Source: a virus
Taxonomy: Duplodnaviria; Caudoviricetes
Virus record (IMG/VR): IMGVR_UViG_2905373006_000003
Span: 16,719-80,718 of that record
Reading direction: 5' to 3' (one strand)
DNA length: 64,000 nt
Shown: positions 1 through 64,000 of the stretch, in pieces
How positions within the stretch are numbered: position 1 is the first letter of the stretch
How the letters are laid out: every line of letters starts with the position of its first letter
The notes under the pieces: generated by a model
The model's database searches: none
What the model saw: the letters and a program-made list of their open reading frames with translations, nothing else
What the model was told of the DNA's origin: nothing
Translations under genes and position numbers: made by a program

Positions 1-838
1 CAATCGCTTCGACAGCTTCTTCAATGGCGACTTCGGCTTTCTCGACTGCTTCAGGTTCGCCAGATTCAGCCTCTTCTGTGGCAATTTCGGCTTTTTCCAC
101 TGCTTCTTCTGCTTTCTGCTCTTCGTCAGGATCAGAATCAGTTGAAGGTTTTTTCTCTTCTTCTGGATCATTATCTGTTGCAGGTTGAGTGCTGGTGATG
201 ACTTCCTTGATAATGGCTTTTAACGCTTCCAATTGCTCGGGCGTAAATGCACCCTCATCAGTGGTTTGCTTCTCTTTGTTTTCTTCTTCGTTCATGCGAA
301 TAAGTTCCTTTGTGTCTATGGTAATAACGGAATGGTCTTGCACAGCAACATCAGCGCCAGTGCGCCCTTCATCGACTAACGCAAGATGGTTGGCTCTAAT
401 ATGCCGTTGTATGGCGTCATAACGTTCACCGTTAAATTCGCCTGGTGTGAAATCGTAAATACAGCGATAACCTGGAGATAATTCAATTTTTCCTCCTTCA
501 ATTTGGTTAAGCGCTGAATTAGACAGGATTTTGATATTGCCTCTGAGATAGGGGTATTCAAAATAGACTCGCTCCCCGATGACCCCTTGTATCCCCTTTG
601 TCTCCGCGGGTGTACCGTCTTTCCCTAACATTTCATGCTCATCAACAAAGGGCATTAATTTGAAAGAATTAATTGTCTCTGTGCTGGCCAGTTCTTCTTG
701 TGGGCGATACACCTTGTAAATTTTTTCGGGTATCGGTGCGCCAATTTCAAACCCTAAATAATCAAAAACCCCAACTTTAGAGATGGGGTTATCTTTCACT
801 TCCAGCCAGCCGTTTAAATCATATTGTCGTTTGGTCAT
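1..838 (-). CDS. DUF2213-family head maturation protease/scaffold (3' end outside window)
   Basis: Read by hand: [29 protein letters not shown]...; GAGGAG RBS; follows head morphogenesis gene; absent from ORF track because it runs off the edge. Confidence 0.8.
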
Positions 839-1689
839 GTCTCCTCACCGAAATCTATTACGGGTGTCCAGAAGCACTTACAGTTTGGTAATTGTCCGGG
901 CAAGCCACGCTCACCTGTCCGTTCATCAATCACAGGTGGGTTATCTAAATCAAACACTTCACCATCCAGACGCAGATGTAATTCACGCGGTTCGGCACTA
1001 CCAGCCGAGTGATGCCAAACTGCCTTACGAATACCGGCAGATTTCATACGCTCATAATTCACTGCAGTCGTGATTTTTCGTGTTTGATCAACAGCGATAA
1101 AATTCGCCCTTTTTTCAGTCACACTGCCTGTATGCCTAATTTCCTCTAATAGCGTCTTTGCGCCCTCTCCACCTTGGCTAATAGAACGTAATGCAACACT
1201 TTCAATACGTTGATGAAATTGCAGTGGAATAGATTTAATTAACGATACGTTTTCAGCTGTAGAGGCAATAATTTTATCTTTCAGGGCTTCGGGCATGGCT
1301 GGGGTTTTGATGGTGATCCCCCCTGACAACTGTTTGAGAGAATCATCTAAATTACGCTTTGCGCCTATATCGACTTGGGAAACAAATTTATCCGCAATCT
1401 CTGTGGATTTTTGTTTAAAAATCTTATCCCATTTGCGTTTTAGCCGATTAAGCCAGATGCGTGTTTGACTGGCAAAGCTGGCATCCATCGTAAAACCGTC
1501 AAAGCCGTCATTTAATTCACTAAACACTTTTTCATAGTCTTTAATCATTGCATTAATGAGTCGTGACATGTCACCTTGATAACGACTAGCTGGGGCGACT
1601 GAATACTGCAGAGGTTTCCCCTTCATGACCGCTTGACGCGAAATTGCCCATTGTGCTCGCTTCGTTCGTACTCGTATTCGCCTCGACAT
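835..1689 (-). CDS. Phage head morphogenesis protein (SPP1 gp7/Mu F-like)
   Basis: C-terminal W-x-HS...H...GQLPNCKC motif; downstream of portal. Confidence 0.85.
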
Positions 1690-3088
1690 AATCTGCCTCG
1701 TTCACTTCAATGCCGTAATAGCTGGACTCTTTATTGCTGGCCAGTTTTTTACGGATATCTAACCCATCTATCGCACCCGTCGAAGCCAGTGCCACATCGG
1801 TCTGCGCTTCTTTCAGTTCAATATCCGCACTCTCAACAGCCGTCGGGCTATCAAGTGGCGCCCATGTGATAGAGATTTCTGTCACAGGTAAACCATCGCT
1901 ACGCATTAACATGTCGTAATGACGCTGTAATAGATCTTCAAGGTCGTTTGATTGGATACTTTCAAGCTCTTCGCGGTAATTAGCCTCTTCGTATTCCCCT
2001 GTTGAGTTAAAGCCTTTCGGTGTAGTACCTAATAACTTTGTTGCCGGTACATTGGACGCCGATGCCACAAGCTGATATTGCGTCATAATCGTGGCGTCTA
2101 AATCCGCTAATGAGGTGTCGAACTGTTGAACAGTGTCACCACTGCCCGTCATTTGCACACCGTAGTTATCGCGCATCTCCATAAAATAGAGCATGTTTTC
2201 ATTGATAATGCTCTTATCTGCCGACTCAAGGTCTGCGATCCCCATCGTGAGTAAACGCTTAGTCATTGCCAATTGTGGCGCTTCATTGGCGGTACGTTCT
2301 GAAGCGTAGACACGCTCATAAATGCGCTCAGGAACAGAAACACCAAAGTAGTTGTACATTGGCTTCAAGACATTCGGCACAGGAAACGGTACAAACTTAA
2401 TAAAGTGAGACTTGTGATACTTACGCCCACCAATCACATAATAGGTTGGCTCGTAGAAATCCATGCTAGCAGGATCTTGAACATTGGAATCCGTTAAATC
2501 GGCCGTTACCCATTGTGGATCAATCTGTTTAATACCTTTATACATCCCTTTAGTCACACCATCGATATTAAACGGGTTTTCGTACCACTCTTTCGGGTTT
2601 GATGTCTCCACAACGAATAATGCTAAGCGACCGCCGTATACTCTCCCAAAATGAACCAGCTCTTTCAGTTGGTGTGTAATACGGTATTTTTTATCACGTT
2701 TACGGAGCTTTTTACTGATAGCGCGATCATCGTCGTTATCACAATCAATATCGTAACCCTGACGTATCGCATCACGCGCAGGCATATTGCAGGCTTTATC
2801 CACCAGCCAATGTTTAGCGATAACCGCACACATATTGTTGCCGATAAACATTTGTGAGGCATACCATGAGGCCTGTGACTCTGGCACACCGTAAACTTGT
2901 TCACCTTTAAATGAGGGCACGTAGCTATCAATGCTATCCATCGCAACACCTGCAATTGTGGGTTGGGGTAAATTAATCCCATCAAAGCCCTGTTCTCGCG
3001 CCAGTGCAGGATATAAGTCAGTTGTAAATGCTGACCGTTTAACCGGTGCGAGTGGTTCTGTTTTTCGCCTCTTAAACGGCCACCACAT
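1586..3088 (-). CDS. Portal protein (DUF1073 family)
   Basis: 500 aa after terL; GRVYGG and IPATKLLG-TPKGFNSTGE-like motifs. Confidence 0.85.
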   Translation of the reverse strand: MWWPFKRRKTEPLAPVKRSAFTTDLYPALAREQGFDGINLPQPTIAGVAMDSIDSYVPSFKGEQVYGVPESQASWYASQMFIGNNMCAVIAKHWLVDKACNMPARDAIRQGYDIDCDNDDDRAISKKLRKRDKKYRITHQLKELVHFGRVYGGRLALFVVETSNPKEWYENPFNIDGVTKGMYKGIKQIDPQWVTADLTDSNVQDPASMDFYEPTYYVIGGRKYHKSHFIKFVPFPVPNVLKPMYNYFGVSVPERIYERVYASERTANEAPQLAMTKRLLTMGIADLESADKSIINENMLYFMEMRDNYGVQMTGSGDTVQQFDTSLADLDATIMTQYQLVASASNVPATKLLGTTPKGFNSTGEYEEANYREELESIQSNDLEDLLQRHYDMLMRSDGLPVTEISITWAPLDSPTAVESADIELKEAQTDVALASTGAIDGLDIRKKLASNKESSYYGIEVNEADYVEANTSTNEASTMGNFASSGHEGETSAVFSRPS

Positions 3089-3091
3089 AGA

Positions 3092-4489
3092 TCATCTCCT
3101 AGTTGTGAAGAAACTGCCTTTTTTCTTCTGATATAAATCGCGTAATGCTTGCGTCATGGCATCCACTGTGTCGTCATGGCCAGCAAACGGGAATGTAGTA
3201 ATTTCCTCTACGGTTTCGACAATCCACGGCGCAATATCTTTGTGAGGTAGCCACACATTTCTAGCTTCCCACTCAGCAGTACACGCATGAGCACGAGCAA
3301 CCTTGCTACCATCTGGCTCGACGGGAATTAACCCTGATACGGTTGATTTGAGAGAGTCGATTACAGCAGGGCCATTGGCTTTGTCTTCCACCAGCTTACG
3401 TCGTCCTTCAGGGAATTTTTCAGCTAACCATTTCACCGATTTTAAGGTTTCAGTAAAGCTCATGCGTTTTCTAATTTGATACAGTAGATAAGCGTTTGCG
3501 TCTTTCTTGCCCCATACCTGCCCCACCACATAGTCAGTACCGTCACTGTCTTTAAAGGTCATATCCCAACTATGGATAACCTTATCGAATTTTTCAGGTA
3601 GGTCTTTCGGTAGATAGTACTGAGCAAATTCTTCGTGGAAGATTTGACCATCACCCGGCTTAGGTGATTGTTGGTACATTGCAGACCAAAAGTAATCACC
3701 GAGGATTGCTTTTGTCTCAAGGAGTTTGTCGATTGGGTGTAACTCTGGTACCAACGCTTCTCCTTTCTCATTAATGGCAGGGAATGCAAGCACCTTGGTT
3801 TCAGGCGCTTTTTCTTTTAATTGACCAGACAAATCATCAGTTGCCCATCGAGTGGCCATGATAATTTCACCGCTATTTTTTGATAAACGGGTCTTAAAGG
3901 TCGAAACGTACCAGTTCCAAATTGATTTTTTAACAGTTGGGCTAAGTGCCTCTTTCGAGTTCTTTATCGGGTCATCAATAATGCCGAGGTCAACTTTCTT
4001 ACCCGTTAATGGGCCACCTACCCCCGCACACACATAGCTTCCTTTGTAGTTGGCGATACCGAACTCGTCAGAATTACGTTTAACTGCAATGCCGTTTTCA
4101 GGCCTATTGCCTAACCAACTTTTAGGAAATAGCACGCGATATTCATCGGACATCATAATGCGCTGAACATCGGTATTCATATCACCGGCTAAATCTGAGG
4201 AATAAGACAGCGCACCCACACGCATGTTAGGGTATTTTCCAAAGAAATAAGCGGGAAGATAACGAGAAACAATATCAGACTTACCGTGTTGTGGCGGTGC
4301 CCCTAATATTAATTTAGGGCGCTTACCTGCCATCATATCAATCAAGAACTGGTCGAGCGCATCACATACCGTTTGAGAAAAATGGCTTGTAATGTATTCA
4401 GGGTTTATATACTGAATAAATTCGTGCAAACTACGTCTAGCTATCTCTCTCCTGACTTCTTCATCAAACAAGTCGAAATTGACATCCAT
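3092..4489 (-). CDS. terL: Terminase large subunit
   Basis: PPQHGKS Walker A, IIDDPIK Walker B, C-terminal HDDTVDA nuclease motif; start set to MDVNFD at 4489. Confidence 0.95.
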   Translation of the reverse strand: MDVNFDLFDEEVRREIARRSLHEFIQYINPEYITSHFSQTVCDALDQFLIDMMAGKRPKLILGAPPQHGKSDIVSRYLPAYFFGKYPNMRVGALSYSSDLAGDMNTDVQRIMMSDEYRVLFPKSWLGNRPENGIAVKRNSDEFGIANYKGSYVCAGVGGPLTGKKVDLGIIDDPIKNSKEALSPTVKKSIWNWYVSTFKTRLSKNSGEIIMATRWATDDLSGQLKEKAPETKVLAFPAINEKGEALVPELHPIDKLLETKAILGDYFWSAMYQQSPKPGDGQIFHEEFAQYYLPKDLPEKFDKVIHSWDMTFKDSDGTDYVVGQVWGKKDANAYLLYQIRKRMSFTETLKSVKWLAEKFPEGRRKLVEDKANGPAVIDSLKSTVSGLIPVEPDGSKVARAHACTAEWEARNVWLPHKDIAPWIVETVEEITTFPFAGHDDTVDAMTQALRDLYQKKKGSFFTTRR

Positions 4490-4687
4490 AGAGATACCTA
4501 AAGTGACAAAAATAACCCTTTCATGCCGTAATTGGCACGAAATGATTTTCATGTTTTTGATAACAATTGATTAACAATAAAACGGCATTAAAACAGAAAG
4601 AAGATTGTTACTTTTAGCGGTTTTGGTTGTGTTTTTAGTTGAGTTTAAAAGTGAAGGGGCGCATTAGAACCATTATGTTAAATAGAA

Positions 4688-5428
4688 CTACTTTTCACCC
4701 TTTTTTCTCAATTGAAGAAGTTGCTCGAAGCTTAAGTGACTTAAATCTATTCCTGTTGTTTGAATAGGACCACCATCGACACCCGTTAATTCCGTCTTGT
4801 TCTTCAGCATACCTAAATGCTGTGCAACCATCTTAAGCGCTTCATCTTGATTACGGGTAATAACCTCAACACCAAACTTCCCTTCTTTCACGCCAGCAAA
4901 TACTCGACGAGCTGGCCCTGTTAAATCACGCGTATCATGAAAGTACGCACGCCCAATACCAGCACCATTACAACGAGGGCAATCAGGATTTGGATCTAAT
5001 GTTTCATCGTAACCGTAGCCACCCACATCTTGTGGAGGCGGTTTATTGGCTGTAAGCGCTTTCTTAATAGCGTCTTCAAACTCTATTGAATCACGCCATT
5101 GGTAATTGAAACCAAAGCCCCAACAATGACGACAACATAATCGACGGTATTCGGTCAGCTCGTTAACGTCTGCAGTTGCAATATCCCACCATATTTTTAA
5201 TACGGCATCTTGGGTTATCTCTGTTCTGCGTTCCCGTTCTGCTAATGCGTCGGTGATTGCCCGATTAACCTTAACATTTCTATACATCCGACTTGCGCTT
5301 GCGTATGCCGTATTTCCTTCACATTTACCACCAGCACGCTTATATGCAGCAGTCCTATTTAGGTCAATAAGGTATTCATTAACGAATTTAGCCTGTAACT
5401 CAGTAAGCCCGTAATTGCGCAGACTAAA
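4688..5428 (-). pseudogene. terS: Terminase small subunit, 3' part (244 codons after the duplication)
   Basis: Frame open up to the Mu end: LRNYGLTELQAKFVNEYLIDLNRTAAYKRAG (TerS HTH); joins in frame to 40842-41126. Confidence 0.92.
5423..5428. repeat. Target-site duplication ACTAAA (left copy)
   Basis: Directly precedes TG at 5429; identical to 40842-40847. Confidence 0.93.
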
Positions 5429-5471
5429 TGATGCGCCGCGCGATAAATCACCCCATATCCGTGAGATAAAT
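5429..5471 (+). repeat. Transposable-phage end with putative transposase-binding sites
   Basis: TGAT, GxGATAAAT at positions 12-20 and ATCCGTGAGATAAA at positions 29-42, mirrored at the same offsets at the other end. Confidence 0.88.
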
Positions 5472-5600
5472 GATACCGTTGCGGCGTTCCAATATTTGCA
5501 AAAGAATTACAATTTCATATATCAATTCTTTCTTAAACGGTCTATCAGAAAGTATCAATATCAAAAATACCTCTTCTGCATAGCCAGAGTCTGAAATGGG

Positions 5601-6221
5601 TTATTCTGGCTTTTGAGGCCATTCGATATCAGTAGTGCTGGAAGCATCAACACGATTTAACAGAACTCGGTATTTTTTCCATTTTTGCAGTGCGACAACC
5701 TCTTCTTCTGTGGCTAGATCAACATCAACAGCTTCTTGCAAATACGCGATTGTATTACCTGCTTCATCTAAGCGTCGTGACTTCTCCTGCTCAATCTGTG
5801 TAATGAGTGCCGCTTTTTGGGCTTCTGTGTCAACAATCCATTTCTTACCATCCCATTTATCAAACTCACTATTCGGTTTTAACAATGTGAGAGATTCAGG
5901 CAATGCCCCCATAAAATCAATGATGATAGGTTGCTTTGTTTGCGTATTGTAGGCGGTTAAATCTCGGTAATCGTCAACAATTTCCCACGCACTGCCATCT
6001 TCTCTACGCCTAACGGCTTGATTTTCTTTTTCGGGTAATGGTGGCTCATCTAAATAAGCACCCGCAGATAATGAAACATCAAACATGACATATTCCATAG
6101 TTGATCCCATGTATTCGCGTGTTACAGGATTAGCAAGATAACACTTAACCCATCCTGTCACGCTGGCCAGACCGTTATCACCAATTTTTCCTTTTTGGAT
6201 ATTGACGTTATATTTTTGCAT
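5601..6221 (-). CDS. Tail fibre assembly protein (Tfa-like)
   Basis: C-terminal WKKYRVLLNRVD...IEWPQKPE. Confidence 0.9.
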   Translation of the reverse strand: MQKYNVNIQKGKIGDNGLASVTGWVKCYLANPVTREYMGSTMEYVMFDVSLSAGAYLDEPPLPEKENQAVRRREDGSAWEIVDDYRDLTAYNTQTKQPIIIDFMGALPESLTLLKPNSEFDKWDGKKWIVDTEAQKAALITQIEQEKSRRLDEAGNTIAYLQEAVDVDLATEEEVVALQKWKKYRVLLNRVDASSTTDIEWPQKPE

Positions 6222-7066
6222 TATTTAGCCCTCACGATATATAAAAAAGCGATATTTCGCGGACGCGTTTCATTAGCACCTTCATCATTACTTGCAGTGC
6301 TAATCGTTACCGAAAAACCACTGCCTACCGGATATTCATAATTTACTATAGGGGTATTACCGAATTGCTGACTGAGAATACGTCTGCCTGTATCCACACC
6401 ACGACCATTATCCCAGCCACGAATAAATTCACCGCGTAAATCGGGTAATTTTCCTAAAGGATACGCAACGGCAAGTTTTGGGTATGTTGCCTTATTAAAG
6501 GTTTGCCCTTGACAAATTAGATAACCAGAAGGTGCTGTAGGTGATGGCCAGGGTATAGGTGAGCCGACAGGATAATTATCAACACACTCAGCATCTGAGG
6601 CTAACACAACGGTGCCCGACTTGTCCGGAAAGCTGTAATAGTTCCATTTATTGTTATGTTTTAATGCTAGGGATTTGTCTATGCCGGGTTTGAGTGTCAG
6701 CCCTGCCTCATTATCGGCACCACGAACAGAAAGCAGTGTTTTAACGCCGATACTTCCCTGAAAATCCTGATGCCTCACATGTGTCAGGTAAGCGACACTG
6801 TTTTTATCCGGGAATTTACCGTCAGACTCTTCTTTAGTATATGACTCTCCTTTCCGGGCATACTGTGTATGCGGATTAGCCGCTTTGAGATGCTCTGACA
6901 GCTCATTTTTCTGACCTTCAGCCTGTTTTTTTAAATAATTCGTCCGGTTGGCCAGTTGTTCTGCCTGCCGGTTGGCGATACCTCCCGGCCCACCTAATAC
7001 CGGGTCTGAGACTTCAAGCTGATAAATACCGTCTTCCCAGACAGCGGATTCGTTAAGTGTTGCCAT
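6221..7066 (-). CDS. Short tail fibre protein with collar domain
   Basis: PVGSPIPWP...LPDLRGEFIRGWDNGRGVD...ETRPRNIAFLYIVRA. Confidence 0.88.
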   Translation of the reverse strand: MATLNESAVWEDGIYQLEVSDPVLGGPGGIANRQAEQLANRTNYLKKQAEGQKNELSEHLKAANPHTQYARKGESYTKEESDGKFPDKNSVAYLTHVRHQDFQGSIGVKTLLSVRGADNEAGLTLKPGIDKSLALKHNNKWNYYSFPDKSGTVVLASDAECVDNYPVGSPIPWPSPTAPSGYLICQGQTFNKATYPKLAVAYPLGKLPDLRGEFIRGWDNGRGVDTGRRILSQQFGNTPIVNYEYPVGSGFSVTISTASNDEGANETRPRNIAFLYIVRAK

Positions 7067-7647
7067 TACTGATGACTCCCGTAGTTATAATTACCGTCAA
7101 AATGCGCCTCTGCGTTATACCGGACAGGAACAGCCTGATAATCTAGGCTGATAAGGTGACAGCGGGCCGGGGCAAAAAAGGACAGTACGCGGCGTAACAG
7201 TCTTGCCTGATCATTGGTGATGGGCCGCTGCAGTATCACCCGGTAAACCGCCCAGGCACGCTTGTCCCCGTAAAGGTAATGGCCGTTAAACGTTCCCTGA
7301 CCGTCATACTGTAATCCACCCAGTCCTTCGATTAACTCCACCTCACCAAAGCCAAAACGCCGGATGACTTCCCGGATTGACCATGGCGTACCTTTATAAC
7401 GGTGTAATTCAATGGCTGACTTGATGAGTGTGCGGCGGACGTCGTCGGACTCAGCCAGCTCCCAGCCATCGCCGAACAGTGAAAACTGCTCACCCAGCCA
7501 TGGCAGCGCGGAACTGTCGACGATATCGGTGAGACAGATCATCAGGGTACTCAGGTCGATACGATTCAGACGTTCTGCCAGCCTGCCCAGTGACCGGAAC
7601 CGGATATCGCCTTCCAGCGGCGGCGGAAGCTGAAGGGGATCAGTCAT
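7066..7647 (-). CDS. Baseplate/tail protein I (P2 gpI-like)
   Basis: LPWLGEQF...AIELHRYKGTPWSI; follows J. Confidence 0.88.
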   Translation of the reverse strand: MTDPLQLPPPLEGDIRFRSLGRLAERLNRIDLSTLMICLTDIVDSSALPWLGEQFSLFGDGWELAESDDVRRTLIKSAIELHRYKGTPWSIREVIRRFGFGEVELIEGLGGLQYDGQGTFNGHYLYGDKRAWAVYRVILQRPITNDQARLLRRVLSFFAPARCHLISLDYQAVPVRYNAEAHFDGNYNYGSHQ

Positions 7648-8743
7648 CAGCCACTCCGGTCATATTGAGGGTGATACCGGTACAGTTAGCCCATTCATTT
7701 TCAGCAACGACCAGCAACGCCGGGCTTATCAGTTCAACCTGATAAACACCGGCAACAGACAGCTCACTGATAATCTGACTCGGGACAATATCGCGCCCCA
7801 GAACTGCCCTGCGGGCAGCCACCCAGTTCTGAATAGCCTTGTTTGCATGCACTTTTACCGAGGCGGCATCCTGATCACGATAGACAGTGATATTGGCCAC
7901 AATGTCATAATCCACCAGTACGGGTGGTTTCGCCTGTACCGTATCGGTCAGCGGCCTGATTTTTTCATCTGAACAAAAACTCTCGACCAGCGTCAGAATA
8001 CTGTCATCCGGCAGACCGGTACTGAGCAACGGATATAATTCCACCGTACCGGGAAACGGTGAAAGCACAGCGACATCCACCACATTGGGATGCGCCTGCA
8101 TGGCATGGAAACGGTAAGCCATTTTGCTTCCGGCATTAGTGAACGATTCCGGTGCCAGCTTGATACGCTCACGGAGCCTGTCGTTATCTTCCTGCTCTGA
8201 ACCGCCGGAACTGGCCGTCAGGTTCGTCACCTGTAAATCGATATCCCCGATATCATCCAGTAACTGGCTGATTTGTGCCGGTTGCCAGTTATTTCCGTTT
8301 ATTCCCGGCTCAGTACAGGTGGCCCGGGTGTTAACCAACAGTAATCCGGCCTTCAGCACCACATCGGTATCCGTTGCAAAAATTATGCTGTCTGACGCAC
8401 TGACGCGGGTGCCTGCGGGTATCAGGACATCCCTGGTCAGTGCTGTATCCACGGAAAACTGAAGCAGAGTCGAAGCCGGTTGTGGCGCGAGGCGGTAAAC
8501 CCCCACCAGTTCGCCCAGAAAATCAATCATCGGCTCCCGGGCAAAGGCCACCAGATTTTGTTTGGCCGCCTCCTGAATCGCAACACGGATCAGCATCTCT
8601 CGGTAAGCCCACAAATTAATCAGCAGGCGTTCTGCCTGAGCCGGATATAAGGTTTTTCCGGTATCACGCTCATACTGTGCAATCATTTCAGCCGTAATTT
8701 TATCGGCATCACGTTCAATAAAATCAGGTTCTGTTAACGCCAT
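7640..8743 (-). CDS. Baseplate J-like protein
   Basis: GGSEQEDNDRLRERI...AGS..AY motif. Confidence 0.92.
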   Translation of the reverse strand: MALTEPDFIERDADKITAEMIAQYERDTGKTLYPAQAERLLINLWAYREMLIRVAIQEAAKQNLVAFAREPMIDFLGELVGVYRLAPQPASTLLQFSVDTALTRDVLIPAGTRVSASDSIIFATDTDVVLKAGLLLVNTRATCTEPGINGNNWQPAQISQLLDDIGDIDLQVTNLTASSGGSEQEDNDRLRERIKLAPESFTNAGSKMAYRFHAMQAHPNVVDVAVLSPFPGTVELYPLLSTGLPDDSILTLVESFCSDEKIRPLTDTVQAKPPVLVDYDIVANITVYRDQDAASVKVHANKAIQNWVAARRAVLGRDIVPSQIISELSVAGVYQVELISPALLVVAENEWANCTGITLNMTGVADD

Positions 8744-9081
8744 AGCAACTCCTGCATTTGAGTTTCCCCGTCATTCCCTTTCCAGCTCACACAAAGTGTA
8801 AGATGCTCACCGTCAATGAGGGGTTTCACTGACACAAGCTGACAGCGTGGCTCCCAGCGACGGATGGCATCAACAGACTCACGCACCACATGGGGAATGG
8901 CCCGGTCAACCGGCCAGTCGATATACCGGTGCAGATCCGTACCGAACTCAGAGCGGTGCGGGTCACTGCCCCGGGGCGTTCGCAGGATAATCTGAATGGA
9001 CTGCCGGATATCCTCCGGCCCCCGGACGATTTCGCCGGGAGCCTGCAGAGCCGGTTGCCAGAATACAGGGGTTGTTTTCAT
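8734..9081 (-). CDS. Baseplate wedge GPW/gp25-family protein
   Basis: IQIILRTPRGSDPHRSEFG...AIRRWEPR. Confidence 0.9.
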   Translation of the reverse strand: MKTTPVFWQPALQAPGEIVRGPEDIRQSIQIILRTPRGSDPHRSEFGTDLHRYIDWPVDRAIPHVVRESVDAIRRWEPRCQLVSVKPLIDGEHLTLCVSWKGNDGETQMQELLWR

Positions 9082-9087
9082 GGGGGC

Positions 9088-9130
9088 AGTATTACCCCGG
9101 ACATGCGGGAGGGATATTAAAGGGGTTTAA
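9088..9130 (-). promoter_or_regulatory. Putative Mor/C-activated late promoter (before gpW)
   Basis: Minus strand TTAAA-CCCC-TTTAA, 23 bp, AATACT-G; same geometry at 15267, 20899 and 28355. Confidence 0.75.
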
Positions 9131-9136
9131 AAAGAC

Positions 9137-9733
9137 TCAGTGGCCATGATGATTCGAGTTAGGGCCATCCGATAACATGCTGCCGGTTGAGTGGACATTA
9201 CCGTTAACTTCCACATTCCCCTGAATACTGGCAGCAGCACCATTTCCGCCGGAGCCTGCCATGCCCCCCTCATAAGTGAGTTTACCGCCGACCAGAAGAT
9301 TGCCGGTGATTTCGGTTTCCGGTGCATTGATGGTGACTTTCGGGGTTTTGACGGTGACATCCGCCTGACATTCAATTCGGATATGCTCAATACCGCCCCG
9401 GATAGTCAGCGTGTGTGTGTCCCTGTTGTAGCTGAATTCAGCCCCATCAGCATACACGGTGCCCCGGACATTTTTGTCACTGAATGGCGGTTTATCCACA
9501 CTGGAGTAAACGGCCCCCAGGATAACACCGTCCTCACCATTTGCATCCAGCAGCACCTCCACCTGCTCACCGATATCAGGCAACCAGTAATCCTTGTTAT
9601 TCTGGGTATTGCGCTGCAGCACATTCAGCCAGTGTGTGCGCAGATTATCGCATTCCGGCAGACGAACACGGGCCTGAACCTTATCGGCATCCACGGCACT
9701 GACAGTACCGACCTGACGGGTTACAGTGGCCAT
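9137..9733 (-). CDS. Baseplate spike protein V
   Basis: PDIGEQVEVLLD...GVILGAVYS; His-rich C-terminus NHHGH. Confidence 0.92.
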   Translation of the reverse strand: MATVTRQVGTVSAVDADKVQARVRLPECDNLRTHWLNVLQRNTQNNKDYWLPDIGEQVEVLLDANGEDGVILGAVYSSVDKPPFSDKNVRGTVYADGAEFSYNRDTHTLTIRGGIEHIRIECQADVTVKTPKVTINAPETEITGNLLVGGKLTYEGGMAGSGGNGAAASIQGNVEVNGNVHSTGSMLSDGPNSNHHGH

Positions 9734-10887
9734 TATTTTTTCTCCTTTATCACCGTTGAGGTGGTGCCATCCGCTTTATACACCGTCAGCGTCTGTGTTT
9801 TTGCCGGTTTTCCCCGTTGGCGGCGGGTTCGGGTTACCGGGCCTCTGGCCACTTCCAGTTCAGTGGTATAGCCGCTGCTCCGCTCAAACATATGCCGGGC
9901 TGATGTTATCAGCCAGTCCCCGGATAACTGCCCGAAACCGGATAATTCAATTTTATTACCGGCGGTCAATTGCGGCGTCCCTGCGAGAGTCAGTGAGCCG
10001 TTCTGCTGATATTCGTTATTTTTTGCCAGTGCCGAATCTGCCTTTATCCGAGCACTTTCCGGGTCACCGGCGCGACTGTTGACCTTCAGTGTGTCTGCGC
10101 TGACGGTTTTTCCCCCGCTGAGTTGTTTATCACTCTCACGGGTTCCTCCGTCAGCCTCATAGACAATTAATTTTTTCTCTTTACTGTTCTGGTGTTTGAC
10201 TTTTGCAGACTGGTAAATCCGGTTGATGGTATCACGCAGGGAAAAACGGGCGATATCCTGCGGTGTCAGTTGTCTGACCGGCTCCTGACTGCGCAGAGAG
10301 GTCAGGTGAGAAAAAATCAGCCGGTCACTGACAATTTTCACGGCATAACCATATTCACCGGCCAGGCGGCGCAAAAATCCCACATCCGTTTCCGCATACT
10401 GTGTAATCCGATCAATTTTGACAGGCTCAATGGTGCCGACCAGTTTCAGCTGATGTTTTTTGGCAATGCGTCCGGCAATGGCGGCCAGTGTGGTGTTTTC
10501 AAAACCCCGGCTGGATTTTGTCCGCAGCGCCTGATTCACCGAGGCAGCCACACCTCTGACGGACACAACCGAAGGGGGGGCACTGACCTCGATTTCATCA
10601 ATGGAGAATGTGCCGCAGGACAGCAATGTTTCGCCTTTATAGCCCATTTTCAGCGTGAGCGTGTCACCTTTTCCCGGATACCATTTATCCAGCCAGCGAC
10701 CGTCCGAATCCTCCAACTCCACTTCAATGGTGTCCGATTCACTTTTGATGTTATCGGTGTAAGTGACGCGTGTGACATACGGTGCAATATCGGTGGTGAT
10801 ATTTTTCTGAAGATACCACAGCGTAAATACCGGACTCAGGACATCCGTGACGCCGGTATTTACCGGCAGGGTGTTTATCTCAGCCAT
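9733..10887 (-). CDS. Late control D / baseplate hub protein
   Basis: QYAETDVGFLRRLA motif; synteny X-D-V. Confidence 0.9.
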   Translation of the reverse strand: MAEINTLPVNTGVTDVLSPVFTLWYLQKNITTDIAPYVTRVTYTDNIKSESDTIEVELEDSDGRWLDKWYPGKGDTLTLKMGYKGETLLSCGTFSIDEIEVSAPPSVVSVRGVAASVNQALRTKSSRGFENTTLAAIAGRIAKKHQLKLVGTIEPVKIDRITQYAETDVGFLRRLAGEYGYAVKIVSDRLIFSHLTSLRSQEPVRQLTPQDIARFSLRDTINRIYQSAKVKHQNSKEKKLIVYEADGGTRESDKQLSGGKTVSADTLKVNSRAGDPESARIKADSALAKNNEYQQNGSLTLAGTPQLTAGNKIELSGFGQLSGDWLITSARHMFERSSGYTTELEVARGPVTRTRRQRGKPAKTQTLTVYKADGTTSTVIKEKK

Positions 10888-11090
10888 GGTGCGATATCCT
10901 CCTCAGTACCTGCCTCTCCGGCATCGATGACAGGGATGAGCAGCACCAGTCCGGAAGGCAACACCGGCGTGATGGCAATGTGTGGATTCGCCGCAATAAT
11001 CCGGGGGTAGCCCAGCGGGTCACCATAATATTGCTGGGCAAGTGTATCCCAGCGTTCCCCGTGACGGGTGATATGTTCAATAAACATCAC
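10875..11090 (-). CDS. Tail protein X (LysM-like)
   Basis: GERWDTLAQQYYG...IIAANP...APWLR. Confidence 0.88.
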   Translation of the reverse strand: MMFIEHITRHGERWDTLAQQYYGDPLGYPRIIAANPHIAITPVLPSGLVLLIPVIDAGEAGTEEDIAPWLR

Positions 11091-11971
11091 ACGCTCCTTA
11101 CCGTAATTCCGGCAGCCATTTTGCTTAATGCCGGGGATATCCGGGTCAGTACCGTCGTCGCTGACCCCAGCTGACCGGAAACCCCGTCCAGTACTGCGGC
11201 AATATTTTTACTGTTTGTGCTGTTCAGTGACGACCGGGCCTGCTGCACATACGACACCGCCTCACTGCCTGCCCGGGCCAGCGTGGCAGCATCAGGCATG
11301 ACCGCTGAAAGTGAACGGAAAGCCGGTACACTGTTTCCCAGTGCGTTAGACATATTCCCCAGATGACTCATCAGCCCCGGGACACGAGTCAGTGCAACAG
11401 CCGGATTGTTCTTCATTTTCTGGGCTATCCGGACAGCACTGACCGTTGTCTGAAGCACCGACTGTGCCTGCCGGGTATAATTCACACCGTCACGGACAAG
11501 CTTTGCGATACCGGACGGTTTCGGCACAGCGCCGGAAAGCGTGCTGACACCGGGTACCTGAGTACGTATGGCGGGCGGTTTCAGCGGGTTTTTCGGGTCT
11601 CCGGTATACTCACGCAACGACACGGTGGCATTCATGGCCAGCACATTCCCGGTACTGTCGGTCTGCTCGCTGACAGCGGTAATATCGGTAATGACAAACC
11701 AGCCCCGGTAATCCCCGTTGCCGAAAACCAGCGCCAGCGCCTGATGTGCCTTCATTGCCGTACGCAACCGGGTCAGTTCGGTATCCGGAACACAATAATG
11801 CTGATGAAACACCAGCGCGATTTGGATCTCATCCAGTCGGTCACCGATAAACTGTAATCCGGGTTTGCCTTCGATACGGGCATGTTCGGCATAATCGACA
11901 CCGGACGTCATTTCGAAGCCGTCCCAGTACGTGATCAGTTCAAATTCAATATTACCCAGTACCGCAAACAT
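11087..11971 (-). CDS. Tail protein, gpU-like N-terminus
   Basis: YAEHARIEGKPGLQFIG...GWFVITDI...LREY; follows tape measure. Confidence 0.82.
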   Translation of the reverse strand: MFAVLGNIEFELITYWDGFEMTSGVDYAEHARIEGKPGLQFIGDRLDEIQIALVFHQHYCVPDTELTRLRTAMKAHQALALVFGNGDYRGWFVITDITAVSEQTDSTGNVLAMNATVSLREYTGDPKNPLKPPAIRTQVPGVSTLSGAVPKPSGIAKLVRDGVNYTRQAQSVLQTTVSAVRIAQKMKNNPAVALTRVPGLMSHLGNMSNALGNSVPAFRSLSAVMPDAATLARAGSEAVSYVQQARSSLNSTNSKNIAAVLDGVSGQLGSATTVLTRISPALSKMAAGITVRSV

Positions 11972-14748
11972 TATTCGTACTCCCTGCGTTGTTTCTGAGC
12001 CAGCAGACGTGCCAGCATTTTTTCCAGTTCATGCAGACTCATATTCAGCGCACCGGACAGTGTGTCAGGTACGGTTGTTTCTTTGTTATTGAGAAAAAAC
12101 TGCGGATTAAAACTGACCTGAATTGCCGGGGCCGAGTCAGTCTTACCGGCACGTTGTCCGGCATACCCCGCAGCCATCACCTCGTCAGAGGGAATACGCG
12201 GTGCGGCGGGTGACATTGACTCTGCAATATGCAACCCCGGTAAGACCGGAGGAACGACAGGCGATATGCCTGACGGCATTACGGAAAATGACGGGAAGGT
12301 GTCAGATAACCGGGCGAAAAGTGAAGCCCCTGTGCCGGTCAGCCGGTTTTTAACAGCGGTAATTTTCTGACGAACATCGTTAACCAGTTGCCCGATCAGA
12401 TTATCAGGGCGAATTACCGGTAATGAGGGCACCATCTGATCTGCCAGTTGCTGGCTGGCTTTTGCTGCCAGTGGTGTGGTGCGTTGCAAACCGATGGCCG
12501 CACCCTGCACGATGTTATCACCGAATCCCATAAAGACCCGGCTGGGCGAATTAATCCCCAGAGTTTCTTTAAACCAGGAAGAGACAGAACTGCCGAAATT
12601 CACAATCGTTTCTTTTGCGGCGGTCAGCTGATTACTGATCCCGTCGACCAGCCCCGTAATCAGGTTTTTACCGAAATCGGTAAAACTTTTTGGCATATCG
12701 ATACCAAACCATGACAGTACACCAGCAAAAGCCTTATGAAATAATCCCAGCGGCGACCAGTTGAGAACCAGCTGGCCGACACCGGCAATCCCGCCGTCAA
12801 AAGCGGTCTTAATTTCAGTCCAGAGACCGGAAAACCAGCCTGAAATGCCCTGCCAGACGGCAGTAATACTCTGCCATGCACGACTGAATGCAGAGGTGAC
12901 CTGCGCCCATAAGCGTTTAAAAAATGCGGAGACCGGCCCCCAGTAGCGGTACAGCAGATACGCGGCGACCGCAATACCGGTAATAATCAGACCGATGGGA
13001 TTCATCAGTAAGGCTTTTCCCACCCAGAGGATGGCTTTACCGGCGAGCGTTAATCCTTTGAGTAAGCCTCCGGCCAGTATTTTGCCCAGGCTGGCTGCAC
13101 CTTTACCGACACGGCTCAGCCCGGTTGCCAGCCAGCGCAATTTTCCGCCTTCACCGAATGCCTGTGTCAGACGTAACCAGTTTGCCCGGAGTAAAACGAG
13201 ATTTTTCCAGACACTGACAAAGGGGGAGAGCAGAAGATTCAGCCCCAGTTTCAGGGCAATGGTTGAGGCTTTGAAGGCCAGCAGCGCACCCACAATCTGT
13301 ATTGCACCGCTGACCAGCTCAGGATGAAGTGTGATCCAGTTTTTCGTCTTTTGTATAAGCGGAAGCAATTCCTGCACAAGAGAAACAAAAGACGGTGCAA
13401 GTTGATCTCCCAGTGTGATAGCAAGATCACGACTATTGATCATCAGTGCTTTGGTGGCTTCGAGCGGGGATTGTAGACGCCGGTCATAAGCTGTTCCCAG
13501 AAGATCATTATCTGCCGCTTTAAGTGCACCGGCCCGTATTTCACGATATCGATCCATATTCGCCAGCATCGGGCGGATAAATGCCATGACCTGCTGATCT
13601 GCAAACATCTCCCCCAAACCGAAATTTTTAGCCAGCGCCTGAAGCGCTTCGTCTCTGGCGGTATCATTTTCTATTTTCATGGCAGATTTAAAACCTGCCA
13701 GTGCCTCGGGACTTTTGGCATTCAGGTATCGTTCAATGATACTCATCATGCCTTCGATGGGGGATATACCGGCGGATTTGTAACTTTCAAGAGACGCCTG
13801 AAGGTCAATCCCCAAATCCGTAAATTGCTTTTGGGTATCCCGGGCAAAAATTTTGGTCAGAAAATTTTTAAAGTTATTCGCCGCCTCATCGGTTGAACCT
13901 GCCCCGATTTTTGCAATCTGCAGGCTGGCACCGATTTCAGCCACGGCATCTTTACCGCTGGCGACACCTTCCATCATAGGGGCAAGAGACTGCATCCATT
14001 TGACCTGATCAGGGATTTCAAATGAACCCTGATCACCGGCATAAGCCATAATATTTTGTACAGCCCCGAAGTCTTCTGCCGCTCCTTTCAGGGACGTTTG
14101 CCAGACAGCGGCGACTTTGGCCCAGTCGGCCCCCGCTGTGCGTGTGGCTGTTGCCGCACGGGCAATATCAGGCATGTAGTATCTGATATCAGACAGGCTG
14201 TCGATATTATTACTGATGAGTGAACCTACCGCCTCCTGCATCTCATCCTGATTCTGATTGTATTTTAATGCCCATCCTTTTATCTGTGCGGCGAGATGAT
14301 TCTGAGTATCAGTGTCATATTTTGCGGTGATTGACATATCAATCATCTTGTCTTCAAAAGACATAGACTGCTGAACTGCCGGAAAGATTGTATGATAAAG
14401 CGTTTGAGCCATGGCATAGGTTTCAACGCCCTGACCATAAAGTGCCATACGGTTGGCTTTCAGTGCATCGCCGGTTGCGGATACGGCAGAAAGGCGGCGC
14501 TGCTGACGCTCAATCTGTTCCATCGTGCGGCCTACCCGTAACAGCTCACGGTTAAGCTGCTGCATCCGGGCACCACCTAACTGACCGTAACGCTCAGTGG
14601 CCCGGGTTAAGGCGTTCTGACGCTCCTGCAGACGACGTGAAGTCTCCCCCAGGGAGTCAAGGGCACGGCGGGTACCACTCATCGCGGAACGGAACGTGCT
14701 GCCAACGATGCCGCCGATGACAACACCCACAGAAAAATTACCGGCCAA
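11971..14748 (-). CDS. Tail tape measure protein
   Basis: 925 aa, Ala/Gly-rich helical, LLMNPIGL and LGINSPSRVF motifs. Confidence 0.93.
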   Translation of the reverse strand: MAGNFSVGVVIGGIVGSTFRSAMSGTRRALDSLGETSRRLQERQNALTRATERYGQLGGARMQQLNRELLRVGRTMEQIERQQRRLSAVSATGDALKANRMALYGQGVETYAMAQTLYHTIFPAVQQSMSFEDKMIDMSITAKYDTDTQNHLAAQIKGWALKYNQNQDEMQEAVGSLISNNIDSLSDIRYYMPDIARAATATRTAGADWAKVAAVWQTSLKGAAEDFGAVQNIMAYAGDQGSFEIPDQVKWMQSLAPMMEGVASGKDAVAEIGASLQIAKIGAGSTDEAANNFKNFLTKIFARDTQKQFTDLGIDLQASLESYKSAGISPIEGMMSIIERYLNAKSPEALAGFKSAMKIENDTARDEALQALAKNFGLGEMFADQQVMAFIRPMLANMDRYREIRAGALKAADNDLLGTAYDRRLQSPLEATKALMINSRDLAITLGDQLAPSFVSLVQELLPLIQKTKNWITLHPELVSGAIQIVGALLAFKASTIALKLGLNLLLSPFVSVWKNLVLLRANWLRLTQAFGEGGKLRWLATGLSRVGKGAASLGKILAGGLLKGLTLAGKAILWVGKALLMNPIGLIITGIAVAAYLLYRYWGPVSAFFKRLWAQVTSAFSRAWQSITAVWQGISGWFSGLWTEIKTAFDGGIAGVGQLVLNWSPLGLFHKAFAGVLSWFGIDMPKSFTDFGKNLITGLVDGISNQLTAAKETIVNFGSSVSSWFKETLGINSPSRVFMGFGDNIVQGAAIGLQRTTPLAAKASQQLADQMVPSLPVIRPDNLIGQLVNDVRQKITAVKNRLTGTGASLFARLSDTFPSFSVMPSGISPVVPPVLPGLHIAESMSPAAPRIPSDEVMAAGYAGQRAGKTDSAPAIQVSFNPQFFLNNKETTVPDTLSGALNMSLHELEKMLARLLAQKQRREYE

Positions 14749-14821
14749 AATTGTGCTCCCTACGGATAATAAAAAGAAAACAGCAGCCCTTTGAGGCTAC
14801 TGTCAGGTTCATCTGAAAGTA

Positions 14822-14959
14822 TCAGTGTCTGTCGCTGTACTCACTTTTGATTTGTGCTTCTGCCTGTGCCAGCCACATTTCCAGATCGTCAGTATCCAGC
14901 GCATCAATCTCACCCGGCTGAAACCGGAACCACCTCGCCAGCAGCCCCTGCGCCTGCAT
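14822..14959 (-). CDS. GpE'-like tail chaperone extension (own ATG or frameshift product)
   Basis: LARWFRFQPGEIDAL...W resembles P2 E'; overlaps the 3' end of the chaperone gene. Confidence 0.65.
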   Translation of the reverse strand: MQAQGLLARWFRFQPGEIDALDTDDLEMWLAQAEAQIKSEYSDRH

Positions 14960-15245
14960 CAGTGTCTGTGTTGCTTTTGCCCAGCCCAGTGATTTGCTGA
15001 AATCGTTTCTGTAATTCCAGATAATCCGCCAAATCCATATTCTCCAGATCTTCCGGAATAAGACCTGTGCTGCGGGCAATCAGCGGCTCATCCCAGTCTG
15101 CCGGATCTTTATACGTTTTTCGCACCTGCTTCAGATCTTTGACTGTCAGGCGCTTCAGCTCGATACGCTCAATACGGGAACCGGCTGCGGTCATAAAGGG
15201 GTATACGGGGATAAAAACATCATGGTGTGGTTGTGACATACGCAT
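14910..15245 (-). CDS. Tail assembly chaperone (gpE/Mu gp41-like)
   Basis: LKRLTVKDL...LIAR.TGL.PEDLENMDLADY; between tube and tape measure. Confidence 0.85.
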   Translation of the reverse strand: MRMSQPHHDVFIPVYPFMTAAGSRIERIELKRLTVKDLKQVRKTYKDPADWDEPLIARSTGLIPEDLENMDLADYLELQKRFQQITGLGKSNTDTDAGAGAAGEVVPVSAG

Positions 15246-15266
15246 TCTCCTGTGTCGTTTCAGGGC

Positions 15267-15309
15267 AGTATGTCTGCAGGGGAATACAACAGATATTAAA
15301 GCAGATGAA
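15267..15309 (-). promoter_or_regulatory. Putative Mor/C-activated late promoter (before tail chaperone)
   Basis: TTCAT-CTGC-TTTAA, 23 bp, CATACT-G. Confidence 0.7.
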
Positions 15310-15340
15310 AAAAGGGAGCGGTAAGGCTCCCTGCTGTGAA

Positions 15341-15862
15341 TTATCCACCAATATTAATACGATAATCGGTTAGTTGATCGACACCGCCGACGCGGAAGAT
15401 GTTGGCCAGGTAATCCAGCTCCAGCAGCTCCTCACCATCCAGCACCTGTTTGATGTACGTGCAGGTGAAGCTACTGGAGAACTCGGCATTCTCATGCTGT
15501 TTGAATGTGCCCAGCGGATTCTTCTTGAACATGACGGTCAGGAACGTCACCAGCGGGATTTCATCAATCAGTCCCTGAGAACTGTAACGCTGTACACTGG
15601 AGCGACACTGCAGTGACAGCGATTTATACGGATTGGCGGCGGACAGCATGGCATCACGGTAAAAGCTGTTCCATTTTATCTCACCTTCCATTTTGTCAAA
15701 CCCTGCCGGGAGTTCCACTTTGCCCACCATGCCCAGCGCTTTATGCTCCTGCATGGTCATGGAGACGTCCGGCAGTTTGACCTCTTCAGCCCGGCCCAAC
15801 AGGTTCGCGCCGTCCAGGTAAATATTGGCATTGGTAATGCGGTTAATCTCAATCTTTGGCAT
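15341..15862 (-). CDS. Major tail tube protein
   Basis: 173 aa after sheath; P2 FII-like C-terminus. Confidence 0.9.
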   Translation of the reverse strand: MPKIEINRITNANIYLDGANLLGRAEEVKLPDVSMTMQEHKALGMVGKVELPAGFDKMEGEIKWNSFYRDAMLSAANPYKSLSLQCRSSVQRYSSQGLIDEIPLVTFLTVMFKKNPLGTFKQHENAEFSSSFTCTYIKQVLDGEELLELDYLANIFRVGGVDQLTDYRINIGG

Positions 15863-17289
15863 CAGCTGTTTCCTTTCAGGGTTAACAGGTATTCCGACGT
15901 GATTTCAGTCTCAAACGTCAGTCTCTCCAGCGGCGGCGGTGGCGTGTATTTGTAACTCAGCAGAAGATGCCCGGCAGCCAGTTCGGTCTCTTCGTTACGG
16001 GCAGGATCAAACCAGCAGCTGAACCCTAGCAGCGCACCGTCACCAATCAGCTTGCGTCCGAACGCATTGACCGACTCGGTCAGTGCATCAATCAGCGCCT
16101 GGGTAATGGGCTGGTCGATATACTGCTGGCTGAAGTAACGGATGGATTCATTAATCATGTCTCCGGTACGGCGCACATTCTCAAAGTTGCGCATATGGGG
16201 GACCGTCGGCCAGGCTGCCGTCCGGTTGCCCCACAGGCGCAGACCGCTGCCGTAGCTGCTGAAAACGGTCGTGATACCCTGTTCATTGAGCAGGTTCACC
16301 TCGCTCTGCGGGTCATCAATCATGGCGGACAGCTGGCGTTCCACGCCGGTGATACCGAGGATCTCCTGATTGGAGGATGACCACCAGTAGCCTTTTTCCA
16401 GATCGACTTTCGCCCGTAATCCCGCCGCCCGCTGGCTCAGCGGCTCCAGACGCTCACTGTTGGTAGCCGCGTCATAGACTCTGACATGCGGATAACACAG
16501 ACGGACACGGTCAGAGCTGGTATTAAAGTTGATGGTGCCTTCCGGCCCGCGTCCTGCCAGCGCCTGTGCAAAGGTGGTGCCCACCGGTGCGTCGATGTAG
16601 GTAACAGCCCCCAGTTTCTCTGCCATGGCGGTAAGCTCAACCGCCACGCTGTTCTGGGTGCAGAATACCGGGGCAATCAGGATTTTGGCGAAATAGCCGA
16701 ACAGGTTAAAACTGTCACTGAGCAGCTTCATGCCGGTACGGTTACCGGCGGCATTGACCGCACCAATGATATCCGCTGCAGTGACTTTGGTCGGGTCAGC
16801 ATAACGGTACCCGGCTTTCACCGTGGCTCCCGCAGCGATGCCTTTCCCGAGGTTCGTGATTGTTCCGCTTTGCGCATCCAGTGCGTAATCCTGACCGTCG
16901 GTATAGGACTGAGCACCATCCTCCGACGTCAGCACCAGCTGGGACACAATCGGATGAGCCAGCCCGGCTTTCCCGGTCGCTTTGTCAAAAGTCACTTTTT
17001 CGTCTGCCACCGTGGTGTTATGTACTGCCGGGTCAAGGACATTGATAACCAGAACAGTGCCTGCACCATGGTCGTAAATCGCATCCAGCGCCTGCGGAAT
17101 GGTAAAACCGGTAAACGGTGAACCAAAGGCGGCAGCGTCTTTTTCAGACAGGCACTGCACCAGCGTGTTAACGTTGCCCGTGGGTGCCGTCCCCACCAGC
17201 CCAATCACCGCAGACTTGACCATGCTGACCGGGCGCGCCCCTTTTTCCACCTCAAGGGTCTCAACACCATGCAGATAATTAGCGGCCAT
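15862..17289 (-). CDS. Tail sheath protein
   Basis: YLHGVET...SAVIGLVGTAP, LNEQGITT...GLRLWGNRT. Confidence 0.95.
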   Translation of the reverse strand: MAANYLHGVETLEVEKGARPVSMVKSAVIGLVGTAPTGNVNTLVQCLSEKDAAAFGSPFTGFTIPQALDAIYDHGAGTVLVINVLDPAVHNTTVADEKVTFDKATGKAGLAHPIVSQLVLTSEDGAQSYTDGQDYALDAQSGTITNLGKGIAAGATVKAGYRYADPTKVTAADIIGAVNAAGNRTGMKLLSDSFNLFGYFAKILIAPVFCTQNSVAVELTAMAEKLGAVTYIDAPVGTTFAQALAGRGPEGTINFNTSSDRVRLCYPHVRVYDAATNSERLEPLSQRAAGLRAKVDLEKGYWWSSSNQEILGITGVERQLSAMIDDPQSEVNLLNEQGITTVFSSYGSGLRLWGNRTAAWPTVPHMRNFENVRRTGDMINESIRYFSQQYIDQPITQALIDALTESVNAFGRKLIGDGALLGFSCWFDPARNEETELAAGHLLLSYKYTPPPPLERLTFETEITSEYLLTLKGNS

Positions 17290-17527
17290 GCGTGTCCTCC
17301 TTTTTCATCTCACTGTCATTGCGGCGTTTCGGTAACGACACGGAGGAGGCTCCGGCGGTCAGTGTCTCTTCCTGTACCGGTATCAGATGCCCGAGCGCCA
17401 CCAGTACCTTCACATAGTCATGTTGCTCAGGCAAAAGATGTGTTTTCCCCGGCCAGAGCAGAATTTCAGTTCCGTCCGCCAGCGTGACGCCACTGGCCGG
17501 GCCGGTATAGCGGTATGCTTTCATCAC
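17279..17527 (-). CDS. Small Mu-like virion-region protein
   Basis: Coupled ORF between Gp37-like and sheath. Confidence 0.7.
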   Translation of the reverse strand: MMKAYRYTGPASGVTLADGTEILLWPGKTHLLPEQHDYVKVLVALGHLIPVQEETLTAGASSVSLPKRRNDSEMKKEDTHGR

Positions 17528-17988
17528 TTGCTTTCCTCATAATCAACGATGGTTAACAGCGGCCCGGAGGGTAAATCGCTGTCTTCAACAAAAACGCTTT
17601 CGGTGGTAAAATCGAGGGCGTACTGCCACAGCCCGTTCACCTCCCCGATAAAGACCTCCCGGGTCAGCCAGATGCGGCGGCGGCAGTGAGGCGGGGTATA
17701 CCCGCCCAGAATGCGGCGGAGAATATCCAGCACATCAATGGCACCCCGTTTCCCGTTCAGCTGCCGGAAAACCACCGTCACACACAGCTGGAGTGTCTGA
17801 GGCTGGATCACCGCACCGATATCATCCGGCTTATCGAAGCGCGACCCGGCATAACTCACCAGCAGCGCCCCGACCGGATGATTCAACCGGTATTCCGCCG
17901 GTTTTTCCGGAAAATACTCCACCGACAGCCCCGGAAGTTTTTCCTTCAGGCGTGCCACCACCGCATCAATCACCGGCAGAACGTTCAT
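17524..17988 (-). CDS. Gp37-family tail terminator/neck protein
   Basis: YRLNHPVGALLVSYAGS; Mu-like synteny. Confidence 0.8.
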   Translation of the reverse strand: MNVLPVIDAVVARLKEKLPGLSVEYFPEKPAEYRLNHPVGALLVSYAGSRFDKPDDIGAVIQPQTLQLCVTVVFRQLNGKRGAIDVLDILRRILGGYTPPHCRRRIWLTREVFIGEVNGLWQYALDFTTESVFVEDSDLPSGPLLTIVDYEESK

Positions 17989-18434
17989 CAGTATTTCTCC
18001 AGTAAGCCATCCTGACCGCCAAAGGTCGGACGACGTGCCCGGGTACGGATTTCACCGGACTCCGGCACATCTTTTTGTGTGGTCTGCAACCCCAGAGTCA
18101 GTTTTCCGTCACGGATAGCCTCCAACTGTCGCCGGGCTTCTTTATGGTCGTCTTTCACCGTGTCCGGGACAGCCCCTTCTGGGCGGCGGGCGTAGAGCCG
18201 GTAACGCACCAGCGTAATGGCAATGTCCCGCAGCACCGTCGGGACTTCTGCCAGCGGCAGGGTATAGCGACCGCGAAGATACGCATCGATAAGCTCATCG
18301 GCATAACGGATACAGCTGTCCACCACGGTGGTGTTCACCGCAGCCGGGACACTGAAATCCACCTCTTCATTGGTCAGCTGGATGAGTGTCCGCTCCGGTA
18401 TCTGTTCAGGTAAATCCGCCGGGGTGCAGTACAT
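17988..18434 (-). CDS. Mu gp36-like head-tail connector (DUF1320)
   Basis: MYCT..DL...IDAYLRGRYTLPL..VP..L. Confidence 0.88.
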   Translation of the reverse strand: MYCTPADLPEQIPERTLIQLTNEEVDFSVPAAVNTTVVDSCIRYADELIDAYLRGRYTLPLAEVPTVLRDIAITLVRYRLYARRPEGAVPDTVKDDHKEARRQLEAIRDGKLTLGLQTTQKDVPESGEIRTRARRPTFGGQDGLLEKY

Positions 18435-18435
18435 G

Positions 18436-18792
18436 TCACACCCCGCGCAGGATACGGATCACCTCACCGGCGGCGGTGGCGTCATCCAGTGCAATCCCGG
18501 CTGAGATGCCCGCGGCGGTGTCTCCGGTCGCGGCGGTCTGAGGAATGGCACAAGCATTGGCATCGGACTGCACTGCCTGTCCCCGGTTTATGGCCGCGCC
18601 GGCTTCGACGGCCATAATACCCAGTACGCTGACCGGCGTGACATCACCGGCAGCGGCATCCACCGCTGCCACACCGAGCGCGACAGCTCCGGCCTGACAG
18701 GGGGCATTATCGACACCGACAAACCGTTGTTGCGTCAGTGCGGCACCGGCTGTCACGGTAGTGGTCAGAATGACCTGCTGAGTTGTCCCCAT
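18436..18792 (-). CDS. Capsid cement/decoration protein (DUF2190-like)
   Basis: Ala/Gly-rich 118 aa after major capsid. Confidence 0.75.
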   Translation of the reverse strand: MGTTQQVILTTTVTAGAALTQQRFVGVDNAPCQAGAVALGVAAVDAAAGDVTPVSVLGIMAVEAGAAINRGQAVQSDANACAIPQTAATGDTAAGISAGIALDDATAAGEVIRILRGV

Positions 18793-18802
18793 GGCGGTCT
18801 CC

Positions 18803-19756
18803 TTATTTCACGATGTTGGTGATGAGATATCCGGCATCGCCGCCGACCACGGCGACTTTGTAGATATCGGTATAACGGCAGTATTTCACCTTACCGCCAA
18901 TGCTGTCGTATTTGTCCGCCACCGGCATCCCTTTACGGCGCAGGGTGTACCCGAATGACGGTTCGTTTTCATCCGCACTGTCTGCACCCGCCTGCGGTTT
19001 ACTGATGTAATGCAGCATCAGATTGTCGCCCCAGATGTCAGCAGGGAGTTTGTCTTTGTCCTGCGCCTCTTTCATGGAAGCCATGGAGACCGGTTCGCCG
19101 ATCACCACTTCGTCCACCTGGAAAAGGTCTTTCAGAATGTCGAGGGTGATACGCTTGCGCTCGTTGGCACCAATCGCCGCCTGAATCGCCGGATGGAATT
19201 TCAGCAGCGCCATCACACTGGCTCCCATGGTCATCAGGTTCGGGCGCAAACCGGTGGTGTTACGCACTGCCTCAATCCCGGCTTCAATAACCCCGATCGG
19301 GTCACCTTTGCCTCCGGCCCAGCGTTCGTCAGCCTTCAAGGCTTTCACATTTGTCGTTTTATAGACGGTTTTGTCCTGTGCCAGACGGGCGGCATACAGT
19401 TCGCGCTTCAGGTTGACACCGTTCGTCACACGACGGATAGCTTTGGCCTCTTCGTTGAACATCGACTCGGCCTGCTCGCGGTAGTCCACCGGTGCGGCCA
19501 GATCGTGCTCGTTGAGAACCAGATCCAGTTTGCCGGTTTTCTCGCGCACCAGAACGTTACTGTCAGCCCCCACGGCACGCTCGGTGTCGTATTCCACAAA
19601 GGCGGATTTACCAAAGGTTGGCACGGTCACACCTTCCTTATCGGTATGGACGACGGGGAAAATGTGCTCGCCGATGAACGCGGCATTTTTATAACCACGG
19701 GCAATGTTGGTCAGCACCGGGTCAACGACGCGCTTACCTTTTAAATAATCAGACAT
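18803..19756 (-). CDS. Major capsid protein
   Basis: 317 aa, VDPVLTNIARGY start; follows protease/scaffold. Confidence 0.85.
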   Translation of the reverse strand: MSDYLKGKRVVDPVLTNIARGYKNAAFIGEHIFPVVHTDKEGVTVPTFGKSAFVEYDTERAVGADSNVLVREKTGKLDLVLNEHDLAAPVDYREQAESMFNEEAKAIRRVTNGVNLKRELYAARLAQDKTVYKTTNVKALKADERWAGGKGDPIGVIEAGIEAVRNTTGLRPNLMTMGASVMALLKFHPAIQAAIGANERKRITLDILKDLFQVDEVVIGEPVSMASMKEAQDKDKLPADIWGDNLMLHYISKPQAGADSADENEPSFGYTLRRKGMPVADKYDSIGGKVKYCRYTDIYKVAVVGGDAGYLITNIVK

Positions 19757-19770
19757 GTTCTCTCCTTAAA

Positions 19771-20868
19771 TCACAGGCAGCGGGCGACAGCAGCGTCGTA
19801 GCTGATGCCTTCTTTTTTCGACAGAGCCAGCGCTTTCTCATGCAGTGCCAGACGTTCCGGGTCAGCTTCCGCGAACTCCGCTGACGTTGTGCTGATATCC
19901 GTGTCCACACGGTCTTTGGTCGCGTGCTCACTGAAATTCAGTACCGGCTCAGTGCTGTCCAGCAACGTCTTAAACGCCGTGGCCAGCGGGGTGCGGAGTT
20001 CACCTTCCGCAAACTCCACCGGTGTATCACCTGCAGAGACAGCATCCAGAATGGCCACCACAACGGATTTAGCCTTGGGAGCCAGTCGGCCATCCCCCAC
20101 CAGTTTTTCGGCAAAGGCCACATTATCGGCGTGCAGTTTGTCCTGCTTTGCTTTCGCATCCTGCTCGGCCCGGGCGGAGGCTTCTGCTTTCAGACGGGCG
20201 TTTTCCGCCTGAAGTGCTTTGATTTCTTCTTCAGTCATTGTATTGCTCTCTTGTTGAGGAGGGAGGGATTGTTCACTGAATTCCGGTTCCGGCTTCCCGG
20301 TGTCGCGGTAAGCCTCTTCACGCAGGGCGTCTACCTGCCAGGCAGGAAGCACTTTTTCCGTCTCATCCAGCCCGAAACGGGCAATCAGGAAATCCCGCAG
20401 ACGCCCCCATAAGGAGGCATTCGTGGTATCTGCCCAATCGGCAAACTCCACGACGCCGTCTTCCTGTTCACTGAATGAAACCGGCTTCAGCCCCTTAACA
20501 GAGGGCGGCTGTGCTCCCAGAAAACCGACATGACGCAGGTAAAGCGTGCCCGGTTTGGGATTGCTTGAGGAGTCCGGAAGATAAAATGAGGCAGACACTT
20601 TTTTGAAACGTCCGTTATCCACCAGTTCCGCAAACTGTGGATCAAGCTGAGCGGGTTCGGCTAACAGATCACCGCCGTTCAGTGACAGGGATTTCACCCA
20701 GCCCCATGCTGGGTCGTCTGTTCTGGGGTGACCAATCACGAGGGGTGCTTCATGGACGGACGGGTCATAGGCGTTCACGCAGGCGGCAAGATCGCGTTGC
20801 GTGAACGGCAGTTTTGTGCCGTGCATATCGGTATGCGTTCCGGCTTTGAAAATATGAATAGCTGGCAT
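19771..20868 (-). CDS. Head maturation protease/scaffold (Mu gpI-like)
   Basis: APLVIGHP...AWGWV...YLRHVGFLGAQPPSVKGL. Confidence 0.88.
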   Translation of the reverse strand: MPAIHIFKAGTHTDMHGTKLPFTQRDLAACVNAYDPSVHEAPLVIGHPRTDDPAWGWVKSLSLNGGDLLAEPAQLDPQFAELVDNGRFKKVSASFYLPDSSSNPKPGTLYLRHVGFLGAQPPSVKGLKPVSFSEQEDGVVEFADWADTTNASLWGRLRDFLIARFGLDETEKVLPAWQVDALREEAYRDTGKPEPEFSEQSLPPQQESNTMTEEEIKALQAENARLKAEASARAEQDAKAKQDKLHADNVAFAEKLVGDGRLAPKAKSVVVAILDAVSAGDTPVEFAEGELRTPLATAFKTLLDSTEPVLNFSEHATKDRVDTDISTTSAEFAEADPERLALHEKALALSKKEGISYDAAVARCL

Positions 20869-20898
20869 GTTGCTGTCCTGCGTTACGTTACCGGGGAC

Positions 20899-20941
20899 AG
20901 TCTGAGAAAAAAGGACGGGAAACGCTTTTAATCTGCTTTAG
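20899..20941 (-). promoter_or_regulatory. Putative Mor/C-activated late promoter (before protease)
   Basis: CTAAA-GCAG-ATTAA, 23 bp, CAGACT-G. Confidence 0.72.
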
Positions 20942-21074
20942 AAAAAACGGGATAACACCGGATTGAGAACCAGTGGTAGGCTGAGGGGAAAACAGGGGCT
21001 GTAAAGCCTTTATAAAGATAATACAGCCCCTGATAACCCTGCAATGATAAAATCCCCGCCTTCAGAGATAAACC

Positions 21075-21533
21075 TCAGCGACGGGCCACTGCTTCAAGAT
21101 ACCGCACAATCGTATCCAGTACGGCTTTTTCCGCCTCCGGTTGCAGTTCATTGTCGCCGGTCAATGGTAAATACGGGCGGGCAGGAAACTCAACGGACTC
21201 ATGACGTCCCGTTTTTCCACCGAACTGGTGAATGGCACCGTAAACAACGTTCGTGCCGACAGCCGCCTGCCGGTCGTCATGGTCGGTTGAGACTGAACCC
21301 ATCAGACGCCCGGTGTCCTGAAGTGTCTGTCCGTCACGTTCCGTGGCGGCCAGCGACGGCAGCCATCCCGGACGCCCTTCGCCGAGAAAGTTTAACTGTG
21401 TTTCTGTCAGCAGCGTTCCGGCGATTTTGCGCATCGCCGGTGTCATGTCTATTGCGGCAGATCCCAGCGCGTTCAGTGCCTGACGCAGGGATTGATCGTT
21501 AATGGTGATATTAACCAGATTGCCGTAAGCCAT
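21075..21533 (-). CDS. Virion morphogenesis protein (Mu gpG-like)
   Basis: LQDTGRL..S...VGTN..YGAIHQFGG...PARPYL. Confidence 0.9.
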   Translation of the reverse strand: MAYGNLVNITINDQSLRQALNALGSAAIDMTPAMRKIAGTLLTETQLNFLGEGRPGWLPSLAATERDGQTLQDTGRLMGSVSTDHDDRQAAVGTNVVYGAIHQFGGKTGRHESVEFPARPYLPLTGDNELQPEAEKAVLDTIVRYLEAVARR

Positions 21534-21535
21534 CG

Positions 21536-22357
21536 TTATCCTCTCAGTTCCTGTTGTGCCAGTGGCTGAAGCGCCCCCTGATAACGGGCAAGGTCGGGCC
21601 GGTAAGCCGCACCCGGCGCATAAGACCAGCCGACGTCGGTGGCCACTTTCGTGGTACCGGTACGGAAGGTGGCGACGTTCTGCATCTCACCGGTTTTCGC
21701 TGAGACCAGCTTCAGTTCCCACCCCATAGCAGCACCTGAATTTGTCACCTTCAGGCCTCGGGCACGCACATCCGCTGCACTCAGGGCAATCACGCCACAA
21801 CGGCAACGCCAGCCGTTCGGCGGATAGAATGCCTGCCAGAACGGATCATCATAACGCAGCACCAGACCATGCAGTGCCAGATGGCTCCTGCGGGTACGGC
21901 GGTCACTGATGCCGGTATACATCCAGTACGGTCTGTCATTAACGTTCTCCATCTGTTCCGCCCAGCGACCGGCGCTGTAAAGCACCGACATATTGGTACG
22001 AAAGATGGTGTCGAGCCGCCACGGGCTACCCTGCATAATGGTGACAGGCTCGCCAGTCACCGGGTCAGTGGTGTCACGCGGCCCCCACCATCCCTTACGC
22101 TGCAGCTCCGGCTCCAGCGCCTGCCGGAACCAGCGGCCTGTTTTTCCGTCATCCAGCGCCTGCTGTAAGGCCCGACGGATATCTTCCAGAATATCCAGAC
22201 GGGTCACTTTGGCGACAGTAAAGGCGCGGGCATGCGCCTCCTGCCACATCTCCTCCCAGTCCCACGTGAAGCTATACCCTTTGGACTTGAGGTAACTGAC
22301 AGCCCGCTTCGGGGGCAGGGTCATACAGTACGCCAGTTCAGCCGTGGTCACGCTCAT
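21536..22357 (-). CDS. Minor head protein (Mu gpF-like)
   Basis: AFTVAK...DRRTRRSH...YPPNGWRCRC. Confidence 0.9.
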   Translation of the reverse strand: MSVTTAELAYCMTLPPKRAVSYLKSKGYSFTWDWEEMWQEAHARAFTVAKVTRLDILEDIRRALQQALDDGKTGRWFRQALEPELQRKGWWGPRDTTDPVTGEPVTIMQGSPWRLDTIFRTNMSVLYSAGRWAEQMENVNDRPYWMYTGISDRRTRRSHLALHGLVLRYDDPFWQAFYPPNGWRCRCGVIALSAADVRARGLKVTNSGAAMGWELKLVSAKTGEMQNVATFRTGTTKVATDVGWSYAPGAAYRPDLARYQGALQPLAQQELRG

Positions 22358-23837
22358 GCAGACGCCCCCAGAGTGTTGCCACAAACAGTATCCGTGCCAG
22401 CCGCTCCTGAAGGTCTTCTGCGTTCATTTGCGGGTACAATTCGGCCAGTTCACCCAGTAGTTCGGACGGTGCCACACCATCTTCAACCCGCCTGAACAGC
22501 GGCGCTAAAACAGGTTCCAGCGTGCCATTTAATGCGCCGCCGTTCATCAGAATATCCAGCGCCTCGTCAAGCTGCTGCTGTGCCTGAATATCGGCATCAA
22601 TCGCCTCGGCGAACGACAGCGACGACATGGCGTTCTTCTGTCGCTCAGACGATGGTGTCTCATCAATATCGCCGTCCTGCAGCTGGTATTCACGTTTGAA
22701 GTATTGCGGGGTGAAAACCACACCGGCACGGGTGAGTTTCTCATCCCGGGTCGCCTGGGTATCATCGACCGTTCCCTGTTCCCACATTTTCCAGACGGGA
22801 CAGGCGACATCACCGAAGTTCATCGAGACCGCCATCCTGATGGCCTGATTCACCGCACTTTCCACGATATCCGCATCCGCATCGCGGATATCATCGGTGA
22901 CCTCCAGTCCGGCCTGCGCGGAGGCACGGTTACTGTTGGCCTCGGTGGTCTGATTCTGCCCCAGCAGCGCGATGGATATTTCACTGCGGGCAAGCGTTAT
23001 CAGGTTCTGATAAATATCGCTGCTATCGGCCTTGCCTGCGGCTTCCTTGATTTCAATGGAGGAATCATCAGGGATGGCGGCTACCGCGTCTTCCACCATG
23101 GTTTCCATGGAGTCCAGCAACAGGTCAATTTCACTCTGTGCGGTATTACGCGGATGCTTGCCAATCACCCACGGTGAACCGTATTTCTCGGCAAATCGCA
23201 CCCAGAATTTCATACCGCCTTTTTTGAAAGTCACCGGCCAGAAGCACATTGACAGGTCAGGGAAGCCATACGGGTTATCATAAGTGGCATCCTGACGCGG
23301 AACGACGAACTTGTTCAGGGGAACGTCTTCCCCCTCCGTCCCGGCATCTTTCGCCCGGAAACGCAGCCGGTTGTCGTTGTCGAACAGGAACCATTCCGGT
23401 GGTTTGCCCACGATATCGGTGATGTGCCAGGCGCGGACGGAGCGTCCCCACATAACCTCACAGGGCTGATAGCCGTAGAGAACGGCATCCGTCATCTCAC
23501 CGATAATGCGGGACAAATCCAGGTCGTCAAGCATATCCCGGATGAAGCTGAACACACGGGCAGGAGCATGACCGCGCTCAAGTCCGCGCTCCAGCGATTT
23601 AACCGCAGCCTTACGCCTGCGGATACAACCACCGACCAGCGGGTCGGTACGCAACTCACGATAAATACGAATATCCCGGCCCTGTGATTTCAGAATGGGG
23701 TCAGGGTTAGGCAGGTACATGCCCAGTCCGAAGAAGTCGATGGCACGACTGCGGGAGGCAATCTGTGCGGTCAGTGTTTTTGCCGGTTCGGCAAACGAGA
23801 CAAATTCAGTGGGCGAAATCCAGAGTCCTCTGGCCAT
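22338..23837 (-). CDS. Portal protein (DUF935, Mu gp29-like)
   Basis: FWVRFAEKYGSP...SIALLGQNQTTE. Confidence 0.9.
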   Translation of the reverse strand: MARGLWISPTEFVSFAEPAKTLTAQIASRSRAIDFFGLGMYLPNPDPILKSQGRDIRIYRELRTDPLVGGCIRRRKAAVKSLERGLERGHAPARVFSFIRDMLDDLDLSRIIGEMTDAVLYGYQPCEVMWGRSVRAWHITDIVGKPPEWFLFDNDNRLRFRAKDAGTEGEDVPLNKFVVPRQDATYDNPYGFPDLSMCFWPVTFKKGGMKFWVRFAEKYGSPWVIGKHPRNTAQSEIDLLLDSMETMVEDAVAAIPDDSSIEIKEAAGKADSSDIYQNLITLARSEISIALLGQNQTTEANSNRASAQAGLEVTDDIRDADADIVESAVNQAIRMAVSMNFGDVACPVWKMWEQGTVDDTQATRDEKLTRAGVVFTPQYFKREYQLQDGDIDETPSSERQKNAMSSLSFAEAIDADIQAQQQLDEALDILMNGGALNGTLEPVLAPLFRRVEDGVAPSELLGELAELYPQMNAEDLQERLARILFVATLWGRLHERDHG

Positions 23838-25432
23838 CAGAATCCCTCCAGCAGCCGGGCCGCCTGACGCCGCCGACGGGACGTTGCCTTCACCGGCCCT
23901 TTGTTAATTTCACGGCTGGCAAAATACGCCAGCGCCAGTGCAATGGCAGCATCACCATGACGTTTGCCGCCGTCTGTTTTGGATTTTGACCGTAGTTCCG
24001 GCACGCGCGGAACACCGTTGACGACCTGAACCGCCCGCAGGTCGTCCAGCGTATCCTCATCTTTTGGTAAATCCACGAGGTTGCCGTCTTCCAGAGCGGC
24101 TTTGACCGGCGGCATATGCTCACGGTACCAGCCTTCGGTTGGCATCACCTGTTTTACCCGGCTGGCACCGTAGCGCTGCATGGCGTATTCCGCCAGATAC
24201 GCACCGTTACCCCGGGCGTCAAATGCGGCACCCAGTAAACCGGGCAGCCCATCCATCAGATACCAGGTGATTTGCTCCTGTTGTTTGAACGGCACGTTAC
24301 GCAGCTCCAGCACGAACGGCACCCGTCGTATCAGGTTTTTTTCCTGTAACAGGGGATAATCCACTGACAGGTCACCACTGCGGCCAAAGTCACGCCCAAG
24401 GAAAGAACGGGCATCAGCTGGCAGCTTTTCCAGCTGTGGTTTGAGGTGTTCATCCAGCCAGTCCTGCGTCTCGCGGAAACGTTCGTCGTCGGGCTTCAGT
24501 TCGTAGCCTTCCGGACAGGTCAGGCGCAACACCGGCGTACCAGCCGACATCCGGGACTCAATCAGGGCACGGGACAACCAGGCACCGCCGCCGTTGGCAG
24601 GAACACAGTCAAGCTCCTCGGATGCACCGGCACCGTAGAATTTGTACACCGATGCCATCCACGCCTGTTCAGACGCCTGTGACCATTCCTGCCCGGTACG
24701 CAGGCAGACACGACGGAACAGTCCTTCCGCCACCGCATCTCTGAACGTAATGCGGTGAATACAGCCTCCCTGACGCCCGGCGCGGATGTCACCAATCAGG
24801 GTATTGAACGGATTATCATCACCGTTATGCGTGGAGATAACGCGCACTTTACCGCCCCAGATAAGCATCGCCAGCGCCGCCTTCAGCAGCTCGTCCAGTT
24901 GCTCATGGAACGCGGCCTCATCGATAACGATGATCCCCTGACGGCCACGCAGGTTAGACGGACGGCTGGAGAGAGCCACCACGCGGAAGCCGGAATCCGG
25001 GAATCTGATGGTGTAGGTTTTGATGTGTTTGTCGTCTTCGTCCTCTTCCCAGAACCCCTCTTCGATTTCGCCTGCGGCATAGTTGAATGCCCGTGCCCAC
25101 ATCGCACACGCCTGAATATACTCAATGGTCATGTCCTGGTTATAGGCGATGTAATAGACATTCATCCCGCCTGCGGTGACGGAGGACGCGGCGGTCAGTA
25201 CGTTATCGGATGCCTCAGCCCAGGTGATACCAGTTCGGCGGCTCTTCTCCATCACCTTAAGCGGAGACGTGTCTGCCACCCAGCGCTGCTGGTAGGGCAT
25301 CAGAACGACGGGAATATCCAGCGCCGAGGTATCGGGTAAAACAGGAGTCAGGTTATTCGTCCCATCCGTGGGACTCACCCCTCCGGGGCCGCCGCCAGCG
25401 GCGTTCAAAATCACTCCGGATGATTTTTTCAT
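23837..25432 (-). CDS. Terminase large subunit (Mu gp28-like)
   Basis: EKSRRTGITW, IVIDEAAFH, RHGDAAIA. Confidence 0.92.
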   Translation of the reverse strand: MKKSSGVILNAAGGGPGGVSPTDGTNNLTPVLPDTSALDIPVVLMPYQQRWVADTSPLKVMEKSRRTGITWAEASDNVLTAASSVTAGGMNVYYIAYNQDMTIEYIQACAMWARAFNYAAGEIEEGFWEEDEDDKHIKTYTIRFPDSGFRVVALSSRPSNLRGRQGIIVIDEAAFHEQLDELLKAALAMLIWGGKVRVISTHNGDDNPFNTLIGDIRAGRQGGCIHRITFRDAVAEGLFRRVCLRTGQEWSQASEQAWMASVYKFYGAGASEELDCVPANGGGAWLSRALIESRMSAGTPVLRLTCPEGYELKPDDERFRETQDWLDEHLKPQLEKLPADARSFLGRDFGRSGDLSVDYPLLQEKNLIRRVPFVLELRNVPFKQQEQITWYLMDGLPGLLGAAFDARGNGAYLAEYAMQRYGASRVKQVMPTEGWYREHMPPVKAALEDGNLVDLPKDEDTLDDLRAVQVVNGVPRVPELRSKSKTDGGKRHGDAAIALALAYFASREINKGPVKATSRRRRQAARLLEGF

Positions 25433-25974
25433 GAGGCAATCCCCAAGATTTCACGGCGCAACGCCAGCACTGCATCGGCTGAAAGGCCACCTTTGCGGGC
25501 AATTTTCTCGGCGTTGCGGGCGGCCTGCTGTGCTCTGGTGCGGACTTCGGTCTGAAACTTTTTCAGGTTGACAGAGGCGCGGGACAGAGTGGCCACATTC
25601 TTCGCCACCTTCGACAGCAACTCCACGCGCTCTTTGGGATCAATTTCACCTTCTTCCGCCTCCTGCAGCTGAACAATGCTCTCGAACAGTTCGGTCTGAA
25701 TCAGAGCAATAACCGCCTCCGAACGTGCATCCTGATCATCTGCCGCACCTTCGGTCAGCATGCGTGCCGCTTCTGTTGCCGCACGGATAGCGCCATAGCG
25801 GCGCTCAATCTTCTGTCCATAGCGATGGATAGCGGATTTGCTGATGACATAACCCCGTTCACGCAGCAGGGATTCCAGCTCGTTATATCCGCTGAAGCCG
25901 GATTCAGTCAGCGCCCGCTCAAGCCAGCGGCGCACGTCTTCCGGCAGTTTTTCTATTGAGCTGCGTCTGGCCAT
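25429..25974 (-). CDS. DUF3486 / Mu gp27-like small terminase
   Basis: MARRSSIEKLP...ISKSAIHRYGQK. Confidence 0.85.
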   Translation of the reverse strand: MARRSSIEKLPEDVRRWLERALTESGFSGYNELESLLRERGYVISKSAIHRYGQKIERRYGAIRAATEAARMLTEGAADDQDARSEAVIALIQTELFESIVQLQEAEEGEIDPKERVELLSKVAKNVATLSRASVNLKKFQTEVRTRAQQAARNAEKIARKGGLSADAVLALRREILGIAS

Positions 25975-26285
25975 TATTCACTCCAGTATTTCTGCGGGCG
26001 GGCAATACCGGGACCACACTCCACGGTATACTCCACAATATCCACGCCGAGACGGGTCAGATCCGCAAACCAGTCACCGGAGGGTTTCTTCTCCAGATCA
26101 ACCATCTTACGGTCAGACAGATAATCCAGCTCACGGCGTAATTCCAGTGCGGTGGTATCCGGATAAATAGCTCTGGCCACATCCAGTAACAGGGTCTCAC
26201 TGGCGGTATAAGGGCGGGTTTTATTCAGTGCCACCAACAGACTCCAGCGCAGGGATTCGCGGCGCACCCGGGTAATATCAACCAT
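25974..26285 (-). CDS. Mu gp26-like protein
   Basis: RRESLRW..L..L...ELDYL...LTRLGVD...PGIARP. Confidence 0.75.
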   Translation of the reverse strand: MVDITRVRRESLRWSLLVALNKTRPYTASETLLLDVARAIYPDTTALELRRELDYLSDRKMVDLEKKPSGDWFADLTRLGVDIVEYTVECGPGIARPQKYWSE

Positions 26286-26613
26286 GACTCTGACCTCCGG
26301 TATTCCGGTACTGCTGTACCACTTCCAGTTTGTTATAAAGCGCGTCCAGTTTGGCCTCGATGACCGTCTGTCCCCGGATATAATCTTCCCGGCGGACGTA
26401 ATTCAGCGGTAAATCCGCCCTGAAACGCATGAACTCTTTTTCCAGCGCTCCCCATTCAGAGGCGGACTGGTGTAATGCCTGTTCCAGTGAGGCGAAACGG
26501 GCGGCCTGACGTTCCTCAGCCTTACTGAACAACCACTTGGCCATGCCGCCGACAAAGCTCATGAAGGTGATGAGAAAACCCACCACCGTCCAGAATTCAA
26601 TCTGTAATGTCAT
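26278..26613 (-). CDS. Membrane-anchored coiled-coil protein (Mu gp25-like)
   Basis: N-terminal TM segment, LPLNYVRREDY motif; after spanins. Confidence 0.7.
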   Translation of the reverse strand: MTLQIEFWTVVGFLITFMSFVGGMAKWLFSKAEERQAARFASLEQALHQSASEWGALEKEFMRFRADLPLNYVRREDYIRGQTVIEAKLDALYNKLEVVQQYRNTGGQSHG

Positions 26614-27263
26614 TGTTGTAATCCTTCCCGTTCATCCAGCAGGGCATTTATCTGGGTTCGCCAGATTCGGCACTGTGTTGCGTTGTCGATAAGGTTGGCA
26701 AGGATGTCCTGCTGTGTGACACCTGAGTCGCGTAGCCGGGAGTCAGCGGCTTCAGCTGACCAGGACGTTGTGCCAGTGCCGGTACCAGCGGCGGCACCGG
26801 AGTCTGAACGACCGGTGTCGGCGGATGCGTTGTCATATCCGAGCGCGGCGTTGTACCGGCGCACGAAACCGCGAGTAAACACACACTTAATGGGATGGCT
26901 TTTGCCTTTTTCATCCATCCAGCGTTGGGTAACATCGTTAATCTTCCCCTGTAATTGTTGGTTCTGTGTCTTAAGCTGAGCTATCTGCTCAAGGTAATCC
27001 GCCCCGGCCTGCTGCCCGGCGGCGACCTGAGCCTGATAGCGGGCGGCCCAGGCTTTGAGCGCGGCGTTCTCCCGCTCTGCCTGTACTCTTCGGTACTGAT
27101 TAAATTCAGACTGCAGTTTATTAACGGCTACCACTCCATCACGCGCGGCGGCATCGTGACCGGTGGTGTATCCCATGTGATACACCCCGGCGAGAAATCC
27201 GCTGATAATCAGGAACAGCAACAATTCGCGCCACGGCAGTTTTTTTATCAGCTTAATCCACAC
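26610..27263 (-). CDS. i-spanin (Rz-like)
   Basis: GTG start overlapping endolysin end; N-terminal TM followed by coiled coil. Confidence 0.7.
   Translation of the reverse strand: MWIKLIKKLPWRELLLFLIISGFLAGVYHMGYTTGHDAAARDGVVAVNKLQSEFNQYRRVQAERENAALKAWAARYQAQVAAGQQAGADYLEQIAQLKTQNQQLQGKINDVTQRWMDEKGKSHPIKCVFTRGFVRRYNAALGYDNASADTGRSDSGAAAGTGTGTTSWSAEAADSRLRDSGVTQQDILANLIDNATQCRIWRTQINALLDEREGLQQ
26648..26914 (-). CDS. Embedded o-spanin lipoprotein (Rz1-like)
   Basis: MKKAKAIPLSVCLLAVS-C lipobox-like signal; Pro-rich; nested in i-spanin in another frame. Confidence 0.6.
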   Translation of the reverse strand: MKKAKAIPLSVCLLAVSCAGTTPRSDMTTHPPTPVVQTPVPPLVPALAQRPGQLKPLTPGYATQVSHSRTSLPTLSTTQHSAESGEPR

Positions 27264-27975
27264 AGCTACCGCCTCCCCAGGAGCGGTAACGCGGTGCCAG
27301 TTCCCGTAAAATACGCTGCGGATAGTGACGGTTCTCGCGCCAATTGGCGGTGCTGCGTCCGGCATTGACGGTGGCGACATGACCAAACCAGCGCAGGCTG
27401 TCCAGCCCCTGCTGTGAAGCCAGCCGTTTGTCCCGTTGTACCCAGCCCAGACCACCGTTATAGCCCGACAGCGTCATGGCCATACGTTCGCAGTTATCAG
27501 CCGCACTGACACGCTGCCACAGCCAGTGGTCATAACTGACCAGTGCCCGGACAGCCCAGGACGGATTAAACGGCTCACGTGAGCGCAGTTCAGGAACGGT
27601 GTGGCTTATCCAGTCGGCGGTGGCAGGCATGAACTGCGCCATACCCTGAGCACCCGCCGGTGATACGGCACCGGGACGCCAGCCACTTTCCTGATGCAGT
27701 TGTGCGGCAAAATCAGCCACCGGTGCACTCATTCCCCATTCAAGCCGGGCATGACGGATCACCTCGTCGCGATACTGCAGGGCAGCCTGCGGGGGCTGTG
27801 CTGCTGCGGCCTGACTGAAAAAAACGCCGCACCAGAGCAACCACGCAATAAGCAGATTGTCCATAAGCTTCCACCAGAAACTGTATTTATCGTTGCGTGG
27901 TTCACCATGTTTAATGGCGGTTGCGCCCAGACAAAAAGCAATCAGAAAGATGAATGTAATCTGAGGCCAGTTCAT
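27253..27975 (-). CDS. Lytic transglycosylase endolysin (SLT domain)
   Basis: QLHQESGW...SPAGAQGMAQFMPATA...YNGGLG. Confidence 0.92.
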   Translation of the reverse strand: MNWPQITFIFLIAFCLGATAIKHGEPRNDKYSFWWKLMDNLLIAWLLWCGVFFSQAAAAQPPQAALQYRDEVIRHARLEWGMSAPVADFAAQLHQESGWRPGAVSPAGAQGMAQFMPATADWISHTVPELRSREPFNPSWAVRALVSYDHWLWQRVSAADNCERMAMTLSGYNGGLGWVQRDKRLASQQGLDSLRWFGHVATVNAGRSTANWRENRHYPQRILRELAPRYRSWGGGSCVD

Positions 27976-27977
27976 GG

Positions 27978-28334
27978 TTACAGCCCTGTCGCGACGGCCA
28001 GACAGACTGCAGCGACAATCAGCGCACGGCGGATTAATGCGGCAGCGAACACCAGATGGCGTCCGGTCTGGACAGGATAGCGGCCTTCTGCCATCAGTGT
28101 TTTATCGTGTAACAGATACTGACCGGGGCGGGCTTTGGGGAACAGCGAACGGTCAAGCCAGTAACCCAGTACGGCAGCTAAGGTGATCAGTGACAGTTTA
28201 TAAATCACCACCGGTAGCTGTTGCGGGGAAACCATGCCGATAATGCCAAGCAACAGAACAGCCATCAGTAACCAGCCACCTAAACGAGGTTTTTTAACCG
28301 AAGAAAAAAACGATTTGAGGTATTTCATGAGCAA
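27978..28334 (-). CDS. Putative holin
   Basis: Three hydrophobic segments, LGYWLDRSLFP; directly upstream of endolysin. Confidence 0.8.
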   Translation of the reverse strand: MLMKYLKSFFSSVKKPRLGGWLLMAVLLLGIIGMVSPQQLPVVIYKLSLITLAAVLGYWLDRSLFPKARPGQYLLHDKTLMAEGRYPVQTGRHLVFAAALIRRALIVAAVCLAVATGL

Positions 28335-28354
28335 TCTCCTTGAGTCGTGGAGAC

Positions 28355-28397
28355 AGCATCACAGGTGGCCAGGGAAAGGGATTTTAAACAGCGTTAA
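28355..28397 (-). promoter_or_regulatory. Putative Mor/C-activated late promoter (Plys-like)
   Basis: TTAAC-GCTG-TTTAA, 23 bp, GATGCT-G. Confidence 0.72.
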
Positions 28398-28492
28398 TAG
28401 TGATACGACGGCGCAAAACACATGATTACTTTGAAAGAACACCAGCGCCTGACCGGCCAACAATTACAGATATTTCTCTGAAGGGTAAATGT

Positions 28493-28750
28493 ATGACTTC
28501 AGCAACTACTAAACACAGTTCACTCTGTCTGATGGGGATTACCTGCGATGAATATGACACCGCAGAAAAAATTTACACCCTCAGCGTCAATGCTGACAAC
28601 CTTGAGGAATCGATAAGAGAGATACGCTCCGCACTTGAACAGATAGATAGTATGCTTAGTCCAATCCTGGAAGATGAGCTGAACGGAATACTTATCGGAC
28701 AGATAAAATTGACGATTAGTGCTAATCCAAAAAGCAGATCGCCTTACTAG
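28493..28750 (+). CDS. Hypothetical acidic protein (accessory)
   Basis: AAGGG RBS then ATG 28493; opposite to late operon, convergent on DUF2441-like gene. Confidence 0.6.
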   Translation: MTSATTKHSSLCLMGITCDEYDTAEKIYTLSVNADNLEESIREIRSALEQIDSMLSPILEDELNGILIGQIKLTISANPKSRSPY

Positions 28751-28770
28751 CTATCTGACTGCCATTTTGT

Positions 28771-29352
28771 TCATTCACTTACCCGTCGGCCTGTTTTTGC
28801 CGGAAGTGGGATCAATATCTCCCAGAATGGCTCTTCACCATTTGTATATGCAAGACTTTCACCTGACCAGTACAGATACGCCTGGCGATATATATCCAGA
28901 ATTGGGCCATTACTGTCAAGCAGTCTCATATCACCAAGGTGAACCGGTTTTTCGTTCCTGACTTCATATATCGGCGCTATCCGTATTCCATCATCACCAC
29001 GTTCGCGGGCCAGCAATTCCCTGAATTGTTTAACCTCACTGATTTCCCGACAGGCAAACAGCGATTGATATCGGGATGGTTTCTCAGGGAAGTCGCTACG
29101 CCGAACCAGTTCAAATATCAGCCCAATCAAAAAGGCTTTATCTCTTTGATGGTTATCATCGAAAAGAGCAGGATTATAGAGGTAGTTATAGCCATGCTTC
29201 GACAACCCCTCGGGATATATTTGATTAAGGAAACCGGCCAATTCTGGCTGTTTTGGGGTATGGTGACGCAGTGTTATTACATGAAATGGAAACAGACTAT
29301 TTGCAGAATCTAGCGTGTAATACTTTTCCAACGTAAGGCATATCCTTATCAA
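28771..29352 (-). CDS. DUF2441-like protein (accessory)
   Basis: GLSKHG.NYL...FELVRR..FP.KPSRYQSLFA...YW.GE...PFWE pattern recalled for DUF2441; start may be TTG 29331. Confidence 0.65.
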   Translation of the reverse strand: MIRICLTLEKYYTLDSANSLFPFHVITLRHHTPKQPELAGFLNQIYPEGLSKHGYNYLYNPALFDDNHQRDKAFLIGLIFELVRRSDFPEKPSRYQSLFACREISEVKQFRELLARERGDDGIRIAPIYEVRNEKPVHLGDMRLLDSNGPILDIYRQAYLYWSGESLAYTNGEEPFWEILIPLPAKTGRRVSE

Positions 29353-29387
29353 ATCAGCTAAATGACGTGTTCTTATGCTGCTATCCA

Positions 29388-29431
29388 GTAAACTGCATTA
29401 ATAGCCGCCGAATACTCCCAAAATGCATCCT
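29388..29431 (+). promoter_or_regulatory. Putative fifth late promoter driving the methylase (Pmom analogue)
   Basis: GTAAA-CTGC-ATTAA, 24 bp, CATCCT-G. Confidence 0.55.
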
Positions 29432-29581
29432 GACAATGAAAGAACGACCAGCCCGGTGCGCGAACACCGGACTGGCCATCAACCCACAGAGATTGCCTGT
29501 GAGCCGACCAGGGTTCAGTCAGTCCCGCGAGACCTGATTAGCCTGCCATATTTTTTAATTATTGTAAAAGGCTTACGGATA

Positions 29582-30352
29582 ATGAAAGAACGCACTTTAC
29601 CCATCGTCCCCTGGATAGGGGGGAAACGTCGTCTGGCGAAACATATTTTACCGTTATTCCCGTCCCATACCTGTTATGTGGAACCCTTCTGTGGAGCTGC
29701 TGCACTTTATTTTTTAAAAACGCCCAGTAAAACAGAGATTATTAATGATATTAACGGTGAGCTGATTAACCTTTACCGGGTGGTGAAACACCATCTGGAA
29801 GAATTTATCCGCCAGTTCAAATGGGCACTGGTCAGCCGCCAGATGTATAAATGGCTGCAGAACACCCCGGAAGAAATACTCACGGATATTCAGCGGGCGG
29901 CACGGTTTTATTATCTTCAGAAGCAGGCTTTTGGTGGCAAAGTCGCAGAGCACAGCTTCGGAACGTCCACCACCAGCCCGCCACGTTTTAACCTGCTGCG
30001 TATTGAAGAAGAGCTTTCTCTGGCGCATCTGAGGTTATCCAGAACGATCATTGAACATCTGGACTGGCGTCAGTGTATTGAACGCTATGATCGGCCACAC
30101 ACGCTGTTTTACTGTGACCCGCCTTACTGGGGAACGGAAGGTTATGGTGTGGATTTTCCGATCGGAAACTATGTCCATATAGCTGAGCTGGCACGGAGTA
30201 TCAAAGGCAGGATGATTATTTCGGTAAACGATATACCAGAAATGCGGCAGGCGTTTCAGGGGCTGACGATTCAGGTGGTTGATATCAGCTACAACCTGAA
30301 GGTCACCGGAAAAGCAGCCCGCAAGAAGGAGTTGATTATTTGCAATTTCTAG
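29582..30352 (+). CDS. DNA adenine methyltransferase (D12/Dam class)
   Basis: PWIGGKRRLA, YVEPFCGAA, INDIN, FYCDPPY; start set to MKERTL. Confidence 0.93.
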   Translation: MKERTLPIVPWIGGKRRLAKHILPLFPSHTCYVEPFCGAAALYFLKTPSKTEIINDINGELINLYRVVKHHLEEFIRQFKWALVSRQMYKWLQNTPEEILTDIQRAARFYYLQKQAFGGKVAEHSFGTSTTSPPRFNLLRIEEELSLAHLRLSRTIIEHLDWRQCIERYDRPHTLFYCDPPYWGTEGYGVDFPIGNYVHIAELARSIKGRMIISVNDIPEMRQAFQGLTIQVVDISYNLKVTGKAARKKELIICNF

Positions 30353-30487
30353 GTATCGGGGCGATATCGGGTCGCCCCAGTATCCTTATTCATCGTGCTC
30401 ATGATTACCTTCATTGAGTTTTTGTGTCCGGAAAGTAATGAAATCAACCACCTTGCCTTTGCCCCGGAAGTCCTATTCTGTAAGAAC

Positions 30488-30835
30488 TTATCCGGCACAT
30501 TTACCCGGTTTGGGCTGTGTATAGAATCGCCCAACCTCAAGAAATGAGCGTTGTTGCTCCGGTGTCATTTCATCAAATGCGTCCATTAGTTTTTGCTTGT
30601 CTGGGGACATTTTTGGGATAACGCTGGAAATCAAAGTTCCTCTCTGTCCCGTAACAACGTAAAGCACATCAAGTCCTAAAGTAGCCCAAATAGCTAGAGC
30701 ATCAGCCCCAGGGGATGATTCGTCTTTTTCCCACCGTAATTGGCTTTTATAGGATGCCCCTACCAATTCGGCAAACTCAGATTGACTAAATCCCAGGCGG
30801 TTTCGTTCTTCTCTTAATCGTGATCCAAGTGACAT
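30488..30835 (-). CDS. Repressor of the Mu-like prophage (XRE HTH)
   Basis: LREERNRLGFSQSEFA...WEKDESSP...DVLYVVTG; divergent from early operon. Confidence 0.88.
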   Translation of the reverse strand: MSLGSRLREERNRLGFSQSEFAELVGASYKSQLRWEKDESSPGADALAIWATLGLDVLYVVTGQRGTLISSVIPKMSPDKQKLMDAFDEMTPEQQRSFLEVGRFYTQPKPGKCAG

Positions 30836-30928
30836 ATTTGTCCATTTATCTATTTACATATCCCAATTTTGGGATAATAATATACCATATATAAGGCAAA
30901 CATCATTGCATCAACAAAGGAGACAATC

Positions 30929-31477
30929 ATGCTTGCAAATCCTTCAAAACACGATGTGCCGTTTATTACCCGTCTGGCTGAACTGGCTGGTGAAGATATT
31001 GCCAGTCAGCTCTGCCACGAATATGGCGCTACATCGGTTTATTTACCCTTCAGGGTATGGCTACCTCCCCAATCCGTCGAAGCGATCGGGAACGCATTTA
31101 CCGGTGACAACTTTGCGGCACTGGCCAAACAGTTCAGCACAAACATTAATGCTGTTTACTGGGCTGTTCAGCAGCATCAGAAACAACAGATAAAACAGGT
31201 GTTTCTGGCGCCCCGGAAAGACGGGGAAAACGACGTACAAGTTCATCAGGTAATCCCGGTGACGCAATTGGGTCTCCCTGACCTGCTAGAAGTTGTGCTT
31301 CAAGCTGTAAAAAAGGCCACAACGCAGGCGAACCAGTATCAGCCTCACATTGCGTTTTTATCTCTGCGTGAAGGGCATTCAGTAACTGCTGACGCTCAAC
31401 TGTCTGAAGTTGTGTCAGAAGAAAACCAATCAGGCAATTCAGTCCATCCTGATATTCAGCCTGATCACTCAGCGTAG
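30929..31477 (+). CDS. Protein with N-terminal Mor-like domain
   Basis: AELAGEDIA..LC.EYGATSVYLP...FTGDNFAALAKQF.....VY. Confidence 0.65.
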   Translation: MLANPSKHDVPFITRLAELAGEDIASQLCHEYGATSVYLPFRVWLPPQSVEAIGNAFTGDNFAALAKQFSTNINAVYWAVQQHQKQQIKQVFLAPRKDGENDVQVHQVIPVTQLGLPDLLEVVLQAVKKATTQANQYQPHIAFLSLREGHSVTADAQLSEVVSEENQSGNSVHPDIQPDHSA

Positions 31478-31528
31478 CCAATATATTTCTTAAATTATTC
31501 ATTGAATTACACCATGGAGATTTTTGTC

Positions 31529-31717
31529 ATGACTCCAGAACAGATTAAAAATCGCTTCCGTCAACGCGGGATCACTTTTACCCAGTGGGCAGAAGAAAAT
31601 GGTTATTCCCGCAATGAGGTTTACCGTGTTCTCAACGGCCAGACCAAAGCACGTTACGGCAAAGCTCATGAAATTGCCGTAAAACTCGGTTTAAAACCTG
31701 CCGCAAATGCGGCGTAA
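31529..31717 (+). CDS. Ner/Cro-like DNA-binding protein (BcepMu gp16 family)
   Basis: MTPEQIK..F...GIT..QWA.ENGY....VYRVLNG.....YGKAHEIAVKLGLK. Confidence 0.85.
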   Translation: MTPEQIKNRFRQRGITFTQWAEENGYSRNEVYRVLNGQTKARYGKAHEIAVKLGLKPAANAA

Positions 31718-31768
31718 TTTTCTGATTATGTAACAGGTTATCACATATTGCAAAAAAGGAGATATGAC

Positions 31769-32077
31769 ATGAGTAAACCCAATGTCTCCAGTTCTGGCTC
31801 CCGAATTCTGCGGGTATTGAAAGCATTACGTGGACATGCATTAAACGGTATTTCAAACGGGGAACTGGCATCGGCACTTAATGAATCACCGGCCAACATT
31901 AACAGAGCACTGAATACCCTTATTGAAGAAGGGCTGGCCCTGAAACTGGATAACGGACGTTTTGCTCCCGGTATTCAATTGATACAGATTGCCATGGCGC
32001 ACAGTAACGAAATGGCACGGGCACAGGATCGTATTAATGAAATTAACCAGCGTGTTATTTCAGGTAGCCGTTATTAA
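31769..32077 (+). CDS. IclR-type HTH early protein
   Basis: RILRVLKAL...GIS..ELA..L..SPA.I.RAL.TL.EEG. Confidence 0.78.
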   Translation: MSKPNVSSSGSRILRVLKALRGHALNGISNGELASALNESPANINRALNTLIEEGLALKLDNGRFAPGIQLIQIAMAHSNEMARAQDRINEINQRVISGSRY

Positions 32078-32087
32078 GGAGTAAATA

Positions 32088-32996
32088 ATGGGACGAACAA
32101 AATCACAACATGTTGAACTGGAAACAGATGTAGCGTTGCCCGGCGATATGAATGTCAGCCTGAATGCCATGACTGAACACCGCCTCGAAATCATGCAGCA
32201 GTTTGGTGACGGCCTGCCATATGAACGTGATCGCATTGTTCACGAAGCCCGCTTTTATATGGCCCAGAGTGCTGAAGCCATGCTGGAAGCAGGTAAAAGA
32301 CTGATTATTCTGAAAGAAAATGAACCTCACGGAGAATTTGTTGCAATTGTAGAAGAACAATTGGGGTTACATGTTCGGGCTGCACAAAGAATGATGAAAG
32401 CATCATTGAAATATCTTTCTCCGAAACTTGAACCAAAAGCGACAACGTTGTCGCTTTTGGGAAAAGCTAAATTGTTTGAACTAGTAGCTGAAGATGATGA
32501 AGAACTATCTGAATTAGCGGATGGAGGCACTGTCGCAGGCCTGACACTTGATGATGTTGATCGCATGTCTGTCCGTGAATTACGGCAGGCTCTGCGCGAA
32601 GCCCGCGAAACCAACGCTGCACAACAACGCGTACTCGCTGACAAAAACGAAAAAATCGACTCGCTTTCCACCAGACTGGAGAAGAAATCCCGCATCCAGC
32701 CGCCCAAGCCTGACGAAGAAGTGAAGAAGCTACGCGCAGAAGTGACGGCATTAGCGGTAGAGGCGGAATCTGCTATCGCTGTTCAATTATCCGGTGCCTT
32801 TGAGACCCTGTGCGCATATTGTGCTGAAAACATGATTGATACACCCAGAGACTTCATGGCGGGTCTGGTCTGTCAACTGGAAAGCACCGCGCGTAGCCTG
32901 CGCTCCACATTTGACCTGCCGGACGAACCGACTGGCAACGTTGCCCCCTCCTGGCTGACAGACCCGATACCTGAAATTAACGGGCGGGAGGAATAA
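32088..32996 (+). CDS. DUF3102-family early protein
   Basis: EAGKRLIILKENEPHGEF...AQRMM. Confidence 0.8.
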   Translation: MGRTKSQHVELETDVALPGDMNVSLNAMTEHRLEIMQQFGDGLPYERDRIVHEARFYMAQSAEAMLEAGKRLIILKENEPHGEFVAIVEEQLGLHVRAAQRMMKASLKYLSPKLEPKATTLSLLGKAKLFELVAEDDEELSELADGGTVAGLTLDDVDRMSVRELRQALREARETNAAQQRVLADKNEKIDSLSTRLEKKSRIQPPKPDEEVKKLRAEVTALAVEAESAIAVQLSGAFETLCAYCAENMIDTPRDFMAGLVCQLESTARSLRSTFDLPDEPTGNVAPSWLTDPIPEINGREE

Positions 32997-34769
32997 GTGA
33001 TGAGTGCTGCCCTGACTGAACGGCTGGTTTCTGTTGCCCGCGCGGCACGTGACGCGGGGCATGGTAAGCGCGGTGCAATATACGACGCCGCCTGCGCTGA
33101 ACTGGGTATGTCCCGCGCCACTCTGTTGCGTAAACTGAAGGAGGTCTCTGTGACTGATAAACGCAAAAAACGCGCCGATGCAGGGCACAGTACCCTGAGC
33201 CGTGATGAAGCCGCCCTGATATCTGCCACGCTGCGTGAGGCCACCCGTAAGAACGGTAAGCGCCTGTATTCCATTGCAGATGCGGTTGAAACCCTGCGGG
33301 CTAACGGCTTTATCACCGCAGGCAGAACGGATGAGACGACAGGCGAGTTTTTCCCGCTGTCCGGGGATACTATCAGCCGCGCCCTGCGTAACTATGGACT
33401 GCACCCGGAACAACTGGATGCCCCTGCGCCGCATACCGAAGTCGCCAGTCTGCACCCCAATCACGTATGGGAAATAGATGCTTCTCTTTGTACGCTTTAC
33501 TACCTGAGCAACGGCCATAAAGGGCTGCAGGTGATGGACAGCGCGAAGTTCTACAAGAACAAGCCCGCCAACCTTGCCCGTATCGCCAGTGACCGTGTCT
33601 GGAGTTACGAGATTACCGACCATGCCAGTGGCTGGATTTACGTCGAGTACGTGATGGGGGCGGAATCCGGTGAAAATCTGTGTTCTGTGCTAATCAATGC
33701 CATGCAGGAGCGCGGTGGTGCAGACGTGCTGCACGGCGTGCCAAAAATACTCTACCTTGACCCCGGCTCGGCGAACACCGCAGGTATGACGAAGAACCTG
33801 TGCCGTTCTCTGGGTATCGAGCTGACAGCACATAAGCCACATAACGCCCGCGCCACCGGACAGGTGGAAAAGGCGCGTGACATTATTGAGCGCAAGCTGG
33901 AGCCGGGGTTGAAATTTCAGCCTGTTCACAGTCTGGAAGAACTCAACGCGCTGGCCGTGAAATGGCGCAGCCATTTTAACGCCACGGCTGTTCACAGCCG
34001 CCACGGTAAAACCCGCACGGATATCTGGCTGAAAATTACTGCTGACCAGCTGAAAAAAGCACCTTCCGTTGAGGTATGCCGTGAGCTGGCTGTGGCTGCA
34101 CCTGAACTTCGCAAGGTCACGCCAAAACTTCGTGTCTCCTTCCGGGGCACTGAGTTTGATGTTTCAACGGTGCCGGGTGTACTGGTCGGCGAAAAACTGA
34201 TGATTACCCGCAACCCGTGGCGCACTGATGTGGCACAGGTAGTACTGACCGGAGAAGACGGTCACGAAACCTTTTTCCTGGTCGATGAAGTCAGAAAGAA
34301 CGAATTCGGATTTGCTGAAAATGCGGCGGTATTTGGCGGAAGCCACAAAGCCCTGCCGGAAACCCCGGCGCAGAAAGCGGCAAAAGAAATCGAAGAGCTG
34401 GTCACCGGTACCGATAACGCCACCGATGCAGCTGCTGCACGCAAAGCGAAGGCGCTGCCCTTCGGCGGGCGACTTGACCCGTACAAACATATCGATGACA
34501 CCCCGCTTCCGGCCTATATGCCGAAACGCGGTCAGGCTTCAGACGTGCGCGGACCGCGTATTGAACAGCGTCCTTTAACCCATGTGGAGGCCGCAAAAAT
34601 CCTGCGCGGGAAATTCAGTGCTGCCGGTCATGCCTGGACACCGGAACATTACCGCCGGTTAACGGCACAGTACCCGGACGGCGTACCGGAAGCCGAACTG
34701 GATGAAGTGATGGCCGTTATGACCACGACCGCCCACAACAGCGTTATCAGCATCGTTAACGGCAACTGA
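32997..34769 (+). CDS. DDE transposase (MuA functional analogue)
   Basis: RKKRADAG, HPNHVWEIDAS, YLDPGS, ARATGQVE catalytic motifs. Confidence 0.93.
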   Translation: MMSAALTERLVSVARAARDAGHGKRGAIYDAACAELGMSRATLLRKLKEVSVTDKRKKRADAGHSTLSRDEAALISATLREATRKNGKRLYSIADAVETLRANGFITAGRTDETTGEFFPLSGDTISRALRNYGLHPEQLDAPAPHTEVASLHPNHVWEIDASLCTLYYLSNGHKGLQVMDSAKFYKNKPANLARIASDRVWSYEITDHASGWIYVEYVMGAESGENLCSVLINAMQERGGADVLHGVPKILYLDPGSANTAGMTKNLCRSLGIELTAHKPHNARATGQVEKARDIIERKLEPGLKFQPVHSLEELNALAVKWRSHFNATAVHSRHGKTRTDIWLKITADQLKKAPSVEVCRELAVAAPELRKVTPKLRVSFRGTEFDVSTVPGVLVGEKLMITRNPWRTDVAQVVLTGEDGHETFFLVDEVRKNEFGFAENAAVFGGSHKALPETPAQKAAKEIEELVTGTDNATDAAAARKAKALPFGGRLDPYKHIDDTPLPAYMPKRGQASDVRGPRIEQRPLTHVEAAKILRGKFSAAGHAWTPEHYRRLTAQYPDGVPEAELDEVMAVMTTTAHNSVISIVNGN

Positions 34770-34779
34770 GGAGGAATAC

Positions 34780-35946
34780 ATGCTGGTACTGAAGCAACAA
34801 CTGAAGGAGGCCCGCATCCCGCAGGCGGTGGCGGCGAGAGCGGTCGATGTTTCCGAGGCCACGCTGGCCCAGATTGTGAATCATAACGTGTGGCCCCGTA
34901 CCTGTCCCGGAGAAGTGCGCCAGCGTCTTGCATCCTGGCTGGAAAGTCAGGGAATTGATACAGCAAAGAGTTTTGATGCTGTACAGGGCGCGACCACGCC
35001 CTATACAGCGGGTACTACTGATAAAGCAATCCTCAGCGAGGAAGAGAATATGTTACTAAAAAAACAGGTGTTATTTCCAGCAACCAAAAAAGCGTTTGGC
35101 CTTTTCCGTGACCCGTTTGCTGACGAAGCCATGCAGGGCGCTGAGGATGTGTTCACCACACCCGATATCCGTTATGTCCGGGAAGCACTCTACCAGACAG
35201 CCCGCCACGGTGGTTTTATGGCGGTTATCGGTGAGTCCGGTGCGGGGAAATCCACGCTGCGCCGTGACCTGATTGAACGCATCAACCGCGAGAATGCACC
35301 GGTCATTGTCATTGAACCTTATATCATTGCGATGGAAGACAACGACGTGAAGGGAAAGACCTTAAAAGCGGCGGCGATAGCAGAAGCCATCATCAGTACG
35401 ATTGCGCCGCTTGAGAACATCAAACGCAGTCAGGATGCCCGTTTCCGCCAGTTGCACCGTGTTCTGAAAGACAGTTGTCAGGCTGGTTTCAGTCACGTTC
35501 TGGTGATTGAGGAGGCCCACAGCCTGCCCATTCCGACACTGAAGCACCTCAAACGTTTTTTTGAGCTGGAGTCCGGTTTTAAAAAGCTGCTGTCGATTGT
35601 GCTGGTTGGGCAACCAGAACTCGCCACCAAACTGTCCGAACGCAATATGGAAGTCAGGGAAGTCGTACAGCGTTGTGAAGTGGTTGAACTGCTGCCGCTG
35701 GACAACAACCTTGAAGAGTTTCTGACGTTCAAACTGCAACGGGCAGGCAAGCAACTGACGGACATTATGGATGCCAGTGCGGTGGATGCCATCCGTGCCC
35801 GCCTGAGTAATCCGGGCAGCAACCGTAAAAACAGGGTCAGTCTGCTGTATCCGCTGGCCGTCAGTAATCTGGTTATTGCAGCCATGAATCTGGCCGCTGA
35901 AATTGGTATTCCGCAGGTCACTGCGGATGTGGTGAAAGGGGTTTAA
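34780..35946 (+). CDS. Transposition AAA+ ATPase (MuB analogue, ExeA-like) with N-terminal HTH
   Basis: GESGAGKST Walker A, LVIEEAH Walker B, LVGQPEL. Confidence 0.92.
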   Translation: MLVLKQQLKEARIPQAVAARAVDVSEATLAQIVNHNVWPRTCPGEVRQRLASWLESQGIDTAKSFDAVQGATTPYTAGTTDKAILSEEENMLLKKQVLFPATKKAFGLFRDPFADEAMQGAEDVFTTPDIRYVREALYQTARHGGFMAVIGESGAGKSTLRRDLIERINRENAPVIVIEPYIIAMEDNDVKGKTLKAAAIAEAIISTIAPLENIKRSQDARFRQLHRVLKDSCQAGFSHVLVIEEAHSLPIPTLKHLKRFFELESGFKKLLSIVLVGQPELATKLSERNMEVREVVQRCEVVELLPLDNNLEEFLTFKLQRAGKQLTDIMDASAVDAIRARLSNPGSNRKNRVSLLYPLAVSNLVIAAMNLAAEIGIPQVTADVVKGV

Positions 35947-35948
35947 TC

Positions 35949-36218
35949 ATGAAAAACATAACAGCAATTAACCAGCAGATGAATAACGTCAGCAATGCTA
36001 TTACGGCACTTAACGCCATGAATGCCACAGTGCAGAGCGTCATGATTGCAGGCAGTAAACCGCTAATCCGTATTGCCCGCAGCAGTCTCTGCAACCGCCT
36101 GCTGGCACAGGGTAAAGCCTCTTACGTCCATATCGGACATGGGCGTTCCGGCAGCTTTCGTCAGGGTGTTTTTGAATTACATGGCTGCCGGGTCATCTGG
36201 TCAGAATTATTGCTCTGA
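35949..36218 (+). CDS. Hypothetical early protein
   Basis: Coupled ORF ending HGCRVIWSE. Confidence 0.7.
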   Translation: MKNITAINQQMNNVSNAITALNAMNATVQSVMIAGSKPLIRIARSSLCNRLLAQGKASYVHIGHGRSGSFRQGVFELHGCRVIWSELLL

Positions 36219-36263
36219 GGCGTTGTATCCGTTTTTTATTAAACAACACATGAGGTCATTAAC

Positions 36264-36785
36264 ATGGCAAGAAATGCAAAGCGAATTAAAGCCAGTGCGG
36301 CTGTGTGGACGGCACAGACAAAAGATGAAGTCATCGCCGCAATCAAACAACTCGGTGATTTACAGCGGGAGTTAATCAGAACAGAGGCGAAAATGAATGA
36401 CGCTATCGGGGAAATTACTGCCGGTATGTCGCCGTCAATTGAAGAGCTGAAGGCCCGTATGAAGGAGTTACAAAGCGGTATACAGACATGGTGTGAAGCA
36501 CACCGGGATGAACTGACCAACGGAGGTAAAGTCAAGTTTGCCAACTTAACCACCGGGGAAGTGCAATGGCGTAACCGTCCTCCGTCAGTGAATATCCGTG
36601 GCGCTGATGCCGTTATGGATTTCCTGAAACGCCTGGGTCTGCAGCGTTTTATCCGGGTAAAAGAGGAAATAAATAAAGACGCCATCCTGAATGAAAAAGA
36701 AGCCGTGAAAAATATCCCCGGCATTACCATAAAAAGTGATATTGAGGATTTTTCCATTATTCCTTTTGAACAGGATGTCCAGTAA
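36264..36785 (+). CDS. gam: Host-nuclease inhibitor Gam
   Basis: WCEAHRDELTNGGKVKFANLTTGEVQWRNRPPSV...EEINKDAIL matches Mu Gam. Confidence 0.93.
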   Translation: MARNAKRIKASAAVWTAQTKDEVIAAIKQLGDLQRELIRTEAKMNDAIGEITAGMSPSIEELKARMKELQSGIQTWCEAHRDELTNGGKVKFANLTTGEVQWRNRPPSVNIRGADAVMDFLKRLGLQRFIRVKEEINKDAILNEKEAVKNIPGITIKSDIEDFSIIPFEQDVQ

Positions 36786-36883
36786 TTCAGTAAATATCGT
36801 TATTTAACTTACTCTTTTCTTTTTATTTCGGCGTCAGTGCCGTGGGTTTCTGCACGCCGAAAACAGCCAGAAGGTTATTTATT

Positions 36884-37072
36884 ATGTCCGTTAAATGTCG
36901 TCATTGTCAGCAAAGTATCACCTCACTGAAACTGCGTGAGGCCAACGTTATCACTACCGGGAAATACCACGTTCCGACAGTACTCATCACGCTGGTTTGC
37001 CCGTATTGCAGCCAGCATTACTACGCGGAAGTCCCGGTTATGGAATTTATCCCTTGCGAGGAAAAACAATGA
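36884..37072 (+). CDS. Small zinc-ribbon protein
   Basis: CRHC...CPYC. Confidence 0.65.
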   Translation: MSVKCRHCQQSITSLKLREANVITTGKYHVPTVLITLVCPYCSQHYYAEVPVMEFIPCEEKQ

Positions 37073-37341
37073 TTACACCTCTGGAAGCCAAAAAACGTAC
37101 CCGTGAAATTATCGAAGACTATGTCAATGAGTGCGGATGCAGAAACCTCACCGATGTTCAGCACGTACTGGAGGCATTAATCAGTATGGCTGCACAGGCG
37201 GTTGTGGCAACAAACGGCAAAGCAGCCGCCATTGAGGTACTGGAAAAAACACTTATCCATACGGTACTGCATGAAGTGCCATACCGGATGGAAACAACGG
37301 CGGACGGCCACCTCAGAATTACTGTCGCCCGGAAACACTAA
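37069..37341 (+). CDS. Hypothetical early protein
   Basis: GAGG RBS, ATGA overlap with previous gene. Confidence 0.65.
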   Translation: MITPLEAKKRTREIIEDYVNECGCRNLTDVQHVLEALISMAAQAVVATNGKAAAIEVLEKTLIHTVLHEVPYRMETTADGHLRITVARKH

Positions 37342-37387
37342 ACCGTGCGCCTGCATAATCACTCAATGAATTACGGAAAGGTGAAAA

Positions 37388-37549
37388 ATGAAAGTACTGA
37401 TGACAAAACTCTGGTTTATGACAATAAAAGAAACCCGGAAAATCCTGGATATTATCAGTTCATTAATGGGGTATTTTCTTTTGTCGGTAGCCATTGGTGC
37501 CGGACTGACTTTTGGTTTTTTATCGGTTTTTGTCATTTACGGGAGTTAA
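37388..37549 (+). CDS. Small membrane protein
   Basis: Read by hand: AAGGTG RBS, MKVLMTKLWF...LLSVAIGAGLTFGFLSVFVIYGS; abuts next ATG. Confidence 0.5.
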   Translation: MKVLMTKLWFMTIKETRKILDIISSLMGYFLLSVAIGAGLTFGFLSVFVIYGS

Positions 37550-38062
37550 ATGATGAAAGAGATAAATTTATATAACCGCTCAACACTTTACCGCACAGCA
37601 CTGAAAACCTTCGGCCCGGAAGCGCAGTTACTGAAACTGACAGAAGAAGCCGCTGAACTGGCCGCAGCGGCAGCCCGTAATATGAACGGGGCAGGCAGTG
37701 AGGTGGATTTGGCCGGTGAGCTGGCTGATGTGGAAATAATGACTGAACAATGCCGTCTCAACGGTATGGGAAAACTCATTGACTTTCAGAAGCAGAAAAA
37801 GCTGGCGAGACTGGCCGAACGATTGGGGGTGACTTACACCCCTGAAACTGAAAAGGCACCAGCCGTCTTTTACCCGCCACAATTAACAGCATTAGCGCAA
37901 AAATTGCCTTCCCGTGAACTGCTGGAAGACTGGTGTGGTGCTGTACCAAACAGCGCCTTCATCGGTGCCACGGACGAAGAAATTGCGGATATGGCGCGTT
38001 TTATTCTTTGTGCTATGCCCCTGCTTGATGTTCACGGAGGCTGTGATGACTCAGCAAAATGA
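37550..38062 (+). CDS. MazG-like nucleotide pyrophosphohydrolase domain protein
   Basis: KLTEEAAEL...LAGELADVEIM (EExxE...ExxD). Confidence 0.7.
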   Translation: MMKEINLYNRSTLYRTALKTFGPEAQLLKLTEEAAELAAAAARNMNGAGSEVDLAGELADVEIMTEQCRLNGMGKLIDFQKQKKLARLAERLGVTYTPETEKAPAVFYPPQLTALAQKLPSRELLEDWCGAVPNSAFIGATDEEIADMARFILCAMPLLDVHGGCDDSAK

Positions 38063-38735
38063 AAAAATACTGGAGAAATTAAAAAAATTACTGGCGCTGG
38101 CCAAATCAGATAACCCGCACGAAGCCGCAGTGGCATTACAGCGGGCACAAAAACTGATGCAGGCTTATCACATTACTCAGGAGGATATTGCACTCAGTGA
38201 TATTGATGAAAGTCTCAGTGATTACTGGGCGACCGGCAGTATCCATCCTCCCCGTTACATGCTGGGGCTGTTATCCGTTATACAGACCGCATTTGGTGTG
38301 AAATCCATACTTCATCCCGGGATAAAACCCAGAATAGGATTTTACGGTAATAAAGAGCGGGTCAGTCTTGCGTCCTATACATGGGAGGTACTGGCCAGAC
38401 AGTTAACGGCTGCCCGTAAACATTATATTCGTCAGCAAAATAAGCGGATTAAAAACACGACGAAAACCAGCCGTGGCGACCAGTTCGCGGAAGGCTGGGT
38501 GTTAGCCGTCCACAGCGAAATCCGGTTATTTGCGATGTCAGATGAGGAGCGGGAACTTGCTGAACGCTGGATTGAACATAAATACCCTTCCCGCAGTACC
38601 ACTCAGGGACGGGAAGCCGGAAATGCACGGGATGCTAACCTGTCCGGCTCTCTGGGGTATCAGGCGGGTAAAAATGTCAGACTGCACCGCCCTGTTAACG
38701 GGCAGGAGCAGCCCAGACTGAGGGGGGCGCGATGA
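38046..38735 (+). CDS. DUF2786-domain protein
   Basis: KLKKLLALAKSDNPHEAAVALQRAQKLM. Confidence 0.85.
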   Translation: MTQQNEKILEKLKKLLALAKSDNPHEAAVALQRAQKLMQAYHITQEDIALSDIDESLSDYWATGSIHPPRYMLGLLSVIQTAFGVKSILHPGIKPRIGFYGNKERVSLASYTWEVLARQLTAARKHYIRQQNKRIKNTTKTSRGDQFAEGWVLAVHSEIRLFAMSDEERELAERWIEHKYPSRSTTQGREAGNARDANLSGSLGYQAGKNVRLHRPVNGQEQPRLRGAR

Positions 38736-38947
38736 TAACAGAATCTGTTTTATCTTCTCTGGCTTTATATTTTGTTGCGGGTTGGTGTACTGCTGAATTA
38801 CACCGGTATTCTGGTTTTTTCTCGCGTTACCGTCGTATCGGATATTGTCTCAGCTGGATAGTGATGTTTCTGTGTTGGCCTCTGTTACTGCCTCTTTATG
38901 TCAGTTATATCGGTACCCAATATCAGAAGGAGAATAATGATGGATAA
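38732..38947 (+). CDS. Small membrane protein
   Basis: Two hydrophobic segments, FLCWPL. Confidence 0.6.
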   Translation: MITESVLSSLALYFVAGWCTAELHRYSGFFSRYRRIGYCLSWIVMFLCWPLLLPLYVSYIGTQYQKENNDG

Positions 38948-39365
38948 ATCACGTCTTATTCAACTTATTCACATCGCTAAAAATAAACTTCAACTGGATG
39001 AGGATACTTATCGCCAGATGTTACAGGGACTAACAGGAAAAGCCTCTACAAAGAACATGGATACTTCTGACCTGAATAAAGTCCTTGATGCAATGAAAAA
39101 GAAAGGATTTCGTATCAGTCCGGCGAAGAAAGCTCAATCCCGTTTACCGCTGGATGACCATCCGCAATCCAGGAAAATCCGTGCGTTATGGCTTGAAATG
39201 GCTGATGCGGGTATCGTGCGTAACCGTTCTGAACAGGCGCTGGCCCGGTGGGTAAAACGGGAAACTGGCGTCAGTGCGTTACGCTGGCTCAGCAACGAGC
39301 AGGCAAGCCACGTTATTGAAAAACTGAAGAAGTGGCAGCACAGAGCCACGGGGAGGAAGCCATGA
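38937..39365 (+). CDS. gemA: GemA (Mu gp16) family protein
   Basis: LIQLIHIAK..L.LDEDTYR..L...TGK.S...KIRALW...VIEKLKKW. Confidence 0.9.
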   Translation: MMDKSRLIQLIHIAKNKLQLDEDTYRQMLQGLTGKASTKNMDTSDLNKVLDAMKKKGFRISPAKKAQSRLPLDDHPQSRKIRALWLEMADAGIVRNRSEQALARWVKRETGVSALRWLSNEQASHVIEKLKKWQHRATGRKP

Positions 39366-39754
39366 GCGACCTGAACCAGTTTCGCAGTAAAGGGCCGGAA
39401 CTGCTGGTTGAACTAGCCCAGCACACTGCTGAAACCCTTCGGGAAATTATCGATATAGACCCGGCAGTGGCTGACCAGATAGGTCAGGCTGTTGCCAATC
39501 GTATGATGCAGGTCTGGGGCGGACAAAATGTGTATTTTCCGATGGGTATGGTCTGGCGGGTAAGCCAGCGGGACAGGGAGATATTTAATGAGTTCAACGG
39601 GCGTAACCATCACGAACTGGCCCGTAAATTTGGTGTCTCACTGCAGTGGATTTACAGTGTGGTAAAACGCGTCAGAAAAGAAGAGCTAGATCGGATGCAG
39701 GGTAAGCTGTTTGAAAATGATCAGGACGAAACACCGCCAGATAATAACGTATAA
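39362..39754 (+). CDS. mor: Mor/C-family transcription activator
   Basis: WGGQNVYFP...RDREIFNEFNGRNHHELARKFGVSLQWIYSVV. Confidence 0.92.
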   Translation: MSDLNQFRSKGPELLVELAQHTAETLREIIDIDPAVADQIGQAVANRMMQVWGGQNVYFPMGMVWRVSQRDREIFNEFNGRNHHELARKFGVSLQWIYSVVKRVRKEELDRMQGKLFENDQDETPPDNNV

Positions 39755-39785
39755 ATACACATTAATGTGCTTTAAAGAATATATG

Positions 39786-39815
39786 ACACAGTGGATACCC
39801 CACTGTGTTTTTTTT
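39786..39815 (+). terminator. Intrinsic terminator ending early operon
   Basis: ACACAGTGG/CCACTGTGT stem plus T tract. Confidence 0.8.
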
Positions 39816-39851
39816 ATTCTAAAAGCAGAATAAAAACATCGGAGGAATGAC

Positions 39852-40502
39852 ATGTTTGACGCATCGTTACTCAATTTGCCATGGGCAACACTCGTGACGC
39901 TGACCAGTGGCTATATCGGCTATTTTATTGCAAACGTAGGTCTGAAAGAGCATCACAAACCTATAGAGGTGACATTTTCCTCGCTGATTTTCGGTCTGTT
40001 ATCAATGATGGTTTATCAGGCTGTGATGTGGTCTGGTCTGAATGCGTGGCTGGCAACGCCACCCGCACTTCTGTGTGCTTTTATCTGTGGCGTGTTCTGG
40101 CGCAGATATGGGCGCAAATGGATGTACAAATTTCTTCGGGATAAAGATATTTCATGGTCTGATAATACGCATTCAGCCTGGCAACGTATGTTTGATCAAC
40201 ATGGATATTATATCAGTGAAGGGTATGTGTATCTTAAAGACGGTACTGTTCTTCTTTCTGAACATCCCGGACACTTTGAGGGGCAGCCGGGAGGGGCATT
40301 TGTCCTGGGGGCTGAAAAGGATGTGTTGATGTACGTCACCCATGAAAAAAAACCGGGAAATGATAAGTGGCTCAAAAAAGAAGTTGCAAATAAAAACTGG
40401 GGAGTGATGGCAACCTATATTCCAGCCGATCAGATTGCCATGATAAGGATAAGACGAACCAGAAACCGCATCATCAATTCACGAAGTGATGAAACAGATT
40501 AA
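39852..40502 (+). CDS. Membrane protein, DUF6338-like (three N-terminal TMs + soluble C-domain)
   Basis: GGAGG RBS; SAWQRMF, VYLKDGTVL, YIPADQI pattern. Confidence 0.7.
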   Translation: MFDASLLNLPWATLVTLTSGYIGYFIANVGLKEHHKPIEVTFSSLIFGLLSMMVYQAVMWSGLNAWLATPPALLCAFICGVFWRRYGRKWMYKFLRDKDISWSDNTHSAWQRMFDQHGYYISEGYVYLKDGTVLLSEHPGHFEGQPGGAFVLGAEKDVLMYVTHEKKPGNDKWLKKEVANKNWGVMATYIPADQIAMIRIRRTRNRIINSRSDETD

Positions 40503-40651
40503 TCCCGTGACGGAGGTGCGTCATCATCAGAATGAGTCGATTGATGCTCAGATGAATCATTTGTTTGTGCAGAGTTATCGGACTCAAAGGTGACGCACCC
40601 TTTTAAGTCTTCAGAAAAGTCAGTTGTTGAATTATTATTTTTGTCTGGCAT
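40499..40651 (-). CDS. 50-aa acidic low-complexity peptide
   Basis: Read by hand: AGAGGA RBS, MPDKNNNSTTDFSEDLKGCVTFESDNSAQTNDSSEHQSTHSDDDAPPSRD; stop overlaps stop of 39852-40502. Confidence 0.6.
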   Translation of the reverse strand: MPDKNNNSTTDFSEDLKGCVTFESDNSAQTNDSSEHQSTHSDDDAPPSRD

Positions 40652-40798
40652 GTATTAGAATTCCTCTACAAGTAGAATCGGTAGCAATGATTTTACCCAT
40701 CAATCTGCCAGTTTTTTGTGAACCGTATTTGTTTCTCATACTGAAAAAGAATTACATAATACATCTTCATCTCTTCCCATCTCGTACCACTACATCCC

Positions 40799-40841
40799 AT
40801 TTATCTCACGGATCACTATTCATTTATCTCATGTCTAATCA
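40799..40841 (-). repeat. Transposable-phage end with putative transposase-binding sites
   Basis: Reverse complement TGAT...GAGATAAAT...ATCCGTGAGATAAA, same offsets as 5429-5471. Confidence 0.88.
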
Positions 40842-40847
40842 ACTAAA
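40842..40847. repeat. Target-site duplication ACTAAA (right copy)
   Basis: Directly follows CA at 40840-40841. Confidence 0.93.
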
Positions 40848-41126
40848 GGTGTTTTGATCATCATGCGCATTACTGGATTCATTACTCTGCGCAGTGGGTA
40901 TATCACTATTGCGCATTGGCTCTTTTGCGCTTTCTTTTTTCTGCGCAGTGCGCAATTTCTTGTGCGCAGTTTTTTTCGCATTCTGCGCACTGGATATTTT
41001 GATATATCGTCGGGCTGTTGCGTAGTTTAGTTCCTTTAGTTCGCACCACTCTTTAGGGGATATTCCTGTTATAGCATGTTCAGCGAGGAACTGTTGTTGT
41101 AGCATCCCCCAATCCGGTTTTGCCAT
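40842..41126 (-). pseudogene. terS: Terminase small subunit, 5' part (95 codons)
   Basis: MAKPDW...GISPKEWC..KELNYATARRY; truncated by the TGA supplied by the Mu end. Confidence 0.92.
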
Positions 41127-41614
41127 TGTGTTTATCTCCTTAGCCTATTAAAAAGCCCATTCGTTAAAATAAGCTTTGTGATTGACTCTTATGAATTGTA
41201 CTCGTCTCTCCGGTTGTCACGCCCTTTCTTCTACCTACAGCTGACGTTGCTGATAATGACCGAAAAATAACAAATGGTGGTATTCATTGTTTTTGACTCT
41301 CACTATGCGCTATCTGTCGAGAATAAAACAGATCATGGCTAACATAGGAGACAGCGACAACGCTACGCCTTCTTCTATTGGCACGAAATAAAAATAGCAG
41401 TATGATTAATGAGTATTTATTTTTTGCTTAAATTCAGCCACCCTGTGAAATCAAACTCACAGGGTTATTTTTATATTGTGCTGTTTATTTAAGTAGAAGA
41501 TAAATAAGAATAATCAATCTGGTATATATACCTACTTAAGCTATACTAAGTAGCTATCGCTATACTTTAATTGATATCTTGCTAGTATTGCCCAGCCTCC
41601 CATGCTGGGCTTTT

Positions 41615-42076
41615 TTATTCCATGCATTCTTGTTTGATATAATCCTGCAACCCTTTAATCATCTGTTCTGACTCTGCAATTCGCTCTCTGAGTAACCAAT
41701 AATTTCTGATAGCGGTGTCTGTAGGTCGGGCGGTGGTTGCATCATCCATGCTGGCGGTGGAAGTGGTGGTGCTTTCTGGACACTCGGCTTTAATGTACAC
41801 CCTGTCAGGATTACGCTCACTAATATCACGCAAGCGACTAATTTCATTTTTTGCATTAATAAGCTCCTGTGTGCGCCTTGTATCAAGTTGATTTAGTCGC
41901 TCTATGCGTACTTGATAGTCAGTATTGATATCCTTCTGCTCTTCGAGTGCGGTAGTAAGTTCTTTGTTGTTTTCTGTCAGTGTGTTAATTCTTTTCGCCT
42001 GTGCATTAATCAGCACGCAACCACCAGCAACAGTCCCCACTATCATAATGACAATGTAAAGTTTCCAATGCTTCAT
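41615..42076 (-). CDS. Rz: i-spanin
   Basis: N-terminal TM, LD...TQEL.NAKNEI..LR, NYWLLRERI...GLQDYIK.EC. Confidence 0.92.
   Translation of the reverse strand: MKHWKLYIVIMIVGTVAGGCVLINAQAKRINTLTENNKELTTALEEQKDINTDYQVRIERLNQLDTRRTQELINAKNEISRLRDISERNPDRVYIKAECPESTTTSTASMDDATTARPTDTAIRNYWLLRERIAESEQMIKGLQDYIKQECME
41659..41856 (-). CDS. Rz1: Embedded o-spanin lipoprotein
   Basis: LTGC lipobox, PPLPPPAWMMQPPPD; nested in Rz. Confidence 0.88.
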   Translation of the reverse strand: MQKMKLVACVILVSVILTGCTLKPSVQKAPPLPPPAWMMQPPPDLQTPLSEIIGYSESELQSQNR

Positions 42077-42078
42077 AA

Positions 42079-42237
42079 TTAGTACCGATGATGTGAGAGA
42101 GCAATCTGACAGCGTTTGTCTAAACTGGCTTTATCATTAACACATGAATTATCAATTGAGAGATAAATGCCACCAGCAACCGAGATGAGTAATGTAAGTA
42201 TAAAACCGACGATGATGATTAAAGGCTTCCATTGCAT
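42079..42237 (-). CDS. 52-aa membrane-anchored protein with two Cys
   Basis: Read by hand: MQWKPLIIIVGFILTLLISVAGGIYLSIDNSCVNDKASLDKRCQIALSHHRY; fills the endolysin-Rz gap. Confidence 0.6.
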   Translation of the reverse strand: MQWKPLIIIVGFILTLLISVAGGIYLSIDNSCVNDKASLDKRCQIALSHHRY

Positions 42238-42689
42238 AATGCTGACTCCGCCTCTCTACGACTGACCAACCCTCGCCACACCTTTCCACCAGCATAAACC
42301 CAGCGTTTCATTTCTTCACAAGCGCCATTCTGATCACCAGCATTTAATTTCTTAAGCAATGTAGAACGTGCAAAAGCTGTGGTGCCAACATTGAAAGCAA
42401 AGGAATATAAAGAGGCTTTTGTTTTATCATCTACCGGCACTTTAACTAGAACATCAACTTGTTGTTGCGTTCTAATAAAGTCTTTCTGCAGTAACTCGTC
42501 ACATTCTTGCTGTGTGTATGTCTTGCCTTGAATAATGTCATTTCCAGTGTGGCCATAACAAACCGTCAGAATTCCAGCAACATCACGGTATGGTTCATAA
42601 CGCACTCCCTCAAAGTAACCAATCACTGTTAGCGCAATACTTACCGCACCGGCACTTGCAACTGCTGTCACTTTCTGTTTTAGGTTCAT
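42219..42689 (-). CDS. Endolysin, SAR-type lysozyme
   Basis: Weakly hydrophobic N-terminus, EG.RYEPYRDVAGILTVCYGHT. Confidence 0.93.
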   Translation of the reverse strand: MNLKQKVTAVASAGAVSIALTVIGYFEGVRYEPYRDVAGILTVCYGHTGNDIIQGKTYTQQECDELLQKDFIRTQQQVDVLVKVPVDDKTKASLYSFAFNVGTTAFARSTLLKKLNAGDQNGACEEMKRWVYAGGKVWRGLVSRREAESALCNGSL

Positions 42690-42964
42690 TAAATGTCCTT
42701 TTTAGCTTTAGTCAGCATCTCGCCAACTATCTTTTCTATGTCTTGCGGATCACTAGAACAATTTCGATGAACCAATTCAGCAAATAATGCTGTTCGTTTC
42801 CGCTGTTCTCGCCGTGTCATCAGATAAGTTGCTAATCCAAGAAGCATGCTAAATCCCATCCCTATTACAAAGCCCCACTCATAAAGTGAGAGACTTGCAA
42901 AAAAGGCAGTCAAGCCAGCTGTTCCGTAGGTAGCATTGGTTAATTTGTCCATGCGCATATACAC
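42689..42964 (-). CDS. Holin
   Basis: Two TMs, basic C-tail, multiple Met starts (MYMRM). Confidence 0.82.
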   Translation of the reverse strand: MYMRMDKLTNATYGTAGLTAFFASLSLYEWGFVIGMGFSMLLGLATYLMTRREQRKRTALFAELVHRNCSSDPQDIEKIVGEMLTKAKKDI

Positions 42965-43219
42965 CCCCTACGGAGTGCCTAAGTTTAGTTAAAGGAGTGC
43001 CGACTCACAGCTCTTGTGTGAACGTGATAACGAGGGTAATCGCCCTGTGGTCGGCATATACGAAAAAAGTCGCATTAGACGACTTATTGAAATAGATGGC
43101 TGGTTTAGTTCAGCCAGACTGTTACGCGCTACCATAACCTTATAGCAAGGAATTCAGTTGTTCGGAATAACCGAGCATGTGAACTATCCGGAAATTCCGG
43201 ATAGTTGAACCTGTAAGAA

Positions 43220-44269
43220 TTACTTACAAGTTAGAGCTTTTATTTCTTGTTCTGTTTGTTCAAATCGCTCTTTCTCAAGTTCAACTCCAAGAACTCGACG
43301 ATTTAACTTTAATGCGGACTTTAGTGTTGCACCCGACCCCATAAAAAAATCAGCAACCAGATCACCTTCGCGACTGCTTGAGCGAATAATGTGTTCCATC
43401 ATTTCAGCTGGTTTTTCACAAGGATGTTTACCTGCGTAATATTGCACAGGTGGATATGTCCACACATCGGTGTAAGGAACATCAACGGTGACAGAAAAAG
43501 GACGGCGCAATAATTGATATTGTTCAGCAAGCTCTTGGTACTCTCGACTAAGAGAAGCCTGCACCTCTATCAAATCAGTATGATCACGATTTAAAGGATT
43601 ACTACTAAACTTTTCACTTGCTACGCGATGAAACAGCTCCTGCAGTTTTTTGTAGTCAGACTCACTCGGTAGTTGCCATTGGCTGTAACTAAACCAGTGT
43701 GAAGCCATTTGTTTACCTGTGGCCTGTTTTATTTCTTTTGCTGTTATTCCTAACGATTCACGTGCAGATTTAAAATACTCAATTAAAGGCTTAAATACAT
43801 TTTCTTTAAGCGCTTTGCATTGCTGAAGATAAGCACTACTTTTGCCCTTGTGTGGACTTTGATAATGTTCAGCAAATAAAATTCTTTCAGTGCTTGGAAA
43901 GAAACTGCGTAAATCAGCTTTACATGCCCTACGCCAAGGCCCAGATGGTTTAGCCCATACAATGTGACTTAGAATATTAAATCTTTCACGAACGAGTAAT
44001 TCTGTATCTGACGCTAGTTTCGAACCGCAAAAGATATAAAGGCTACCGTTAGGCTTTAATACTCGCCAAAATTCCGCAAGCATTTCATCAAGCCAAGATA
44101 AATATGATGTTACGTTTTCCCACTGATTATCCCAACTACAAGACTTCACCTGAAAGTAAGGCGGGTCAGTTGCGATTAAGTCAATACAATTATCGGGAAG
44201 TGTTTTTATATAGCTGAGTGAGTCATCATTGACTAAATTTACACTGTTTAAATTCACAGTATTTTTCAT
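43220..44269 (-). CDS. DNA methyltransferase (N4/N6 beta class)
   Basis: ATDPPY precedes HPCEKP and DFFMGSGAT. Confidence 0.93.
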   Translation of the reverse strand: MKNTVNLNSVNLVNDDSLSYIKTLPDNCIDLIATDPPYFQVKSCSWDNQWENVTSYLSWLDEMLAEFWRVLKPNGSLYIFCGSKLASDTELLVRERFNILSHIVWAKPSGPWRRACKADLRSFFPSTERILFAEHYQSPHKGKSSAYLQQCKALKENVFKPLIEYFKSARESLGITAKEIKQATGKQMASHWFSYSQWQLPSESDYKKLQELFHRVASEKFSSNPLNRDHTDLIEVQASLSREYQELAEQYQLLRRPFSVTVDVPYTDVWTYPPVQYYAGKHPCEKPAEMMEHIIRSSSREGDLVADFFMGSGATLKSALKLNRRVLGVELEKERFEQTEQEIKALTCK

Positions 44270-44411
44270 AGATCAGGAGAACCTTTTTTGATAAGCTCAC
44301 TATGCTTTGTGCACATAAGCAGTGGGCTTTAGTTTGTCCGTGATCTACCAGAACGGGTGAATGACTGTAAAGGTGCTACCAACACTTTTACAGTCGCCCA
44401 TTTTCACAGTA

Positions 44412-44609
44412 TTAGATATTTTGAAATGTGTTTTCTTTGATGTTTTCTTTGATTAGCCCCGCCATCGCCAACTGAGTTAATATCAATTGACAACGTGGCT
44501 CAGTTAAATAAGTAAACTGTGCAACTTCGCCAACAGTTACCTCTTTCGTATGCGGAACAACTTCAAAAACAAGTCTTGCCTCTTCTGTCATATCACTATG
44601 TTTTAACAT
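44412..44609 (-). CDS. Small winged-HTH-like protein
   Basis: TVGEVAQFTYLTEPRCQLILTQLAMAGLI. Confidence 0.7.
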   Translation of the reverse strand: MLKHSDMTEEARLVFEVVPHTKEVTVGEVAQFTYLTEPRCQLILTQLAMAGLIKENIKENTFQNI

Positions 44610-44744
44610 GATATTTTAATACCTTTGGTCAGTTATTGGTCGTGAACACACATGTAACTCTGAACAAAGGAAACAGCAAGCCTTATCTGTTTTAGATACA
44701 AAAAAAACCAGCTCTATGGCTGGCTTTTATAGGTATATCAGTAC

Positions 44745-45077
44745 TTACTTATCTACAACAGTGAATTGCAGTGCAATTAAATGCTTTTTGCAATCTTTAA
44801 TGCCCTCGTTGTAACCGGCATCATAAAAATTTTCTGGCTTTTCTTTAAGGTTAGGAAGATTTATTTTCATTTTTTTCTTAGCATCGTTAGCGCCTGCATA
44901 ATAAATCTCCCAAAGTAATTGAGTGCCCGGATCTGAATATTTAGAGATAGTTTCACGCTCTACAAGGAATCTGAAAGTAGAGTCACGCTCCCTGCTCAGG
45001 TCAATAGACTTCACTTTTCTTTTTATCTGTCTTTCAAATAATTCCTGCAACCCTATTAAATCCATCCTAAATCCCAT
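44745..45077 (-). CDS. Hypothetical AT-rich moron protein
   Basis: ORF flanked by terminator-like hairpins downstream of pR'. Confidence 0.6.
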   Translation of the reverse strand: MGFRMDLIGLQELFERQIKRKVKSIDLSRERDSTFRFLVERETISKYSDPGTQLLWEIYYAGANDAKKKMKINLPNLKEKPENFYDAGYNEGIKDCKKHLIALQFTVVDK

Positions 45078-45156
45078 GTAAAAAAGCCCCGCAATTAGCG
45101 AGGCCTTAAATTCGTTTCCTGCTTTGCGTTTAAAGCTCTACGCAGCATATACGAAA

Positions 45157-45184
45157 ACTATAACTTCATTGTTCAAAAAGTCAA
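45157..45184 (-). promoter_or_regulatory. Late promoter pR'-like
   Basis: TTGACT-16-TATAGT right after the Q-like gene; terminator hairpin near 45081-45107. Confidence 0.65.
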
Positions 45185-45192
45185 TCATTTAT

Positions 45193-45741
45193 TCATGAAT
45201 AATGATGCTTTCTGTCAAACTCATCACACATAGGCCAATAGAGCATAAATTCAGCAATAGATAACCATGTTTTAACTCGTCTCCTATAAGTCGATAGTGA
45301 CATTGAAGGGTGCTTTTCATGTAGCTCTAACGCTATGCCGAAATATGATTTTTTATATACATAATACTGTTTCAGTATTTCTAATAATCCTTGATCTTTT
45401 TCGAAAACAGCACAAATGACCTTGTCCATTTTTCCACCTTCAATATCACTACAGAACCACATATTGCTAAGTGTTTTCTTATTTTGGTACTCCTCCAAGA
45501 AAAGCTGTAAGGTTTCTTCTGATAGCCCTGATTTTTTCATTCTTCGCATAGCATCTTTGAGGGCTTTCTTTGTGATTTTTGGGTCTGATAATAATCGCTG
45601 AAAAATACCAGAGGCTTGCGGTGATTTACTAAATGCAGCCCAACAACCCCACATTTTTAATCGCCCCCGGATCCATGTACTTTCTAATGTGCGCAATCTT
45701 AAATACTCACCACTCTTGCCACTTGTCTCTGGATAAATCAT
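45193..45741 (-). CDS. DUF1133-family protein, putative late antiterminator (Q position)
   Basis: MIYP...GKSGE.LRL.TLES.WI.G.L.MWG.W; position before pR' and lysis. Confidence 0.75.
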   Translation of the reverse strand: MIYPETSGKSGEYLRLRTLESTWIRGRLKMWGCWAAFSKSPQASGIFQRLLSDPKITKKALKDAMRRMKKSGLSEETLQLFLEEYQNKKTLSNMWFCSDIEGGKMDKVICAVFEKDQGLLEILKQYYVYKKSYFGIALELHEKHPSMSLSTYRRRVKTWLSIAEFMLYWPMCDEFDRKHHYS

Positions 45742-45775
45742 GCTTATACCTCAACTTCTTTATTTATCAATATCA

Positions 45776-46087
45776 CTAGACGCGACAAGCGCGTAATTCC
45801 ATTACTTCAATTTTTGTTTGCTCGAGCAATTCTGCTTCAGAACCATGAATTTCTTGCCATGATTTAGGTGATGCATGAAAGCCGGTTTCATAACACGCCC
45901 TATGATGTGGCGGACACAGTGGTAAAACATCTGTATGACTTGCTCGTTGTGCCATTCCCTGCCCTGTTCTAACATGATGTATTTCCGCTCTACTTGCCCC
46001 AAGCCCCATATTGCGACAACAAATACAACCCAGTTCCGCTACATCTGATAGCCACTGTCTTTCTTCTTTGGTCTTTGATTTGATCAT
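45776..46087 (-). CDS. Ref-family HNH-like nuclease
   Basis: LGCICC...EIHHVRTGQG...LPLCPPHHR...FH. Confidence 0.8.
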   Translation of the reverse strand: MIKSKTKEERQWLSDVAELGCICCRNMGLGASRAEIHHVRTGQGMAQRASHTDVLPLCPPHHRACYETGFHASPKSWQEIHGSEAELLEQTKIEVMELRACRV

Positions 46088-46098
46088 TGGTCTTGCCT

Positions 46099-46692
46099 CT
46101 ACGTAAAACTTAATAATTGAGATACTGCATTTTCTACAGCTTTTTGAGTGGGGAATTGCTTACGAAGGATAAAATTCCAAAGCACATCGAGTGTGGCTTT
46201 GTAGAGTTCGCTAAATGCTAGGTCATCCATATTTGCAAAGCTGATTGATTTAGCGACACGACGTAAACTACCGTCAGGCATTTCAAACGTGTCGTAATAA
46301 CCGGCTTGCTCTACAACCCAATAGCGAAAAGCATCAAATGATTTTGTTGCTGAGATATTTTGCGCACGTTTTTGTGCGACTTCTTCTAGATAGATATCGG
46401 ATGCTGATAAGAGCACGTCAGCATTATCCGTGTAATATGAAAGGAATGTGATGTAACCACGCACAAGCTCTTTTTCTTCAGGTGAAATGGTACCGCCAAC
46501 TGGTTCCCAATATTCATAGCCTAAGTTGAGTAATGCGAAGTATTTACGATGAAATCGAGGGTTACGGGCTTTCTTAAAATTTGCTGAAAGCACATCACCA
46601 CATTTGATTTTTGAATGCAGAAAATCTCTCGTAACAGGATTGGCCGGTACAAGAGTATCGTTAGACATTTTGATAAAGTTATGCTGTGCCAT
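46099..46692 (-). CDS. DUF1367-family (NinB-like) protein
   Basis: RNPRFHRKYFALLNLGYEYWEP...SISFANMD..F. Confidence 0.85.
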   Translation of the reverse strand: MAQHNFIKMSNDTLVPANPVTRDFLHSKIKCGDVLSANFKKARNPRFHRKYFALLNLGYEYWEPVGGTISPEEKELVRGYITFLSYYTDNADVLLSASDIYLEEVAQKRAQNISATKSFDAFRYWVVEQAGYYDTFEMPDGSLRRVAKSISFANMDDLAFSELYKATLDVLWNFILRKQFPTQKAVENAVSQLLSFT

Positions 46693-46779
46693 ACTTGACT
46701 CTCAGTTGACACAGCAAATGTTTAGGATTGGGTGTTCAGACCAATGGATTTATTTTATCAGAAATGCTTTTTTCTTCAA
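46682..46779 (-). promoter_or_regulatory. Promoter and self-inhibited structured leader of DUF1367 operon
   Basis: TTGAAG-16-TAAAAT with extended TG; 5' hairpin ATTGG-TCTGAACAC-CCAAT; 10-bp stem TGCTGTGTCA/TGGCACAGCA over the start codon. Confidence 0.65.
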
Positions 46780-46805
46780 AAGAAGATAATTTTAAGTTTA
46801 AAAAA

Positions 46806-47693
46806 TCACATAAATAGTTCTTTAAGTTGAGATATGTAAGGTGTTATTACAGATAATACAGATGCAGAACCACCAGCAATAGTCATTATTTCGACTAGTT
46901 TTGTCATAACACCAGTTTGGTCTTTAACACTTTTCATCGACTCAACATGTGGGATTATATCATCAATAATTTGAGTGTCTTTTCCCTGCTTTTTTATCTC
47001 TAATAATTCAGAAAGTAGTTTATCTATTAAATCATGAGATTGAACTTGTAAATTTTGATTAAAATTTTCGCTGGCATTAGCAACATTAGCATTACCATAA
47101 ATATTGGTGTTAAATATATGTGCTATTTTTTCCTTTTGTTCATCATTCAAATTAGACAATTTGATATCCTCAATATTTGAAATTTTACTTTCTACTTCTA
47201 ATGTGAATTGTAATATTCTGGTTTTAATTCCATCAAGAATAGCTGTATATAAATGAGCCGGCGACTCACTCCAAATCCTCATAACATCTTGATGTGTAAA
47301 ACCTTTAGATATTAAGCTCACAATGTGTGTATCCCATGGCCTTTCCATCATAATAGAATCATGTGAAGTTAACTCCTCAATAGATGAGACACTATTCGCA
47401 ACACGCATTACACCATAATTTTTTTGAACGGGCTCTGGAAATTTAGTTATATCTATTGGGTAATTTTTCCAAATATTATAACCATCCGTAAAATCCCCTT
47501 TAACTACACAATTAAGTATTCTGTATTCAGGGATTTCATCTGTATTTTTATATCCATTAAGTTCATCATTAACCCATCTTATAAAATTTTCATTTTTTAT
47601 TTTATGAGCTAAATATAAACATTTTCTTAATAAATCAGATAGTTGAACTTTTGAATTAATGCAATCATTCTGTATTTCAATGAGTATTGACAT
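46806..47693 (-). CDS. AbiTii-domain protein (candidate defence moron)
   Basis: IQNDCINSKVQLSDLLRKC..LA.K.......WVN.ELNGY....IPEYR; very AT-rich. Confidence 0.75.
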   Translation of the reverse strand: MSILIEIQNDCINSKVQLSDLLRKCLYLAHKIKNENFIRWVNDELNGYKNTDEIPEYRILNCVVKGDFTDGYNIWKNYPIDITKFPEPVQKNYGVMRVANSVSSIEELTSHDSIMMERPWDTHIVSLISKGFTHQDVMRIWSESPAHLYTAILDGIKTRILQFTLEVESKISNIEDIKLSNLNDEQKEKIAHIFNTNIYGNANVANASENFNQNLQVQSHDLIDKLLSELLEIKKQGKDTQIIDDIIPHVESMKSVKDQTGVMTKLVEIMTIAGGSASVLSVITPYISQLKELFM

Positions 47694-47720
47694 TTAGAAA
47701 TCCCCATTTAATTAATTATA

Positions 47721-48062
47721 CTATTTTATCTTCAATTGTAACTCACGTCCTCCATAAGTAACCCAGCATTTTGAATCACCAGACAAACAGCATTGTTGAA
47801 CAGGTAATTGCTCACCACAGCGTTTACACTTTTGCTTAGATAACTTCTCAGCTTGCCTTTTATACTCAGCATCATCTTTACGAATAAGCATCTGTAAGTA
47901 TTCAACAACATCATACGGTTCTCGACCAGGCATGCGTAATACACAATTACGCTTTAACATTTCCAATTCTTGATTATCTACAAATAGTTCAATTTTGGTT
48001 ACACCTAATTCTTTCTGCCGTTTACGTTGCTCCGCTTTACGTTCTGCTACTGTTTTTGCCAT
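47721..48062 (-). CDS. Conserved phage protein with C-terminal Zn-finger
   Basis: MAKTVAERKA.QR.RQ...PGREPY...CKRCGE.LP...C...GD..CW. Confidence 0.75.
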   Translation of the reverse strand: MAKTVAERKAEQRKRQKELGVTKIELFVDNQELEMLKRNCVLRMPGREPYDVVEYLQMLIRKDDAEYKRQAEKLSKQKCKRCGEQLPVQQCCLSGDSKCWVTYGGRELQLKIK

Positions 48063-48065
48063 TAC

Positions 48066-48299
48066 TTATACCCTCATCACCTCACGCCAATAATTCAACC
48101 TATCTCTAAAAAACTCCCGATGTACCTCAGGCAACTTTTCAATTTCCACCAGAACTTGCGTTCTATGTATTTTTTGATTGTTAAGCTGTTTAATTAATCG
48201 ACTAGCTAATAAATCAAGTTGTTCTAACTCGCAATATTCTTCTGGCCACAAAGCTCGGTTGTGAGGTAAATCATCAGGCAAATAAGAACGCCTAGACAT
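48066..48299 (-). CDS. Hypothetical phage protein
   Basis: GAGG RBS; coupled ORF in nin region. Confidence 0.7.
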   Translation of the reverse strand: MSRRSYLPDDLPHNRALWPEEYCELEQLDLLASRLIKQLNNQKIHRTQVLVEIEKLPEVHREFFRDRLNYWREVMRV

Positions 48300-48301
48300 A
48301 A

Positions 48302-48478
48302 TTACCTCGTCGTTTTTTGTGGTTTAACCTTAGGTTGATAAGGTGCTTTTGTTCTCGCTCTTGCTAACGCATGGAGACGGTCAATATGACACTGTGTATG
48401 GTCTAACCCATCATCAGGTAATATGGGGTGATTATCACGAACAAGAAATTCGTGAGTAAGAGAGTCTTTAATTAACAT
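48302..48478 (-). CDS. 58-aa hypothetical protein
   Basis: Read by hand: AGAGGCAAGACC-ATG, MLIKDSLTHEFLVRDNHP...KPQKTTR. Confidence 0.65.
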   Translation of the reverse strand: MLIKDSLTHEFLVRDNHPILPDDGLDHTQCHIDRLHALARARTKAPYQPKVKPQKTTR

Positions 48479-48532
48479 GGTCTTGCCTCTAATATTTAAC
48501 TTAATGGCTTGGTCGAGCCCTAATTAACTTAT

Positions 48533-49951
48533 CTAAAATGCTTCTGTAGCTTGTTGTCCTTTTCGTGCATAGCTTTTTCTATTATCATTTCCTTTAAATG
48601 ACAACCTTTCTGCCTCCCCCTTACTAATATTTTTAATATAAGAATTCACCAACTGAGCATAAGCGGTACCAGTATTTCCATCACGATTTAATCTGAGAAG
48701 AATTTCCATTAGAGATTTATCAGCATTATCGTTATAAACAGCATCACGATATAAACCAATCCATACATCACAATCTTGCTCAATTTGCCCTGTATCACGG
48801 CTATCAGCGGGAGTTGGCCGTTTATCTGCCCTATCTTCCAATTTACGGTTAAGTTGGGTTAATAACAGGACAACACAATCCATTTCTTTTGCTAGATTTT
48901 TTAACCCCGTAGTAATATCACCATATGCAATATCACGACGTTCAGCCTGACCAGCCTTGATAAGGGTAAGGTAATCAATCGCTATTAGGCCTACTTGCCC
49001 TTTAGCTCGTTTAACTTTGCGACATTCAGCTATGATATGGTTAAGATCAATACCAGGAGTGCTATCGATATACATATTCGATTCTGCAATCTCTTTTGCT
49101 CTGGCTAATGCTCTAGCCATTTCCATATCATCATGTGTACCTGTATAAAAAATATCTGCAGATACATCGCCTTCTTGAGAGATCATTCGTTCAATGATCC
49201 CACGGTCTGTCATCTCAAGGCTGAAAAGCAATGTGGGTAACTTATGGTTTAATGCAAAGTGAGTTGCAACACGATTATAAAATGCGGTTTTACCCATTTT
49301 GGGTCTTGCACCAACAACAATTAATGATCCTCTCAATGCCTGCTTGGGAGCCATTAACTCATCCAGTGACTCTATACCCAAAGTAAAACCCACTGCATTT
49401 TTAGGATCACTAAAGCGCCTATCAACATCATCAAGCCAATCTCCAACAACATCTAGAGCAGGTCTTAAGCCTTTGCTTTTTCCTGTTTTAGCGTGTTCGA
49501 TAATGCTTGATACAATCTGCTGAACATTTGATAGTTTATTGTTGATATCAAGACCATCATTCGCCATTAGCATCTCTACACAAGTATTCAGATTATTGAT
49601 AGCGTAACGCTGTATTGCATTGTCTCGTACAATCCGAGCGTAATTCACAATGTTAGCAACTGAAGGTAATCTACAAAGCTCCGCTATGTAGGCAAATCCC
49701 CCAACTTTTTCTAAATCACCGCTACGTGTTAAAGAGTCACTAACTGTAATGATATCTGTTGGATAATCAGATTTTATTAACTTCACTATCTCTGTAAAAA
49801 TTCGACTGTGAGATCTTGAATAAAATGATCCTGATTTAACTAGTGATATCACATGTTGACGCTTATCTTCGTCAGTGCTGATCATCAAGCCACCTAGTAC
49901 AGCCTGCTCTGCTTCAAGATTGTATGGAGGAGTGAAATAATCATTTGTCAT
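48533..49951 (-). CDS. dnaB: Phage replicative DnaB-like helicase
   Basis: PPYNLEAEQAVLG, GARPKMGKT, FSLEM, IDYLTL, QLNR, DSRDTGQIEQDCD. Confidence 0.95.
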   Translation of the reverse strand: MTNDYFTPPYNLEAEQAVLGGLMISTDEDKRQHVISLVKSGSFYSRSHSRIFTEIVKLIKSDYPTDIITVSDSLTRSGDLEKVGGFAYIAELCRLPSVANIVNYARIVRDNAIQRYAINNLNTCVEMLMANDGLDINNKLSNVQQIVSSIIEHAKTGKSKGLRPALDVVGDWLDDVDRRFSDPKNAVGFTLGIESLDELMAPKQALRGSLIVVGARPKMGKTAFYNRVATHFALNHKLPTLLFSLEMTDRGIIERMISQEGDVSADIFYTGTHDDMEMARALARAKEIAESNMYIDSTPGIDLNHIIAECRKVKRAKGQVGLIAIDYLTLIKAGQAERRDIAYGDITTGLKNLAKEMDCVVLLLTQLNRKLEDRADKRPTPADSRDTGQIEQDCDVWIGLYRDAVYNDNADKSLMEILLRLNRDGNTGTAYAQLVNSYIKNISKGEAERLSFKGNDNRKSYARKGQQATEAF

Positions 49952-57918: not shown

Positions 57919-59094
57919 ATGGCCAGTAGACCGAGAAGAAAGGAATTTAGGCATCTACCTGACTTTCTTTATTTTGATAAATCAGTTAAACAATATCGCC
58001 TTACATTAACTAATGGTTTAAGAAAATGCATTGGTGCAGATAAAGCAAAAGCTATCGCAATAGCCAGAGAATACAACAATATTATGCGACCAGAAAAATG
58101 CGTTTCTGTTAACTCATTAATTATTGACTCGGGAGGGCAATATGGAGAGGCACTCCCTCTCTCAGAACATTTAGATAAGTTATTTTTACGGATCACTAAT
58201 GATGAGAAACCATCAGACAGTACACTTAGTAACTGGGTTAATGACTTAGAGAGAATTAAGATCTTTTTTAAAGATATCCCCGCAAATGAAATCTCACTGG
58301 AACATGTAAATGGCTATATTAATGAATATCATGCCGATGCTTCTGCTAATGTACAAAATCGTAAGGTAAGCTTTCTAAAGAAAATTTTTAGTTACGCAAT
58401 GGATGAATCTCTTATGTTTGATAACCCAGCTGAACGTAAGAAAATGAAAAGAGTCGATGGGAAAAAACGTAGAAGATTATCTTATGATGATTTTCTTAAA
58501 ATTAGAGCATCCGCAGAACCTTGGTTAAGAACAGCAATGGATCTGGCGTTACAGACGACACAAGCAAGGCTTGAAGTATCACGCATAAAATACAATATCA
58601 AAGCCCCCAAAGAAGGCATCTGTGGGTGTTTATGGTATGAAGAACCCTTAAATGGAATATACGGAATGATTTATATTCACAGGCAAAAAGTGCAACATAA
58701 AGAGGCATCTCATATTGCGATCCCCATAGGTAAAGCGCTTAAGGATATTATCGATAATAGCCGTGACAATGTGGCAAGCCCTTATATTGTGCATAGACTA
58801 CCTGCTCGTATCCCAAATAAGGTGAGTAAAGAAGTGAATCATCCAACACAAGTTGCACCAGATTACCTTAGCCGTGCATTTTCAGCGTTGCGTGATCGAG
58901 TGGGCGTTGCCAGTCATTTGCCATTAGATGAAAGACCTACCTTTCATGAAATAAGAGCGTTGGCGGCCTTTATGTTTAAACAACGTGGTTTTGATCCACA
59001 AGCACGAATGGCTCACAGTGATGCAGAATCGACAAAAATTTATACTGAAAACCATGTACAATGGGTTGAAGTGCCACATTGTGAAATAGCATAA
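57919..59094 (+). CDS. int: Tyrosine integrase
   Basis: MASRPR arm-binding N-terminus, R...PTFHEIRAL...MAHS...TKIY. Confidence 0.93.
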   Translation: MASRPRRKEFRHLPDFLYFDKSVKQYRLTLTNGLRKCIGADKAKAIAIAREYNNIMRPEKCVSVNSLIIDSGGQYGEALPLSEHLDKLFLRITNDEKPSDSTLSNWVNDLERIKIFFKDIPANEISLEHVNGYINEYHADASANVQNRKVSFLKKIFSYAMDESLMFDNPAERKKMKRVDGKKRRRLSYDDFLKIRASAEPWLRTAMDLALQTTQARLEVSRIKYNIKAPKEGICGCLWYEEPLNGIYGMIYIHRQKVQHKEASHIAIPIGKALKDIIDNSRDNVASPYIVHRLPARIPNKVSKEVNHPTQVAPDYLSRAFSALRDRVGVASHLPLDERPTFHEIRALAAFMFKQRGFDPQARMAHSDAESTKIYTENHVQWVEVPHCEIA

Positions 59095-59331
59095 TGTTGT
59101 ATTGGCTCAGATATAGCCTGATACAACTGAACCAATTCTAACTTTACCCGCAGTTTATCAAAAACAAACATTGTGTGGCTCACTGTCGCTAGGCACGACT
59201 AAGCTATCCTCAGTACAATACTAGTTTGATTTTTATCGTGGGTTTTATGAATATATTTCCACATCAAATGGCCATGTAGTAATATATGGCCATTTAGATA
59301 AATAGAGAGAGAAAATACTCGCCATCAGTTT

Positions 59332-60918
59332 TTATTTTTTAAATGTTTTTCCAACATTTAATGATTTTGCTAAACCATAAAATATCTGATATTTCACCCC
59401 TGTTTTTACTTTTGGTGAAATATTTGCATAACTTCTTTCTCTAAAACACCAACGAATAAATTTGTTATTATCTTCTGTTGTTTCTATATAGCATATTACA
59501 TTGAGATCAAAAAGAAATTGAAGAAAGTCGTTAGCCGTCGTCATAAATTTTGGCTTTATCGTCGAAGTAGAACTAATATGAGCTTCAAGTTCTCCATATG
59601 CTAAGAGATATTCGGAGTAATCGAAAGTATCTTTACCTGAGAGAAATCCAAAGAACTTTAAAAACATCTCATAATCATCATTACCATAATAAAAAGACAA
59701 ATGGTCTTTTATTTCTCCAAGTAAATAGTTAGAGTAATCTCTTTGTACTCTAGGATTTTCAAAGTCACTTAGAGTAAAATTATTTTTTCTACTATTACCG
59801 TTACTGTGTGATTTTAGAATTTCAAGCATTCGTAATATATCTCTTGGACGGTAATAAGACCAACGAAGGAAATTAATAAATGATGTGGGATGGTTATAGC
59901 TATTATGAACATTTGGTGAATCCCAAGGGAAATAATGATCCCAAGATAGCCCCTTTTCACATTCTATTTCTTGCTGAGTTCCAAGCATGTGGTCAACCAC
60001 CTCAAATAATTGAGAGTTACGGTGGTTAGTATATTCAGTTCTCCAGTCGAGAAAAACTGAATTATCTCGGATTTTTGCATTTTGATTTTGTAATCCTATA
60101 GACTCAAAAATATCTGGTCTGATTAAGAGAACAGCCTTCATTCGACCTTTTCCGCCCTTTATATTTGGGAAAAAATCATTATTAATTTCCCAGACGGCGT
60201 GAGCTAAGCCTTTGATACATTCTAGATAATCATCATACTGAATTGATGATGGGCGAATATCAATACCATCGATAAATAAGATATGGTTTTGGGATAAACG
60301 AATTTGGTTAAAAGCTTCTTCAAATTTTTTTTGTATGTAAAATAAATTTATTTGAAATCTACTTTCAGAAAAAGACAAAGATTCTTTTTCTTCACCTCTT
60401 AAAGCTGCATGCTTATGAAGTAATTCAGCTGCAATTTTTGATTCTTGAACAAAACTGAGAGCTTGAATTATTTCTGGTGAGAATGCTTTAAGATAATATT
60501 CATCTATTGCATTAGTAAGTGCTGAGAATTTTGTATAGTTTAGTAACTTGGAAATCGCCCCTTCTTTATCTAATACTTGTTTCGATATTAATAAATATAG
60601 TATAACCTTCCATATCCCTGAAAAATCAGACAAACTCAAGTGTTTTTCTGTTTTGAGAGTGATAAACTTTTGGTATTCTGTCTCTCTTATATATTTAGTA
60701 GTAGCTAAAGTATTATTAATATTATTATTTGAAAGATAGATAGAATATGCAGTTTTACCAGTACCTTTATCTCCAACAAGGAACGAAATATTCGGTTCAC
60801 ATAATTTTGACAAATGACTATCACGTATAAATACTTTATTAAGTAATTCTTTATTTTCTCTTCTCTTATAATTCTCAGCATCAGCATAACCAAGAATTAG
60901 ATCTTTGATTGGTTTCAT
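59332..60918 (-). CDS. P-loop NTPase (Sll1717/FunZ-like), candidate defence moron
   Basis: LGYADAE, GDKGTGKT Walker A, LFIDGID Walker B, RPRD; very AT-rich; between int and att. Confidence 0.8.
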   Translation of the reverse strand: MKPIKDLILGYADAENYKRRENKELLNKVFIRDSHLSKLCEPNISFLVGDKGTGKTAYSIYLSNNNINNTLATTKYIRETEYQKFITLKTEKHLSLSDFSGIWKVILYLLISKQVLDKEGAISKLLNYTKFSALTNAIDEYYLKAFSPEIIQALSFVQESKIAAELLHKHAALRGEEKESLSFSESRFQINLFYIQKKFEEAFNQIRLSQNHILFIDGIDIRPSSIQYDDYLECIKGLAHAVWEINNDFFPNIKGGKGRMKAVLLIRPDIFESIGLQNQNAKIRDNSVFLDWRTEYTNHRNSQLFEVVDHMLGTQQEIECEKGLSWDHYFPWDSPNVHNSYNHPTSFINFLRWSYYRPRDILRMLEILKSHSNGNSRKNNFTLSDFENPRVQRDYSNYLLGEIKDHLSFYYGNDDYEMFLKFFGFLSGKDTFDYSEYLLAYGELEAHISSTSTIKPKFMTTANDFLQFLFDLNVICYIETTEDNNKFIRWCFRERSYANISPKVKTGVKYQIFYGLAKSLNVGKTFKK

Positions 60919-61306
60919 TATTACCTCTATTAAAGTATATAGAAAGATATAGCTATAATGTTAATACTACTTCATGAATATCATTAATAATCTTAACATA
61001 AAAAATGAGAAGCAAACATTCATATATGAAATGAATTACCCCTAGCTTCAATAGCTACTTTTCAAATTAGTCCGTCATTATCAACTTCACCTCTTCGCTC
61101 AAGCCAGACTATCTGTATTAGTTATACTCTTCCTACAAAACCTGTTAGCTCAAACCTGAGCTAACAGGAATAAACATAGTGGTAAAACTCCCCTTAACTC
61201 ATTGATTCTTATAATGCATATTTTGTATATTTGGCACTGTATGTAATCACATGTAAATGCATTATTTATATTTATAATCAAAGTGTTAGGAAAATTAAAA
61301 TCGGTT

Positions 61307-61353
61307 TCATGGGGTGTCAGGGGTCGTAGGTTCAAATCCTATCATGCCGACCA
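61307..61353 (+). repeat. att core: 3' part of tRNA-Pro(GGG)
   Basis: TCATGGGGTGTCAGGGGTCGTAGGTTCAAATCCTATCATGCCGACCA = anticodon loop, T arm, CCA; 5' half replaced by phage DNA. Confidence 0.88.
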
Positions 61354-61365
61354 TTTTTATTTAAG

Positions 61366-61394
61366 AAAACCAACCACTTACGGTTGGTTTTTTT
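61366..61394 (+). terminator. Terminator after tRNA 3' fragment
   Basis: AAAACCAACC/GGTTGGTTTT stem plus T tract. Confidence 0.85.
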
Positions 61395-61410
61395 ATGTCT
61401 GGAATTTGCT

Positions 61411-61432
61411 TGGTGTAAAACTGGTGTAAAAC
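61411..61432. repeat. Tandem TGGTGTAAAAC x2, putative integrase arm-type sites
   Basis: Perfect 11-bp direct repeat ~60 bp from att core. Confidence 0.55.
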
Positions 61433-61520
61433 CCACATCAGATTTACCTTGTTTAAGTTCCAATTTTCGCCCTATTCTTATGCTATAATTACTCTCCAAT
61501 TCATTAATAGAGCTTATCAA

Positions 61521-61754
61521 ATGAAAAATCTTGCTGAACTAACTCAAGAAGAAAAAGACAAGATTAATGTCGATTTAGCCGCTTCAGGTGTCGCATATAA
61601 AGAGCGACTCAATATGCCAGTTGTTGCGTCCGAAGTTGAACGGCAACAGCCAGCACATTTGCGCGAGTATTTTAATGAACGATTAGCGTTTTATCGTGAG
61701 AGAAGTAAGAAGTTACCGGATGGAAAATCGGTGCAGTATTTGAAGACAGAATAA
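61521..61754 (+). CDS. holE: DNA polymerase III theta subunit homologue (HolE/Hot)
   Basis: [29 protein letters not shown]....VERQQP.HLR.YF.ERL. Confidence 0.92.
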
Positions 61755-61758
61755 TTAA

Positions 61759-62307
61759 TTATAGCAATGCATCATTTTCACCCAGCCCAAATTGAGACTT
61801 CATCTCCTCTTCTTTTTGTCTGCATTCTTCTTCCGCTTTCTGCGCTTCCTCCATCTCACGCATTCTCACGTTATAGATGGATTGCTCAGGCATCTGTACA
61901 CGAACGGAAATAAAACGACCATCAGGGATATCTATTGGGTCGCCGTCTTTGTAACCATCAATATCATTACGGGCGAATTTAGGTGCGTTAGGGTGAGTTC
62001 GATGATACGTTCTCACGAGGATAGAACCGTCCTCCATAACTTCAGAGTCTACCCATATCAACGGCTGTTTATTAACATCAAGTGGAATTTCAATACCACC
62101 ATCGACACCGCCCCAACCTGCATCTGAGTTAAAGCCTAAAACACCTTCGATGAAATATTCACCTTGAGCTACTCGAGTAACCGTAGCACCTTCTGATTCG
62201 TCGTTAGTGATGAATGAACCATCAGAATTGATATTAATTATTGGGGAGGCTTTCTTAATAAACCCTTGCGGAGCTATTGTGAATGAGTACCCGCCACTCA
62301 TCCGCAA
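61759..62307 (-). pseudogene. Tail-fibre C-terminal fragment
   Basis: GFIKKASPI...GIEIPLD.NKQPLIWVD...DPIDIP.GRFISVRVQMP; no N-terminal part. Confidence 0.7.
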
Positions 62308-62342
62308 GTAACGGGTATCGTTTTATTTCATCCCTTAAAAAA

Positions 62343-62678
62343 TTAAGGCATTCTTAACGTGACAATGAATGCTGTATATCCGGCTGCAGCATCTTCCTGA
62401 ATATTTTCAATGGCCAACTGATTATTTTCTGATATTTTGTTCTCATTAAATAATTTAGTTTTGCCTGACCAAGATGCACTTCCATCTGGACGGAATCCAG
62501 GATTCAGCCAGTGACCACCATCGATACCTGAAATCCACAGATTACGCTTTGTTGCCTCCTGACACACTTCAATTGCAGCTTTTGGTGATAAGTACATGCA
62601 GGCGTTGCCTTTTAATTTAAAGAATTCTTCACCATTGTTATATAATACGTTGTAATCAAATAATTTTTTTTCCATCAT
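62343..62678 (-). CDS. Colicin E5-type immunity protein
   Basis: LSPKAAIEVC.EA....LWI.GIDGGHWLNPGFR closely recalls ImmE5. Confidence 0.9.
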   Translation of the reverse strand: MMEKKLFDYNVLYNNGEEFFKLKGNACMYLSPKAAIEVCQEATKRNLWISGIDGGHWLNPGFRPDGSASWSGKTKLFNENKISENNQLAIENIQEDAAAGYTAFIVTLRMP

Positions 62679-64000
62679 TGTTTCTCCCATTGAATTCGTG
62701 AGTCATCAATCCATCTAGGATCATTTTTATTACTAATCTGTGCTACTTCTCCGGTGCGATCATTCACCACCACATATTTTCCTGGCTCACCATACACTGT
62801 GGCTGGATCATTACGACCTAAACCATCATCCGTATTTTTAGGTCTACGCTGATCAACAGATTTTCCTTTAGCACCTTTAGCAATAACATCTTGGATATCT
62901 TTTTCACTCCAACCACGTCCTCCCATCTGGTCTTGAATTTTTCCTTCAATTTTAATTTCCGAAGAATTGTCTTTTTTCCCTGTCGACAAATAGATCGGTT
63001 TTATCCCTAATTCCCACGGAAAAATCAAAATCACGGGCTCTCGCAATATCGACTGTCTTTTTTCATTTTCGCTGAAAAAAGTAGGTGCTTCTAACGGCAA
63101 TTCATTAAATCTTGAAATATCATACACCTTACCAGGTAGATACCTATGCCTTTTCGGTTGAGGTGGGGCGATACCTTTTAAAATCGTCGCATTGCCTATT
63201 TGAACCTTTCTTTCTTGTTTTTCATTTGGTAACGTATAGGCAAAAACACCTTTCTCGGCCGTTTTTCTCGCTTCTACCACGCGTGTTTTAACTGGGGTCT
63301 CCGTTTTCACTAGTTCAATTTGCTTTGCTCCGTTCACCCCCTTTTCAACAATAACGGCAGACGTATTTATCATGCCTTTTTGTTTCGCTATTTCTCTTAA
63401 CTGAGTTTCTTTCGGAATATTTAATACCCTACCTTCCCTCGTTAATGCGGTTTCTCTATTTTTAGGGTATTCATCATAAATCATGGCTGGGTAGCGATCA
63501 CTGCCTTCACCCACCGGAGGTGAGTACAACATCAGCCCTGCCCCTAAACCCAGTGCCCGACCTAAAATCGCTCCTAACGTTTCTATTGCTGTTGTTGTAC
63601 TAGCAGTGGTTAACGTAGGCGTAAAAACAGCAACAGGCGCGAGTGTCGCTTTATTAAGCGTTTTTCCTGGAATAAGCGTCGATTGTGCGGAGGTGATAGC
63701 CAAATTTAACTCTGAGGGGATTGGTTTATTGATATAATTACCCTGAGTGAAATGTGTAATCGAATCAAAAGTATCAATCGCTTTCTTTAATGCAAATCTC
63801 TGCATGCCAATAAATTGAGCATAACGTTGCATAAAGATTTTATGCGCTTTAGCGTACTCCCCTGAATGATAGAGATCCATCATCTCTTTGCAATGCTTAT
63901 CTTTAGTCAAAAATTGGCAGTCCATTTTGCCACAGACAGGACAAATATTTCTTTTCATCAAATCCAATGACTTGATAATGGGTAGCCTTTTTTCATCCAT
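62675..64000 (-). CDS. Bacteriocin-like toxin with S-type pyocin region and colicin E5 tRNase C-domain (start may lie outside window)
   Basis: KI..QM..RGW...GRNDPATVYG.PGKYVVVNDRTGEV.QIS.K.DP.W.DDSRIQW. Confidence 0.88.
   Translation of the reverse strand: MDEKRLPIIKSLDLMKRNICPVCGKMDCQFLTKDKHCKEMMDLYHSGEYAKAHKIFMQRYAQFIGMQRFALKKAIDTFDSITHFTQGNYINKPIPSELNLAITSAQSTLIPGKTLNKATLAPVAVFTPTLTTASTTTAIETLGAILGRALGLGAGLMLYSPPVGEGSDRYPAMIYDEYPKNRETALTREGRVLNIPKETQLREIAKQKGMINTSAVIVEKGVNGAKQIELVKTETPVKTRVVEARKTAEKGVFAYTLPNEKQERKVQIGNATILKGIAPPQPKRHRYLPGKVYDISRFNELPLEAPTFFSENEKRQSILREPVILIFPWELGIKPIYLSTGKKDNSSEIKIEGKIQDQMGGRGWSEKDIQDVIAKGAKGKSVDQRRPKNTDDGLGRNDPATVYGEPGKYVVVNDRTGEVAQISNKNDPRWIDDSRIQWEKQ

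Follow-up and report, generated by a model that had tools for sequence, protein, structure and literature searches.

In a 64-kb stretch of a Caudoviricetes genome (positions 16,719-80,718 of the 80.7-kb record IMGVR_UViG_2905373006_000003; hereafter the window), the leader of an operon that contains a Q-like late antiterminator gene folds into a hairpin that occludes its first start codon, and the 5' end of the pL early transcript is complementary to the occluding arm. Promoters are predicted for both RNAs, the structures and the complementarity are conserved in relatives, and the two sites co-vary between lineages. Pairing of the pL leader RNA with the leader of this nin-Q operon is well supported by these sequence patterns, and its probable consequence is activation of the operon in trans by an anti-antisense (toehold-like) mechanism. 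From the same patterns we infer that the two RNAs meet in vivo, that activation is the outcome and that Q depends on it.

The operon lies on the minus strand in the order leader, DUF1367 (NinB/Orf-like), Ref-like, Q-like antiterminator. Its first gene (46099-46692, with the ATG at 46692) encodes a DUF1367 protein of the NinB/Orf family of recombination mediators (Pfam PF07105, E = 1.1e-83; phrog_319, NinB/Orf). The gene for a Ref-like RecA-dependent nuclease (45776-46087; Pfam PF16786; PHROG Ref-like/HNH) begins 11 nt past the DUF1367 stop, and the Q-like gene (45193-45741; DUF1133, Pfam PF06576, E = 1.3e-53) matches phrog_753, 'anti-termination protein Q-like', with E = 2.4e-56 and Phage_antitermQ weakly.

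Upstream of the operon, a sigma-70-like promoter is predicted on the minus strand (46752-46779), with TTGAAG at 46779-46774 followed after 16 nt by a TG-extended TAAAAT at 46757-46752, as a reading of this DNA made from the sequence alone (the sequence-only reading) had proposed. Transcription is predicted to start near 46745, which gives a 53-nt leader. The sequence upstream of 46745 is a mosaic among relatives, and in a relative represented in run X1 the mosaic joint falls exactly at 46745. Despite this mosaic upstream DNA, promoter function at the 5' edge of the leader is kept to judge from the -10-like hexamer: among 76 distinct upstream segments from relatives, 73 have TANNNT just 5' of the first leader hairpin, compared with 23/76 and 24/76 in control windows.

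The position of the predicted leader fits what has been mapped in the Salmonella prophage Gifsy-1. The predicted leader start in the Gifsy-1 record lies about 1,607 nt upstream of Q, and the account of the Q operon transcript in PMC4825925 places its start about 1,600 bases upstream of antQ. The same account describes an increase in the mRNA of antQ and of the second gene upon antirepressor expression (PMC4825925); read-through from pR would explain such a rise on Gifsy-1 derepression equally well. RNA run X9 yielded patchy contigs of low depth, with a depth of 7.2 for the contig over the leader (46520-46732), 15.3 for cI and 0 for the pL leader bin. The contigs of run X1 reach 117 kb (17.7 kb for the piece that falls here) and look like DNA, and thus give no evidence of transcription, and the raw-read runs X21 and X24 contain no reads on the window.

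The leader begins with hairpin 1 (46727-46745, minus strand), in which ATTGG (46745-46741) and CCAAT (46731-46727) form a 5-bp stem around the 9-nt loop TCTGAACAC (46740-46732). As RNA this loop is UCUGAACAC and includes a conserved CUGAACA, the CUGA of which we read as a YUNR-type motif; the loop would be the first contact site for the pL RNA. Between the hairpins lies the linker CCUAAACAUU (46717-46726), the putative toehold, which belongs to the 18-nt core complementary to the pL RNA and has a mean unpaired probability of 0.55 when the leader is folded alone. The linker sequence differs between lineages and yet matches the cognate pL site. Hairpin 2, the lock (46682-46716), is a 10-bp helix with one G-U pair between TGCTGTGTCA (46716-46707) and TGGCACAGCA (46691-46682), and its 3' arm consists of the UG of the AUG and eight coding nucleotides. 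A hairpin at the start of the transcript and a helix enclosing the Shine-Dalgarno (SD) sequence and covering the AUG had both been claimed, and both were recovered at these positions.

Hairpin 2 alone has a folding energy of -17.8 kcal/mol. In the leader without its partner, the AUG has an unpaired probability of 0.34 and positions +4 to +10 one of 0.0. The SD (GAGAG, 46703-46699) is located in the loop of hairpin 2 and, with an unpaired probability of 0.9, is not sequestered, so that the block would depend on the AUG and the downstream codons only. Across 43 distinct leaders, 95.9% of cells in the two helices are paired, compared with 27-44% in slid controls; five of the 15 pairs show compensatory changes, and none of 500 shuffles reaches the covariation score. 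Four of the five stem pairs of hairpin 1 have compensatory changes in the 43-leader alignment, and its loop core TGAAC is nearly invariant. For the hairpin 2 helix 95.1% of cells are paired, with one compensatory pair plus U-G/C-G/U-A variation. An intramolecular helix that occludes the translation start is predicted for the target leader in 15 of 15 lineages, each time with the SD in the loop and the AUG paired.

The other partner is encoded on the plus strand behind pL (52687-52731), which directly follows the cI gene (51873-52631; S24 and HTH domains) and its terminator (52652-52673). TTGACA at 52703 and, after 16 nt, a TAATAT that ends at 52730 are overlapped by operator-like inverted repeats, and the presence of repeats I6 and I15 in the cI/cro intergenic region as well argues that pL is a real operator-bearing promoter. 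The trigger (52748-52777) starts at about +10 of the pL transcript and comprises the core ACACAGCAAGUGUUUAGG (52748-52765) and GUGUUCAGA (52769-52777). Further downstream, a long terminator-like hairpin (52785-52861; arms 52785-52798 and 52841-52854, T run 52856-52861), which a simple terminator scan missed because its loop is long, forms in the minimum free energy (MFE) fold and would stop a pL leader RNA of about 120 nt that carries the trigger at its 5' end. RNAalifold recovered the stem and U run from 14 pL leaders, with compensatory changes in 10 of 27 pairs. The remark that no N-like gene is evident has weak support. None of the four pL open reading frames tested matched an antiterminator family, but the pL leader contains a boxB-like hairpin (52918-52933) whose stem, in our reading, differs compensatorily among relatives, so that a protein antitermination system may also operate.

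Within this prophage the two sites match closely. Positions 52748-52765 equal plus-strand positions 46709-46726 at 17 of 18 nucleotides and 52769-52777 are identical to 46732-46740, which bears out the 18-nt pairing and the loop complement that had been described; a local alignment of the sites gives 27/30 identities with one 2-nt gap. The sites are direct DNA repeats that are transcribed in opposite directions, and therefore their RNAs are complementary: the trigger core to leader positions 46726-46709 and GUGUUCAGA to the loop of hairpin 1, which together cover the inhibitory arm at 8 of its 10 nucleotides as well as the linker and the loop. The sites lie about 6 kb apart, and the regulator RNA would be transcribed separately from its target. 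A pattern for the 18-mer occurs in the 80.7-kb record only at the two sites themselves (2 forward, 0 reverse, 0 for the reversed control). When 4,262 windows from both strands of the 64-kb window were compared as partners for the leader, the pL site gave the strongest duplex apart from self matches, at -43.4 kcal/mol, against -34.1 for the runner-up and a background of -17.5 (sd 4.8). The cofolding gain of -20.1 kcal/mol was not reached by any of 200 dinucleotide shuffles of the 5' 45 nt of pL (mean -5.95, sd 2.73). In silico, the presence of the trigger raises the unpaired probability of positions +4 to +10 to 0.74 in the dimer ensemble, where part of the region so opened forms new local pairs (AUG unpaired 0.13, SD 0.54).

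We collected relatives from protein-seeded loci (78 from IMG/VR and 33 from genomes); neither region had a match in the phage collection by blastn in distant mode. The trigger is present at the pL leader in 74 of the 78 IMG/VR loci, the four misses being loci without upstream DNA, and in 25 of the 33 genome loci, where two of the eight misses are short contigs. For six of these 33 (L154, L161, L162, L170, L173 and L179) no convincing partner was found within 10 kb. Loss of the complementarity in relatives had been named in advance as a refuting result; instead, the sites change together in 15 lineages, with different sequences that match each other within each lineage. These lineages include Proteus, Providencia, Morganella, Xenorhabdus, Photorhabdus, Rouxiella and Rosenbergiella and the phages Gifsy-1/2, mEp237, SEN34 and others, and the cores differ widely while matching their own pL sites among Rosenbergiella/BUCT708, 666R9, Gifsy-1/2, mEp237, SEN34, Rouxiella, Xenorhabdus/Photorhabdus, Morganella and Proteus. 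In a 15 x 15 duplex matrix, cognate pairs have a mean of -41.7 versus -26.7 (sd 7.6); the cognate trigger ranks first for ten leaders and second for the other five, and none of 20,000 random pairings reached the observed cognate mean.

The placement of the trigger is equally regular. It follows a promoter adjoining the repressor gene or lies in a non-coding stretch on the pL side, always in the sense that yields complementary RNAs, and it is kept directly 3' of about ten different promoter/operator types (counted by eye). Some relatives, and mEp237 itself, have about 100 nt between a promoter and the trigger, with another conserved element in front of the trigger. Its overlap with the AUG-occluding arm is 4-9 nt in 15/15 lineages. 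The matched segment varies in length from 11 to 22 nt (11-17 nt for the E. coli/Salmonella cores), and in Xenorhabdus/Photorhabdus one site has a 3-nt insertion that is missing from the other. Where a leader and its cognate trigger differ by transitions, a hand count in the proposed RNA sense gives 13 events that are compatible with G-U pairing and three that are not (L040, L074 and L177; one-sided binomial about 0.01). A C-to-T bias linked to transcription could inflate such an asymmetry.

RNAduplex scans of whole loci are noisy for the GC-richer leaders of Morganella and mEp237, for which the cognate site is not clearly on top; in mEp237 other windows of the locus have lower energies than the homologous site. 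The case for these two therefore rests on homologous position and exact matches. Under strict filters, with few candidates scored, a covariance model (R1) matched two of 150 other sampled genomes of the order. The nin-Q operon of DLP12 in E. coli K-12 keeps the lock, but a search of that genome for a trigger matching its leader returned only the self match, with counts like those of a reversed control.

The interpretation put forward in the sequence-only reading is supported; on this view pairing would activate translation, and expression would extend to the Q-like gene through translational coupling or relieved polarity. The nin-Q operon would be transcribed from its own promoter into an mRNA that is translationally locked by the 10-bp hairpin, the upstream arm of which pairs with the AUG and first codons. 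Upon inactivation of CI, pL would fire and its first ~40 nt would be released within a short terminated leader RNA, which would pair with the hairpin 1 loop, the linker and most of the inhibitory arm. Displacement of the arm would free the start region for ribosomes to load on DUF1367, and translation of DUF1367 might then bring about expression of the Q-like gene through the close spacing of the genes and relief of polarity on otherwise untranslated mRNA.

A wider proposal, which we advance tentatively, is that a large group of lambdoid Enterobacterales prophages (Gifsy-, Rac- and mEp237-like ones and the Proteus/Providencia/Morganella/Xenorhabdus/Photorhabdus relatives) may time late development by an RNA AND-gate and not by N-type antitermination. 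One input would be the nin-Q operon's own promoter, which looks SOS-controlled in some relatives, and the mRNA would stay untranslated until the ~40 nt from pL unlock it. The lock could insulate Q from transcripts that read through from the moron, defence and antirepressor genes gathered immediately upstream, and lineage-specific key-lock pairs could add a layer of specificity at the RNA level. Co-resident prophages with identical pairs, such as Gifsy-1 and Gifsy-2, would be coupled, and those with different pairs would stay independent.

It is also conceivable, but in our view unlikely, that the RNAs pair with an outcome other than nin-Q activation, and all the support for pairing counts equally there. 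The duplex might be an RNase III substrate that lowers one or both RNAs, with a precedent in the RNase III site that the DsrA-rpoS duplex is described as creating (PMC2831331), or the leader might be a sponge for leaky pL transcripts before induction. Alternatively, the leader might sequester the ACAGCAA of the trigger, for which UUGCUGU, the 5' part of the stem in the pL terminator, is an alternative partner; the pL-leader terminator would then be favoured and the pL operon (kil-type genes) kept silent in lysogens. However, the MFE fold and the consensus fold both contain this terminator with no partner present, and the module is missing from many relatives that bear the trigger. Moreover, in 15/15 lineages the paired region covers the AUG-occluding arm and never the SD or the AUG, which is the geometry of activation and not of repression.

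Activation by RNA pairing also has to be weighed against readings in which the match matters at the level of DNA, as binding sites of a shared phage protein 3' of the two promoters or as module boundaries for recombination. The sites are indeed direct repeats just 3' of promoters, the 5' edge of the leader is a mosaic junction, and a co-evolving protein would likewise produce co-variation at two sites. Nevertheless, we consider such readings quite improbable: both leader hairpins carry RNA-level compensatory changes, the matched segment lacks dyad symmetry and varies in length, the one-sided 3-nt insertion fits an RNA bulge and not a shared protein site, and the differences are biased towards G-U compatibility. 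In addition, the matched part takes in the arm that binds the coding start in hairpin 2, and at the DNA level there is no rationale for such a three-way relation. That the similarity is a functionless relic of common ancestry or due to chance is very improbable indeed. Although the exact matches of 11-12 nt in E. coli/Salmonella phages are individually not significant (BLAST E 0.05-0.2 at locus scale), drift predicts that divergence within genomes should equal that between lineages, whereas lineages differ and pairs match, as the permutations show, and the match always lies in the pL-side leader, in one orientation and against the same part of the nin leader.

Other known arrangements of paired phage sites were considered and rejected. 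A pair of lambda-type nut sites does not agree with copies on divergently transcribed strands, the RNAs of which are complementary and not alike, or with the lack of an antiterminator among the four pL open reading frames. A cis-encoded antisense RNA of the OOP, aQ or sar type does not agree with sites 6 kb apart, nor was a plausible plus-strand promoter found at the leader: the scan reported no site there, candidate hexamers occur only with a 14-nt spacer, and the region is a coding start. A minus-strand promoter for a leader-sense RNA at the pL site was dismissed as well, there being no conserved -10 among the variants.

Should the pairing act in the way that its geometry suggests, it would supply a missing regulatory step in prophages that have no recognisable N protein. 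Premature Q expression kills the host, and the lock would explain how Q can be placed downstream of a promoter that is constitutive or under SOS control, and downstream of moron and defence genes that vary. The engineered toehold switch would also gain a natural equivalent, with a ready set of matched, largely orthogonal key-lock pairs. Since E. coli phage mEp237 and the Salmonella Typhimurium prophages Gifsy-1/2 have both leader and trigger, direct tests are possible in standard laboratory systems and against transcriptome and RNA-interactome data that already exist, and the lock without a key in DLP12 may bear on a possible silence of that nin-Q operon in E. coli K-12.

Rfam, with its isrK, isrB and C4 families, gave no match at the gathering score in the whole window and none at E <= 1 in 46600-46850; in 52600-53000 it gave only sub-threshold matches over or beside the cI terminator and promoter region. 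Our literature searches returned no description of the leader or the pairing, although existing sRNA lists may already contain the pL leader RNA. In a synthetic toehold switch, a single-stranded toehold lies 5' of a hairpin with the ribosome-binding site in its loop and the AUG in its 3' arm, and the trigger binds the toehold and unwinds the 5' arm. The layout here is the same and the lineage pairs are largely orthogonal in the duplex matrix, but the system is natural, has an additional 5' hairpin with a second loop contact and a shorter stem of 7-12 bp, and carries its trigger within a longer structured RNA. The lambda nut and HK022 put elements act in cis on the transcribing polymerase, and the pL and pR transcripts carry them in identical RNA sense. 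Like them, the trigger is an element early in the pL transcript of lambdoid phages that would govern the passage from early to later expression; unlike them, the two sites give RNAs that complement each other, and the effect would be exerted in trans, on translation.

DsrA, RprA and ArcZ are Hfq-dependent sRNAs that are transcribed from dedicated genes and serve a host stress regulon. In the rpoS activation described in PMC2831331, a 5' UTR hairpin blocks the start and a trans RNA pairs with the inhibitory strand. The nin-Q leader shares the start-blocking hairpin and the trans RNA directed at its inhibitory strand, with activation as a prediction, but here the 5' leader of an early operon in the phage would be the activator, the target belongs to the phage as well, and every phage lineage possesses a matched pair of its own. 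Among small phage RNAs, OOP, aQ, sar and c4 are portrayed in PMC12197685 as tuning lysis-lysogeny by base pairing, aQ by acting on Q expression, and as inhibitory RNAs that are cis-encoded or act within one operon; here, in contrast, the RNA would act in trans, comes from the divergent early operon at a distance of 6 kb and has a geometry that predicts activation. StxS, which the account in PMC7547250 presents as a short terminated pR' transcript acting as an sRNA, resembles the pL leader RNA in being the terminated 5' part of a phage operon transcript, but is made in lysogens from the late promoter and has host and toxin mRNAs as its targets, whereas the promoter here is a repressed early one and the target the phage's own Q operon. 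The parallel from Gifsy-1 is IsrK and the orf45-anrP mRNA, where, in the account of PMC4825925, a trans prophage RNA opens an inactive prophage mRNA and a Q-like antiterminator is expressed. Both systems join a trans prophage RNA to an inactive target mRNA in which translation of the first open reading frame switches on, or here would switch on, the downstream genes. However, isrK is described as lying downstream of antQ and as both a regulator and a target isoform (PMC4825925), whereas the proposed regulator in the present case is the 5' end of a pL transcript under repressor control, with the leader of the Q operon about 6 kb away as its target, and Gifsy-1 carries both the IsrK and the lock-key systems.

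By gene content, the region lies within a lambdoid early region; the window comes from an IMG/VR provirus record of 80.7 kb, and the named relatives nearest to it are Proteus prophages. It encodes a cI-type repressor with HTH and S24 domains (51873-52631, plus strand) and, on the minus strand, a cro-like gene (51511-51768), an AbiTii-domain moron (46806-47693), a YdaT/cII-position gene and O-like and DnaB-like replication genes located between these two, DUF1367 of the NinB/Orf family (46099-46692), a Ref-like nuclease (45776-46087) and a Q-like antiterminator (45193-45741; DUF1133; phrog_753, E = 2.4e-56). The promoter TTGACA-16-TAATAT (52703-52730), located downstream of cI and its terminator, is pL, because it is overlapped by inverted repeats that are common to the cI/cro intergenic region. 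A near-identical ribosome-binding stretch (AGAGGCAAGACCA followed by ATG) occurs at several early gene starts on both transcription arms (46088-46101, 48478-48491, 50998-51011 and 53739-53757). The cI 3' end plus terminator (52605-52679) scored below threshold against two Rfam families, OmrA-B (27.8 bits, gathering 40) and AgvB (16.9 bits, gathering 56), probably through terminator resemblance only.

The leader of the nin-Q operon comprises hairpin 1 with loop UCUGAACAC (46745-46727, minus strand), a linker (46726-46717) and hairpin 2 (46716-46682; 10 bp including one G-U), directly preceded by a TG-extended promoter (46779-46752). Hairpin 2, with a predicted fold of −17.8 kcal/mol on its own, base-pairs the UG of the AUG and the following eight nucleotides and holds GAGAG within its loop. 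The promoter and both hairpins described in the sequence-only reading are thus all present (46779-46682, minus strand). That reading had also noted that the start of the pL transcript is complementary to this leader, and the complementarity was confirmed. From about its tenth nucleotide, the pL transcript carries an 18-mer complementary to leader positions 46726-46709 (one G-U), and three nucleotides further on a 9-mer complementary to the hairpin 1 loop. The record holds no further occurrence of the 18-mer pattern, and among 4,262 windows scanned no non-self duplex partner of the leader scores better than the pL site (−43.4 kcal/mol; runner-up −34.1, background −17.5, sd 4.8). Co-folding the leader (86 nt) with the pL leader (124 nt) gained −20.1 kcal/mol and opened hairpin 2; none of 200 dinucleotide shuffles of the pL 5' end reached this value (−5.95, sd 2.73).

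Relatives were found through the DUF1367 protein at 78 IMG/VR loci (L043 and L080 were left out, their gene starts being cut off), with 61 distinct versions of the 145 nt that span 130 nt upstream and the first 15 coding nt. Across these loci the stretch from hairpin 1 through the ATG is conserved and all sequence further upstream is mosaic. When genome loci and six named phages are included, TANNNT falls within the 12 nt immediately before hairpin 1 in 73 of 76 distinct upstream segments, compared with 23/76 and 24/76 in control windows farther upstream; the other three carry CATAAT, CATACT or AAAAAT. In an alignment of 43 distinct leaders, paired cells make up 95.9% (slid controls, 27-44%), 5 of 15 pairs have changed on both sides, and the covariation score was reached by none of 500 shuffles. 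Most compensatory pairs lie in hairpin 1, where four of five pairs show such changes and the loop core is nearly invariant. The 3' arm of hairpin 2 is coding, and its variation consists chiefly of U-G, C-G and U-A alternatives, with a full exchange of U-A to C-G in Rosenbergiella. On this comparative sequence evidence, the leader is a conserved structured RNA beginning at a predicted promoter.

Several relatives show further arrangements. In an RNA-library assembly (run X1), a related prophage has 1,499 other letters in place of 1,328 nt of the window, and one junction coincides precisely with the opening base of hairpin 1 (46745), marking the 5' edge of the leader as a recombination boundary. 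Some loci have the entire leader twice, in tandem in L013 (8596-8662 and 9935-10001, 97% identical) and inverted in L170 (16763-16811). In Providencia huashanensis (L177, ~9900-9960), the promoter before the leader overlaps a CTGT-N8-ACAG palindrome resembling a LexA box, and the DUF1367-like gene is merely ~1 kb from a cI-like gene. The cryptic prophage DLP12 of E. coli K-12 retains the leader upstream of ylcH/ybcN (L186, 8318-8371), in which a 7-bp stem closes a CCUGAACAA loop and the arm that follows pairs with the ylcH start. A search of the K-12 chromosome yielded no trigger to match it, and the DLP12 leader is an orphan lock before ybcN-rusA-quuD.

The complementarity is also kept in relatives. 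The trigger was found in 74/78 IMG/VR loci, the four misses having <4.6 kb of upstream DNA, and in 25/33 genome loci; two of the misses there are short contigs and six loci have no partner within 10 kb. Since the trigger stands directly 3' of about ten different promoter/operator types (counted by eye), it is part of the pL transcript rather than of any single immunity type. Cores differ widely among Proteus, Morganella-type, Xenorhabdus/Photorhabdus (whose leaders, but not their triggers, have a 3-nt insertion), Rouxiella, Rosenbergiella/BUCT708, Providencia huashanensis, Gifsy-1/2, mEp237, SEN34 and Rac-like phage 666R9, yet the leader of each lineage matches its own pL-side site. In a 15 × 15 RNAduplex matrix, cognate pairs averaged −41.7 kcal/mol versus −26.7 (sd 7.6) for non-cognate pairs; the cognate trigger was top-ranked for 10 leaders, and for the other 5 it came second, behind the trigger of a close relative. 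As judged from these sequences, leader and pL site coevolve.

Downstream of the trigger, the window and many relatives carry a long hairpin and U run (52785-52861), and therefore initiation at pL would give an RNA of ~120 nt with a 5' pairing region, the usual layout for a base-pairing sRNA. RNAalifold on 14 such pL leaders predicted the hairpin and U run, with 10 of 27 pairs compensatory, and left the trigger largely unpaired except for a weak 5-bp local hairpin. The hairpin interior (52799-52840) is strongly conserved (GGAGGAGAACC ... ATGATTACCAC), and its inner helix covaries markedly (AU:10/GC:4 and CG:6/AU:5). The module is missing from other relatives, whose terminator is a different one and lies further along. 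In mEp237 and a few further relatives, the trigger is set ~100 nt away from a promoter, behind another conserved element, and processing may be involved there. This element (GAAGTAGCCG ... GGCATAYGAA; no Rfam match) is directly 5' of the trigger in mEp237 (L180, 1110-1180) and loci L065, L077, L078, L079 and L082, so that the trigger is not at the primary 5' end in these phages. On the strand opposite pL, L078 (3276-3361, plus strand) matches Rfam isrB (RF01386, 38.4 bits, gathering 35) over a module with a CCCACCGAAGTGGG terminator and GACCAAAGC that is common to the pL leaders of many relatives; isrB has no match at gathering in the window.

It had been suggested that an N-like gene is missing. 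Consistent with this, four pL ORFs matched no antiterminator family, but the pL leader contains a boxB-like hairpin (GCUCG GAAAGA CGGGC, 52918-52933), and a protein antitermination system may exist. This hairpin, which has a GGCAAGACC-type motif 5' of it, may be a nut-like site. Its stem alters compensatorily in relatives by eye (GCUCG/CGAGC, GCCCG/CGGGC, CCCCG/CGGGG, CCUAG/CUAGG), some of which have 2-3 tandem copies.

We propose that the pL-leader RNA would unlock the nin-Q operon by pairing with the strand that masks the AUG. The stretch that pairs with the trigger overlaps 4-9 nt of the start-codon-occluding arm in 15/15 lineages. Because the predicted pairing always covers the AUG-masking strand and never the SD or AUG, the geometry is that of anti-antisense activation, and the pL RNA probably switches on translation of the operon's first gene and, downstream, expression of Q. 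It is less likely that the RNAs do pair but to a different end, such as RNase III decay or an effect exerted by the leader on the pL RNA. In Gifsy-1, antQ and the second gene of the operon rise on antirepressor expression, according to PMC4825925. In the Gifsy-1 record, the DUF1367 ATG precedes the Q ATG by 1,556 nt and the leader contributes ~51 nt more, so the published start mapped ~1,600 bases upstream of Q agrees with the predicted leader promoter. Over the stretches compared, Gifsy-1 and Gifsy-2 do not differ in either the nin-Q leader or the pL leader.

Alternatively, the match between the two sites might have a DNA-level explanation, which we consider improbable. By hand count, 13 transitions between leaders and their own triggers are G-U compatible in the proposed RNA sense and 3 are incompatible; this bias favours RNA pairing but is suggestive only, as transcription-linked mutation bias has the same direction. 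A match without function appears very improbable; none of 20,000 random pairings reached the observed cognate mean.

Comparative sequence support for the proposed unlocking of the nin-Q operon by the pL-leader RNA is strong. Such unlocking is absent from Rfam and from the accessible portion of a 2025 review of phage sRNAs (PMC12197685), and full-text literature searches found no description of it. It would be directly testable in Salmonella and E. coli. Known precedents for a trans RNA opening a locked leader are the rpoS activators DsrA, RprA and ArcZ, and IsrK in Gifsy-1.
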